A stretch of 63,729 nucleotides of DNA, counting the filler, from Neoconidiobolus thromboides FSU 785 (taxonomy: Eukaryota > Fungi > Entomophthoromycota), in the NCBI GenBank assembly GCA_025603075.1. It is 9 parts of 9 records of this genome, joined end to end, with 100 filler letters (N's around TTAATTAATTAA, not from the genome) between each part and the next. Parts side by side here need not be neighbours in the genome. Positions count along the whole stretch, not along the records: positions 37,608 to 54,708 come from MU626583.1; 8 more parts are not named here. The stretch is one strand, 5' to 3'. Positions within the stretch are counted from its first letter, which is position 1. Every line of letters begins with the position of its first letter. Under the pieces are notes generated by a model, which saw nothing but the letters and a program-made list of their open reading frames with translations, did no database searches and was not told the DNA's origin. The translations under genes and the position numbers were made by a program. Of this stretch, positions 1-63,729 are shown in pieces.

Positions 1-1272
1 ATATCTATCCATAACTATAAATTATAAAAGTGTAAATATTTTTAAATATTAAAATTACTTAATGGCACAAAACTTAAAGCAAGTGAGAGAGTTAATGAGA
101 GACCCCAATAAAGCTGTTCCCACACTCGTTTAGGCTTTTTAGACTGTATATAAATTAATTGTAAGTTGAGTGCGATCGCTATGTTCAAAAAACAATACAT
201 CTGCTCACCAAAGTTACGCCAAAAGGCTATAAATTTACAAAAGTTGCCAGTTTTTACTGTGTGATGTTGCAAGGCGAAAGCTGCATTCAATAGATTGACA
301 ATTGAAACCCCAACTTGTAGCCTTAGTGAGGTTCGATTAATTAGTTTTTGTTCAAATATAGCTACAGGTTTTTCAATACTTAAACCGATGTTAACTTATT
401 AGTTACCTGTTATAATGAAAAACACCAGTACGATTACTGAAGAGACTACACTTAGTATATTTAAGCCATTAGATATCGACGAAAGATTATTCACGGCCTC
501 ACCTGAACTCATTTATATCAATGAATAATAAAAAAAGTAACTCTGTATTTTAGTAAAGATTTCAACTTTTAGTCAAATTGGGATAAAATCTAAGTGGAGG
601 TCCTTGTATTACTTTTTATATATAAAAAATGTAGAACTGAAACTAAAGGCGCCATAAATAAACAATTGTAATTCTACTTTTAATTAATTATATTGCAGTC
701 ATATATAGTACTAATTGGTACTCATTTATTATTTCATAAATGAATGGTGGCATTTTAATAAAATCAATAGGAACAGAATAATGCTTAATTAGTATTAAAT
801 TGGGGTTACTTGTTAATTTCCACCAGATATTTTTTGCTCTTATTTCCCCGAAAGATTGAATCATTGTGTTTTTGGTTAGGTAAATATTAATGTATTTGGT
901 TAGTTTCTTATTAACTATCATATTTTTAGCTTTTTAAATGCTAAGAGAAATATGCTGTGTATAAGGGCTGGAAAGTTACCATATGTGATTACACCATCAC
1001 TGTGATAAGCTACTGTAATAAAAATTTATTATTACACATTAGTTGTACCAATTGATTTAACTAAAACTAATCTTTTTAGACATCCTAAGCCTACTTTTCG
1101 AATAACAAAAACAAATAAATACAAGCTATATTATTAAAATCTTTATAGAATAATAATTAAAATAATATACAAAAGTTGCTATTTGTCATGATATTTAATT
1201 TATTTAGAACTAAGTAATTGGAGCAAATTTCGCATTTTATATTTTTTTAAATAAAAAATATCACTAATAGTA

Positions 1273-1354
1273 TATATGGGAACGTTTTGGTTTTATCACT
1301 TATTTGAGGCGAAAGATTGCTATTAAAATTCTTAAACAAAAATATATTCTTATG
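1273..1354 (-). mobile_element. MITE family A, internally deleted copy
   Basis: TATATGGGAACGTTTTGGTTTTATCACT...TTAAAATTCTTAAACAAAAATATATTCTTAT matches both ends of the MITE consensus, with the middle missing. Confidence 0.6.
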
Positions 1355-1604
1355 TAAGGACTTACTAAATTCACTGCATTTTTTTACTAAGTCATTATAA
1401 AAACTATTATCATATCAGTGCATCAAAAGGCTTTTTTATAATTATTAGCATGGTAAAAAAACTTCATGAATTTCACTTAATTACCAAGGGCTTTACTAAT
1501 ATAGTTTGTATATTAATATCAGTCAAAGTTACAATATGTAAATAAATACATATTCTTATAAAAATTTGTTAAGAAATATTTATGAATAATTGTTTTGTAA
1601 CTAA

Positions 1605-1690
1605 TATTAACAATTTTACTAAAAAAATTTCCACTCAAGTAATGCTTAAAGAATGGAAAAAGTAATGAAATCAAAAAAAAATCTCCATAT
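1605..1690 (+). mobile_element. MITE family A, left end degenerate
   Basis: TTTCCACTCAAGTAATGCTTAAAGAATGGAAAAAGTAATGAAATCAAAAAAAAATCTCC-ATAT matches the MITE core and right end. Confidence 0.7.
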
Positions 1691-1746
1691 GGGGCTGTCC
1701 TAATTGGTTTCAGAATCTACTTAGAAATTAATCCAAATTTAAAATT
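1691..1746 (+). mobile_element. Left terminus of the Sola-like DNA transposon, cut by an assembly gap
   Basis: GGGGCTGTCCTAATTGGTTTCAGAA...AAATTAATCCAAATTT closely resembles the left end at 6544. Confidence 0.7.
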
Positions 1747-2036
1747 NNNNNNNNNNNNNNNNNNNNNNNNNNNNNNNNNNNNNNNNNNNNTTAATTAATT
1801 AANNNNNNNNNNNNNNNNNNNNNNNNNNNNNNNNNNNNNNNNNNNNTGTACTTTTTGTTTTCAAATAGTGAAAATCTAATTTTAAATTTAAAGTATTACA
1901 AAATAAGTTCCACCCTATTCTTTCATCAATTTCTTTTATACCAATTTCTTCTTCATTATTATAATGTACTTTTGGAGTTATAAGTTTATCTCTAACTTTG
2001 ACTCTCTAGTTTCGTTGTTATGATATAAATAAAATG

Positions 2037-2142
2037 TATATGAGGGTGTTTTTTAGCTTCACTGCTTTTTCCATCCTTCAAGCACTATTTAAGCAGGAAA
2101 ATTGTTAGTAAAATCCTTAAACACAGAAGTACATTCCCATAT
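2037..2142 (-). mobile_element. MITE family A
   Basis: TATATGAGGGTGTTTTTT...TTGTTAGTAAAATCCTTAAACACAGAAGTACATTCCCATAT. Confidence 0.85.
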
Positions 2143-3626
2143 TCTATAAGAAAAATGACATTTGCTTATTTGAGCAATAATATCTACTTTCTTACAATCT
2201 TTCTATTGTCTGTCCATTTAAAAGCTGTGTTGCTATTTAATTCCTTTATCATACTACTAAAAAGTTATAGTATTGGTAATTTAGTAAAATCTCTATTTAG
2301 TCACTATAATCTATAAAACTTTAAGGTAAAGTACTATGATGTTAGCTAGAATTTATCAATGCTTTATTGGGATAAACTGGAAATAGACGGTGGTAAATAA
2401 ACCTCAATATTTTGAGTAATGGGATCTATAACAGTACATGGTTGGGAGTAATATACTATTGCTCAAAAGAGCTCATTGTCAGACCTAAATAGCTCTGGAA
2501 TGTGTTTAAGTCTACACTCCTCTTTCTCTTCAAGTTCAATGATTTTCCTATTGGTCGATTTAATATTACTACCAATAAAAAGTTCCATGACATATCAATC
2601 GCCTTGAATCTTCACAGAAATTACTTATAATAAAAGGTAACTCTAGTGGTACTATTACTTTTAAATAGTAAAGATACAATTTAAAACTAGAACCAGTATA
2701 AAGTATATTCTAATCCGTCTTTTCATAAATTCTTTGGTGTTGATTTCTCCTCTGAGCTTATGGTTGATCTTACAAATTATAAAATCATTGCGCACCTTAA
2801 ATACCAAACCTCATTATTATCAACACGGTGATTGATCCTCTCTAATATCCCTAAAATTAGCTGTTAAAGTAGTACTTTTGTCATCCAATTGGTACTGGTA
2901 TCTCCTTAATCATATAAAAATGATTATAAAATACCATCTTTACTCCAAGTATTAAATCTTTCTAACCCTAGTAAATGCAATTGATTCTACATTCCTGGAG
3001 CCTCCCTTGTGCTAATTTATAGCTAACAACTTCTATTGAATTTCCAAAAAAAAATTCTTAAAGTTCAAGTCCACTCTATACTGTAAATGTCACAGAGGCC
3101 TTCTAAAAATAATTTGTTTGTTTCCATAAAACTTATCAAATAGTATATGGGGCCACACAATCTTGTTTGTGCATGTTTGTTAAATGTACTTATCAATTTG
3201 TTGGATATTCAACCTCAAAAACTTAAAGGAATAGCTAGAAAGTACTTTGGTTTGATTTATATAGTTTTATTATACAATAGCGTTTCAAAATCAAAGACTT
3301 CTATTCTTAATAAGTATGTTTAGATTATCTCTTTAACTTACCTTTGAATTTTTTACTTTTCATTCAAATCTTTATTTTCAATGAATTTGATAACAGTATT
3401 CTTTTATAATAATCTGCCTAAAAAATAAAAGCTATTTTCTTTTACTTACTATTCTATTAAAAATAGCGGGCTGCTCTTTCTTTTATCTGTCCCATTTGCT
3501 TAAGTTAGTAACTGCTGTCTTACCTTAATCTTCTATTATAGTAAAAAAACCAAATACACTAAAAGTTAAAATAAAATCTATATAAATAATACTAATTTTT
3601 AATACACTTTAAGACCAATGAAGCTA

Positions 3627-4730
3627 CTAGTTGTTGTATGTAGGAAAGTCAGAGTAACCAACATGGCGATCTTCCCCCTCATATAAATAGAGAGCTGGAT
3701 AATTGGTAATTTGAGCCAATTCATAACCATTAAAGAAACGTTCTGGAAGATCTGGGTTAGAAATATAAGGACGGCCATACACAATGGCATCTACTTTACC
3801 ATCAGCAATATATTTATCTCCTTCTTCAGCTGTAATACCACCATTGAGGAAGATTTTAGCATTTTTGATCAATGGGAAGAATTTTTCAACATCAAGTTTA
3901 AGACCACGATTGGTTGGATCGAAATCAGGAAGGTGACGAACAAGTTGGATATAAGCAATATTGCGTTTGTCAAGTTCTGAAATTAAATGATTATATAACT
4001 CATAGGCTTCTTCTTCGGTTTTTTCACCCATATCATTATAACCTCCACATGGCGACAATTTGATACCAACTCTATCAGCTGAGAATACTTCAATAAAAGC
4101 ATCAATGATTTCAAGGATAAAACGAGAACGATTTTGAATACTACCACCATAATCATCAGTGCGCTTATTAGAGTGAGATTCAAGGAATTGATGAGGCAAA
4201 TAGCCATTGGCACCATGTAATTCAATTCCATCAAACCCGGCTTCTTTAGCATTGATAGCAGCTTGTTTAAACATTTGTACATATTCCTTAGGATCCTCAA
4301 TGGCTTTTGGAACTGAATAACCTGGTTTGCCTTCAAGTAAACGGAATTTACCGCCATTAGCTTGAACAGCAGAAGGAGCAGGTGGAGCTACACCAGCATT
4401 ATGCAATGTGTTGGCAGCTCTTCCTACATGCCATAATTGACCAAAAATTAGACCATCTTTACTATGTACTGCATCATTCAACCTTTTGAATGCTTTGATC
4501 TGTTCTTTACTCCAAATTCCCGGGGCTTCTGGCCATTCAGTACCTTGGGGCTCAATAAGAATGCCTTCTGTTAAAATCAAACCTCCTGATGCTCTTTGAG
4601 TGTAAAAATCGATATTGGTATCATTTGGTACAATTCCACGATTACGTGTCATTGAAGAGAGAAGAACACGATTTTTAAGTTTTAAACCTTTGAGATCTAA
4701 TGATTGTTGTAAGTTTTTGTATTGTGACAT
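3627..4730 (-). CDS. Old yellow enzyme family NADH:flavin oxidoreductase (367 aa, intronless)
   Basis: Full-length ORF with SMTRNR, GQLWHVGR, catalytic ELHGANGYL, RTDDYGGSIQNRSRF and YGRPYISNPDLPER motifs typical of OYE TIM barrels. Confidence 0.95.
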   Translation of the reverse strand: MSQYKNLQQSLDLKGLKLKNRVLLSSMTRNRGIVPNDTNIDFYTQRASGGLILTEGILIEPQGTEWPEAPGIWSKEQIKAFKRLNDAVHSKDGLIFGQLWHVGRAANTLHNAGVAPPAPSAVQANGGKFRLLEGKPGYSVPKAIEDPKEYVQMFKQAAINAKEAGFDGIELHGANGYLPHQFLESHSNKRTDDYGGSIQNRSRFILEIIDAFIEVFSADRVGIKLSPCGGYNDMGEKTEEEAYELYNHLISELDKRNIAYIQLVRHLPDFDPTNRGLKLDVEKFFPLIKNAKIFLNGGITAEEGDKYIADGKVDAIVYGRPYISNPDLPERFFNGYELAQITNYPALYLYEGEDRHVGYSDFPTYNN

Positions 4731-5375
4731 TGGTTTTTAATTGATGAATTTGATTAAAATGATATTTTGAATGTGCTTTTATACTTTTTCTAAACTAAAG
4801 TTACTATACTTTCTTACGTAATATCCTTACGAATTTCAAAGTTCATTTTATGAAATGAAAAATTGCTTACAAATTTGACGAGTTTTGATTTGATATTGAA
4901 TTGACATGCATTTGATTTGTCGATTATCAAACATCAGTTAAAGCAAGTTTATTAGACTTGATTTCAATGCTAAATATTGTTAAAAATAATCCAATAATGA
5001 GATTTATAATAACTTTTGGTTTATAATAATTTAACATTTTATTAATAATCCAACTTCTCTGAAAGTTATTGGGCCAAATTATATTAAATAATTTAATAAA
5101 AATATGATAACGCAATTTCTATTAGCTATTTTTCTATTTTTAGGCTCAATAGTTTATTGTTCTCATTGCTATAATCGTGTTTCTGCTTGATTTAGTAACT
5201 TTATTAATAAAACTAATTTACATTTGACAATAATACGTGTGAATTAGTAATTATCAATATTTATTATAATGGCTCTGCATTTTAAAATGTCTACTAATAA
5301 TAGATTATACTCTTTATTTATTTATCAAAAGTTTTGATAAGCTTGTAAAATATTACTTTTTTTTAAATATTATAT

Positions 5376-5700
5376 AGGGATGTCGAAATTAGTTTCATTT
5401 TATATCCAATTAAATATTTTATATTTGACTTCTATTAGAATTTTATTAAGTATTTTTTATCAAAAACGAAAGCACCCACAGCACAGCTTTAAATTATAAT
5501 TTATATTGTAAGTTAGCAGGATCTGTATAGAAGGAAGTGGTTGGCCCTAAAGCTACAGTTAATCATCCTTACGTGATGCAAATAATATAATGGTCTTTGT
5601 TTTTTATTATGATTATTTGCTTTATAACTATTTATTAACTTGGTTATTGATAACTTAATATTAACATTTAGAAACTAATTTTTATCATTCAATAAACTAC
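5376..5700 (-). mobile_element. Degenerate, internally deleted right end of the Sola-like element
   Basis: ATAT-AGGGATGTCGAAATTAGTTTCATT...ATCCAAT and GTGGTTGGCCCTAAAGCTACAGTTAATCATCC match the reverse complement of 9150-9625. Confidence 0.65.
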
Positions 5701-5762
5701 TTACTTGTTTAGTAAATATTAAAATTTTAAACTTTCTGCTATTTTTATAAAATAAATCGGGG

Positions 5763-6220
5763 TGTGAAATCTGGTACTCAGTGATCAGAGCCAAAAGCGA
5801 GTATTACTTGATTGAATATGTTGTAAGTCGAAAGGCCTTACTTTATGTGACTAAGATAGACTTGGATTATGAAGAATAGCACATAATAGACTACAGACTA
5901 TGTAAGATAAATATAATAGACAATACTACTGTAAATCTACGTAAAATACTATCAAGAAAATTTAATGGCTTTATTGAATGTATAAGATATCAGGGAATGA
6001 TTCAATTAAAAAGCCCCGAATTATTATGTTCTAAAATCTCTTTTATACTCCAAGTACAAATATCAAAACAAGAGGACAAGATTCTTTGGGATGGAGTTTG
6101 ATTTTTTATGAAAATTTCTAAGAGCATAGGATTGACTGTCTCTGAACTCGAGAACACAACAACTTAAGTGATTATTATGTTATAGTCAATCATGGAGCTG
6201 ACAAAACAATATTTCACAGA
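5763..6220 (+). repeat. Diverged direct copy of internal segment 7487-7951 of the Sola-like element
   Basis: Shared blocks TGTGAAATCTGGTACTCAG, TAAGTCGAAAGG, GTGACTAAGATAGACTTGGATTATGA, TTCTTTGGGATGGAG and CTCTGAACTCGAGAACACAAC. Confidence 0.8.
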
Positions 6221-6963
6221 CTTGTAAATTTAAAAACTTGAAATTTAGATTAATTTTTAAGTACATTTTGAAACTAATTCAGATATCTCTATATTATTAA
6301 AAGTTTTATATCAATATGTTTTTGATTATTTTTTCGATTTTTTTTATTAATAAATTATAAATATCATATATATTAAATTAAATATAAAACGATGATAACG
6401 AATTTAGTAATTTTTTACCATATTTTAAATAATCTTTAATAATTTTAATTTTAGCTGTTTTTGGAAATAAGCAAAACTCTAAAATTAAAATTAATATAAA
6501 ATTTAATAAGTTAAAAGCAATAAAAGTTTATAATTTAATATATGGGGCTGTCCGAATTGGTTTCAAAATTGGAAACTAATCCAAACTTCAAATTTTTAAA
6601 TTTGTGCCTAATGTGATGGTTAAATCTAAAAAGTCTAAAATTAAATCTTTTTATTTAAAACTTATTTTGATTGTTTCCTTTTCTTAAATAGTTAGTTTTT
6701 CTAACCATATGTTTTATGTTATCTCTGTTAGATATTTAATAGACATATAATTATATAAATATAGTCATTTAACTTTATTTGTTGAAATAAAAATAAAATG
6801 CAAACTTTCATAACTAAACTTGGGAATGGGATTTTTGAAAATTTCAATACAATAGGGAGGAGTGCACAATATAAATATTGTAATTCATTTACATCAATTT
6901 TAAGATCTACTTATAACAACTCAGGGTTTATGGAATCTTATAATAAAACAAAACAAAGAAAAG

Positions 6964-7070
6964 ATATAGAGTGTTTTTTTTGACTTCATTATTTTTTCCA
7001 TTTTCTAAGCGCCATTTAAGCCGAAAATTTGCTAGTAAAATTCTTAAACACAAAAATACATCCCCATATA
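6964..7070 (-). mobile_element. MITE family A, nested in the Sola-like element
   Basis: ATATAGAGTGTTTTTTTTGACTTCATT...TTCTTAAACACAAAAATACATCCCCATATA. Confidence 0.85.
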
Positions 7071-7348
7071 TTATCAAAGTTTACTATCGATAATAATAAA
7101 CTTAATCAAGTAATGTATAGAATTAGTGCTTTAAGGGAAACAAGAAATAAAAATCAACAAGTACCGTTATTACCAACTATAGCTTCAGTATATTCTTTTG
7201 ATGAGTGTAAAAGTTTTAGGTTTAATATAAATAGAAATTAATATGATTGTTCAAAAATAAGCAATAATGATAATAAAACATCAAGATTACAGCCTGTTAT
7301 TAAAAATACAAAAAAAATTAAAGATGACCAAATTGAAACTATTATACA

Positions 7349-7455
7349 ATATGGGGATGTGTTTTTTTGTTTAAGAATTTTACTAATGATCTTTTCACTC
7401 AAATAGCGCTTAAAAAATAGAAAAAGCAATGAAATCAAAAAAAACATCCTCATAT
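7349..7455 (+). mobile_element. MITE family A, nested in the Sola-like element
   Basis: ATATGGGGATGTGTTTTTTTGTTTAAGAATTTTACTAA...CTCAAATAGCGCTTAAAAAATAGAAAAAGCAATGAAATCAAAAAAAACATCCTCATAT. Confidence 0.9.
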
Positions 7456-8023
7456 TTATTAAATGATTCAAATATTTCATCAAGATTGTGAAATCTGGTA
7501 CTCAGGGTTTGGAGTCAAGAACAGCTATTGCTGGGTTGACTACACTATAAGTCGAAAGGTCTTAGCTTATGTGACTAAGATAGACTTGGATTATGAGGAA
7601 TAGCACGTAATAGGTTACAAGCTATATAAGAAAAATATAATAGCCAATACTAATGTAAAATCTACGTAAAATATTATCAAGAAAACTTAGTGACTTTATT
7701 AAATGTTAGAGATCTCAAAGAATAATTCAGTTAGAAAACCTCGAACTATTATACTCTGTAAACTCTTTTATACTCTGAAAAGTATAAATATCAAAATGAG
7801 AAAATAATATTCTTTGGGATGGAGCTAGAAATTCTCATAGCAAATCAAAATAAGAACGTGGGATTGATTTTCTCTGAACTCGAGAACACAACAGCTTAGG
7901 CGATTGTTATGCTATAATTAACCATGAGACTGACAAAGCGATATTTCACAAGATTTAATAAAAAAAAATAGTGGTAGTAAATATTCATCAGATAATATAT
8001 ATATATTAAATAAAAGTAGAAGA

Positions 8024-9119
8024 ATGATATATAGTAAATATTTGAATGATCTAAAAGATAAAGCGGTAGCTAGGTCAACATTTTTTAAATATATACCAAG
8101 TAGTTCCAAAAATACAGCAAGAAAAACAGATCCATGTGATATATATGCCCAATATACAGTTAGAAAAAAGTTATCTGAAAATAAAATAAACACAGCAATA
8201 AAAAAAAGCAGAAGTAGAAGAAGTTTTCAATAAAGAAGAAAAATTATACAAATTACATAAATCCTGTGCTGGTACTTAAAAAAATACATTTAATAAAACT
8301 ATTAAAAAATTAAATAATAGAAGTTGTGTAATGATTTTAGATTTTAAACAAAATATGGAAATAGGAACAAGACCAAATTCAATAAATTTAGATAATTATA
8401 ATAAACAAGCTATATCAGTATTAGGCTTTGGTGTTTTATATTTAAAAGATGATAAAAAAATAGCCAAAGTTTACTTTGACTATTTATCTGAAATATTAAA
8501 TCATGCTTCAGTATATGCAGGAGATTGTTTAGTTGATTTAATCTCTACAGAGCTTTTATTTAAAAAGCTTACAAAAATTAATATATGGACAGATACAGGA
8601 AATCATTTTAGATCCCAAGAGTTCCTACATTGTACATTTAAACAAATTCATAAAACAAATAGTAGCTTAAATATTGATTTCAAGTTTTTTGCTGAGCATT
8701 ATGGAAAAAGTATAGTTGATGAACATTTTGGAAACCTTTCAAAATGGAAAAGCAGTTTTGAAGCGTTAGGTAAAATAGAAAATATCAATTAATTAATTTC
8801 AAAATTCGAGGCTTTTGTTTGCGAGCATAATAAAATTAATAACTCGACTGTTAATAATGGGAAAACAGATATAATTTTTAAAAAGTATGAAACAAACAAA
8901 AATACAAAAAGAATAATAGAGATGGAAAGTATTAAGAAGTATCTACACTTTATTAAACATAACAATAAACTACATTGTTATCCAGTATCTGATACATCAA
9001 AAAAAAGCGATATAGTTTCAATTAAAGTTATAGAGTCTATAGAAAATACAAAAATTAAAAGATCAATCCCAACTTACCTTACGAAAATAACAGAGAGTGA
9101 AAATTTCGATATTTACTAA
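8024..9119 (+). pseudogene. Fragmented DDE transposase (Sola2/Sola3-like)
   Basis: ORFs 8024-8233, 8331-8792 and 8922-9119. Motifs RSTFFKYIP..RKTDPCD, ILDFKQN, IWTDTGNHFRS and FFAEHYGKSIVDEHFG resemble the DF..N / SDG..Q / HGK..D..G motif series I recall for Sola transposases. Confidence 0.65.
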
Positions 9120-9625
9120 TAATTTGTTAAACGATAAAAATCAATTATTAGATGTCAATATTACTTAAATAATTAATGGCTAAGTTAATAAATAGTCAAA
9201 GAACAAGTAACTGTAGTAATACGCAAAAACTATTATTATGTTACTTATACTATATAAGGATAGTTAATTGTAGCTTTGGGGCTAACCGCTCTCTCCTATG
9301 TAGCTACTTATTAACTTAGCAATATATTAATAATGTAATTATAATATTAAGATAGTTTATTTATTTGATAACAAATCTACAATGTTGGTTGTAAAGCAGT
9401 CGATAACAAATGTTTCTCAACAAAGCTTTATAATAATATATATTTAAGATCTAGTAGAAATTCAACCAACTTACAGTATAAACTATAACAAAATGATTTA
9501 GAACTGTGTTCAAGGTGCTTTTGTTCTAATAAAAAATTCATTTCTATGGAATTTTAAGCGAAGTTTTTAAAATACAATTTTTTGAAAAATTGGATAAAAT
9601 AATGAAACTAATTCAGACAACCTCA

Positions 9626-9850
9626 ATATTCTATAATGTTTTTGAATCTAGTTTCTCTATCTATCTCACCTTTGTCTTCATTCTCAAAGTTATATTTAGT
9701 ATACGTTGAATAAATCATCTAATATCTGATAACTTTATCCGCAATTCTAGTCAAATATTTATTTAATAAACGTAGATTTAAGAATTTCTTTATGTTGATT
9801 AACTCCAATATTTTATATGACAAATCATCGGGTAGTTGGTTAAAATTTAT
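9626..9850 (-). pseudogene. F-box protein pseudogene, truncated by the transposon
   Basis: (I)NFNQLPDDLSYKILELINIKKFLNLRLLNK is an F-box motif. The putative ATG reads ATA. A stop or frameshift follows, then the transposon end. Confidence 0.55.
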
Positions 9851-9884
9851 TTTGCTTAAAAATAAAAGAGGACTACTTCTAGTA

Positions 9885-9986
9885 AATGAATGTATTTTAT
9901 GCCTAAGAATTTCACTAACAATTTTTCCGCTCAAATAGCGCTTAAAAAATGTAAAGATAATGAAACTAAAAAAAACAGCCTCATAT
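9885..9986 (+). mobile_element. MITE family A
   Basis: TAAGAATTTCACTAACAATTTTTCCGCTCAAATAGCGCTTAAAAAATG...AAAAAAACAGCCTCATAT. Confidence 0.85.
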
Positions 9987-10381
9987 TGTATAACAAAAAG
10001 AATATTTAGTTAAGCGTCGACTCATAAGTTCAACCAAGTCAACATTGAAATTTTGTTTGATTTATCACAAATTTTATGGTTTGCTTTGGATATAATAGGG
10101 GAGACAATTGGTAAAAGGGCGGTAAGTCAAAACTAATTTCTGTATCTATATCTTTTAGCTTAAAAGTTTTGGTTTTAATAATCTCAAGATTTAGAAAGAA
10201 AGGTAGAAACAAAAAATTAACAAGTGAGGTATTAAAGGTATTTCCAATTATAATTCAATTTACAAACGTACACTTACATGAATTATACTCAAAAACGTTA
10301 TTAATGATACTTTCATTAAGGTCAAATTCTTCTACTTCATATATATAGATGGGGAAATAATAAATTAGAGTATAAATACTA

Positions 10382-10765
10382 TTAATATTTGATAGTAGTG
10401 AAATCGAATCTAGTAGATTTGTTTAAAAAATTTGAATTTAACTTTTTTGACTTTATAATATTCAAAGATGTTCGTATTGATATTGATCTTGGTAAATCAA
10501 AACACCCTAATATAAAAGTATTATTATCTTTTACTAGACTTATGTTATCATTATGTACTTTAAAGAAACATTCAGAACCATCAATCAGCTTTATGTGTTT
10601 CAATACTCTAAGGTCATCGAGACATCTAGTATTGAAGTCATTTCTTAAATAATCTTCATTTATTAAGTCCAATATTGGAATAAAGTTAACATTTGAGTTA
10701 ACCCCAGTAGAGACAATGACAGAATCATCTAAGTTTACATTTAATAGTTTTAAATTAATGATATT
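10382..10765 (-). CDS. 3' part of an unidentified protein; 5' part lost in the gap
   Basis: The frame is open from the gap edge (NIINLKLLNVNLDDS...) to TAA at 10382. No diagnostic motif. Confidence 0.4.
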   Translation of the reverse strand, partial: NIINLKLLNVNLDDSVIVSTGVNSNVNFIPILDLINEDYLRNDFNTRCLDDLRVLKHIKLIDGSECFFKVHNDNISLVKDNNTFILGCFDLPRSISIRTSLNIIKSKKLNSNFLNKSTRFDFTTIKY

Positions 10766-10939
10766 NNNNNNNNNNNNNNNNNNNNNNNNNNNNNNNNNNN
10801 NNNNNNNNNTTAATTAATTAANNNNNNNNNNNNNNNNNNNNNNNNNNNNNNNNNNNNNNNNNNNNTAGAGTAGAATCTATATCAAGAGGTAACTAAAATA
10901 ATTTCATGTAACGGTTGAATTAATTCATTTAGTTAAAAG

Positions 10940-11641
10940 ATGGATAATTCAAAATATATCACCACTGCTGCTGTTGCTTCAGCCATCACTGCCCCCCTTG
11001 TTTATTATTTAACTAGTAGCTCTTATGCTAAAAAGAATAGTGTAAGTACCCAAAGTATTCAGCGTCAAGCTTTAGCTGAAGAAGCCCAAGAAGAGTTAAA
11101 AAAGTTAAAGGAAAACTTAAAGAGAAAGGAGTTGATAGAGAAGGAGTATGAGCAAGTTAAAGCAACCTTAGAAAAATATGAAAAAGAAATGAAAAAAAAG
11201 GAAGAAGAAAGTAAGTTTTTAAACGGTAATAATGAAGATTTACAAAAAGAAGTAATTCAATTCACTGTCGAAGAAAAGAATAAATTAGAAGAGGAAATCA
11301 AACAGTTGAAACAAGAAATCAAAAAAGGTCAAGTTAATGGTATTGATACTCAAAAAGTTGATGAAGAACTTAAAGAATATAAACAAAAGTTAACTGATGC
11401 TATCAAAGAACTTGAAGAAGAGCGTAAGAAAAATGAAACCGATGGTCAACAATCTTCCACTGATTCTGCTACTATTGAACAACTTAAACTTGAATTACAA
11501 GAAGCTGAAAGTGGTAAAGCACAGAATGAAATTACCATGGTTAAATTACGTGAAAAAATAATTGATATGATACAATTAAAAAATGAACAAGCTTTAAATT
11601 GTAAACATCAAATGAAAGACCTTGAAACTAAACTCAATTAG
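10940..11641 (+). CDS. Coiled-coil protein with an N-terminal hydrophobic anchor (233 aa), function unknown
   Basis: Intact ORF. ITTAAVASAITAPLVYYL is followed by E/K/Q-rich heptads. Confidence 0.75.
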   Translation: MDNSKYITTAAVASAITAPLVYYLTSSSYAKKNSVSTQSIQRQALAEEAQEELKKLKENLKRKELIEKEYEQVKATLEKYEKEMKKKEEESKFLNGNNEDLQKEVIQFTVEEKNKLEEEIKQLKQEIKKGQVNGIDTQKVDEELKEYKQKLTDAIKELEEERKKNETDGQQSSTDSATIEQLKLELQEAESGKAQNEITMVKLREKIIDMIQLKNEQALNCKHQMKDLETKLN

Positions 11642-11935
11642 TTGAAAGAAGTAAAAATAGTAAAACAAGCTATCCATTCTATTGTTAATAATATAGAAGT
11701 CCTGTTTTGTTGTTGGTTTTAGGCTTTTCAATTTTAAAAATATATACCCTTGGCTTCTCCTTTTTAAAATTACCAGATGTGTTTAGTCATAGTTGAATGC
11801 TCTTAGTTTTATAAAGCTTTACCTTTATTTCAAGGTTTTAGGTTTTATAAATAAATTATAGTTTAGTGATTTGATTATATATAAATTGCTTATTTTTACT
11901 GTTTTACATAAATAGCTTATATTAGGGCAATAATA

Positions 11936-12039
11936 TATATGGATGTATTTTTTGTTTAAGAATCTTACTAACAACCTTTCCACTCAAATAGCACTTAGAA
12001 AATAGAAAAAGTAATGAAATAGTAAAATATCCCTATATA
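11936..12039 (+). mobile_element. MITE family A
   Basis: ATATGGATGTATTTTTTGTTTAAGAATCTTACTAACAACCTTTCCACTCAAATAGCACTTAG...ATATCCCTATATA. Confidence 0.85.
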
Positions 12040-12516
12040 AAGAATGCTCAGAGCCAACATCACAAAATAAATAAGTTTAAAACTTCTACTGCCTAAATAT
12101 CATTTATATTTTATGGTTAGTTGCTATTAAATATTAATAAAAGGATTAAAAATATAGTGCTTTAATATACTTTTTGAAATAAAATAATTAGCCCAAGGTA
12201 TTTACTATATTGTTATTGTAACTTTTTCATAGTTTATTACATAAGAAGTAATCTGTTTTATCTTTTACACTTAAATTAAACTTTTTAATACAAAACTAGT
12301 ACCATCTAATATCTAATTTATGTTAGTTTGTATTCTAATTCTATAATATTTTGTTTATTATTACAAAATACTCAAAAGCTTATGAAAACACTGAAGTATA
12401 CATATAGCATTATACTAGGGTTATAAAGACTTATAAATGTTTTATACTATAACGTTATATATGTTTAAAACTTAAAAGGAAAATAATTTAAATTAGATAA
12501 TATTTTTATTAATAAA

Positions 12517-13194
12517 TTAATGGTATGGGGTAGCGTTGTCATAGCCATTGAAGTTAGTACCTGCACCAATGACACCAAGTCCAGTGGATGAGCCATAGTT
12601 ATTAGAAGAGCCAACAGATCCAGCTCCAGTAGCAATGATACCAACACTATTGCCTGCATTAGTACCTGAATATGGACCAAGAGATTGACCATAACTTGTT
12701 CCTGAACCAGTAACACCTGATGAGTTAATGGCATTACCTTGGGAAGCTTGGAAATTGGTAGATGATCCAAACCCAGCAGTTCCTAAAGTAAGACCAGAAG
12801 TAGAACCAGTACCAGCAGAACCTGCATAATTACTAGTACTTCCAAAAGAAGATCCTACGTTAACAAGTCCAGAACTACCAGTGGCACCAGAAATAGCATT
12901 ATTACCAGATGAGAAATTGTTGCTATATGGAGTAGCAGTACCTCCAGCTACACTAGAGCTAGCACCAAAAGACGAGTTTGGTCCTGAAGCGATACCAGCT
13001 GCAGTACCAGTACTGGTACTAGAGCCACTTCCAGCTGCTGAACCAAAAGATGAATTTACAGCAGCACTCCCTCCATTAGTGATACCACCAATAGCACCTG
13101 AACCACTAACTTGAGATACAGAATTATCTGGGACTGGAACAGCAAGGACAGAAGTCAAAGCTAAGACAATCATGAAAGGAATAGATTTAACCAT
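12517..13194 (-). CDS. Secreted Gly/Ser/Thr-rich low-complexity protein (225 aa)
   Basis: Signal-peptide-like MVKSIPFMIVLALTSVLA followed by G/S/A/T/N-rich semi-repeats (SSFGS, GSSSNF). Confidence 0.85.
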   Translation of the reverse strand: MVKSIPFMIVLALTSVLAVPVPDNSVSQVSGSGAIGGITNGGSAAVNSSFGSAAGSGSSTSTGTAAGIASGPNSSFGASSSVAGGTATPYSNNFSSGNNAISGATGSSGLVNVGSSFGSTSNYAGSAGTGSTSGLTLGTAGFGSSTNFQASQGNAINSSGVTGSGTSYGQSLGPYSGTNAGNSVGIIATGAGSVGSSNNYGSSTGLGVIGAGTNFNGYDNATPYH

Positions 13195-14101
13195 TTTGTG
13201 AATTAGAGTGATATTAATAATTTTTATAAATTAAGAGATAGATAGAATTGATTTTTGATACTAAATGTTGGTTATTTTTTGAGTTTATATACTATTGCTT
13301 TAAGCCTTATTTTTGATTATTCCTTGGGTGTCAAGTTAGGTTTGCTCTCCCCCTAGTTTTTGTTTAATATAATTTTAGATATTTTCTTCTAGAATTTTAA
13401 GGATTAGTTAAAATTGTGTTTGTGTTTAGATATTTTTTTACATTTTTTCTACCCTCTTTTTTTTTAAAAATTGTGTTTATAAATTGGTTACATTACATTA
13501 TCAAAGTCCATTGCTCAAAGTAATAAATTTTTGTAGTTTTGGTAAACATGGCTGTTTTAAATAGCGAAAAGTAAAGCTAAATTTATAATAAGGTTAAACC
13601 GTTTATCTGCCATACTTATTAATTATATATCATATTTAATTTAATATGTAAAATAATACAATAGGATTTTTGGTAACATTATTTTATATTGATTTTTATA
13701 TAAAATTTATTTAAGAACATGGTTTAGATATTTTTTTGCTTTACAAAATTATTAATTTAAATCTATTAACTCAATTAACTTGCATAATTTTTTTAGCTAC
13801 ACTAGCTAATCCGCCCATCAACTTTTAGTCAATTATTTGACCATTATGCTACCACACAAGTAAAGTGTATATTGAATCTAAAGATTTTAAAATTTAACTA
13901 CGAAATAATTCAAAGCCCCTTATTAACCCCTCTATGTCAATAGATTTACATAAAACCAACTCAGGAGACTAAAAGATTAACTTAAACGCTTAAGCTAGTA
14001 GTCAAATTTAAAAGTATAAATGGAGCAAAAAGAATACCAAACCTAGCATTCAAAAAAAGTATCTTATAACAATCATTTAATTTATTTACTAATATTCAAT
14101 A

Positions 14102-14398
14102 ATGAAACCTTTCAACTTAATTTCAGTCTCTTTCCTTACCATTGTAAGCGCTTCTTATACTCCTATTACTCCACCAGCTTATGATCATCATCCATTGACT
14201 CCACCAAGTTACGATGTTCCACCATTGACTCCACCAAGCTATAATACCCCTCCATTGACCCCTCCAGCTTATAATACTCCTCCATTAACTCCACCAAGCT
14301 ATAATGTCCCACCTTTAACTCCACCAAGCTACAATGTTCCACCATTAACTCCACCAAGCTACAATGTTCCACCATTAACTCCACCAAGTTACTACTAA
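14102..14398 (+). CDS. Secreted Pro/Tyr-rich decapeptide-repeat protein (98 aa)
   Basis: Signal-peptide-like MKPFNLISVSFLTIVSA followed by 8 x (xxx)P[LI]TPP[SA]Y, a 30-bp repeat whose variation is largely synonymous. Confidence 0.85.
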   Translation: MKPFNLISVSFLTIVSASYTPITPPAYDHHPLTPPSYDVPPLTPPSYNTPPLTPPAYNTPPLTPPSYNVPPLTPPSYNVPPLTPPSYNVPPLTPPSYY

Positions 14399-14795
14399 AT
14401 GCTATATATGAGCAAACTTTAATGTAGTATTATAAGTTTAAAATAAATGATCAAGTCTTAAATATTTTTGATGCTTTTTATAATTCAATATGACAAGGCT
14501 TTAAGTATAGTAATTTATGATTTAAAATTAATAAAGACCAGTTTTATAATTTATGGATAAGAAATTCAGGACACAATAACAATTTCTATTATATGATGTT
14601 TGAGGTCACTAGATAAAATACTCTTGTATTTATGCCTTTTAAGATTTTTAAATGAAAGTCACTCTTACAACTACGACCAGTGTCTTGACTCAAATCCTAG
14701 ATAAAATACCAGCCTTTTTACAATTTTTGTAAGATCAATTAATTTAATAGTTAAATTCAATGCAACAATATATATTGACAAAACAAGGCTAAAAT

Positions 14796-17085
14796 TTATT
14801 CATTTACTAATTCATTTAACTGGGACATTCTTAAAGCTAAGAAGAAACCAGAGATATTTTTTCTTTGCTTAATCCAAACATCATAAAGAGTTCTTAACTC
14901 TAATACAGTTTCTACTGAGTCCCCATTGTCCATATACAATTTATATTTATCTCTCACATGGACTAATTTGAATTCTAGCTTATTTGAAAGTGGCCCAACG
15001 CAACTAACTTTGACAATTCCATTACCCTTAAATTGAAGACGATATCCGAACATAACTTCAATAATTTTAACAAAATTTTTGTATTCATTATAGGTGGCCT
15101 AGATAATAAAATATAAATTTATTTTATAGTAAAATCAGAGCTTACTTTTAAATTTATTTTGGCTTTAGAATATAATCCTGTGTTCCTCTGGCTTAAAATG
15201 AAATTATCTTGTTTATAAGAATTCAATTCTGCTTCTAACTTTTCTATTTGGGCAGATTTTGGTATTTCTTTTTCAAATTGATAGAAGTCAACCATTGTTC
15301 TTAATGCCGAAACTTCACTCATTATTAACTCAAAATACTTTTCTTTTTCACGATAGAGACTATCTTGGGATGGATTGTCTTTCAATGTGATTGCCTATTA
15401 GTTTATAGTATTCATGTAATTTTGATCATATAAATTCAACTACCTTAAGCCCACTTCCATTGTGACCGTTCTTTTGGTTAAGGCCATTCTTTAAACTAAG
15501 TAGTTCCATACTTAAATCTGAAGCAGTTGATTTCCAGCGGTTGATTTCTAATTTTATAATTTAAACAATTCATTTATCAATCATTGAATTTACCAGTAAT
15601 TAATCGAATTCTGTCAAATTTTTTTTCTTTCTCAATGGCACCAACTTTTTTTTTAGCTGTCTCATACATTTTTTTAATTTTCTCTTCTCTTTCATTTGTT
15701 TCAGTGTCATCAATGCTTTCATTGTTATTGACTCCATTATTATCTTCATCATCGTCAATTCGTATATTATTCTCTGCATTATTTTGATCGAAGACATTAA
15801 AATCATCCATAGAGGATGTGGATCCATTTTCAAGCTGATGGACTCTATCTTTATAAACTCCTAACTTATAAAAAGATAAACTAAAAATAGACAACAAATA
15901 TGAAACAATTACTTCATACTCGGTATCTACTAACCTAGCCTGCATAATTTTTCTTTCTTTTTCTAACTTTTCTTTTTCTGTATGTAAACTCTTTACGAGT
16001 TCATCTTTGATTATTCTAACCATTTTTCTACTCTCATTTTGAGGTTTTGGTTTCCTATTTTATTAGTAAATTGAAGCTTTATGATTATCCATTTACTTTT
16101 CAAATTTAACTTCTCTTAATAAATCATAACCAAGCCCCGCCCCGCCCATGGTATATATTAAATCATCTTTTGATTTATTAAGTTCGCCAACACTTTTATT
16201 AAAAGCAGCCAAGTTTTTATTGTTGCTTTCAAAAGTCTTTATCACATGGCCTATTCAATATTATTGTTACTCTCATTGATATTCAGATAGAAGTTGATTT
16301 ACCCTTGAACTTCGAAATGGCATTTTTGAGATTAACTTCATCCTCATCTAATAAAATAGTTGTATTTAAGTCTATTCCAGATTGGTTTACTCTTATTTGT
16401 TCCTCAGTAAGTGTATTATCTCCAAACAATTCAGCATGCTATACTTAATTTAACTATAGTAATATTTATTCGTTGACATTGTTTTACCTGTCTATTATTG
16501 GCAGCCAAGATTCCTTTTAAGTAATTGCTTTCACGAATTTTGGATTTAAGTAAAGAATACGTTTTTTGAACTGAAACCATTAGGTCTTTATAATGGTTAT
16601 TAAGCGCTAATTTACTATAATTAGTACATATAATATCATTAACTATGTCCATTTACTATCATCACTAAACATCACTTCTTCAGAATCATATAGATTATTA
16701 CTTCCAAGAATACTTCCGAAGCTTATGTCATTCAAATGCTGATTACCAGTAGCAGAAAGTTCATGCGACATGTTCCTCTATATTAAAAAAAGATTATCAA
16801 AACATTTATAAATCAAGAATGGCTTACATTGTTATTATTCTCTTCTTGCTGGGCTTGTGGGCCTAAAAAACTCAAATCTACGCCAGTACCCTGGGTGAAA
16901 GTAAACGTCGATAAATCTAAATCATCGTTAAGGAAGTCGAGGTCATGGATTCCTCCATCATCACTTTTAGCATCATCTCCATTGTTATTAGTTGAATCAA
17001 TTCCATTGTTCATAGCATCTATCATTCTATCAGGGTCCTGAAAGGCGCTTTCATTTATATCAAAAGAGTCGTTGGGATTCGACAT
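14796..17085 (-). CDS. MAD1: Spindle assembly checkpoint protein Mad1-like, multi-exon
   Basis: Long coiled-coil exons, ITLKDNP (the VLxxxxNP segment), and C-terminal FGYRLQFKGNGIVKVS...WIKQRKNISGFF resembling the Mad1 C-terminal domain. Internal exon boundaries were not fully resolved. Confidence 0.7.
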
Positions 17086-17766
17086 TGTTGTTTTATTTTA
17101 ACAATTTATATATACAAAAAAATGTTAATGAAAATTAGGAATTTGCTATTTATATTAAAAATTTGATTTTTAATTGGCTATTATACCATCATGTTCTCAC
17201 CTTCTACCTATTATTTTGTATACAGTTATCCCTTCATTTCAAAATTGAAAATTGAGCTCTGAAGCTGACATGTATATTTTAATCTATACTTTGAAATTTT
17301 GATTACTTAGATAAGGATTTTTATTTGATTATCAAGTTCCTTAGTATCAATATTAAAGACTATGAACCTATTATAAAAGTTTAATTTTAATTATTTTATT
17401 TGTTAATAAACACTTGCCCAAAAGGATTTGATAGTTTGGTTTTTTTAAAATCAAATTGATTTAATTTAAACCAAAGGTTTACTATGTTATTAGAAATTGT
17501 TTTAAGTTAAAGTACCGAACATATTTTTTATAATTTAATGGTGTAAAACTCCAATATTCATTATTTAACATTAAGGTACTGTAAACAAATAAAGCTTTCA
17601 TTTTTAATCAACTATCAAATTAGAAGCCCCGTTAATTTTGTACAAAAATTTGTTTTGTACTCATTTTTTTTGGGTACTGTAGATAAATCTAAAATTACAT
17701 AAGTTCATATTAAAAATAAAAACTATATAAACAAAGATAGTTAATCGGAAAGAAGAACAAACTGAA

Positions 17767-18693
17767 ATGAAATTCGAATTACTAATCTCCTCTTTATTAA
17801 ATATAAACTTGGTTCAATCTTATGCCACTTTCCAACAAAGTGATGCAAACAGTGATCGAGTCAATACTCCTGTGGTCAACAACATGAAACAGCCTGATAT
17901 TGATGATGTAAAATTAGGTGCTTGGTATGCAGCCTTTGCAGTATGTCCTAAATCAAAATTACAAACCTGGTCCTGCAAAAAATGTGATCAAACACCAAAA
18001 GTTAAATTTTTGAGATATTTGTCTAAACCAACTAGTGGAACGGCAGGTTATGTTGCAGTAAGAGAAGATAGCAAAGATGGCTATTTTATTGTTTCTTTCC
18101 GTGGCACTAAGAATGCAATGAACGGAGTTACAAATGGTTCTGCTGCACAAGCTAAATTTAGTGCTATCGACGATAATGAAGCTAGGGTACATATGGGTTA
18201 TTTAAATTCCATGGAGACATTATCAAAGGATTTCATTGGTGAATTGAAATTGCAATTGCTTAATGAGGTCTATAAAAATTATAAGATTAAAGTTTATGGC
18301 CATTCTTTAGGCGGTTCTATGGCTTCATTAGCCTCAATTAAAATAAAAACAGAGTTAAATATCAGCTGGGATCGCTTAGAGCTATACACCTATGGTCAAC
18401 CAAGAGTAGGCAATATGAAATTTGCTAAATGGTTTGATGGTAAAGAAATCTCTACTGCTAGAGTCGTCAATAATAATGATTCAGTGCCCCATGCCCCACC
18501 CGTTGATGTATTAACCTATACCCATCATGGTAATGAATTATTTATCCCTGCTAAGGATAGTAATGTAGATGTTCACTATTGTAATAAGGATGTTTATGAA
18601 GATGTTGATTGTTCTTATTCGATTTCAAAATATTCGGAAGAAGCACATTATCATTTCTTTGATACTACAACCGGGGAAGAGTTTAATTGTTAA
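17767..18693 (+). CDS. Secreted class-3 (fungal) triacylglycerol lipase (308 aa)
   Basis: Signal peptide, IVSFRGT, VHMGY, nucleophile GHSLGG, YTYGQPRVGN, DSVPHAPP, YTHHGNE and a terminal catalytic H in AHYHFF. Confidence 0.95.
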   Translation: MKFELLISSLLNINLVQSYATFQQSDANSDRVNTPVVNNMKQPDIDDVKLGAWYAAFAVCPKSKLQTWSCKKCDQTPKVKFLRYLSKPTSGTAGYVAVREDSKDGYFIVSFRGTKNAMNGVTNGSAAQAKFSAIDDNEARVHMGYLNSMETLSKDFIGELKLQLLNEVYKNYKIKVYGHSLGGSMASLASIKIKTELNISWDRLELYTYGQPRVGNMKFAKWFDGKEISTARVVNNNDSVPHAPPVDVLTYTHHGNELFIPAKDSNVDVHYCNKDVYEDVDCSYSISKYSEEAHYHFFDTTTGEEFNC

Positions 18694-20017
18694 TGAGAAG
18701 ATAATATACATGTCAAAACAAATTTGTTAAACTATTTAGTAAAGATGATAGATTCTCATGAAAAGTGTTATAGAATAAAATTAATAAATTAATATAATTT
18801 TTCCATTTTTCAGAGTTGAAATTGTAGCTCAACATGCTACTGTTAATAATTTAATACTTAATTTAAGAACAGATATAACGTTTAGAATGTATCATTATTA
18901 TATTCAACTTCTTATTAAAGCCTACCTTTAATTTTTAATTATTAGTTGTGATATATAAATAGAATTATGCTTAAAAGTTTGAAGTAATGGCTATAAATTT
19001 AAATAATATTTAAATATCATTTAAATATCTATCTTAAAATCACATAATCACGAAAAAATCAGTTTAAATAATTAAGTATAGTCAAACTATCCTAACAAAA
19101 GGATTAGGTGCTTAAAAGTCAAGAGTTATAAAAGGATAGTTTTTTTCAATATACTAGATGATCGAATATTTCAAACAACAATAGGATAGTGTAAACAGTA
19201 ACTCGAGCTATTGAATACAACTTACAAGTATTACTAACTTCCTGAAGTTCTAAATTATTATTTCATGCTAATATCCTTAAAACACATTTTATATAGTTAT
19301 ATGTTTAAATATTATTCAAGCATCAGTATATTATAATAAGGGCAATAAACCGATCCTTAATGAGTGTAATTCTTTTAAAAGTCTTTGAATAACTTTATTA
19401 AGAATAAATTAAAACCAAACCGAAAAAAGAGGCTAGTATTATAATAGCTGTCAATAAGATGTAAGCTGGAAGGGGTAGAGCTAAGAGTGGATCTGGAAAT
19501 AAGCTTAAGATATAATGCTCTCGATCTAAAAAAGGCTATTATATAAATATTATGATTAATATTTAAAATAATAGGTTGGAAAATAAGTAAAATATAATAA
19601 ACTAATAATAAAAAATACTATCAATAAACACCAGATAAAATAATATAGAAACAAACAAGTAGAAATGAATATAATGTTAAATCCAAGTGTGGAATCTTTC
19701 ATTGCTATTTTTAGCCTACTCTTTTAACTAAAGAAATTTTAGTAAGATTATGTTTTTGTTTTTTTAACCCAAGTTTGAATTATTATTTAATTGGCTTCTA
19801 ATTTACCTACTAATTGTGGTGATGTTTTCGAAAGATAATTCTTAAATTTATTCATTTTAGTGTTTTGTAGATAAAGTCCATTAAACTTTTGCAATAATAT
19901 CTGCGTTTGGTTTTACGTAACCAATGATAGTCTCCGAGTAATTCTTAATAAATTTATGTTCAGAGCTAGCAACAAAAAGGATTAATATTTTGATTAAAAA
20001 ATTTTAATCATTTTACA

Positions 20018-21459
20018 ATGGAGCAACAAGATGAAAACATAGATAATTATAATGAAGTTAATGGTCAAAAAATTGAAACAGATGAAGAATTAAAAGAAAC
20101 AAAAGAAGATAGCCCAAAAAATGGAACAAATGAGCCAAAGATGAGTGAAGAAAGAGATACTGAAAAAGATGTAGTTCAAGTGGGGGAAGAGTTAGATCAT
20201 AACAGGAATGAGCAAGAAATCGGTCTAAAGCAAAGTAAATTAAATAACCTAGAAGATGAAAAGGAGGATTCTAAACTTAAAAACAAAAACAAGAGTATAG
20301 AGGAGGAAGAAGAAAAAGAGGAATTGGGAAGAGAAGTAAAAAAGGAAGAGGGGAATCAAGAAAAGGAAGAGGAGAATCAAGAAAAGGAAGAGGAGAATCA
20401 AGAAAAGGAAGAGGGGAATCAAGAAAAGGAAGAAGGGAATCAAGAAAACGAAAAAGAAGGGGAACAAGAAAAGGAACAAGGAATTGAAAGAGAACAAGGA
20501 AAAGAAGAAGAACAGGAAAAAGAACAGATAAAGATGGAAGAAATTAACGAATCAGAAGATATAAAAGAAACTAAAGAGCAGGGAATTAACCCAAAAAGTT
20601 TACTTGTTTTGAAACCAAAAGTTGAAAGATATGAGCGACAGCTATTAAAGCGTAGTGTAGCAAAAGTAGCATTGAAAAGAGGCTTCCACTCTGTAGAGCC
20701 ACAAACCTTAGAAGCACTAACGGAAGTAACTGGATTGTGTAAGGATAATTTATAAAAACAATTCATTTCACTGATTTTCGTATAGTTTTAGAACAGATAG
20801 CCTTTAGGTGCAAAAGATATGCAGAACATGGTAATCGAATTATGCCAAACGCTTTGGACATTGAACAAACATTGCAGGAATTTAATATGGACTGGAGAAG
20901 TATTGGATTAACAGCTACCGATTTATTGGATATTGGAGCGATTCAAGGTATTTAATTTGGCTTTAGCTTTATTTTATATTAATGACAGTAGTTCCCAAAA
21001 AGAGTCATATTGAAGCTAGAAATAATCATCACCATTATTATAAAGATGTATTAAATCCAAACAAAGTAAAACTACCAATTGCACCGGATCATTTACCTGC
21101 ACTACCAAAAGAGCATAGTTATAAATTCTCAGAAGTAAGTTTAATGAAAATTTGATGTTATTAAATTAAACCATTTTTAGGAGACTGTACAAAGAATTGA
21201 GGACACACAAGTTATAAGAGAATTGAATGCGAAAGAAACACGGTTGGTAGAAGAAAATTTAAAAAGTTTTTCAATGAAGCTACATAAAAATAAAAAGAAT
21301 GAAACGTTTAGTGAAATTAATACATTTGGCAATGAAAACGAAGAGGAAGAAGCTGAAGATAGTGACCAAGATGAGCCTTTTGTTAATTATGAAATGTCCA
21401 AGTTTTATCACATCGAACAAGGGTCTTCAATTAAGCATTTATCTAGGTTTAATGGTTGA
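20018..21459 (+). CDS. TAF8: TFIID subunit TAF8-like (Bromo_TP histone fold plus TAF8_C) with a long acidic N-terminal extension; multi-exon
   Basis: RSVAKVALKRGFHSVEPQTLEALTEV, then an intron at 20739-20785, then FLEQIAFRCKRYAEHGNRIMPNALD. A later exon has PDHLPALPKEHSYKF. Confidence 0.75.
20341..20448 (+). repeat. 21-bp coding tandem repeat (EKEE[G/E]NQ) x ~5
   Basis: GAAAAGGAAGAGG[GA]GAATCAA repeated. Confidence 0.85.
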
Positions 21460-21820
21460 TTTCAGTTAAACGAGGTTTTATTTTACTCTAGTTATTAAAT
21501 AACCAATTTCAAGTATGTTGTGCTTTATTTTAGGCATAATTTTATTGAAAAATGCAATCTACGTTATTTTTTAGCACAATGATTTGGTTATTGTTCAATA
21601 AATTAGCTTGAACTATAAATGAATTCTAAATTTTGAATGAAATTTACTTAAAAATTATTGAAAGGATTTATGGCTCCAGATATCGTTCTGGTTATAGGAC
21701 TTGCTTATATTCAACAGTAGTTTTAAATTTTGAGAATAAAATAGCAAATCTAAAACTTAATCAATATAAAGTAAATAAAAAAAGATACTAAAAGATACTA
21801 AAATTCTAAATATTTTTTAT

Positions 21821-23579
21821 TTATACATAAAAAGTTCTTTCTTCATAAGTACGATTATCTGGATCAGATTTGATTTCCGGAGAATCAAGCTTAACAGTTA
21901 CTTTCCATTTTCCAGAAGCAGGGGCAACTACGTTATTTTTATTTCTAGAAGCATCTACGAGTACATCGTTATAATACCAGTTGATGGTTATTTTCTCACC
22001 AGGGATAGTGAATTTTTCTCTATATTGACCAAGTTTAAGAGTTGTTAATACTACTTCATTGACATTATAAGTTAACTTATCAATAAGTGAGACTCTTTGT
22101 AAAAACTTCAGCCAGATGCCCTCCTTACAAACACTACAAAATGAAGGTGAAGTCATATTTCTCATCAAGCACTTTTCATTGCTTGGCCTATATGATTTTC
22201 TTCTTGAAGAATCCCAAGTAGGGTAAGCAGAAATCACTTCATTAGAAATCATAAATTCGCTTTCATCACCATATTCATACATGGTAACCATAGCAAGCAT
22301 ACGAGAAACATTAGGATCAATTGGCACCCCTTTATTACGGATAGTAAGAGTGTGAGTTCCTTTAGTAAATCCACTTGCTCCACTCCAATTATAAAACTCA
22401 CGATCAATACTACCTCTAGATTTAAATGGTAATGCTACACCATCTAATATAATTTCTAAGCCATCAGCTTCTGGTACTCCAGTGATTGAGATTTCTAAAT
22501 ACCAACGTTTGTATGCCCCATCTGAAGTAAAAGTGAATTTTTGGAGTACACTTGTTAACTTGGCCCATGGATATGCTAATACTCTATAAATAGCTTTCTC
22601 TTCTCTCAATGGTCCAGTTAACCATGATTTCCAAGAAACTGTATCTAAAGAAGCTGCTGCATTAACCCCGCTATAAAAATAGCCATCATCATATTCCTCC
22701 CCAACTTCATTAAAGTTGTGACCCATTTCATGTCTCAATACTGTCGTACCAGTTCTTACTGATTTAGTAGCTATAATAAAATGGCCACCAAAACCACCAT
22801 AATAATCATCATTCGCAATAATTGCTGGGAAGTCACAAGCACTGACACCAGTTAATTGGCAGATCTGTTGAGCATAATTGGGGTTTCCAGGATAGATAGC
22901 CCTAAATTGACCAGATTCACGATATAATTTAAATGGTGTGTTTTTAGGTCCATTATAGCCAATTCCAGATTCTTGCGATTCTACATAGATAGCCCAAATA
23001 TTAAAGAAAGGTAACCAAGATTTGAAAGTTGTGCCTTCAAACATTTCTTTGGTAAGACGAGTCATATCACTAAAAAAGGCCTCTTTCTGACTGGCAGTGT
23101 AACCATCACCCATAAATACAACATCTACTCTATTATTAGGATCACCATTGTCAATAATCTTACGTACCTCAGTTGCTTCAGCTAATTGTGCTTCAGGTAG
23201 GCTATTGGATAAAAGTGCTTTATTTTTGTTTTGGCATAGACTATTTAGCTTGGCTTCAACCGCAATTTTGGATTTACTATACAACTCATAAATTATAGAG
23301 TTATCTTTTACTTCAACTTTGGTATCAGCAGCAGCAATTTGATATGGCTTTGATAATACAATTACAGCATTATCATCTAAGGTATCTAAAGGTTTATAAA
23401 TACCTTCACTATTTCTTTCGATAACAGTACATTCAAGATTTGCACTATCACTACGCAATTTGATGTAGTTTACTGGTGGGCTAAAAATTGATGAGCTTTT
23501 TATTAATAAAAGGATTGAAGTAAACTTACGAGCAAAGAACGGCACTGATACAAAGAGAAATTAAAAGTGAGGGTTTCAT
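21821..23579 (-). CDS. Secreted M64-family (IgA peptidase-like) zinc metallopeptidase
   Basis: Exon 1 MKPSLLISLCISAVLCS (ATG at 23579), intron 23481-23529. Motifs RVDVVFMGDGYT, FNIWAI, DDYYGG, zinc-binding HEMGH..VGEEY, and CLMR...FCSVCKE. Confidence 0.9.
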
Positions 23580-23686
23580 AATTATTNNNNNNNNNNNNNN
23601 NNNNNNNNNNNNNNNNNNNNNNNNNNNNNNTTAATTAATTAANNNNNNNNNNNNNNNNNNNNNNNNNNNNNNNNNNNNNNNNNNNN

Positions 23687-23849
23687 TGCTTGTCAAGGTG
23701 ATTCTGGAGGTCCAATCTTCAAAGTTGAAGCAGGAAAAACTACTCTTGTTGGCATTACTTCATGGGGTCATGGATGTGCTCAAAAGAATTTCCCAGGGGT
23801 CTATACTAAGTTATTTATGTTCAAGTCCTTTATTGAACAAAATTATTAA
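23687..23849 (+). CDS. Trypsin-like S1 protease, 3' end only (5' part in the gap); tandem paralogue of 25424
   Basis: ACQGDSGGP...[22 protein letters not shown]; near-identical to 26048-26209. Confidence 0.85.
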
Positions 23850-24246
23850 AATCTTTAACTGATACTTGTTATTGGTATTACAATTAATAGTAGCTAACTA
23901 TTTCGGTTTAGATTAAAAATTATAATAAATAATTGTTGAAGTTTATATGATTTTTTATCTTTGCTTGTTGATGAAATTAAATTTTATATTATTTGTATGC
24001 AAAGATGTTTTGTAAAGCTTATTGTAAGTATAAGTATTTCAACTAATCTTAATAGTAAAGTAAGTTCAAATAATACTTATAAAATAAGTTATAGCTCGAA
24101 TCAATTATTTTAATACTTAAAACTGACTTTTAATGGAACGAGCCTAATTAATAATTGCAGGGATGTAATTAATTATTTGGATCTATATACATGGTACAAG
24201 GCCACACTTTATACTATTTTGGAATTTCGATAACTGTAAAAAACGA

Positions 24247-24350
24247 TATATGAGGGTGTTTTTATTTTATCACTTTTTTTATCTTTTAAGTGCTATATGA
24301 GGGGAAAAATTATTAGTAAAATTCTTAAATACAAAAATACATCCTCATAT
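24247..24350 (-). mobile_element. MITE family A
   Basis: TATATGAGGGTGTTTTT...TTAGTAAAATTCTTAAATACAAAAATACATCCTCATAT. Confidence 0.85.
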
Positions 24351-24524
24351 CAAATGTCTTTTGATTTTTATTTACTTATTCCATTTTTATATAGCATAAA
24401 ATTTTAAAAATGATTAGATATTTCAGTAAAAAACTATTGTAATATTTCGCAAAATAAAGTGGACGATTCTACTAACAAAGACCTTGTATTATGGTCCAAT
24501 TTATTTTGCGAATATTTGAAGTTC

Positions 24525-24632
24525 TATATGGGGATGTGTTTTTGTATTTAAAGATTTTACTGACAATTTTCCTACTCAAATAGCACTTAAAAGATAGAAA
24601 AAGCAATGAGGCCAAAAAAAACATCCCCATAT
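24525..24632 (+). mobile_element. MITE family A
   Basis: TATATGGGGATGTGTTTTTGTATTTAAAG...AAAAAAACATCCCCATAT. Confidence 0.9.
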
Positions 24633-25423
24633 CTTTTATAACTCTTTGAAGTACATTAAAAAATTGAAAACTGACTTTTATGTTTGAAGTATTTTATTAA
24701 TGATGCTTTAATGTTTTCAAAAAACGGATATTTTTATGTTAGACAGAATTCAATACATATAAATAAAGTTAAAGTGCTATGTTAATACCTGAAATATCAA
24801 ATAGATGAAAAGGACTGTTTAATAACAAAAAAAGTTGGTTTAAGTCATTTAAAAAGTTCATCTTGCCAATTTCTGCTCAAAAGTATTGCAGAGAGGTTCT
24901 ATAAAATATTCAATTTTATTAATAACTCTTAAATTATTAAATAAAACGAATAAAACATACATCAAAATATATAGTCCATGACTATCATTATAGTATCTTT
25001 TGAATACCAAAAGACTTTTTATTGAATGAATTTTATAACTGCTTCAAAAATAGCTATATTCTGAAAAACACTATTTTAAAATATAAAAGGTTATATAAAT
25101 CATTTTATATTCAAGAAAAACAATTAAGAATTTCACGGCTTCATCTTTTTTAACGATCTTTATAATTCAATCTTCATCAACTTTGTATTGCCACTATATT
25201 ATCAATAGACTTCGAAAATTTGGCGGTAATTTGCATAGAATCAAACCTTTTAAATTTTATAACTCATGACAATTCAAAGTGAAATGAACCACTGTCTTCA
25301 TGCTCAATTAAAATTATTAAGAGCATGATTTTGTTATTAAATAATACAATCGGGGACTTTGGAAACTATAAATATATCGAAAGAATCCAAAAGTTAATCA
25401 AACAAATTTAATACTAATTAATT

Positions 25424-26209
25424 ATGAATTTAAAACTAATAGCTCTCTTGGTATTAACCTCATTATCTCAAGCAGCTAATGTATTACCAACAACAAGAAT
25501 TATTGATGGTTATGAAGTATCACCTAAATTTAAATATCCATGGATTTTAAGTTTAGATCTTTTGGGACGCCATTTTTGTGCTGGAATGGCTTACAAAAGT
25601 AACTTGATTATTACAGCTGCTCATTGTACTATTTTTGAAACAGAAAAATTTACTGCTAGTTTTCATCGCCATGATTTAACCTTAAATGAATATGTTGAAA
25701 ATGGTCAACGATACCAAGTAATTGATCGTAAAGCTCATCCAGATTATGATGCCAATAAGTTTGATTTAAATGATGTAGCTATTTGGAAAATTGATGGTAC
25801 TTGGGGCTTAGCTCAAAAAGATACTTTTGTTATTGATGATGGTACATTTGCTAAATCAACAAATCAATTATTGGTTACTGTTGGTTGGGGTGCTACTTCA
25901 GAAGGTAGTAAAGGAAGTAATATATTACTAGAAGTAAAAGTGCCTACTTATGACACTAAGAAATGTGTTGACTCTTATAAATCAGTTAACAAAATAGTCA
26001 ATGATACAGTAATGTTCTGTGCTGGTTACCCAGAAGGAGCTAAAGATGCTTGTCAAGGTGATTCTGGAGGTCCAATCTTCAAAGTTGAAGCAGGAAAAAC
26101 TACTCTTGTTGGCATTACTTCATGGGGTCATGGATGTGCTCGAAAAAATTTCCCAGGAATTTATACTAAGTTATTTATGTTCAAATCTTTCATTGAGCAG
26201 GATTTTTAA
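25424..26209 (+). CDS. Secreted trypsin-like serine protease (S1A, 261 aa, intronless)
   Basis: Signal peptide plus pro-segment ending in R-IIDG. Catalytic triad motifs TAAHC, NDVAI and [10 protein letters not shown]; Asp in the S1 pocket. Confidence 0.95.
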   Translation: MNLKLIALLVLTSLSQAANVLPTTRIIDGYEVSPKFKYPWILSLDLLGRHFCAGMAYKSNLIITAAHCTIFETEKFTASFHRHDLTLNEYVENGQRYQVIDRKAHPDYDANKFDLNDVAIWKIDGTWGLAQKDTFVIDDGTFAKSTNQLLVTVGWGATSEGSKGSNILLEVKVPTYDTKKCVDSYKSVNKIVNDTVMFCAGYPEGAKDACQGDSGGPIFKVEAGKTTLVGITSWGHGCARKNFPGIYTKLFMFKSFIEQDF

Positions 26210-27257
26210 ACATTGTAATTGATATTGTGAAGTTGTATCTAAATTAATAGTAATTAACTGTCCAAGTTTGTAATATAATTAATAATAGACAATAAATAAG
26301 CATTGTAAGAAATCTGGTATTAGATATCTTCTTTTACCAATTGAAGTTCATATTGCTCCGATCTATACGTTTTATCAAGGTATATAGAAAATCAGTTATT
26401 TATAATAATCTTAATAAAATTGCTATTTTTAAGGAACAAGTACAAAATAACATAAATTTTATGATTGGTTATTCTACCTACCTTTCTTAAAATTTTAATA
26501 AAATATAAAGGAACTTTCTATAATTTATATTTAAAACAAAGTAGTACTCTTTTGTCTCTTTTTAAAACCAAACTTCTAGAGTTATTGTTATTATTAAATT
26601 TGAATTTTTCAAAATAAGCCATTTGGTATTTGATAAGCTTTCATTATATTAAATAAAGAACTGCTGTTATTTAATACGAACAAAACTCGTACTCTTTTTA
26701 TATTAGTATTTATAAGATAATCCTAGTTTATTCTTTTTTTATTAATAATTTCTTTAGAATATCATTTCTCTATTCTATTTGACTTGTTCTTTTTATTTGA
26801 GAAAGTAGGTAGCTCAAAACACTATATAACTAGGATAAAATCTCTCAACCTTTCACCCTCTCCCTTCATCTTTACTCATTTATTACTTATTGTTCGAATA
26901 TTATTCCTATTAACAAAATATTAAGATTTTTTATACCAAATAAATATCCACGTCATTTTTTACATTGTTGAACTGTACTATGAAATTTTAATTATTTTAT
27001 CCACCAATTAATTGTTGTCACCTTGGAATTTTTACCAAAAATAAATAAAATTTGCTTAATGAATCTTGCAGTAAAAATTAGCTTAAATTAAATTGGAAAT
27101 TAATAAACTAAATTTGAATAATTTTTGCTATTTTGCTAAATTGTTAATTTAATTCAATCATATATTTCATCATCTTATCAATCACAAACTAAGTCAATTT
27201 ACTTTTACTTTTTACTTTCCACTTTTTACTTTTTATTTTTTCTTTCAATTTCAAGAA

Positions 27258-29629
27258 ATGACACCTTCATTTGAAGTATCTACCATCCCTACAAATACCA
27301 CTGGTGAATCGGGTAATTCCAACTTAACATAATAACCATCTTCAATTAATAGTTCATCAAGCCATTTATAAATTAAACTTAACGGAAGATAGTCCCCCAC
27401 CAGCAACCATCTATCATTTATTTCAACAAAGTAAATTCACATCTTTAACTTATTGTAAAAAAATCCATAATCCTACTAATTTTTTTTCTCTTATAGGTTG
27501 TAATCAAGTGCCCAACCAGGATTTTTTAGGAACTCGAGAGAAAATCAATAACACTTTAGATGCTTATGTCTTTCAAACATATTCTCAAGTATATACTCGA
27601 GTTCTTAATTTTTCTAATGGATTACACTATCTAGTCAACAAATATCAATTATTTTATAATAAACAATTAAAAACTATTGGTATTTATTCTACCAATTGTT
27701 CAGAATGGGTTATTTCTGATTTAAGTAATTGTTTTAAGAATCTTATAACTGTAGGTTTATATACTACTTATAATAAATTCATGTTGGAATATGTAATAGC
27801 ACATTCTGAGATTGAAATTTTAATATTAAGTAGAGATAGATTAAGGTTTTTAATAAATAATGAAATTAAATTAGCTGAAGTAAAAATAATAATTATTATT
27901 GAAGAAATAAAGCCAAATGAGTTAATAACATCTTGGACAAAAAAGCAAGGAATAATCATGTATACCTTTAAACAAATAGAGTCTATTGGGAAGAAAAATA
28001 ATTACCCTATTGCCCCACCTTCATCCGATTCTATCTATACCATTTGTTACACTTCTGGAACGACAAATTTACCTAAGGGAGTGTTGTCAACCCATCAAAA
28101 TTATATTGCTTCTTTATTAACCAAACAAAAATCGTTTAGTAATCAAACTAAATTAACTACATATTCTTATTTACCATTAGCACATACCATGGGTCGAGCA
28201 AGTATTTTTTTTATAATTTCTATGAAAGCTCGAGTGGGATTTGTTTCTGATGGGGATATTCGAAATTTTAATTCGGATATCAAGGAACTCAAACCAAATT
28301 ATTTGGCTGCAGTGCCTAAGATTTTGACTAGAATTTATGAACAAGTAATGAAAGCGAGTGAGGGAAAGGGAGAAAAAGCAAAATTATTAAAATTAGCCAT
28401 TGAAGAAAAATTAAAAGATTTTAAAAATGGAAATGGAGTAGAAAATCCAAAATATGAATATTTATTTGATAAGTTCCAACAAGTAATTGGCGGTAAAGTG
28501 AAGTTTCTTGCAGTAGGTTCAGCACCTATTAGTGTACAAGCACTTGATGTATTAAAGGTGGTTTTATCAACAAATATCATTGAAGGTCAATTGAATTTTA
28601 TCTGAATATAAGAAAATAAAAATTAAAGTTTTTTTAGGGTATGGATCAACTGAAACTGCAGCTGCAATAAGTATAACCAACGTATTTAATAATGATACAG
28701 GAAGTGTGGGTCGACCTTATATAAAGTAAGTATTAAGTAATGAATTCAAATACATTTATTAATAAATTAAATTTCTTTATTTATTATCTTTAGTACGGAA
28801 ATTAAACTAGTGAATATACCAGAAATGGGGTATTTAACTACAGATTCCCCATACCCAAGAGGCGAAATCTATGTTCGTGGACCAACAGTGTTTAATAGTT
28901 ATTTTAAAGATGAAAAAGCAACAAAAGAAGCTTTAACTAAAGACCACTGGTTTAAAACTGGGGATATTGGAAAGATAGATGACATAGGGAGATTGTTTAT
29001 TGTTGATAGAAAAAGTCATATATTGAAATTAGGGAATGGTAAATTAAGTTGAATATAATATTAATGAATTTCAATAATCAAGCTTAATTTATTTTAAATA
29101 TATATTTTAGGTGAATTTATATCCCCAGAAAGAATTGAGAATGTGATTAAAAGAAACAAATTAGTTGAACAAGTAATAGTTTATGGGAATTCATTAAAAA
29201 GCCATTTAGTTGCTTTAATAGTACCTAATGAATTAGAAATAATTAAATGGAGTAAACAGAGGTCAAATTTAATGGAGTTAGATTTCAAACAAGTTTGTGA
29301 AAATAAGGAATTAAAAAAGTTGTTATTAATTGAATTACAAAATAGCTGTATAAAAGGTGGATTGGCAAAGTAACTAGTTTTCATTTTTAGTTTGAAATTG
29401 ATTATTAACTTGTTTTATTGTTTTAGATTTGAACTTATTAAAAATATTTATTTACATTCATTGAGTTTTACTATTGATAATGGCTATTTAACGGATACGT
29501 AAGTTATTTTATTCTTATTTTTATTTTTGTTTTTATTTTTTTATTTTTATTTTTATTTTTAGATTTAAAATTAAACGTAGAGTTATAATTAAAGATTTTA
29601 AACATATACTTGATGATCTTTATGAATGA
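27258..29629 (+). CDS. Long-chain fatty-acyl-CoA synthetase, multi-exon (copy 1)
   Basis: [59 protein letters not shown] and the final exon FKIKRR. Spliced through GT-AG introns from ATG 27258. Confidence 0.92.
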
Positions 29630-29730
29630 TTTAATAAGAGCAAAGATAGAATTGCTCAATAATTTGTTTTTGTTGAAATAAATATCAGTTAATAGTAGTA
29701 ATTTATAATTTAGCTAATAACTATTTTATT

Positions 29731-32177
29731 TTATTTATAAAAGCTATCTAAAATAAGTTGAAATTTTTCTTTAACTACTTTACGTCTAAGTTTAAAACTA
29801 AAATAAAATTTAAAATATTAAAATAAATCAATTGTAAATTCAAAGTAAGACATTCAACTTACGTATCATTTAAGAATCCGTTTTCCATCGAAAAAGGAAT
29901 TGGATGAATGTAAATATATTGAATAATTTCAAAACTAAATAAAATAAAATAAAATAAAATAAAATAAAATAAAATAAAATAAAATAAAATGAAAATCTTA
30001 AAAACTTACCTAGCCAATCCTTCTTTTTTACAACTATCTTGAATCTCTTTTAGCAATAATTTGTTTAATTTTTTATCTTTAACAGCCTCTTCCAAAGTTA
30101 ATTGATCATTGTTTAATCTCTTTTTACTCCAGTTAAGAAAATGAAGTTCGTCTGGAATAATTAAAGCAACTAGATAAGAATCTGTTGATTTTCCATAAAC
30201 AAATGATTGTAAAATTAATTCATAGCGATTAATTTGATTTTCAATTCTCTCAGGAGCAATGAATTCACCTAATATAACAATAATAAAAAGACTTATTTAG
30301 TATCAATTCATAAAACCCAAACTTCCATTATATCAAATTTACTCTTATTTCTAAATACTACTTAAAAGAACTTACCATGTGATAATTTAAACATATTACT
30401 TTTTCTATCAATTATTCTCAATCTACCACTATCATCAATCATTCCTACATCCCCTGTAAGATACCAACCATCTTTTGTTAATACTTCTTTAGTAGCTTTT
30501 TCATTTTTAAAATATCCTTCAAATACACTAAATCCTTTAACACAAATTTCACCTCTTGGAAAAGGTTGGTCACTACTTAAATAGTTCATTTCAGGGATAT
30601 CTAGGAGTTTAAGTTGAAGACTAAATATAGTTGGTTCTTAGTATTTTATAATCAATATATATATAACAAGATTAAAAACTTTACTTTATATGAACTGGAC
30701 CCACTGTACCTGAATCTGAATCATTTCTATAAGCAGTAGATATATTAGCTGCAGTTTCGGTTGATCCATAACCTAATTATTAAAATGATCAACTATTTAC
30801 ATCTATATACTATAAAATTAATTTTTTTATTACCTTCGCAAATATCAGCTGATAAAACTACTTTCAAAATATTCAAGGCTTCAAAAGAAATAGGGGCTGA
30901 ACCAATTCCTAAGAAGGTAACTCTACCTCCTAAAGCTTGACGAAATGGAGCAAATAAAGCATCATATTTCTCTGATTTGACTCCATTACCAAGGTGAAAT
31001 TGATTCAATTTAAAATCGATAGCCTCTTTTAATAATTTCCCTGCATCACTTTTTGAAGCAATAACCTTTTGTACCTCATCGTAAATTCTTAATAATATCC
31101 TAGGTACAGCAGCCAATGCAGTTGGCTTCAATACTTGTATATCATCCGAAAAATTTAACAAAGAACCAGAATTAAAGCCTATACTACCTTCACAATAAAT
31201 GGTATAAAGAATATTACTTCTTTCTAAACAATGAGCTAATGGGAGATAAGAATAAGCCAAAGCAGAGGTAAGATCACCAAAAGCTTCACGTTTAGAGGGT
31301 AGGAAACCGAGATAATTGAAATGAGTGGAGATCACTCCCTTAGGATAACCAGTGGTTCCAGAAGTGTAACAGATGGTATAAATCGATTGTGGAGTAGGTG
31401 GAGTAGGCGAAACTGGATTTAATTGACCCATTTTTTCCACTTGAGTAAAGAATTTCAAAGTTACATTTTCACTCTCTGCCCATCGAAAGATATCACTGTC
31501 ATTCTCTACTTCATCCATACAAATTAGCAATTTGATTTGATATAAATTGATTTTATTTTTAATTAAGAATTTTAATTTATCAAAACTTAATATCAATATT
31601 TCAATTTCTGAATGTTCTATTACATAACTTAGGATCTCAATGCCATATGTATTATATAATCCAACAGTAGTACAATCTCTAAAACTTATACTTAAATCAC
31701 TGATTGTCCATTCACTACGATTAGAAGAATAAATACCAATTGTTTTGATAGATTTTGTTGATGGATATAATTGATATTGTTGAATTAAATGACTTAGTCC
31801 GGAAGAAAAATTAAGCACTCGATTATAAACTTCAGAATAAGTTTCAAACTTATAATCACCTAGTTTGTTGTTAATAGTTTCTCGAGTACCAAGAAAGTTG
31901 GAATTAGGAATTTTTTGAACAACTAAATAAAAATAAAAGATATTGATTTAGTATAATCACTTTTAATTGACTTGATTATCACCTTTAGTAAATAATTCAT
32001 ATACTGTTTTTGGATACTTTTTGCCTTGAGTAACTTGTTGTTCATCTACAACATTAAGGTAGATAGCTAACAAAATAAATCTGATTTGATAAATTGAAAA
32101 AAATACAAGATAACAAGCTTACCCGTCTGTCCTGGTTGCTTAGTATTTGACAATTGTTTAGCAAAGATATAAACCAT
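29731..32177 (-). CDS. Long-chain fatty-acyl-CoA synthetase, multi-exon (copy 2)
   Basis: [74 protein letters not shown] and the final exon FKLRRKVV. Confidence 0.92.
29936..29990. repeat. (TAAAA)n pentanucleotide microsatellite in an intron of acyl-CoA synthetase 2
   Basis: About 11 consecutive TAAAA units. Confidence 0.9.
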
Positions 32178-32983
32178 TTTATTGAAAATAGAAACTAAAA
32201 ATCAATGATATTTTAATTTGTTACTGCCTTTTATACTTTATTTTTATTATAATTGTCATCCGATTAATTTAAGGGAGAAGTTTCGTTTTTATTTTTATTT
32301 ATTATATGACACTTACCTTTTGAAGTAAAAGCATGAATTCTCAGTTTTTAAATTAATTAATGTCTGATATAAACGATAGTAATTGAATATTTCTATTTAT
32401 ATTTATAAATTATTGATTATGTGGAAATTGATTTTTTATGTGAATTTGTATAAATAATATCTTATTTTAATATAGATAATGGAATTTAATAATGTTCTAG
32501 TTAAATGTTATAATAGTTATTTAGAAATCTTTTTTTCATTGAATTGACTTTTTTATAAGATAGTGGCTTGAAATTGATGATTTCATTTTAATGAATTGTA
32601 ACCAATAAATTTTCAACTTTGAAAAATCAATATTAAAAAAGAACAATTTTTTTGTGATTTTCCTTTTTTAGAATTGAAAAAAGCTGAAAATAAAAAAAGT
32701 AAATAGATTTAATGAATTATTAATTTGTATACTAACAAAATGATCACAATATAAATACATTAATGTGTTGTTATTAACATTAATATTTCAAATAGTTGAA
32801 TAAAAACTCATTAATATAAACTAGTTAATCTTATTGAAATTAAGCTGAGATAAGAGATTTGAGATTGAATGTTATTGACTTCGGATAATATTAATTTTAA
32901 TAAGAATGTTAAACTAAGAAAAAGAGAGGGGTTTTAAAGAGTTATCTACTTTTAAAATTCGCCTATTACTTTTGTTGTTTTTT

Positions 32984-33083
32984 AATAAATTAGAAATAAA
33001 TATAATAAATTAGAAATAAATATAATAAATATAATAAATATAATAAATATAATAAATATAATAAATATAATAAATATAATAAA
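32984..33083. repeat. AT-only tandem repeat: 20-bp unit x2, then (AATAAATAT) x ~7
   Basis: Direct inspection. Confidence 0.85.
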
Positions 33084-33529
33084 CATACTTTTGTGAAATA
33101 ACTCTAGAAGGAATTTTAAAAAATTGGAAAAAAATTGGATTGAAATAGTTAAGTTGATGAAAGATGAACAGTAGCTTTACTGGAGTTTAAAAAGCTGATT
33201 TTACAATTAACAAATGGTTAATTTATATTAAATTCATATTATTTTGAATTTATTTTTTTAGAAAAGTTTCAGAAATAGTGAATTTAACTACCAAAATTAA
33301 AATCAAACTTAGTATTAAAATTATGTTTCATTTCTTAACAATTTCAATACATAGTTATCCAAAAACATTATCTATAATCTCTTAGTATGTTGTAAAAAAG
33401 GTTCAATTAGCTATTGGTAATTCGGTTATTTCATTAGCCAATAAAATTTGATGATTATTAACATTCAAAATAAAATAAAATAAAAAAATAATCCATATAG
33501 TCACATTAAACTTCAACATCTTTTATATA

Positions 33530-34471
33530 ATGTCTAAACGGTAATTTACAATAATTCAGATATATAACAAAAACAAATAACTAAATCTCTTATTTTTTAT
33601 TAGTAAACGTCAAGTACTCACTATCTTTGAAAAAAAAGCCATTATTCAACATTATGAATCTGGGTTATCTCATCAAGAGATATCTAATTTATATCACTGT
33701 GGTCGTAGCACAGTAACAAAAATCATTAATAAAAGAGAGAGCATAAGAAATATTCAACCTTATTATAACAGTAGAAAGAAAATAGTAGCTTCTCCATTTT
33801 CTGAATTAGAAACTAAAGTATTAGATTGGTGTGTTGATGAAAAGATGAAGAGAGAATTAGAGTTAAAGTTAGAAAGAGAGAAAGAGTTAGAAACAGAATT
33901 AAAAACAGAGTTAGAAAGGGGGTTGTTTATAAAGCAAGAAATTACAAGATATGATATAATGGAGAAAAGTAAATTAATTGCTAATGATTTAAAAGTGGAA
34001 AATTTTAAGGGTAATCGAGTTTGGTTTAATCAATTTATTAAAAGATTTCAATTAAAGTTTCAATTAAAACTCTTAAATCAAAAGGAAACTAATGGAAAGA
34101 AAGAGGGGGTGGATAAGTTAGGTGATAACAAGTTTATTAGAAAAGAAAAAAAAAAGATCAAAGTTCTGGAGGCAATGGGAGAGATAGCAATGACTAATGA
34201 AATGATTGTTCCTAATGATAATAATATGGATGATTTAAGTATATGTTCTAATGATGGACTATCGAATCCATCTAGTAATGTTTTTAATACTTCACTTATT
34301 TCTATTGACACTTTAGGTCCATCAACTAATAATCCAATCAATCTTTCTAATTATTCAACTAATTTTTTTAACACTTCTTACACTTTAACTAATACTTCGT
34401 TAAATCATACCTTAATTAATACTAACACGTATAATGATTTTTTCGATTTAACACCTAGCTTCTATTTTTGA
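33530..34471 (+). CDS. CENP-B/pogo-type DNA-binding protein (HTH_psq plus HTH_Tc5) lacking the DDE domain
   Basis: ATG 33530, intron 33541-33603, in frame with ORF 33845. KRQVLTIFEKKAIIQHYESGLSHQEISNLYHCGRSTVTKII...FSELETKVLDWC...EKSKLIANDLKVENFKGNRVWFNQFIKRF follows the CENP-B N-terminal pattern. Confidence 0.8.
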
Positions 34472-35776
34472 TTTTGAAAAAAGTAGAGTTTGAGACTTGA
34501 AACAATTTTTATAGGTGATTGATAATAATATAATCGTTTTAACTACCCCTTCTATTGACAATTTGCCTGATAGTTCTCACCTTCTCTACTACTTCATTTA
34601 CTTTATCCAATTCTTTCTTTAATTCCTTTTTTTCAGTATGATACTGCTTCTATTTACTACCTAATTTTAACGTTTATTCTAAATAAATCCATCAAGTCTG
34701 AGACTTGAACATTTAATCATTTTTATTATTTTTGTTCTTCTGTTTTTTTAAAAGTTAAGTAAACTATAACTAAGTAAGGTTTGAAATATTAAAAAATATT
34801 CCAAGTATAATTCTGGTAAAAACCTTATTTATTATATCATCAGATTTTATTAAATATGAATAATTTGGTTATTCTATTTTATCATGCTATTTGCATTGCT
34901 ATTGCTATTGCCATTTTAAAAAATTATATTTAAAATTATATATTTATACAATTCAATATTTTTATTCATTTTTGTTATATTTGAGCATTCTTTTGATCGA
35001 TATGTAGTGATAAGTAATATGTTATAAAAAAGTATACTCTAAAAAAATAAAAAGTAAGAACTTCCTTTCACAACTTTGTTTTTTCTTAACTGATTTTATG
35101 AATACAATTTGGTTTTATAAAGATAGAGATATATCCTCTTCAATTAAACAGTTTCTTCACTTACATAACATACTACTACCTTATTGTATATCATCCGGCT
35201 TATCTGCTTTGATCTTGAGATTCTACTACTACAGATAAAACATTTGAAAGTGTTATTACTTTCAAGCTTTTAAGTACATATTCAATGTAGATGTAAAAAT
35301 TAGTTAGTGTAATAAAAGAAGAGTGATATTCTGTACTTTATTTCTGCTTTTGTACTAAAATTCATTGTACTTTACAATATCAGTGGAATCTTTGACTTTT
35401 AAAATACTTAAGTGGCCAATATAAAAAGAAAATTAGAACTAAAGAATAGAAATTTTCAAATGAAAACATCATTAATAAGTCGTATTCCTACTATACTTTC
35501 CCAAAGTTAAACGTATACTCAATAATGGTCTCTAAACTAACTAATAATCTAATAAATCATAGATGGCTGTAGAGAATACATTTTCAGAACAATAATTTCT
35601 TTCAAAGTAGTTTCTAAACATCAAATAGCAAATGAATATTATAAATAACAAACTAATATTGCAAATAAATTAATAATTAAAATAGTTAAAAATAATAAAT
35701 AATATAAGATATAGTTTATTTAATATAAATAAGTTTTGAAAAAATACTGTTGATTAATAACCAAAAATGGATGCAT

Positions 35777-35955
35777 TTAAAAATCAGCATCGAGAGTAAA
35801 AGCCATATTGTTTGATTCTTTAGAAAGGGAAGCCATAACACCAGCTCTTTGATATTCAGCTACCTTCTTTTCAAAGAAATTAGTTTTCCCTTGCATAGAA
35901 ATCATATCCATAAAATCAAATGGATTTTCAACGTTATAAATCTTAACTTGACCTA
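35777..35955 (-). CDS. RNR2: Ribonucleotide reductase small subunit, C-terminal end (rest in the gap)
   Basis: [37 protein letters not shown]...AFTLDADF* is the canonical eukaryotic R2 tail. Confidence 0.9.
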
Positions 35956-36055
35956 NNNNNNNNNNNNNNNNNNNNNNNNNNNNNNNNNNNNNNNNNNNNT
36001 TAATTAATTAANNNNNNNNNNNNNNNNNNNNNNNNNNNNNNNNNNNNNNNNNNNN

Positions 36056-36497
36056 GAATTTTAGTTTAGTAATTAAGACTCTTATCGTAAGTTAGATTTA
36101 CCTAGTGCTAAATACCGTTTCCCCAGCAATTTGAAATCCATTATAAAAACCAGATTTTGCAAAAGAATAAGTCGAATAAACTTCCTTTGCTGCTTCATCC
36201 GATGCAATGGATATACCATCCCAACCTAATATAATTTTATTACTTTGAAGTTTTATATCACCCGATTTTCTTACTGATTCTAACAACATTTCCATACTTT
36301 TGATGCAATTTGGTAGAATACAAATGAAAAGTTCCATTAACTGCATAAAAAGTACTAGCAAGTGGGAATATTTGATTGATTAATGGACCTGGTACTTTCC
36401 TTAGTGGACTAAAAAATAGATTATATATCACTTTATAAGCCCAATAAGATATTAAAGTGACTAGAACATAAATTAGTGCTAATGTAAGTGAAATCAT
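36056..36497 (-). CDS. Cytochrome P450, N-terminal part (rest in the gap)
   Basis: TM anchor, then LFFSPLRKVPGP, LHQKYGNVVRI-GWDGISI and KSGFYNGF...ETVFSTR. Confidence 0.85.
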
Positions 36498-37333
36498 TTT
36501 GTTTTATTTATTTAATCTTTTTTTGTTAAAATAACTTGAATTTATACTTATTAATTTTCGGCAATGGATTAAAAATCTCCATAATATTCAATTTTTTATC
36601 CATCCCCACTCCTTTTTAAGAAACTACACCTTCAGATTGAAATTCTTGTGACTCCCTGCTTCTTATATTTTGTTCAATGAGAAATGAAATTCGTAAAATA
36701 TATTAGGCATGATTGTATTTAATATTAGCTATATAGCTATTGTCGAATTATTAGTAAAACACAATAGCAAGAAACACTCAAAATTTCAAAGTTAAGTAAT
36801 AAATAGAGATTTTTATTACATTCAAGTCAAATATAAGTAAAATTAAGCCAACATAAAATTTAGAAATTAGCAAGATTGAAACATCTAATTTCTATTTAAT
36901 TTTTGAATCTAAGGATTATTATTTAAAGAGATTTTAATAACACAAGAATCCTATTAAAAAATAGTAACTAATAAAATTATCTATTCTTATGTTATTAGGG
37001 ACTTTTCAAATTTTATTGTAGATATTTTGTATCAGAAGGTCTCTGCTTTGAGAGAAGATAGTTCAAATACTACTTTTTCAAACACTCACATCGATTATCT
37101 TTATCCCTTAGTTATTTATGTGATAGATTTTTATAGTTGTCATGACTTTTTAGCGATAATTTTTATAAGTATCATAGAATCCAATTAGATTCAAAAGCGT
37201 TTTTTTAGTCTGATTCAAATGTTTTAAAATTTTAACAAAATCATCATATATCTTAAATAGGCAGCCAAATAGGACACAAAAGAGTTACAACAGTTCTAAT
37301 AGTTAAAAAAAGTCATTAATTATCAAATCGATG

Positions 37334-37507
37334 TTAGTAGCCTAAAAATGCAAATAATGCTAGTGAAAAAGAGTTCGAAATTTTATTCGTTTTTAGAAGC
37401 ATAGATATCAACTGGTTTTTCTGGAGCATTGACAATAAATGATTTAGATTTTACATCTTCTTCATCTTTTAATTTGAAATTAAAGTTATATACTAGTGAT
37501 GCAGTAG
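37334..37507 (-). CDS. Probable C-terminal end of a second cytochrome P450
   Basis: TASLVYNFNFKLKDEEDVKSKSFIVNAPEKPVDIYASK resembles the post-heme P450 tail. The heme motif would lie in the gap. Confidence 0.4.
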
Positions 37508-37608
37508 NNNNNNNNNNNNNNNNNNNNNNNNNNNNNNNNNNNNNNNNNNNNTTAATTAATTAANNNNNNNNNNNNNNNNNNNNNNNNNNNNNNNNNNNNN
37601 NNNNNNNC

Positions 37609-37925
37609 TAGTAGTAAAGATTGTTTACTTTTAGAATATAAGATTATTGAGAAACTAAAAGATATTTGTCTTTTACAAAATGATAGCCAGCGTTTGATTG
37701 TTCATAATTTTTAGTTCAAACTTCAAATGTTATTCTTTGATTTAATATTTTGGGTATTTATTGATATTTGATAATACTTTTACTTTTATTCATTCAAAAT
37801 AGTTTGATAGTAGCTATGATTTATTTGATCAGATATTGGACTAACTTGGTAAGCTGTCCAAAGACAACAAGATGTTTTTACTATCTGTTATTGATTTTAC
37901 AATACAAACTGATATCAAGAAATAG
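37609..37925 (+). pseudogene. Zn2Cys6 array member 0: 3' fragment with stops and a frameshift
   Basis: Translates to SKDCLLLEYKIIEKLKDICLLQND...SK*FDSSYDLFDQILD*LGKLSKDNKMFLLSVIDFTIQTDIKK*, which aligns with the C-termini of the intact members. Confidence 0.75.
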
Positions 37926-38414
37926 AATTAAAATAGGCTTGCTCTTACTTAATGATCATATTATCTTTATGATTTTAAGCTGCTAAAAAATGAGCAAACT
38001 ACTAGAATTTTTTTATAAATTATTGGTAAATATAAGGATGACATTGAAATAGTATTACTACCATTAAAAGCACTCAGTTAATTAAGTTCAAAATCTTACA
38101 AAATTTTAATGAATTGTTTATTTTATTTTGTTTAACTACATTAATTTTATCTGAGAATTTTCAATAATGAAAAGTTAATATTGTTAGTGCTTATCTTTAG
38201 TAAAACTTGTAAAAATAAAACTTGTAAATAAAACTGGAAAGTCGAGTCTTATTTGTGATCTTTCCCTTATTTCTATTCTAGTTAGAATTAGGGGGTTAAC
38301 TATTTTGAAAACATACTAAATCAATATTTAAATTGCAATAAAATCTTTTTTACACCCCTTTTATTGCTTAAATTGTATCTTTTAAATAAACGCTTTGAGT
38401 ATCTATAACTAAAG

Positions 38415-40037
38415 ATGAATGAACTATTATTGATAAAACAAATTAGAGTTAGGCAAGCATGTGACCAATGTTATAAAAGAAAACGACGATGCGATTTATC
38501 AATACCCACTTGTAGTGAATGTATAGAAAAGGTACTAGTATGTACAAGGGAACGAAAAACCAAAAGAAAGCCAATTATGTGTGATAATGAAGCTTTTCAT
38601 TCACAAACATTTTTGTTATCTCAGTCAAACAAAACAAGAAAGGAGAAAAAACCAGATAGTATAATAATTCTACTTTATAAATATTTAAATAAATTCAAAA
38701 TATCTGCTGGTGGCAGTCGGTTTAATTCTAGTGTCTCGATTGCCTCTATCTTTCCCATTAAAATGTTTCATTCTCCTATTATATTTGATCAAGGTTTCTA
38801 TTCCTTTTATAAAGTTGCTCCAAATCAATTCCTTGATTTATTTTTCAGTAAAATGCCATTAGTTGAGCCAAAAGATAATATAGTTAAAAAGAATATCAGT
38901 ATTCATAATACTATGCAACAACTTGTAGCTATTTATTTTGAAAGGATCAATATATTATTGCCACTATTCACATATAATCAATTTATAAGTAAGAAGAGAG
39001 ATATGATATTAATCTATTCTATGTTGTTAGTCGCTATAACTCAAAACAATGATAGTGGAAATTTATCAGAATTGAAGGTGCTTTTAAAGGATAAAATGAC
39101 TCATTATTTCCAGCCAAGTCGATTAAAGGTTAACTTAAGCAGTATTCAATCAATGGTCATTTTATTGAATGGATTAAAAGGTAGCAGCTCAGCGCTACCA
39201 TCTTACTATTTTTCAAACTTACATAATCATTGTATGCTATTAGGCCTACATATGAATCATAAAAATAATACCGAACGAAAACTATGTTATTCAGCAGCTT
39301 TATATATTCTTTCTGTAGACGACCCTTATCCTAATTTGTTATTTGATACTCATGATTTATGGAAAAAAAGTAAGATAACACCAGAGTTTAATAAGAATGA
39401 ATCAATTGAAGTAACAATGGAGTCTATAACACTAACATATTCAAATTACTGCTATGATTGTGGATTATTTTATAGGCATTTTTTTGATATCATGTTACAC
39501 ATCGATACATTAAAGTTAAGTAATACAAAGGTATTGAAAATCAGTCATATATTGAAAAAGTTATTGGTTTCTATCACTGAAAAAGTAATGAGTAGATTAG
39601 AAGCTATTAAACAAGCCAATTCAAACAAAGTATTAAATGGCATCATCAATATACTTGTTGATCATATCAAAATAGTTAGTCATTCTGATTGGGTTGGCCT
39701 ATATAGTGTTAAGTGGTCTGCTTTAGGGAGAGATAAGGAAAGCTTATTTACTCAATATGCAGTAAATGAGAAACCAAAAGATTTTACTACCTGGGAAAGC
39801 ATTATTCAATCCTTTATTCTTCATAATTCTAGACTAGAATCGAAATATTATTCCTCTGTTCGATTTTTTGCTCTTTTGCTAATTATCAATAGTGTCTTTG
39901 CTTACTCGAGATGGATAACTAATGCCTCCAGTTTAATTGACCAGTTATTAAATCAATTTAATAGTTTATCTAAAAATGTTAACACGAAGCTAGTACCTGT
40001 TATAGAGCTTGTAGTACAAACCATTAATAAGAAATAA
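38415..40037 (+). CDS. Zn2Cys6 binuclear-cluster transcription factor with middle homology region (array member 1, 540 aa)
   Basis: ACDQCYKRKRRCDLSIPTCSECIEKVLVC (CX2CX6CX6CX2CX6C) and YFERINILLPLF...IQSMVILLNG. Intronless. Confidence 0.93.
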   Translation: MNELLLIKQIRVRQACDQCYKRKRRCDLSIPTCSECIEKVLVCTRERKTKRKPIMCDNEAFHSQTFLLSQSNKTRKEKKPDSIIILLYKYLNKFKISAGGSRFNSSVSIASIFPIKMFHSPIIFDQGFYSFYKVAPNQFLDLFFSKMPLVEPKDNIVKKNISIHNTMQQLVAIYFERINILLPLFTYNQFISKKRDMILIYSMLLVAITQNNDSGNLSELKVLLKDKMTHYFQPSRLKVNLSSIQSMVILLNGLKGSSSALPSYYFSNLHNHCMLLGLHMNHKNNTERKLCYSAALYILSVDDPYPNLLFDTHDLWKKSKITPEFNKNESIEVTMESITLTYSNYCYDCGLFYRHFFDIMLHIDTLKLSNTKVLKISHILKKLLVSITEKVMSRLEAIKQANSNKVLNGIINILVDHIKIVSHSDWVGLYSVKWSALGRDKESLFTQYAVNEKPKDFTTWESIIQSFILHNSRLESKYYSSVRFFALLLIINSVFAYSRWITNASSLIDQLLNQFNSLSKNVNTKLVPVIELVVQTINKK

Positions 40038-40793
40038 ATTTACATAAAAGCATGCTTTTAGTAAAAATTTAATCAACTCTCTTTGGTGTTTATGCTGCTC
40101 AACAAGCCAAAAAAACAAACAAAAGCGATGTTCTTAAAAATGAAATTAGTTTGGTACTGAAATTATTGGTACAGTAATAGAGTGTTCAATATTATTAAGT
40201 TTAGAAAGTTGACTATAATCGAAACTGCACTTTTATATCTTATTAGCCAAAGCTTACTAGTTTTTACTATCGAATTCAAAATAGAGCAAAAAGGAGGTAT
40301 CAAACTAGCTAAAATTTGTTAGAATAAAAAATGTTTTTTGAAGTATGAGTATAAAGTAAAAGTATAAAGCTTCAATGTTAATTATATATATTTGAAGTGA
40401 GAGAATATTAACAGTTGTTAAATACGAAAAGTTTTTGGTTTATTAGTATAATCTTAAAAGCAAGAAAAGGAATACATACATTTTAAGTAATAATTGCTAT
40501 ATTTAAGAATTCAAAGGTTTAATTTCAAGGACTCAATAGGTATGACTTATTAAAACAATTGGTTACAAAATTAATCATGCTTACTTAATTTCGAATTTAC
40601 AAAAATTCAAGTTTAAAAAACCGAATGCAATTTAAGATTTTGCCCATCTCGATTAAACTAATTTAAGTTAGGGATACATATCACTATATAGCTACACTAA
40701 ACATACATTAAGAGTTCGATATATTTTTCCTTTTTGGAAGTTGTAAAATAAAGTACAAATTCAAATTTGCCTTTTGACTATCTATAATTAAAA

Positions 40794-42424
40794 ATGAGTC
40801 AGCTGTTATCAATAAATCAAACTAGAATTTGATCTACATGTAAGGAATGTTATAAACTGAAAAGAGGATCCAGCTTGGTGATTCCTATTTTTAGTAGGTG
40901 TAAGATAAAAAGAACAATATATATGAGGAGTAAAGAAAAAAATAAAAAAACCAATAATGAACAACAATGAAGCTTTTCATTCATAAGCACTTTTATTAAC
41001 CAAGTCGAACAAAATCAAAAAGGAAATAAAACTTAAAGATCTCATAGTTGTAAACAATAAATAATTTAAACAACTCAAAATATCTGGTGGTGGCAGTCGG
41101 TTTAACTCTAATGCCTCAATAGCATCCGTTTTCCCTATCAGAATGTTTGATTCCCCTTTAGTATTTGGTCTAAACTCTAATTTCTTTTATAGCATTGCTT
41201 CAAATAACTTCCTTATAAACTTTTTTTTAGTAACATGCCATCAGTAGAGTCCACATGTGTTATTTTAAAAGGAAAGGCCAAAAGACACTTTAATGTTCTA
41301 TAGCTTATATACATTTATTTTAAAAGCATAAATATATTATTGCCGTTGTTTACCTTCAATCAGTTTACAAGTAATAAAAGAGATTTGACACTGATTGATC
41401 CGATAATGTTGGTTGCTTGACCCGTATTGGTATAGATAATAATTTGTTAAAGTCAAGGCTGAACTTAGAAAATATTTTTCTAGAATATTTTAAACCAAGC
41501 CGACTAAAGGTCAGTTTAAGTAATATTTAATCAGCGGTCACTTCATTAAATAGATTAATAAGAAGTCACTCAGTACTGCCATTCTATCATTTTTTTAACC
41601 TGCACAACTATTGTATATTACTATGCTTGAACTTAGCTATAAAAATGAAATGAAAAGAAAGTTGCGTTACTTGGCAGTAGTATATTTATTGCCATTTGAT
41701 AATTCATATTCTAACCTACTATTCGACACCAATAGTATATAGAAAAAATACAAGGTAATTACAGATATAAATAAAGATGAAGCAGATGAAGCAGATGAAG
41801 CAAGAATGCAATTCATACTATCAACGCATCCAATTTTTTGCTATAATTGCAGTATACATTAAAAACATTATACCAATGCCTTAGTACACATTGATGCCTT
41901 AAATCCAAGCAATACAAAGGTAGTAAAAATCATCTTTTTATTAAAAACTTTATTATATTCTAATATTAAAAAGGTAATGAGTAAGTTAAAAGTTGCTCAA
42001 CAAGCTGCTTCACCCAAACTATCAGGAGATATGGTCAGCATGCCTATTGGTCATATCAGAATAATAAACTACTTGGATAAGGTCGAATTATATAATGTTA
42101 AGTGGTCAAAATTAGGTAAAAAAAGGAAAATTTATACCATAAGTGTTTTTTGAACGTGAGGCTGAATGATCTAGGTATTTAGGAATCCAATATTAAAATT
42201 TTTACCTACTATAAATCTAAACTAGATCGAAAATATTATTCTACTCTTAGGGATTCCGCTTTTTTACTCATTATAAATAGTATTTCTGCTTATACGAGTT
42301 GGGTGAATGATGTTTCCAGTTTGTTTGATCAAATATGTAAGTAACTCAATAAATTGGCTAAAGATATTAGCACGAGGCTATTATCTGTTATTAAGCTTGC
42401 AGTATAAAGTATGAATCATAAATA
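40794..42424 (+). pseudogene. Zn2Cys6 array member 2, full-length pseudogene
   Basis: ATG 40794 MSQLLSINQTRI*STCKECYKLKRGS..., with several Cys lost, many stops and frameshifts. Homologous through to the C-terminus. Confidence 0.88.
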
Positions 42425-42867
42425 AAACTATCACGAACACGTTTTTTGTTTCGGTTTGACTGTATCTTTAGAGTTTATATTATTCAATAAATGATCAGGT
42501 TATCGATACAGCCAAGGATTTCTAAACCACTAGTGCTTAAATAACTATATTAATAAAGAAATGAGAGTGTTCTTCTATCATTTTTCTCTATTTTTTAGAG
42601 TTAAAATTGTATAAAAATTATTGTTAAATGACTGAAAAGATATTTCCATTATAAAGCTAGAAAACTTAAACTAACAAAAAACTTCATAACACCTATAGAT
42701 TATTTTATTTTATGAAAAGTGTTTTGTAACTTCCATTTAATAATTACTATTAAATTTTGGTACTCACTTTATAGATATCATTAAGGACTTTTTTAAAGAA
42801 GTTATATACATGAAAAAATAATTATTGTATTAAAAGACTAACAAAATGTATTCATTTATCGATTATT

Positions 42868-43759
42868 TTAGTTATATTTATGCTTGCATTTTTCATTGAA
42901 CTTGGTAACTCCAGAATCAGTAATTTGAGCAAGCTCGTATGGACGTTGGTCTAGATAATTTTTTTAAATTTAAGCCGGAAATCAAGGATGACATTATTAC
43001 CTGCATTTGCCTTTTCGTCTTCAATTTGATGCACAATATCCATTCCTTTGACTACACGTCCAAATGCTAAATATAAAATGTATTATTCTATACCATTACT
43101 AAATTATTTGTTTTAATTACCAACATATTTCCCATCCAAACGGTGAACATCAACAGTGGTAATAAAGAACTGAACAATCAATAAACTTATTATATTGTCT
43201 ATCAAATATTTACCTGAGAACCATTGGTATCTGGGCCATCATTGGCCATGCTTAAAGTACCATAGTCATGTTTGATGATAAAATTTTCATCTTTAAAGTC
43301 ATGGCCATAGATAGAATGTCCACCATTGCCATCACCAGTAGTAAAGTCACCACCTTGAATCACAAAGTTCTATTCAATTTAAACTTTAATGTTTGTAAAA
43401 TACTGGTAACAATAATCCTACCTTGACTACTCTGTGAAAGTAGCTCCCCTTAAAACCATAACCTAACTAGATTTTAATTAGTATATTATTCATTATAGTA
43501 TTATAATATTTACTTCACCAGTAGATAATATACGAAAGTTTTCAGCTATAATAAAATTAATATAGAAATTTGTTTATACTAAAAGCGAGTTACTTGTTAT
43601 TGGTACGATATTGCCATAGAGACCAAATATAATTCTACCAAGATCTTTATTCCTTAATTTGATATCGAAATAAACATAGCTGGTAAAGTTCATATTTGTT
43701 TGAGCTAAACATAAGCTGGAAAATAATAATGTAGTGGCAGTGAATAAATTGAATTTCAT
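42868..43759 (-). CDS. Secreted/ER cyclophilin (peptidyl-prolyl isomerase B-like), multi-exon
   Basis: Signal peptide, [69 protein letters not shown] and [11 protein letters not shown]. Confidence 0.92.
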
Positions 43760-44463
43760 TATTTTAATATTAATTAAAAATAAAAGATAAGAAAGTATAA
43801 AAACCTAATTTGTGTTTTTTTCCAAAGCTTCCTTTAATTTTTTGAGATAATTTTAGTAAGCTTAATAACCTTGTTTTAAGAATATGTTATTATTGGGTTT
43901 ATTAAGTGATTAGATTATTCAGTAAATTAAAATTAGTGTAACTACGAAAAACAGGCAGTAATTTACTATTTGATTGGTGTAGTATACTTTTTGTACCATC
44001 ACAAAAATTATATAAAAGTTGGTATAGGAAAAATAAATATATTCAATTGGTCAAAGATCATAGTACAAAAATTTTACTACAGTAATTAGATAGCAGAATA
44101 GTGCTTGTTTTTTCGTATTTTGTTATATTATTTCTTTTACCTCATGCTCAAGATTAAAGTTATTTTTATATTTTGTAAGTTGCAGATTCTAGTCAGTTAG
44201 GATGAACCCGTGCTTACATTTCAAGAAAACTTTTGAATGATATAAATCCAAGCAAGATTGGAGTATTATTTATAGATCATGAGCACTTTTTATGGCGCTT
44301 TTTAAGGAGCTATGATACAATAAGAGTAAAATAAAAATATAATTTTACATAAAATTCTAGCTAATACAAAGAAAATTTACATGTTAGTTTTATTTTAAAT
44401 ACCATAAATATTAAAAGCTATTAATATTTAAACTACCTATAATAATTAATTAAAACTTATATA

Positions 44464-44570
44464 ATATGGGGATGTATTTTTGTATTTAAGAATTTTACTA
44501 ACAATTTTTCTGTTCAAATAGCGCTTAAAAAGTGGAAAAGTAATGAAACCAAAAAAAACACTCCCATATA
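44464..44570 (+). mobile_element. MITE family A
   Basis: ATATGGGGATGTATTTTTGTATTTAAGAATTTTACTAACAATTTTTC...AAAAAAACACTCCCATATA. Confidence 0.9.
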
Positions 44571-44671
44571 ATACTTTTAAATAAGGCCTCAAATAATATA
44601 GAACAAAATTAAGCTTTTTTATATTTATTACACAATGATATACATAATTTTAAAAAACATTTAGCTTATTT

Positions 44672-44776
44672 ATATAGAGATGTTTTTTGGCTTCATTACT
44701 TTTTCTATCTTTTAAGCGCTACTTGAATAGAAAAACTGTTAGTAAAATTCTTGAACAAAAAGATACATCTTCATAT
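44672..44776 (-). mobile_element. MITE family A
   Basis: ATATAGAGATGTTTTTTGGCTTCATTACT...GATACATCTTCATAT. Confidence 0.88.
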
Positions 44777-44970
44777 GGTAAATTACAAATTTAAAGTAAT
44801 TATTTTTAATGCTCGTTGTTAATAAGATTTATAAATTTAAAATTGGGAGTAGTACTAATTTAAAACCTTACTCAAACACGAATATCAATAAATGAAAATG
44901 AATACTACTAGGTACTGAAATATTTATGTTTAAGTTCATTTTTGAATTCCAGGTACTATTTATACATACA

Positions 44971-45074
44971 ATATGCGGATGTATTTTCGTGTTTAAGAAT
45001 TTTACTAACTAATTTTCCGCTTAAATAGCGCTTAAAAAATGGAAAAAATAATGAAGTTAAAAACAATCCCATAT
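44971..45074 (+). mobile_element. MITE family A
   Basis: ATATGCGGATGTATTTTCGTGTTTAAGAATTTTACTAAC...CAATCCCATATA. Confidence 0.88.
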
Positions 45075-45334
45075 AATAAATTTTTGATAACTGCTTTTAT
45101 TGAGGCTTTTTTTTACTAATGCTTTGACTTTTTTGATTGGTTTTTCCTTTCTTCCCATAATATTTACTACCTTATTTGCCTCTATATAGGTCAAATGAAC
45201 TATTTTTTAAGTTAAAAAAGCAAATTGAATAAATATACTTTAATTTAGTCTATATCGAAACTTTAATAAGGTTTTTTATAACTTTACCACGCAAAGTTTC
45301 TAAATTAAGTTTATTTGAAGATTCATGATTGAAG

Positions 45335-46957
45335 ATGAATGAAGCGTTATCAATAAATCAAACTAGAATTAGATCAGCGTGTGATGAATGCTATAGAGTA
45401 AAAAGAGGATGCGATTTGTCAATACCCACTTGTAGTAGATGCAAAGGGAAAGGAAAGATATGTACAAGGGAACGACAAAATAACCGAAGGCCAAAAATGA
45501 ATAACAATGATGATTTTCATTCAAAAATGTTTCTATTGTCTCAACCAAGCAAAGCGAAAAAGGAAATAAAAGTTAGAAATACCATAGTTATAAACAACAG
45601 ATATTTCAATCAGTTTAAAATTCCATCAGGCGGTGATCGCTTTGATTCCAGTGTTTCGGTTGCCTCTATTTTCCCCATTAAAATGTATCATTCCACCTTA
45701 ATTTTCAATCAAAGTACTTATTTTCTTTATAAAATTGCGCCAAATCAGTTTCTTATTAAATTCTTTAGTAAAATGCCACCAGTGGAGTCGGGAAATAAGA
45801 TTATGAAAAGAAACATCAACGTACATTATAGTGTACCACAACTTATATATGCTTATTTCGAAAGGATTAATATCATGTTGCCCCTATTTACTTGTAGTAT
45901 ATTTTTTAGTAAGAAAAGAGATATCAGGCTAATCTATTCCATAATGTTAGTGACTTTAACTCAAACTAGTTGTGGTGAAAACTTAACGTACCTAAAAGCG
46001 TTCCTGAAGCATAAATTGTTAAAGCATTTCCATCCGAGTCGATTAAAAATAAAATTAAGTAGTATACAATCAATGGTGATACTATTAAATGGATTAAAAG
46101 GAAGTAGCTTGGCATTACCATCTTATTATTTCTCGAACTTACATAACTATTGTATATTGTTGGGTCTACATTTGAATCATAAAAACAGTATTGAAAGGAA
46201 ATTATGCTATTCAGCAGTATTGTACTTACTTTCTTTTGATGACCCTTACTCTAATTTTTCATTTGACACTCATGATTTATGGAAACAAGATAATGCTGTG
46301 CTGGCGTTAAAAAAGAACGAGTCAATTGAATCTATAATGAAGAGTATTTTTTTAGTGTATTCTAGTTATTGCTATAAATGTGGTTTACTTTATAAGAATT
46401 TTTTTGATACCACGATGCACATTAATATACTAAATATCACTAATGCAAAGGCGCTAAAAATTGGTACTTTGTTAATAGCTTTATTGAATCATGCCACTGA
46501 AATGGCAACAGCTAAATACTCAATAATTAAGAGAACTATTTCGAACAAAATATTATACGAAACTATTGATATTATCACGAGCCATATTAAAATCATTCAT
46601 CATTCCACTTGGATACTTTTACATAACATTCTGTGTTTAGCATCCAATAGTAATAAAGAGAATTTATTCTCCAGATATATACTAAGAAACAAACCAAAAG
46701 ATATGGATCTTTTAGAAGAGAACATACAATCTTTTATCGTTTATAGCTTCAATTTAAAATCCAAATATTATTCTTCGATTCGACTTTTTACCTTTTTGTT
46801 AGTTATCAATAGTATTTCCTCTTATTCAAAATGGATTACCAATGCTTCCACCTTACTTGATCAGGTATTGAGTCAATTTGACAACTTAACCAAAGATAAT
46901 AATATGGGTTTAGTATCTGCTATTAACCGTATAATACAAGTTGCCATTAAAAAATAG
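45335..46957 (+). CDS. Zn2Cys6 transcription factor (array member 3, 540 aa from ATG 45335)
   Basis: ACDECYRVKRGCDLSIPTCSRCKGKGKIC; same register as members 1, 4 and 5. Confidence 0.93.
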   Translation: MNEALSINQTRIRSACDECYRVKRGCDLSIPTCSRCKGKGKICTRERQNNRRPKMNNNDDFHSKMFLLSQPSKAKKEIKVRNTIVINNRYFNQFKIPSGGDRFDSSVSVASIFPIKMYHSTLIFNQSTYFLYKIAPNQFLIKFFSKMPPVESGNKIMKRNINVHYSVPQLIYAYFERINIMLPLFTCSIFFSKKRDIRLIYSIMLVTLTQTSCGENLTYLKAFLKHKLLKHFHPSRLKIKLSSIQSMVILLNGLKGSSLALPSYYFSNLHNYCILLGLHLNHKNSIERKLCYSAVLYLLSFDDPYSNFSFDTHDLWKQDNAVLALKKNESIESIMKSIFLVYSSYCYKCGLLYKNFFDTTMHINILNITNAKALKIGTLLIALLNHATEMATAKYSIIKRTISNKILYETIDIITSHIKIIHHSTWILLHNILCLASNSNKENLFSRYILRNKPKDMDLLEENIQSFIVYSFNLKSKYYSSIRLFTFLLVINSISSYSKWITNASTLLDQVLSQFDNLTKDNNMGLVSAINRIIQVAIKK

Positions 46958-47079
46958 AACTGATTTTGACTTGGTTTTAAATCCTTCAAAGCTCAAAAAT
47001 CCAAGTGTTTATTTGAATAAAATAGAATTATAGAGAAATGAGCTTATTTTTTAGTTTTATTAAAATGGGTTAGCTCCAA

Positions 47080-47530
47080 GTGTTTTATTTGCAACAATAA
47101 TTTCTAAATACACAAGTAGCTAGCTTACCGAATACAAACCTATCAATAGATAATTTCTGGAAGGGTGGTTGTTGTGTTCAGAATTTTCCTACTCTTACTA
47201 GAGCCAAAGAAGCGCAATATCGTTGATCAAATCTCAGTCTTCTAGAGAGCCGTGTATTGACTAGTACTGTCAATATAATTCAAGAGGTAGATGTAATTGG
47301 GTTTAGGGTAAAACTGTAAAAAAAGTTCATACGGATTGATTATAAGTTCATTGAGGGGATCAAAGTTCTACTGAGCTAGATAGAGATGATAAGTAAGTTG
47401 AGAGTCCATGAGAATGAAAGAGTAACGTTGGCTAGTATGAGACCCAGGTCAGGATGTTTGACAATAAAGGGTCAAAAAAAGAGCTACTGAGCAAGACAAG
47501 AAGCGATGAACAGAGTTACACTCCTTTGTT
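47080..47530 (-). pseudogene. Possible decayed 3' end of a non-LTR retrotransposon ORF2
   Basis: GC-richer block. One minus frame reads ECNSVHRFLSCSVA...AL*KTEI, weakly like the H.F..C..A / W..R tail of LINE ORF2. Many stops. Confidence 0.2.
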
Positions 47531-48983
47531 TTTAAATTTAATGAATTTTTGAATTTTATACTACTTATAAAATGGTTAAAAGTTGAAACAACAAAAGAAT
47601 ATTTCAAAAGTTCCTTATATAGTTAAAAAGTGTTTAAAACTATTTTATTGATATAGTAAGCTTAAAAATTTGTATAAAGTCACCAGTATATTTTCAATTT
47701 AATTTAAACTTAAAAGATTATAAACGATTTTAAAGCTCAAAAAACAAGTATTTTTTCCTATTGATAGTTTTCTATTTACCATAATAGAAATAAATATAAG
47801 AAAGAACCAGAACCTTGACTTGAACAAATACATACCGTATTAATACAGTTGCGAACAATAGACTTTATTAAATCATCAAATTAAAAATTTATTTTATTTT
47901 GATTTTTCCAAAGTGATTTATTAGTCTTAGTTTTTAAATTAAATTAAATTATTTTTATATTTTAATAACCATTATATAGAAAATATTGTATACTAAAAAA
48001 AGTTAGATAGTTTTGTAAGTTTTTAATTATTATATAGTAAGGCAACAGTGAAATTAAATTAATTTAATATAGAAAATCTGCTTTTATTTAACTTATTAAA
48101 CTAAAACGTGGAATATATACATATAAAAAGAAATAAAATTTTATTTGAAATTGAAAGCTATTAAATGGCAGTTTATCATTAAAATTAGTTATTGAAAAAG
48201 TGTACAATCAAATTGAGATATTAAAGCTATAAATTTTTGTATATTAAATGTTATTTATCGTCTTCATTCTGAAAAAACCTTTTGGGATACTTTTTATATG
48301 TAGCAGTGCTATGACAGAAGCAAACAATTAAATCTAAAAATAACCAAAATATTGAAAGCGTTCTTAAGAACTAAAAAGTGTATAAAAAGTATTATTTAAT
48401 ATGATTTACAGAAAAAATTATATTATTAACTATTTCATCATTATTTGCACTACTATGACAGAGGTAAAAGTCCAATATATTATTAATTAGAGATATCTAA
48501 TTTATATTGTTGTTCTAAGAAAATTGGTTATTATCACTATTAAAATAGTCTGTAAATTCCAAATATTAATAAATCTTCTATTAGGTTGTTCATTATATTT
48601 CAGATACCTTCATTCAAATTTATTGCTGGTTTTTTTATCTGAATTTAAGGATTACATGGAATCATATACTTTTAAATTCAATTAAAATCAACGTATTTAA
48701 ACGGGTAGTGTACTGAAACATAATGACCTAATATCAGTTCTTGAATCAATTTTGGCTTATTATGGCATTTTTAACTTTTTTTAGTTGATTTTCTCCCTTC
48801 CCATAATTTTCGCAGTATCCGTTTTGCCTCTTATTTAGTCTATCTGTAAGTTGAAAAACAAGTCAAAATTTTAGTATGCAAGCCACTCAAATTTATTTTA
48901 AAACCCAAACTTCATTATCATATCAATTGTTTTTTGTAAAAATAGTGGACTGGATCTATATTTTTTGGGTTTTATAATCAAAA

Positions 48984-50606
48984 ATGAGTGAACCACTATC
49001 AATAGTTCAAGTAAGGATTAGACCAGCATGTGATGAATGTTATAGAGTGAAAAGAAGATGTGATTCAACTATTCCTATTTGTAGTAGGTGTAAATTGAGA
49101 GGAAAAAAGTGTACAAGAAATAGAAAGAGTAGTCGAAAACCAAGGATGCACAACAATGAAGATTTTCATTCACAAACATTTTTATTATCTCAAACAAATA
49201 AAGTAAAAAGGAAAATAAAATTTAAAAGCATAATCATTTTAAACCATAGATATTTTAACCAGTACAAAATTTCTGTGGGCGGTAGCAGGTTTGACTCTAA
49301 TACTTCAATGGCATCTGTTTTTCCTATCAAAATGTTTCATTCCCCTTTAATATTTGATCAAACTTCTTATTTCTTTTATAACGCTGCACCAAATCAATTC
49401 CTTATTAGCTTCTTCAGTAAAATGCCATCAGTACCGTCAAAATCTAATACGTTAGAAGGAAAAGTCAACATACATCATAGATTGCCACAGCTTATATCTA
49501 CCTATTTTGAAAAGGTTAATGTATTATTACCGCTATTTACTTACAATCAATTTATGAGTAAGAAAAGAGACGTGATATTGATTTGTTCTATAATGCTAGT
49601 TGCATTAACACATATCGATGATAGCGATGAGTTATCGTATACAAAAACATTTTTGAAAGATAAATTGTTAAAACATTTCCAACCAAGTCGATTGAAGATC
49701 AATTTAAGTAATATTCAATCGATGGTTATTTTGTTAAATGGACTAAAAGGGAGTAGTTCGGCTTTGCCATCTTACTATTTTTCCAATTTAAACAATTACT
49801 GTGTGCAATTAGGCTTACATTTGAATTGTAAAAACGATATTGAAAGGAAACTATGCTATTCAGCAGCAGTATTTTTACTTTCTATAGATGATTCATACTC
49901 GAACTTATCATTTGATACCCACAGCTTATGGAAAAATGACAACATATCGCTCAAATTAAGTAGTACTATATCAACTGAAGTGATAATGCAATCAATAATG
50001 CTAACCTATTCCAACTATTGTTATAGATGCGGTTTGGTATTTAAGAACTTTTTTGATGCTACGATGCATATTAATGTACTAAATATAACCAATGCAAAAA
50101 CAATAAAAATTAGCTATTTATTAGAAAATTTAATGAACACTACCACAGAAACGGCGATAAGTAGATTAGGGATGATCAAAAAAGCTGCATTATGTAAATC
50201 ATTGTCTGACACCATTAACGTCATTATTGGTCATATAAAGATTATTCATCATTCTAGTTGGTCACTTATATACAATATTAGATGTTTAGCATCATTTAAC
50301 AACAGGGATTTTTTGTTCTCTAGATATATAATAAAAGAGAAACCAAAAGATGCCCATCTTTTAGAAGATAATATTCAGTCATTTATGTATCACAGTTCGA
50401 ATTTGAAATCTAAATATTATTCGTCAATGCCATTCTTTGCCTTTTTAATAATAATTGATATTATCTCTGCTTACTCGAATTGGATAACTAATGGTCCTGC
50501 TTTGCTTGATCAAATATTAGATCAATTTGATTTACTATCTAAAAACAATAATATGAGATTGGTATCTGCTATTAACCTTATAGTACAAATTGCTGTTAAA
50601 AAATAA
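48984..50606 (+). CDS. Zn2Cys6 transcription factor (array member 4, 540 aa)
   Basis: ACDECYRVKRRCDSTIPICSRCKLRGKKC; same register as the other intact members. Confidence 0.93.
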   Translation: MSEPLSIVQVRIRPACDECYRVKRRCDSTIPICSRCKLRGKKCTRNRKSSRKPRMHNNEDFHSQTFLLSQTNKVKRKIKFKSIIILNHRYFNQYKISVGGSRFDSNTSMASVFPIKMFHSPLIFDQTSYFFYNAAPNQFLISFFSKMPSVPSKSNTLEGKVNIHHRLPQLISTYFEKVNVLLPLFTYNQFMSKKRDVILICSIMLVALTHIDDSDELSYTKTFLKDKLLKHFQPSRLKINLSNIQSMVILLNGLKGSSSALPSYYFSNLNNYCVQLGLHLNCKNDIERKLCYSAAVFLLSIDDSYSNLSFDTHSLWKNDNISLKLSSTISTEVIMQSIMLTYSNYCYRCGLVFKNFFDATMHINVLNITNAKTIKISYLLENLMNTTTETAISRLGMIKKAALCKSLSDTINVIIGHIKIIHHSSWSLIYNIRCLASFNNRDFLFSRYIIKEKPKDAHLLEDNIQSFMYHSSNLKSKYYSSMPFFAFLIIIDIISAYSNWITNGPALLDQILDQFDLLSKNNNMRLVSAINLIVQIAVKK

Positions 50607-51102
50607 AATTGATATGGGTTTATTTTTCAATCCAGTTTTATAAGAGGTTTTTAAATTTTAAGCTGCTTAAGAAATGACAAATCATGTAAGTTAAAAGTAC
50701 TTCTAAATATCAAATAAATTGTCACATATCTGATAAACTCACATTGAAATAACATAATATTTAATATGGGGTATATTTAAAAAAGGATTAAAGCTATAAA
50801 AAAGTTGCCCAATTTTTAGTTCAAATTTAAAAATATCATTATCTAACTTTGATCTACAACTAAACTGTATTTCTTTAACTTACCTTTTATCCGCAAAATT
50901 CGCAAAAAATTAAAAATAGAAAAAAAATTATGCCTTAGATTTCAACTAACCAATATCAACAATGCTAATTTCAGTGAGGAAGATTTATTGTTATATGGCC
51001 ACTCTTAGAATCATGTATAGATTGTTATAAATATTTGATTTATCAATTCGCTTTGTAAAGGTACCAAGTAAAGTATATATTCTTTAGTGTCTATGATAAA
51101 AG

Positions 51103-52725
51103 ATGTGGCAGTCACAAACAATAATTCAAACTAGGATTAGATCAGCGTGTGATGAATGTCATAGAACAAAAAGAGGATGTGATTTAACAATACCATCTTG
51201 TAGTGGGTGTAAAGAAAAAGAAGTAGTATGTACAAGAGATAGAAAAATCAAGAGAAAGCCAAGAATGTACAACAATGAGGACTTTCATTCAAAAACCTTC
51301 TTATTATCCCGGTCAACTAGAACTAAAAGGGAAGAAAGAGTTGAGGGTGAGGTAATTTTAAATCACAAATATTTTAGTCAGTTCATAATTTCTTCAAATG
51401 GTGCTCGGGTTAATTCTAATAACTCTATTGGCTCTTTCTTTCCCATTAAATTATTTCATTCTCCTGCTGTATTAGATGAAAACTTATATTCAATTTATAA
51501 GTTTGCTCCAAATCAATCCCTCAGTTTATTTTTTGATAAATTGCCTTCAATTGAGTCAAAATTTTCTATTGTAAAGGGAAGTATCAATGTTTACAATACT
51601 ATGTCACAACTTATAACTATTTATTTTCAAAGAATCAATATAATATTACCACTATTCACTTATAATCAATTCATAAGTAAAGAAAGAGATAAAATATTAA
51701 TTTATTCTATGATGTTAGTTGCTTTAGCTCGGAGTAAAGATAGAAAAAATTTATTGGACTTTGAAATATTTTTAAAGAATAAATTATTAAACTATTTCAA
51801 ACCAAGTCGATTGAAGATCAACTTAAGCAGCATTCAAACAATGATTATTTTATTGAACGGATTAAAAGGCAGTAGCTTGGCGCTACCATCTTATTATTTT
51901 TCAAACTTACACAATCATTGCATATTATTGGGTTTACATTTAAATCATAAGAATGATATTGAAAGAATGTTGTGTTATTCAGCAGCGGTATATTTACTCT
52001 CAGTTGATGACCCTTATTCTACTTTGCTATTTGATACTCATGACTTGTGGAAAAAAGAAAAGACAATATTAAAACTAAGTGAGAATGAATCAGTTGAAGT
52101 AATAATGCAATTAATAATATCAATCTACTCAAATTACTGTTATAAGTGCGGTTTGTATTACAAACATTATTTTGATCCTTTATTACACATCAATGTATTA
52201 AATATAACTAATGAAAAAACAATAAAGTTCAATCCTTTGTTACAAAAATTATTGGATTCTATTACTGAACGAGTAGTAAGTAAATTAGAAGCTATTAAAC
52301 AAGACGTTTCGAATAAAGTAGTAGGTAACATCATTAACATACTTATTGACCATATCAAAATAATTTATTACTCTAACTGGGTTGAGTTATATTGTATTAA
52401 GTGGGCAGCATTAGATAGCGACAAAGAAGATTTATTTATTGACTTTTCACTGAACAAGGAGCCAAAGGATTTATCTATTTTAGAAAAGAATATTCAGTTG
52501 TTTATTATTCATAACCATAATCTGAAATCAAAATATTATTCTTCAACTCGGTTCTTCGCCTATTTACTAATTATTTTTTGCATTAAAATTTATTCAAAGT
52601 GGATGCCCAATGCTTCTGAGTTATTGAATCAAGTATTGGATCAATTTAATAAGTTATCTAAAGATATTAATCCAAGCATAAAGTCGGTTATCAATCTCAT
52701 AGTCCAATTTGCTAAAAAGGATTGA
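51103..52725 (+). CDS. Zn2Cys6 transcription factor (array member 5, 540 aa)
   Basis: ACDECHRTKRGCDLTIPSCSGCKEKEVVC; same register as the other intact members. Confidence 0.93.
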   Translation: MWQSQTIIQTRIRSACDECHRTKRGCDLTIPSCSGCKEKEVVCTRDRKIKRKPRMYNNEDFHSKTFLLSRSTRTKREERVEGEVILNHKYFSQFIISSNGARVNSNNSIGSFFPIKLFHSPAVLDENLYSIYKFAPNQSLSLFFDKLPSIESKFSIVKGSINVYNTMSQLITIYFQRINIILPLFTYNQFISKERDKILIYSMMLVALARSKDRKNLLDFEIFLKNKLLNYFKPSRLKINLSSIQTMIILLNGLKGSSLALPSYYFSNLHNHCILLGLHLNHKNDIERMLCYSAAVYLLSVDDPYSTLLFDTHDLWKKEKTILKLSENESVEVIMQLIISIYSNYCYKCGLYYKHYFDPLLHINVLNITNEKTIKFNPLLQKLLDSITERVVSKLEAIKQDVSNKVVGNIINILIDHIKIIYYSNWVELYCIKWAALDSDKEDLFIDFSLNKEPKDLSILEKNIQLFIIHNHNLKSKYYSSTRFFAYLLIIFCIKIYSKWMPNASELLNQVLDQFNKLSKDINPSIKSVINLIVQFAKKD

Positions 52726-53703
52726 AGTCATTTTTGGCACGCTTTCATAAGGATTTAATATTCCCCCTGTTCTTAAAAATCATAAAAGCAACAATTTTTT
52801 GGCGTTTGCCTAACATGGCAGTATTTTGTTCCTTTAAATATCAGAAGGTGTATCTATGAGGTAAATCTAGGAAAGAAGAAAGAACAGTTAGTCAAATCTT
52901 AGCCTGAGAAACGGGCTGTGAAGGAATCAGTTATCAGACTAGGAAGCTAGATGTAAATCGACAGTATTAATTAACTATTTAATTATTTTAAAAAGCACTT
53001 AGCCTTAATTTTCGCTAGGGTAGTGGACAAAAGTGTGTCCATATTTATTAGTTAGTATTTTAGAAATTTTAAAGTAAAATAAATTAAAAAATTATATTTA
53101 TAGAGTAATAATTCAATCTTATTTTAAAGTCATCTAAATTACATCTTTAGTATATTTGATGTAATTTTTGATATTTTTATCATTGATATAAGTTTGAACA
53201 AAATCCATAATTAAAGTTCATAGTATGTTGTACTATGATCGAATTTATTTAACTTGGCTATTAGGAAAAACCTGCTGAAAGACATGCAGTGGAAAGCTTT
53301 TTGGAGTAATAGTAAATATAGTACTATTACATTAATAGATAATCTATAATTTTATACACCTCCTGTCTTAAAAATTGAATAAATTAATAAAAAAACTTTG
53401 ATAGCAATTGAATCCAAAGGTAAATAAAAACAAAATACTATTATGAAAAACATGATGTCATTAATCATAATTGAATTAATTTTATTATAGTGTGTTTTAT
53501 TTTTGTTTACTTTAGATTTAACTATTATCAAGGAAATCTTATATCAGTTTGGTCAAATATTAAAAAATGCATGTATAATATTGAAAATCCTGTACCCTGT
53601 ATGCTTTTGATTTATAAAACAGGATAAAATTTTTAGGACTTTAGCATTCATTTGAGGCAAGATTAGCTTAATTTTGAAATATGTTTTGGGAAAATGGCCT
53701 TAC

Positions 53704-53807
53704 ATATGGGGATATATTTTATGTTTAACAATTTTATTAACAATTTTTCCGCTCAAATAGTGCTTAGAGGATGGAAAAGGTAATGAGCCAAAAAAACATA
53801 CCCATAT
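53704..53807 (+). mobile_element. MITE family A
   Basis: ATATGGGGATATATTTTATGTTTAAC...TTTTTCCGCTCAAATAGTGCTTAG...AAAAAAACATACCCATAT. Confidence 0.88.
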
Positions 53808-53983
53808 TAATATCATTGAATCAGCAAGTTATTTTAAAAAATGACTTATGATTAACAAAGCTTTCTAAGCATGAAGATTGTACTTAAATACAAAGTTAAT
53901 TGATATAACTCTTAGTAATATTAGTCTACACTATTAAAAACTAAACCTTCAACTCTATATCTTTTCAGTTTTAATAAGCGAGG

Positions 53984-54708
53984 ATGAATGTGATAACACT
54001 TTAATAAAGCTAGGATTAGACAAGCATGCGATCAATGTTACAAAGGTAAAAGGCAATGTAATTTATCAGTACCTATTTGTAGTTATTGTAAAAAACAAGG
54101 AAAGGTATGTACAGGGGAACGAAAAAGTAATAGAAGAGCAAAGGTATATAATGATGAAGAAATTCACTCAAAGACATTTTCATCATCTCAATCAAATAAA
54201 GCAAGGAGAGAAATTATTTTTAAGAGCACCATAATTTTAAACCATAGGTATTTTGGTCAGTCTAAAATTCGAGCGGGTGGAAATCGATCTGATTCTAATA
54301 CCTCCATTGCCTCTTTTTTCCCCATCAAAATGTTTCATTCTCCTGTTATGTTTGATCAAAGCTCTTATTCCTTTTATAATGTTGCTCCAAATCAATATCT
54401 CAATTCATTTTTTAATAAACTGCCATCAGTTAAGTCAGAATCTACTGCTATAAAAAGTAGCGTTAGCATTTGTAATATAATGCCACAACTTATAACTCTT
54501 TATTTTCAGAGATATAACACGTTACTACCATTATTCACTTATAATCAATTTATAAATAAGAAAAGAGACAAGATGTTAATTTATTCTATTATGTTAGTTA
54601 GCTTAACTGCGACCAATGATAGTCAAGATTTGCTGAACTTGAAAGTATTTTTAAAAGATAAGCTATTAGAACATTTCCAACCGAGTAAGTTAAAAATTAG
54701 CTTAAGTA
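53984..54708 (+). CDS. Zn2Cys6 array member 6, 5' half (gap-truncated); one frameshift right after the ATG, either real or a homopolymer error
   Basis: ATG 53984 MNVITL, then a frameshift into NKARIRQACDQCYKGKRQCNLSVPICSYCKKQGKVC...FPIKMFHSP...FQPSKLKISLS up to the gap. Confidence 0.8.
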
Positions 54709-54808
54709 NNNNNNNNNNNNNNNNNNNNNNNNNNNNNNNNNNNNNNNNNNNNTTAATTAATTAANNNNNNNNNNNNNNNNNNNNNNNNNNNNNNNNNNNN
54801 NNNNNNNN

Positions 54809-55630
54809 CAGCATATAAATTTGATATTGATCAAGTGGATTTAGTACCTTATTTAAATATTGGAGAATGTCGCTTTTTGGAAGTTGGACAAAGTGAAGAG
54901 AACACAAAATATGAAAGACATCAAATATTTCTTAAGAAGGTTGTAGCTATTAATTTATTTATTATCCAACATACCTTAAACATTAAACACAAAAAAAAAG
55001 AGTTAATATCAATAATAAAAAATGAAGAGGTAAAGTTGTCATCATCTGAGTTTAATCAACAGAATACAATATTAATGAGTTTAAATTTGGAATTGAACAA
55101 TAATAAAATAGTAAACAAGAACACTCAATTAAATGTTTATAATTATTTCCAATTATTAGTTAATACTTCATTGATTTTATTATACTATCCAATATTACAA
55201 TTAATACCTAAACCAGTGAAATTTTCAAAAGAAGAAAATGAACTTTTACTTAATTTAGTTGATATGTCATTTGAAATAATATTTAAATCAGATAATAAAG
55301 ATAGTACAATAAATGAAGTTGATAATCCATTAACTGAAATAAAAGTACTTATTGCTGGTATTGAAAAGAAACAAACTATTATTTCATGTGCTCAATTTAA
55401 AGTATTAGTTTTTGTTTATTGGAATCAGTTTCATTATAACTGGGAATAATATTAATTTATTACAAGATAACAAGACGATTTTAAAAGTAGTCAAATTGAT
55501 GGAAAAAGAAAGTAAAGATAAAATGTACGAAGAGGTTGAGATAACATTGTTATAGTTAAAGAATACATTAAATAGGTTTTTATTACCTTTGGAATATGCT
55601 AATATGGTTCAACAGATATTGAATAGGTAA
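54809..55630 (+). pseudogene. 3' part of a helical protein, possibly a fungal TF C-terminal region. First 590 bp identical to the 59401-60251 gene; the tail is diverged and broken
   Basis: Open frame from the gap to 55449. Downstream KTILKVVKLMEKESK...LL*LKNTLNRFLLPLEYANMVQQILNR* is homologous to the tail of 59401 but frameshifted and contains a stop. Confidence 0.6.
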
Positions 55631-55715
55631 AAGTTGGTTATAAAACTTAAGCAAAATAATGATAATAATAAACAACTTATTATAAAGTGTAACCTAATTT
55701 TAATAATTTTCTATT

Positions 55716-56896
55716 TTAATCTTCCATTTCATTCTCATCCTTTTCTTTATTTTTTAATCCTTTTGTAAGTACTTGAGTTACTAAACTGTATTGTTGGAAA
55801 CAAGTATCTAAACATTTATGCATACCCTATAAAGTAGAATATTAAATAAATACACTATAAAAAACCAATAAAGCTAATAATAACAAACTTACACTTCTAG
55901 TTAATTGTAAATCTAAAGGTAAGCCTTCCACAATAAAATGATTAATTAAATTTAATGAAGGCATAACAGCTAACATCATTTTTGAATCAGATATTAAATC
56001 ATCTTCTTTAAAATTACCATCAATTAACATAACATCTTTTTGAAATACCTATACATAATAAAATAAAAAATTAAACAAATTGATCATATTAATACAATGT
56101 TTCCTAATTAAAACTCCATTATCTTAATTCTATTTTGACTTAAACTAAGTTAAAATTAAAATACATTAAAAACTTACTGCTGAACTACCAATAACTAGAT
56201 CAACCATTTCAATACCAGCTGTAGTTAAAGCTATTGAGGCAGCTGTAATTGCATTAGCTAAACAGCTCATAGTACCATCATTTTGTAATATAGTAATAAA
56301 TAATTCAATTGTTGATTTTGGATATCTATCTAATCGAATAGCTGGAGATAAACTTTGCTCAATAATTTTTGAAACTTCTTTTTGTTTTTCAGTCTAAAAA
56401 GAAAAAGTGAGTTAGTTATGATCATCAAATGAGTTGAGATGATCAAAATTTACTGGTTGATGAGGTTGACGAGTTTTTTTTGAGAAGGAAGCATACTTTA
56501 ATTCACAAGTTAATGAAGCAGATGATGAAAATAACTGCTTTTTTTGTTGTCTTGGACCATAGCTATTAAACAGAATAAAAGTTAATATAATTAATAGAAT
56601 AGAAATTTAGTAATTAAATAGTTACACAGAACAAATCAGTTTTGTATTTCCGCTTTCGATAAAACAAGAACCTTTGGCTTGAGGAATTAAATTTGTTTTA
56701 ATAACTATAAAAATCAATTAACATTAATTTAAATTTTATTAATATAACTGTAAATAATTTATTTACAAGGTAGTCGAAATTGATCGAAATTTCTATTGTC
56801 TTCTCTTTTATTAAAATCAATTGAATTATCTAATTCTTCTTTTTTATAATAAGGTGCTACACTAAGTTCAGGCCCAGTTATACGTCTACGATCCAT
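55716..56896 (-). CDS. MTR3: Exosome core RNase PH-like subunit (Mtr3/EXOSC6-like), multi-exon
   Basis: MDRRRITGPE start, [43 protein letters not shown] and AITAASIALTTAGIEMVDL. Rrp41 is the alternative assignment. Confidence 0.8.
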
Positions 56897-57185
56897 TTTC
56901 TCAAAACAAAAATTTAAAGAGTAAAATTCAATAAATTTATAAAACTTCAATTGGTTTTGCAATTAATTTGCTTTTTTATTGCAAAAAGTGAATGAATTAT
57001 TTCAAAAATAAAATACTAAAAATATTCTAATTAATATATATCCATTTATTAAATTCTAACTATATCAAACTTAACTTTCCTTTTTAAATCAAAAAAGAAA
57101 GCTTCTACTCAACAATAATCAAAACTCAACGACACCTCTATAATATTTTCCCCTCACCTCTACTAATCTTATTCTTTTTAAAACT

Positions 57186-58846
<1,661 letters not shown>

Positions 58847-59400
58847 TATGTGATCGTCTTTCAATTACTATGATTTAGTTGCTAATTGCTATTATTGCTA
58901 TCGTTAACTAGTAGCTTATCGATTATCTAAAATCTAAAGAATAAAAAATATAATCTATCTAATCTGAAAAAATAAGATAGTTTTTGAATGTTATTCATTT
59001 TGACCCAATAAAATTGGAAATTCAAGTCCATATGCTAGATAAAGAGTAAATTTTAACAACCTAAAATTAATAATCCGTATTTTGAATTAAAATAAAAACT
59101 AAATAATATCATGTTATATTTCAAAATTCCATCTTTTATTTTATTAGAATAATTTTATTTCATTATTTTGCAGCTCTTTGATTTCTGATTCTTTTTAAAT
59201 TCATTTTAAAATAAACTTATCTAAAAAAATTCAATTTTTTATTATTACTTGATAATCAGTAAAGATATCAAGGTAACTTTAATTCAATTATCTAAAAATA
59301 TTTATGAAAATCTTATTTTAGTTGAATTGAATTTATTAAAAAGGTTTCGTTTCTAAATAACTATACTTTATTAACTATACTTTTATTAAAAAAATCCTCT

Positions 59401-60251
59401 TTAATTGTTCATTACGTTGTTAACTTTTTCCACATAATCTAATGGTAATTGAAATCTATTTAATGCCCTATTAAGTTCTATTAAACTTAATCTTGCATCA
59501 TTACGTACTTCTTTTTTACTCTTGATACTCACTTGCTTAATCACATTTAAAATTGTTAAACTACGTTCTTTGCAATTATTTGTTATTTCGTTATATCCCA
59601 CACCTACTTCCTCATCTTTCAGTATATAAATAATATTCCAATAGACATAAATAAAAATAGCAAATTGAGCACATGAAATAATAGTTTGTTTCTTTTCAAT
59701 ACCAGCAATAAGTACTTTTATTTCAGTTAATGGATTATCAACTTCATTTATTGTACTATCTTTATTATCTGATTTAAATATTATTTCAAATGACATATCA
59801 ACTAAATTAAGTAAAAGTTCATTTTCTTCTTTTGAAAATTTCACTGGTTTAGGTATTAATTGTAATATTGGATAGTATAATAAAATCAATGAAGTATTAA
59901 CTAATAATTGGAAATAATTATAAACATTTAATTGAGTGTTCTTGTTTACTATTTTATTATTGTTCAATTCCAAATTTAAACTCATTAATATTGTATTCTG
60001 TTGATTAAACTCAGATGATGACAACTTTACCTCTTCATTTTTTATTATTGATATTAACTCTTTTTTTTTGTGTTTAATGTTTAAGGTATGTTGGATAATA
60101 AATAAATTAATAGCTACAACCTTCTTAAGAAATATTTGATGTCTTTCATATTTTGTGTTCTCTTCACTTTGTCCAACTTCCAAAAAGCGACATTCTCCAA
60201 TATTTAAATAAGGTACTAAATCCACTTGATCAATATCAAATTTATATGCTG
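59401..60251 (-). CDS. 3' part of a helical protein, possibly a fungal TF C-terminal region; 5' part in the gap
   Basis: Frame is open from the gap edge (AYKFDIDQVDLVP...) to TAA at 59401. No recognisable catalytic motif. Confidence 0.65.
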
Positions 60252-60351
60252 NNNNNNNNNNNNNNNNNNNNNNNNNNNNNNNNNNNNNNNNNNNNTTAAT
60301 TAATTAANNNNNNNNNNNNNNNNNNNNNNNNNNNNNNNNNNNNNNNNNNNN

Positions 60352-60719
60352 ATATCATAGTTTAATCCACCAGTTAAACAATCTCCATAAACACTCTTCA
60401 ATACTACCCAGTCTCTGTCATTGTAGGATACTGAAAATTGACAATGGCCACCATTATGCATAGCGCCGCCAGAAATTTGTACAGGAACAGTTTCCCCAGC
60501 ATTAACATCATAGGATGATGGGCCTTTAATATAACCACGGCAAGGATATGGGCGCTCGGCACCAAGTGGCGAAGTATAAGAATAATCAAATTCGGATTCA
60601 GGATAATTTTTGTTATGTTTAGATTTTCTTGGAGGAGGGTTAGTCATTTCCATATGAGAAGTAACTTGATGCACAGCACCAAGGAAAAATAAAATGGCAG
60701 ATAGTTTGTTTGAAATCAT
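60352..60719 (-). CDS. AA11-like lytic polysaccharide monooxygenase, N-terminal part (rest in the gap)
   Basis: Signal peptide ending VTS, then His1 of HMEMTNPPPR. Also SPLG..PYPCRGY, GGAMHNGGHCQFS and WVVLKSVYGDC. Confidence 0.8.
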
Positions 60720-61141
60720 ATTAGTTATTTGAATTTGTATCAATTTGGTATTAAAGTACTTGTCAAAAGTCTTAGTAAAGTTTTTGTTCATTTTTTAATT
60801 TACATACGCCTCTTTTATACCTTTTTGATTTATGGAATTATTATCATCTATGGTTGCTAGAGTTAAACATAATATTAATTTTAATGAATTTAAGAATCTT
60901 TTTTTTCTTAATATAGTTTTTTTGTTTTGCCAATATATTAACTGTCCTTGATTTATGGAACTTTTGAGCATATTTTGCTAAAGTGAAAAATAAAACCCAG
61001 AAGTTAATTAATTTTTGATAGATTCAGCCAAGCTTTAATAACTCAATATTTAATAAAACTTTACACCTGTAATACATGGGTTATGAATATTCATTGATGT
61101 GATGTTGCTTATTTAAATGATGCGATATAATTTAACCTAAG

Positions 61142-61249
61142 TATATGAGGATGTTTTTTTGGCTTCATCACTTTTTCCATCTTTTAAGCACTGTTTGAAT
61201 AGAAAATTTGTTAGTAAAATTCTTAAACACAAAAATATATTCCTATATA
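61142..61249 (-). mobile_element. MITE family A
   Basis: TATATGAGGATGTTTTTTTGGCTTCATCACT...TTCTTAAACACAAAAATATATTCCTATATA. Confidence 0.88.
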
Positions 61250-61717
61250 TTTATGTTCTTAAAGCTTACTATCAAATCAGAACTTAATAAAACCATATTA
61301 AATTTAATGCTAAATTTGAAATAGAACCTACAAAAACCATAAACTTATATGTTACATACTATCTATTGTAATATATAGAATATGTTTATAACATCAAATT
61401 TTTATAAAATTATCTTAATACTGTATAGCCTAACAAGCAACCTTTTAATACTGTTTGTTTTACTATATTAAGCCCTTTTATGTAATGAATTCTGATTTAA
61501 ATGTCCAAAGCGGAATTAGTTAATTAAATTGATTTTTTATGTTGGTTTTTCTATCAGAGGCATATTATTATATAGTAATAAGCCTTGAATGATATATATT
61601 TTATCTATACTTAAAGTTAATGTACAGTTTTTAAAAACTATGCTAATATAAACAAACATATTTAATATAATTATACAATTTAAACTTCACTTAACCATAA
61701 TGCTTGTGTATTTCCAA

Positions 61718-61824
61718 TATATAGGAGTGTTTTTTTGGCTTCATTACTTTTTTTATCTTTTAAGCATTATTTGAGCGGAAAAATTATTAGCAAAATTCTT
61801 AAACACAAAAATACATCCCCAATA
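61718..61824 (-). mobile_element. MITE family A
   Basis: TATATAGGAGTGTTTTTTTGGCTTCATTAC...TTGAGCGGAAAAATT...ATACATCCCC. Confidence 0.88.
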
Positions 61825-61835
61825 AACAAAGATAT

Positions 61836-62692
61836 GGGGTTGTCGGAATTAGAGTTTCATTATTTTATCCAATTTTTGAAAAATTTTGTATTTTAAAAAC
61901 TTCGCTTAAAATTCTATAAAATCAAATCTTTTATTAAAACAAAAGTACCCGGACATAGTTCTAAATCATTCTATTATAGTTCATACTGTAAGTTAGTTGA
62001 AATTCTAGATCTTAAATACATATTGTTATAAAACTTTATTGAGAAATATTTATTATCAACTGCTTTATAACCAACATTGCAGATTTGTTATCAAATAAAT
62101 AAACTATTTTAATGTTATAATTACATTATTAATATATTACCAAGTTAATAAATAGCTGCATAGGAGGGAGTGGTTAGCTCCAAAACTATAATTAACCATC
62201 TCTATATAGTACAAGTAATAATAGTTTTTACATATTATTACAGTTACTTATTCTTTGACTATTTATCAACTTAGCTATTAATAACTTAAGTAATGTTAAA
62301 ATTTAATAAGCTATTTGTATCATTTAACAAACCACTTGCTTGCTTAGTAAATATCGAAATTTTTAAATTCTCTGCTATCTTCGTAAGGTAAGCTGGGATC
62401 GATCTTTTAATTTTTCTGTTTTCTATAGACTCTATAACTTTAATTGGAACTATATCGCTTTTTTTGATGTNNNNNNNNNNNNNNNNNNNNNNNNNNNNNN
62501 NNNNNNNNNNNNNNTTAATTAATTAANNNNNNNNNNNNNNNNNNNNNNNNNNNNNNNNNNNNNNNNNNNNTACATACTATTCTTTATAAATTAAGTCTAT
62601 CTTAGTTACATAAACTAAGGTCTTTCGACTTAGAACCAATCAATCAATCAAGAACTACTTTTGACCCTAATCACTAAGTACCAGATTTCATA
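61836..62692 (-). mobile_element. Second copy of the Sola-like element (right end, gap, internal segment)
   Basis: 61836-62470 is a diverged reverse complement of ~8995-9625, including the transposase 3' end. 62571-62692 matches ~7487-7610. Confidence 0.8.
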
Positions 62693-63237
62693 ATATTAAA
62701 ATTCAATTTGATACTAATTTTATTTATTAATATTAAAATTTCAACCTTAGTTTTAACTACTTTATTTTAATTATTTTAACTTTAACTGTCTTAAACCTAA
62801 CTTTGATTCTACTTTTAACTTAACATAATTATAATAATTAAATTTATAGCAATAAAAATATTAACAAAGTTATTTGTGATTAACTTTTGCATTATATTAA
62901 AGATAAAATATTATCTATAATATATTTTCAAATGTAATTTTACTGATAATTCCTTAAGTATAATTAGAGTATACGTTTTATACTAATTATTAAAATTCTA
63001 TTTATAAAAATATTAGCTTCTAAAAATTAGTATTGTTGAATTGTTTTTGAATTTTTAAAAAAATGATATCTTTAAATGGTTTATAAATAAATATAAAGAT
63101 ATGAAACCTTGGTATGTTAAATTCAAAAAGTTATATTTCGAATATGTATTATTATAAATTTACATATAACTTATATACAAATTTTCATCATGAAACTTAA
63201 CTACTTTTCTGGTAAAAATTATTAAGAGTTTTTGAAA

Positions 63238-63342
63238 ATATGGGAATGTTTTTTTAACTTATTACTTTTTCCATCTTTTAAGCACTACCTGAGTGAAAAA
63301 TTGTTAGTAAAATTCTTAAATACAAAAATACATCCCCATATA
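63238..63342 (-). mobile_element. MITE family A
   Basis: AATATGGGAATGTTTTTTTAACTTATTAC...AAATACAAAAATACATCCCCATATA. Confidence 0.9.
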
Positions 63343-63571
63343 ATGTTTTAATTATACAATTTTTTGAAATATTGATAAATTTTTTTATCATTAAATTAAT
63401 AAATCAAAAAAAGCAAATATATTTCAAACATGCGTATTTATTTTATATTCAGTTTCAGATTTCAGTACTTATTATTAAATAGTTATAGCCTTTTTAAAAC
63501 GGTTATAAAAACCGTGTCTACTCTGTAAAAGTAAGAAAAAGATATCTATGCTTAATTAAGACAATTTTTTT

Positions 63572-63729
63572 TTAGAAAACCTTCTTAATAGATTTCATGA
63601 TATCAAAAAAATGATCTTTAACATATCCCTTTGCAAGATTACCACTTTCTTTTAAAACTTGTTTACGAACCCCTCTAAGAACAATCAGTTTTTCATCAAA
63701 GTCCTTTCCTTTGTATTCATTGAGGATCT
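63572..63729 (-). CDS. C-terminal end of an unidentified gene running off the window
   Basis: ILNEYKGKDFDEKLIVLRGVRKQVLKESGNLAKGYVKDHFFDIMKSIKKVF* is open to the window edge. Confidence 0.45.
   Translation of the reverse strand, partial: ILNEYKGKDFDEKLIVLRGVRKQVLKESGNLAKGYVKDHFFDIMKSIKKVF

Follow-up and report, generated by a model that had tools for sequence, protein, structure and literature searches.

A probably old and stable tandem array of putative Gal4-type zinc-cluster genes in Neoconidiobolus thromboides

KRAB zinc-finger clusters are same-strand tandem arrays in which intact genes and pseudogenes stand together without being homogenised. Zinc-cluster (Zn2Cys6) factors are the signature regulators of the Dikarya and are thought to be minor and mostly dispersed in early-diverging fungi; in zygomycete lineages they constitute a minor class (PMC5415576). 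Gal4, Lac9, AfoA and CtnR carry PF00172 together with PF04082, and Cep3 provides the solved full-length fold. In Aspergillus nidulans, the growth of the Zn2Cys6 class is ascribed mainly to dispersed and not to tandem duplication (PMC8396895). In Fusarium oxysporum, transcription factors have expanded on accessory chromosomes (PMC9934661), and one report presents FTF1 as exclusive to this species, close to the single-copy FTF2, and as a regulator of virulence and of SIX effector expression (PMC6638452). Our literature search retrieved no directly relevant work on tandem Zn2Cys6 arrays or on the zinc clusters of Entomophthoromycotina.

We analysed a 63,729-nucleotide stretch of DNA (the window), one piece of which is a whole contig of 17,101 bp (MU626583.1) from the insect-associated fungus Neoconidiobolus thromboides FSU 785. 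The original observation of seven same-strand Zn2Cys6 paralogues within 17 kb is confirmed by tblastn and by a DNA profile search of the contig: exactly seven copies of an intronless gene encoding about 540 aa lie head-to-tail on the + strand, four of them intact and three damaged or cut. A repeat finder gives matching copy spacings (2380, 4540, 3649, 2119 and 2879 bp), and the DNA profile search reveals no hidden extra copies in the long intergenic gaps. As had been anticipated, this tandem layout is atypical for the class when set against the mainly dispersed expansion in A. nidulans (PMC8396895). The array and the A. nidulans groups are alike in duplication, divergence and occasional pseudogenes, but N. 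thromboides differs from the dispersed paralogues in having at least three tandem loci.

The four intact genes each have an ORF of 540 aa and a PF00172 match, namely: Z1 (copy 1, 38415..40037, +), Z3 (copy 3, 45335..46957, +), Z4 (copy 4, 48984..50606, +, a continuous ORF) and Z5 (copy 5, 51103..52725, +). ORFs, frameshifts and stops bear out their predicted status as well as that of copy 2 (40794..42425, +; tblastn), an old full-length pseudogene with 5 frameshifts, about 10 in-frame stops and three of the six zinc-binding cysteines gone. Its frameshifts are also found in the DNA contigs of two further runs. Copy 0 (37608..37924, +) covers codons ~439-540 (tblastn; DNA profile positions 1315-1622) and contains in-frame stops and one frameshift. 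It had been taken for a 3′ pseudogene fragment, and it is indeed the decayed end of a pseudogene; its status as a fragment, in contrast, is an effect of the assembly, because its start falls at the contig edge. Finally, copy 6 (53984..54708, +), recognised by tblastn and by comparison with a locus on another contig (L006), comprises the first ~242 codons and is truncated, as proposed, by the contig end. In addition, the assembled sequence has a 2-bp deletion just after the start codon with respect to the near-twin on L006, so that the ATG and the zinc cluster are in different reading frames; the remaining frame is open.

Overall, at least 7 contigs carry members of the subfamily, of which about 10 are intact and at least 5 are pseudogenes or fragments. 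All named matches are from N. thromboides FSU 785, and when 1.84 billion representatives were searched exhaustively with a profile, nothing outside the species scored better than E 4.7e-19. A second array, on L005, has three tandem copies: one pseudogene, one intact gene and one fragment. The sequences of L003 and L006 are 100% identical where they overlap, which yields another tandem pair. The more distant relatives examined are solitary within 8-10 kb. The lack of introns in the array genes, next to a cyclophilin gene with six, together with the spread of copies over several contigs and the number of pseudogenes among them, could indicate that a selfish or mobile unit, either transposon-borne or retroposed, carries the 540-aa ORF. 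We consider this extremely improbable, since similarity between copies ends about 25 nt outside the ORF with no flanking terminal repeats, all copies of an array share a single orientation, and there are no near-identical bursts. Furthermore, a solitary outparalogue (P0011) is also intronless, so this property does not set the subfamily apart; the fold resembles any ordinary Gal4-type factor, and the level of constraint on the coding sequence (omega 0.21) is that expected of host genes.

The intact copies in the window share 54-64% amino-acid identity, and synonymous sites in intact pairs are saturated or almost so, with pS values of 0.52-0.71; the duplications are therefore ancient. Pairwise omega lies between 0.15 and 0.29, with a maximum likelihood estimate of 0.21 and a tree length of 9.1 substitutions per codon, and protein length ranges only from 538 to 547 aa. 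Thus, the surviving copies are under purifying selection at an almost fixed length. Conservation is highest in the helical core. The C-terminal half of the helical domain has 46-48% identity and a pN/pS of 0.49, which no region exceeds; the zinc-cluster region has a pN/pS of 0.41, and the other regions have values of 0.26-0.49. The tree has a star-like shape and long end branches, and window copies are mixed with copies from other contigs. Copies 3 and 4, which are neighbours, group as sisters (support 100/99). The paralogues diverge independently, with no concerted evolution, and the only young duplicates are one pair, copy 6 and L006, both incomplete. FTF1 of F. oxysporum (PMC6638452) is comparable to the array in that one Zn2Cys6 lineage has been amplified to several copies in one species within repeat-rich, MITE-bearing DNA; the array differs in its ancient, head-to-tail copies of 54-64% identity, and no link to virulence genes was seen.

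The most probable interpretation, to which we assign a probability of roughly 0.8, is that of an old, stable, tandemly expanded and lineage-restricted Gal4-type subfamily in N. thromboides with occasional gene death. The subfamily arose by duplication that was at least partly local and same-strand, as shown by the sister relationship of neighbours 3 and 4 and by the tandem copies on other contigs. Some copies died at different times, two of the window pseudogenes being very old and one possibly young. The description of the locus as a birth-and-death array holds in the broad sense, i.e. pseudogenes stand among unhomogenised copies, but not in the sense of high turnover, with pS of at least 0.52 and one young pair. 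The locus shows that a species of the Zoopagomycota arrived on its own, and largely through tandem duplication, at a subfamily with about 10 intact genes, and it provides a dated and constrained example of the growth of a regulator repertoire outside the Dikarya.

A cyclophilin gene and MITEs had been reported as interleaved with the array, and both are real. The cyclophilin (a peptidyl-prolyl isomerase; 42871..43759, −) has 7 exons, a PF00160 match (E 1.5e-9) and a signal-like peptide at its N-terminus; its six GT..AG introns of 44-54 nt are confirmed by RNA splice joints, and the gene is expressed. Three MITE copies of ~108 bp, two direct and one inverted, lie at 44441..45090 (repeat families D10 and I1-I3), and a solo copy lies at 53698..53817 (repeat finder and alignment). 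Alignment shows that the elements end in 12-bp terminal inverted repeats. They recur in many copies on every other contig examined and are genome-wide and not array-specific. Rfam and tRNA scans of the contig were empty, and the tandem-repeat finder returned only two trivial short repeats there.

It had been further suggested that the locus is a rapidly turning-over repertoire in an arms race, similar to KRAB zinc-finger genes, with continual births and new specificities against transposons, host or xenobiotic cues. The tandem array with its pseudogenes and interleaved MITEs is in line with such a system, as are the confinement of the family to one species in public data, the young duplicate pair whose window member (copy 6) may already be disabled, and the identity of only 57% among copies in the zinc-cluster region. 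As in KRAB clusters, intact genes and pseudogenes are mixed on the same strand without homogenisation. Rapid turnover is not supported, however, in view of the saturated synonymous sites, an omega of about 0.2 with no region above a pN/pS of 0.5, the star-like tree with its long end branches, and the invariant protein length. At the level of regions and of whole genes, the DNA-contacting part shows no sign of positive selection or of hypervariability (pN/pS 0.41 in the zinc cluster; global omega 0.21), and the residue equivalent to a DNA-contacting lysine of Gal4 (see below) is kept as K or R. The MITEs are not specific to the array either. Moreover, the array differs from KRAB clusters in showing no signal of recent births, of positive selection, or of structural variation between strains, the last over 6 kb in near-identical strains. 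We therefore regard an arms race as very unlikely and replace it by an unusual gene arrangement as the distinctive property of the locus.

With respect to differences between strains, the 6 kb at 38415-44400 are collinear in the DNA runs X2 and X4, with 0.07% and 0.3% differences; the strains are near-identical, and over this interval the three DNA data sets display no structural difference. The description of the array as old and stable is thus to be understood in terms of sequence divergence and of comparison among near-identical strains.

Array members for which transcription is established include Z1 and the old pseudogene (copy 2). RNA contigs from N. thromboides cover both copies, those over copy 2 coming from two studies, and neighbouring stretches are silent. 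A 54-nt GT..AG interval (41916..41969, +) is spliced from the pseudogene transcript: the joint 41915>41970 is present in RNA contigs of X5 and X6 and absent from the DNA runs X2 and X4, and the homologous stretch is coding in the intact copies. For copies 3-5, 54% of the sampled words in 45335-52725 are present in an RNA run, a figure for the whole stretch and not per gene.

The array proteins are Gal4-type Zn2Cys6 factors according to sequence and model comparisons, with a putative, diverged middle-homology domain. All nine intact family members contain the motif CX2CX6CX6CX2CX6C near the N-terminus, which fits the pattern CX2CX6CX5-12CX2CX6-8C, and the six-cysteine spacing is shared with Gal4, Lac9, AfoA and CtnR. 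The four intact window copies score 22.6-29.5 bits against PF00172, above the gathering threshold of 21 bits; in Z1, the cluster occupies residues 16-43 and scores 29.5 bits. The N-terminus aligns without gaps, all six cysteines included, with the DNA-binding domains of Gal4 and Lac9, and profile matches in the PDB comprise Lac9, Gal4, Cep3, Ppr1, Hap1 and Put3. A conserved proline is kept in the zinc cluster, and the equivalent of Gal4 Lys18, which we take to be a contact residue in the published Gal4-DNA structure, is K in all but one of the nine intact copies, the exception having R.

Evidence for the second domain comes from remote homology and predicted fold, which point to membership in the middle-homology class. 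PF04082 has no direct Pfam match in the window proteins at E up to 0.1; this degree of divergence of the helical domain, together with the lack of an obvious coiled coil, sets the array proteins apart from other Gal4-type factors, as do their tandem arrangement and confinement to one species. In hhalign comparisons with Entomophthorales relatives, the family aligns with a probability of 99.8% over 479 columns, and three of the relatives carry PF04082 across the aligned region. An AF2 model built from a 27-sequence alignment (pTM 0.69) is confident and helical at residues 161-520, and in a fold search it matches full-length Zn2Cys6 factors, including Gal4, with a probability of 1.00. An earlier AF2 model from the 9-sequence family alignment was dropped (pLDDT 41.8). 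Foldseek against the PDB gives no match at E ≤ 0.001, and only Cep3 chains have high probability. Residues 53-138 and 144-160 have pLDDT <50 and form no long helix in the AF2 model, with no evident coiled coil after the cluster; residues 53-160 are nevertheless conserved despite low model confidence and contain family-specific motifs. The predicted architecture has a Zn2Cys6 cluster at the N-terminus, joined by a probably disordered linker to a diverged helical middle-homology domain, and both architecture and predicted fold correspond to those of Gal4-type factors and Cep3 over the whole length.

The zinc cluster of each protein would be expected to bind DNA, with CGG-type half-sites as the probable targets, because the six cysteines, the proline and the Lys18 equivalent are all kept. 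The helical domain would control activity, and the paralogues may have partitioned or gained different target sets. Autoregulation via classical sites is not indicated, since no CGG..CCG pairs exist in the intergenic DNA of the array; enriched non-AT 8-mers are also lacking, and the only signal shared among promoters is a conserved leader, about 25 nt long, that precedes the ATG. By analogy with expanded nuclear-receptor or Pdr1/Upc2-like regulators, the array might be a diversified sensor repertoire, which we regard as unlikely. The conserved zinc cluster would then keep a common DNA grammar, and the helical domain, in its more variable C-terminal half, would have been tuned to different small molecules or partners on insect hosts or in soil. 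Such a repertoire would represent a regulatory innovation of this Entomophthoromycotina lineage, kept in tandem for co-regulation.

Both ends of the contig fall within family copies, and part of the copy number may be an effect of the assembly, with the near-identical pieces representing alternative haplotypes. At the left end, L002:1-355 is 99.2% identical to window positions 37627-37981, followed by complete divergence; at the right end, the coding sequence of L006 is 97% identical to copy 6 while its upstream sequence differs. Alternative haplotypes are possible for these pieces, if on balance doubtful, as the 0.8-3% differences exceed the 0.07-0.3% observed between data sets over the 6 kb compared, and the seven window copies, at 54-64% protein identity, cannot be haplotypes of each other. 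The young pair and the near-identical alternative contig end on L002 also indicate that the region is not entirely static. The public annotation breaks Z4 into 52-aa and 392-aa products (P0013 and P0009, one at each end of the gene), and such split gene models are flagged here along with the collapsed or branched assembly around the array.

A protein search matched the array piece (window 37608-54708, 27% G+C) to one contig of Neoconidiobolus thromboides FSU 785 (GCA_025603075.1), the whole of which (17,101 bp) it represents. Using tblastn with the intact proteins and a DNA profile built on nine intact family members, we found exactly seven family copies in this piece, all on the + strand. Their register and spacings were recovered independently by a repeat finder, and hence the seven same-strand paralogues of the original prediction are borne out. 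Four of them, at 38415, 45335, 48984 and 51103 (copies 1, 3, 4 and 5), appear in the ORF listing as intronless + strand ORFs of 540 aa. Copy 2 (40794-42425, +) is a full-length pseudogene with five frameshifts and about 10 in-frame stops, and 3 of the 6 zinc-binding cysteines are gone. Two further runs, assembled into DNA contigs in Logan, contain the same frameshifts, which are therefore not errors of one assembly. Copy 0 (37610-37924, +) had been read as a 3′ pseudogene fragment; it is indeed a decayed 3′ end, containing stops and a frameshift, but it starts at the contig edge, so that it may or may not be a true fragment. At the other end, copy 6 (53984-54708, +) comprises the first ~242 codons, the rest being cut off by the contig end. 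A coding sequence on another contig, L006, is 97% identical to copy 6; relative to it, copy 6 has a putative 2-bp deletion directly after the ATG, so that its zinc cluster would have no start codon in frame.

Several features of the copies and their surroundings were also observed. The ORF of copy 4 (48984-50606) and that of a family gene on another contig (L005:9839-11472) are continuous, at 540 and 544 aa, respectively, and each is split in the public annotation into a 51-52-aa zinc-cluster protein and a C-terminal protein; these splits are probably gene-model errors. In most copies, including the pseudogene, a conserved short leader (roughly CTTTGAGTATCTATAAYTAAAG) occupies the ~25 nt before the ATG (e.g. 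38390-38414, 40769-40793 and 51078-51102); DNA further upstream is not alignable among them. Copies 3 and 4 are separated by 2 kb of DNA (46958-48983) with a local G+C minimum of 0.20, in which no ORF of at least 60 aa and no family remnant was found.

Expression was evident in the available RNA data. A single RNA contig from the same organism spans copy 1, the spacer and the pseudogene, over which it lacks a 54-nt GT..AG interval (41916-41969, +). The identical splice occurs in a second RNA study, and the intact paralogues have coding sequence at the homologous position; the interval is either a cryptic intron of the transcribed pseudogene or one that it has newly gained. In the same RNA run, the cyclophilin gene is spliced throughout, while 42615-42814 and 43815-44400 are silent, indicating that the signal represents RNA and not contaminating DNA. 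For 45335-52725, 43-54% of the sampled words are found in RNA contigs; given that coding sequence makes up 66% of this stretch, at least some of copies 3-5, taken jointly, are transcribed.

The cyclophilin gene and the MITEs reported to be interleaved in the array are both real. The former (42871-43759, −) has seven exons separated by six GT..AG introns of 44-54 nt, every one of which is confirmed by RNA joints, and its protein matches PF00160. The MITEs (44441-45090 and 53698-53817, with many further sites on contigs L001-L005) are ~108 bp long with 12-bp terminal inverted repeats (ATATGGGGATGT...), and their copies often lie side by side or nested. Since they are abundant on all other contigs examined, they are not array-specific. 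A second dispersed repeat of ~400-500 bp, at 81-91% identity, is common to several contigs bearing family members or their outparalogue (L002:4147-4647, L001:1-397, L004:25-358 and L007:736-1334).

In each of the four intact window copies, PF00172 scores above its Pfam threshold. The family N-terminus aligns without gaps to the DNA-binding domains of Gal4 and Lac9, retaining all six cysteines, the conserved proline and the equivalent of Lys18, and a profile search of PDB sequences matched Lac9, Gal4, Cep3, Ppr1, Hap1 and Put3. The family proteins give no direct Pfam match to the middle-homology domain; the family profile aligns with Entomophthorales relatives over 479 columns (hhalign probability 99.8%), and PF04082 covers the matching region in three of these. 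An AF2 model based on a 27-sequence alignment (pTM 0.69) is confident for the zinc cluster and for a helical domain at residues 161-520. It matched full-length Zn2Cys6 factors, including Gal4, in AlphaFold DB/Swiss-Prot (probability 1.00) and Cep3 in the PDB. On these Pfam, profile and fold matches, the array proteins have the architecture of ordinary Gal4-type factors whose regulatory domain has diverged. Prediction confidence is low (pLDDT below 50) at residues 53-160 (e.g. window 38571-38894), a region that contains the family-invariant motifs FPIK.FHS and YK.APNQ, which the relatives lack; it may serve this family as an interaction or dimerisation segment of its own.

The intact copies are 54-64% identical in residues and differ pairwise at 0.52-0.71 of synonymous sites. 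With GC3 of ~0.25, we estimate the saturation level at ~0.69, so that most pairs are synonymously saturated. Pairwise dN/dS is 0.15-0.29, and a maximum-likelihood codon model gives an omega of 0.21 on a tree totalling 9.1 substitutions per codon. Among the protein regions, the helical core has the lowest pN/pS (0.26), the zinc-cluster region has 0.41 and none exceeds 0.49. Family proteins are 538-547 aa long. In the protein tree, which has a star-like shape and long end branches, the window copies are non-monophyletic, the neighbouring copies 3 and 4 being the sole clear sisters. The sole young event separates copy 6 from its L006 counterpart (pS 0.04, pN 0.024 over 360 nt). The DNA contigs of two other runs match 38415-44400 collinearly and without a break, with 4 and 16 differing sites plus one A-run indel, located in the pseudogene. 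At this A-run (window 40935), DNA run X4 and RNA run X6 both have one additional A, which, along with SNPs that they have in common, suggests that both come from the same strain type.

The array had been proposed to be a rapidly turning-over, birth-and-death repertoire, possibly engaged in an arms race. Birth-and-death holds in the broad sense, namely tandem paralogues, independent divergence and pseudogenes. The stronger proposals, high turnover and an arms race, are contradicted by the saturated synonymous sites, uniform purifying selection, fixed protein length, the retained DNA-contact residue and the identical structure of the region in the data sets at hand.

When 1.84 billion representatives were searched exhaustively with a profile, only four proteins, all from N. 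thromboides, reached E ≤1e-30; the best foreign matches were from Massospora cicadina and Entomophthora muscae (E 4.7e-19 and weaker). The arrangement itself is unusual. In A. nidulans, Zn2Cys6 expansion is ascribed mainly to dispersed, not tandem, duplication (PMC8396895), and in zygomycete lineages zinc clusters make up a minor class (PMC5415576); Fusarium oxysporum is a known case of multi-copy Zn2Cys6 genes, namely FTF1 (PMC6638452, PMC9934661). The literature searched, the coverage of which is incomplete, yielded no account of a similar array in Entomophthoromycotina. The array is a lineage-specific, tandemly expanded transcription-factor subfamily whose function we infer.

Nine complete family genes were found in the species: besides the four of the window, other contigs carry five. 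L006 holds an additional open N-terminal part. L005 carries a second tandem array, consisting of a pseudogene, an intact gene and a 5′ fragment. Two further copies are linked in tandem by the end-to-end overlap of L003:8446-8679 with L006:1-234 at 100% identity, and these two contigs of the public assembly could be merged. None of four more distantly related proteins (P0011, P0015, P0012 and P0017) has a family neighbour within 8-10 kb. Finally, the left ends of the array contig (window 37627-37981) and of the 5-kb contig L002 (L002:1-355) share 99.2% identity, beyond which the two sequences are entirely different, L002 running on into a different family member; this shared end could stem from a recent duplication of the segment or from haplotypes that differ in structure.
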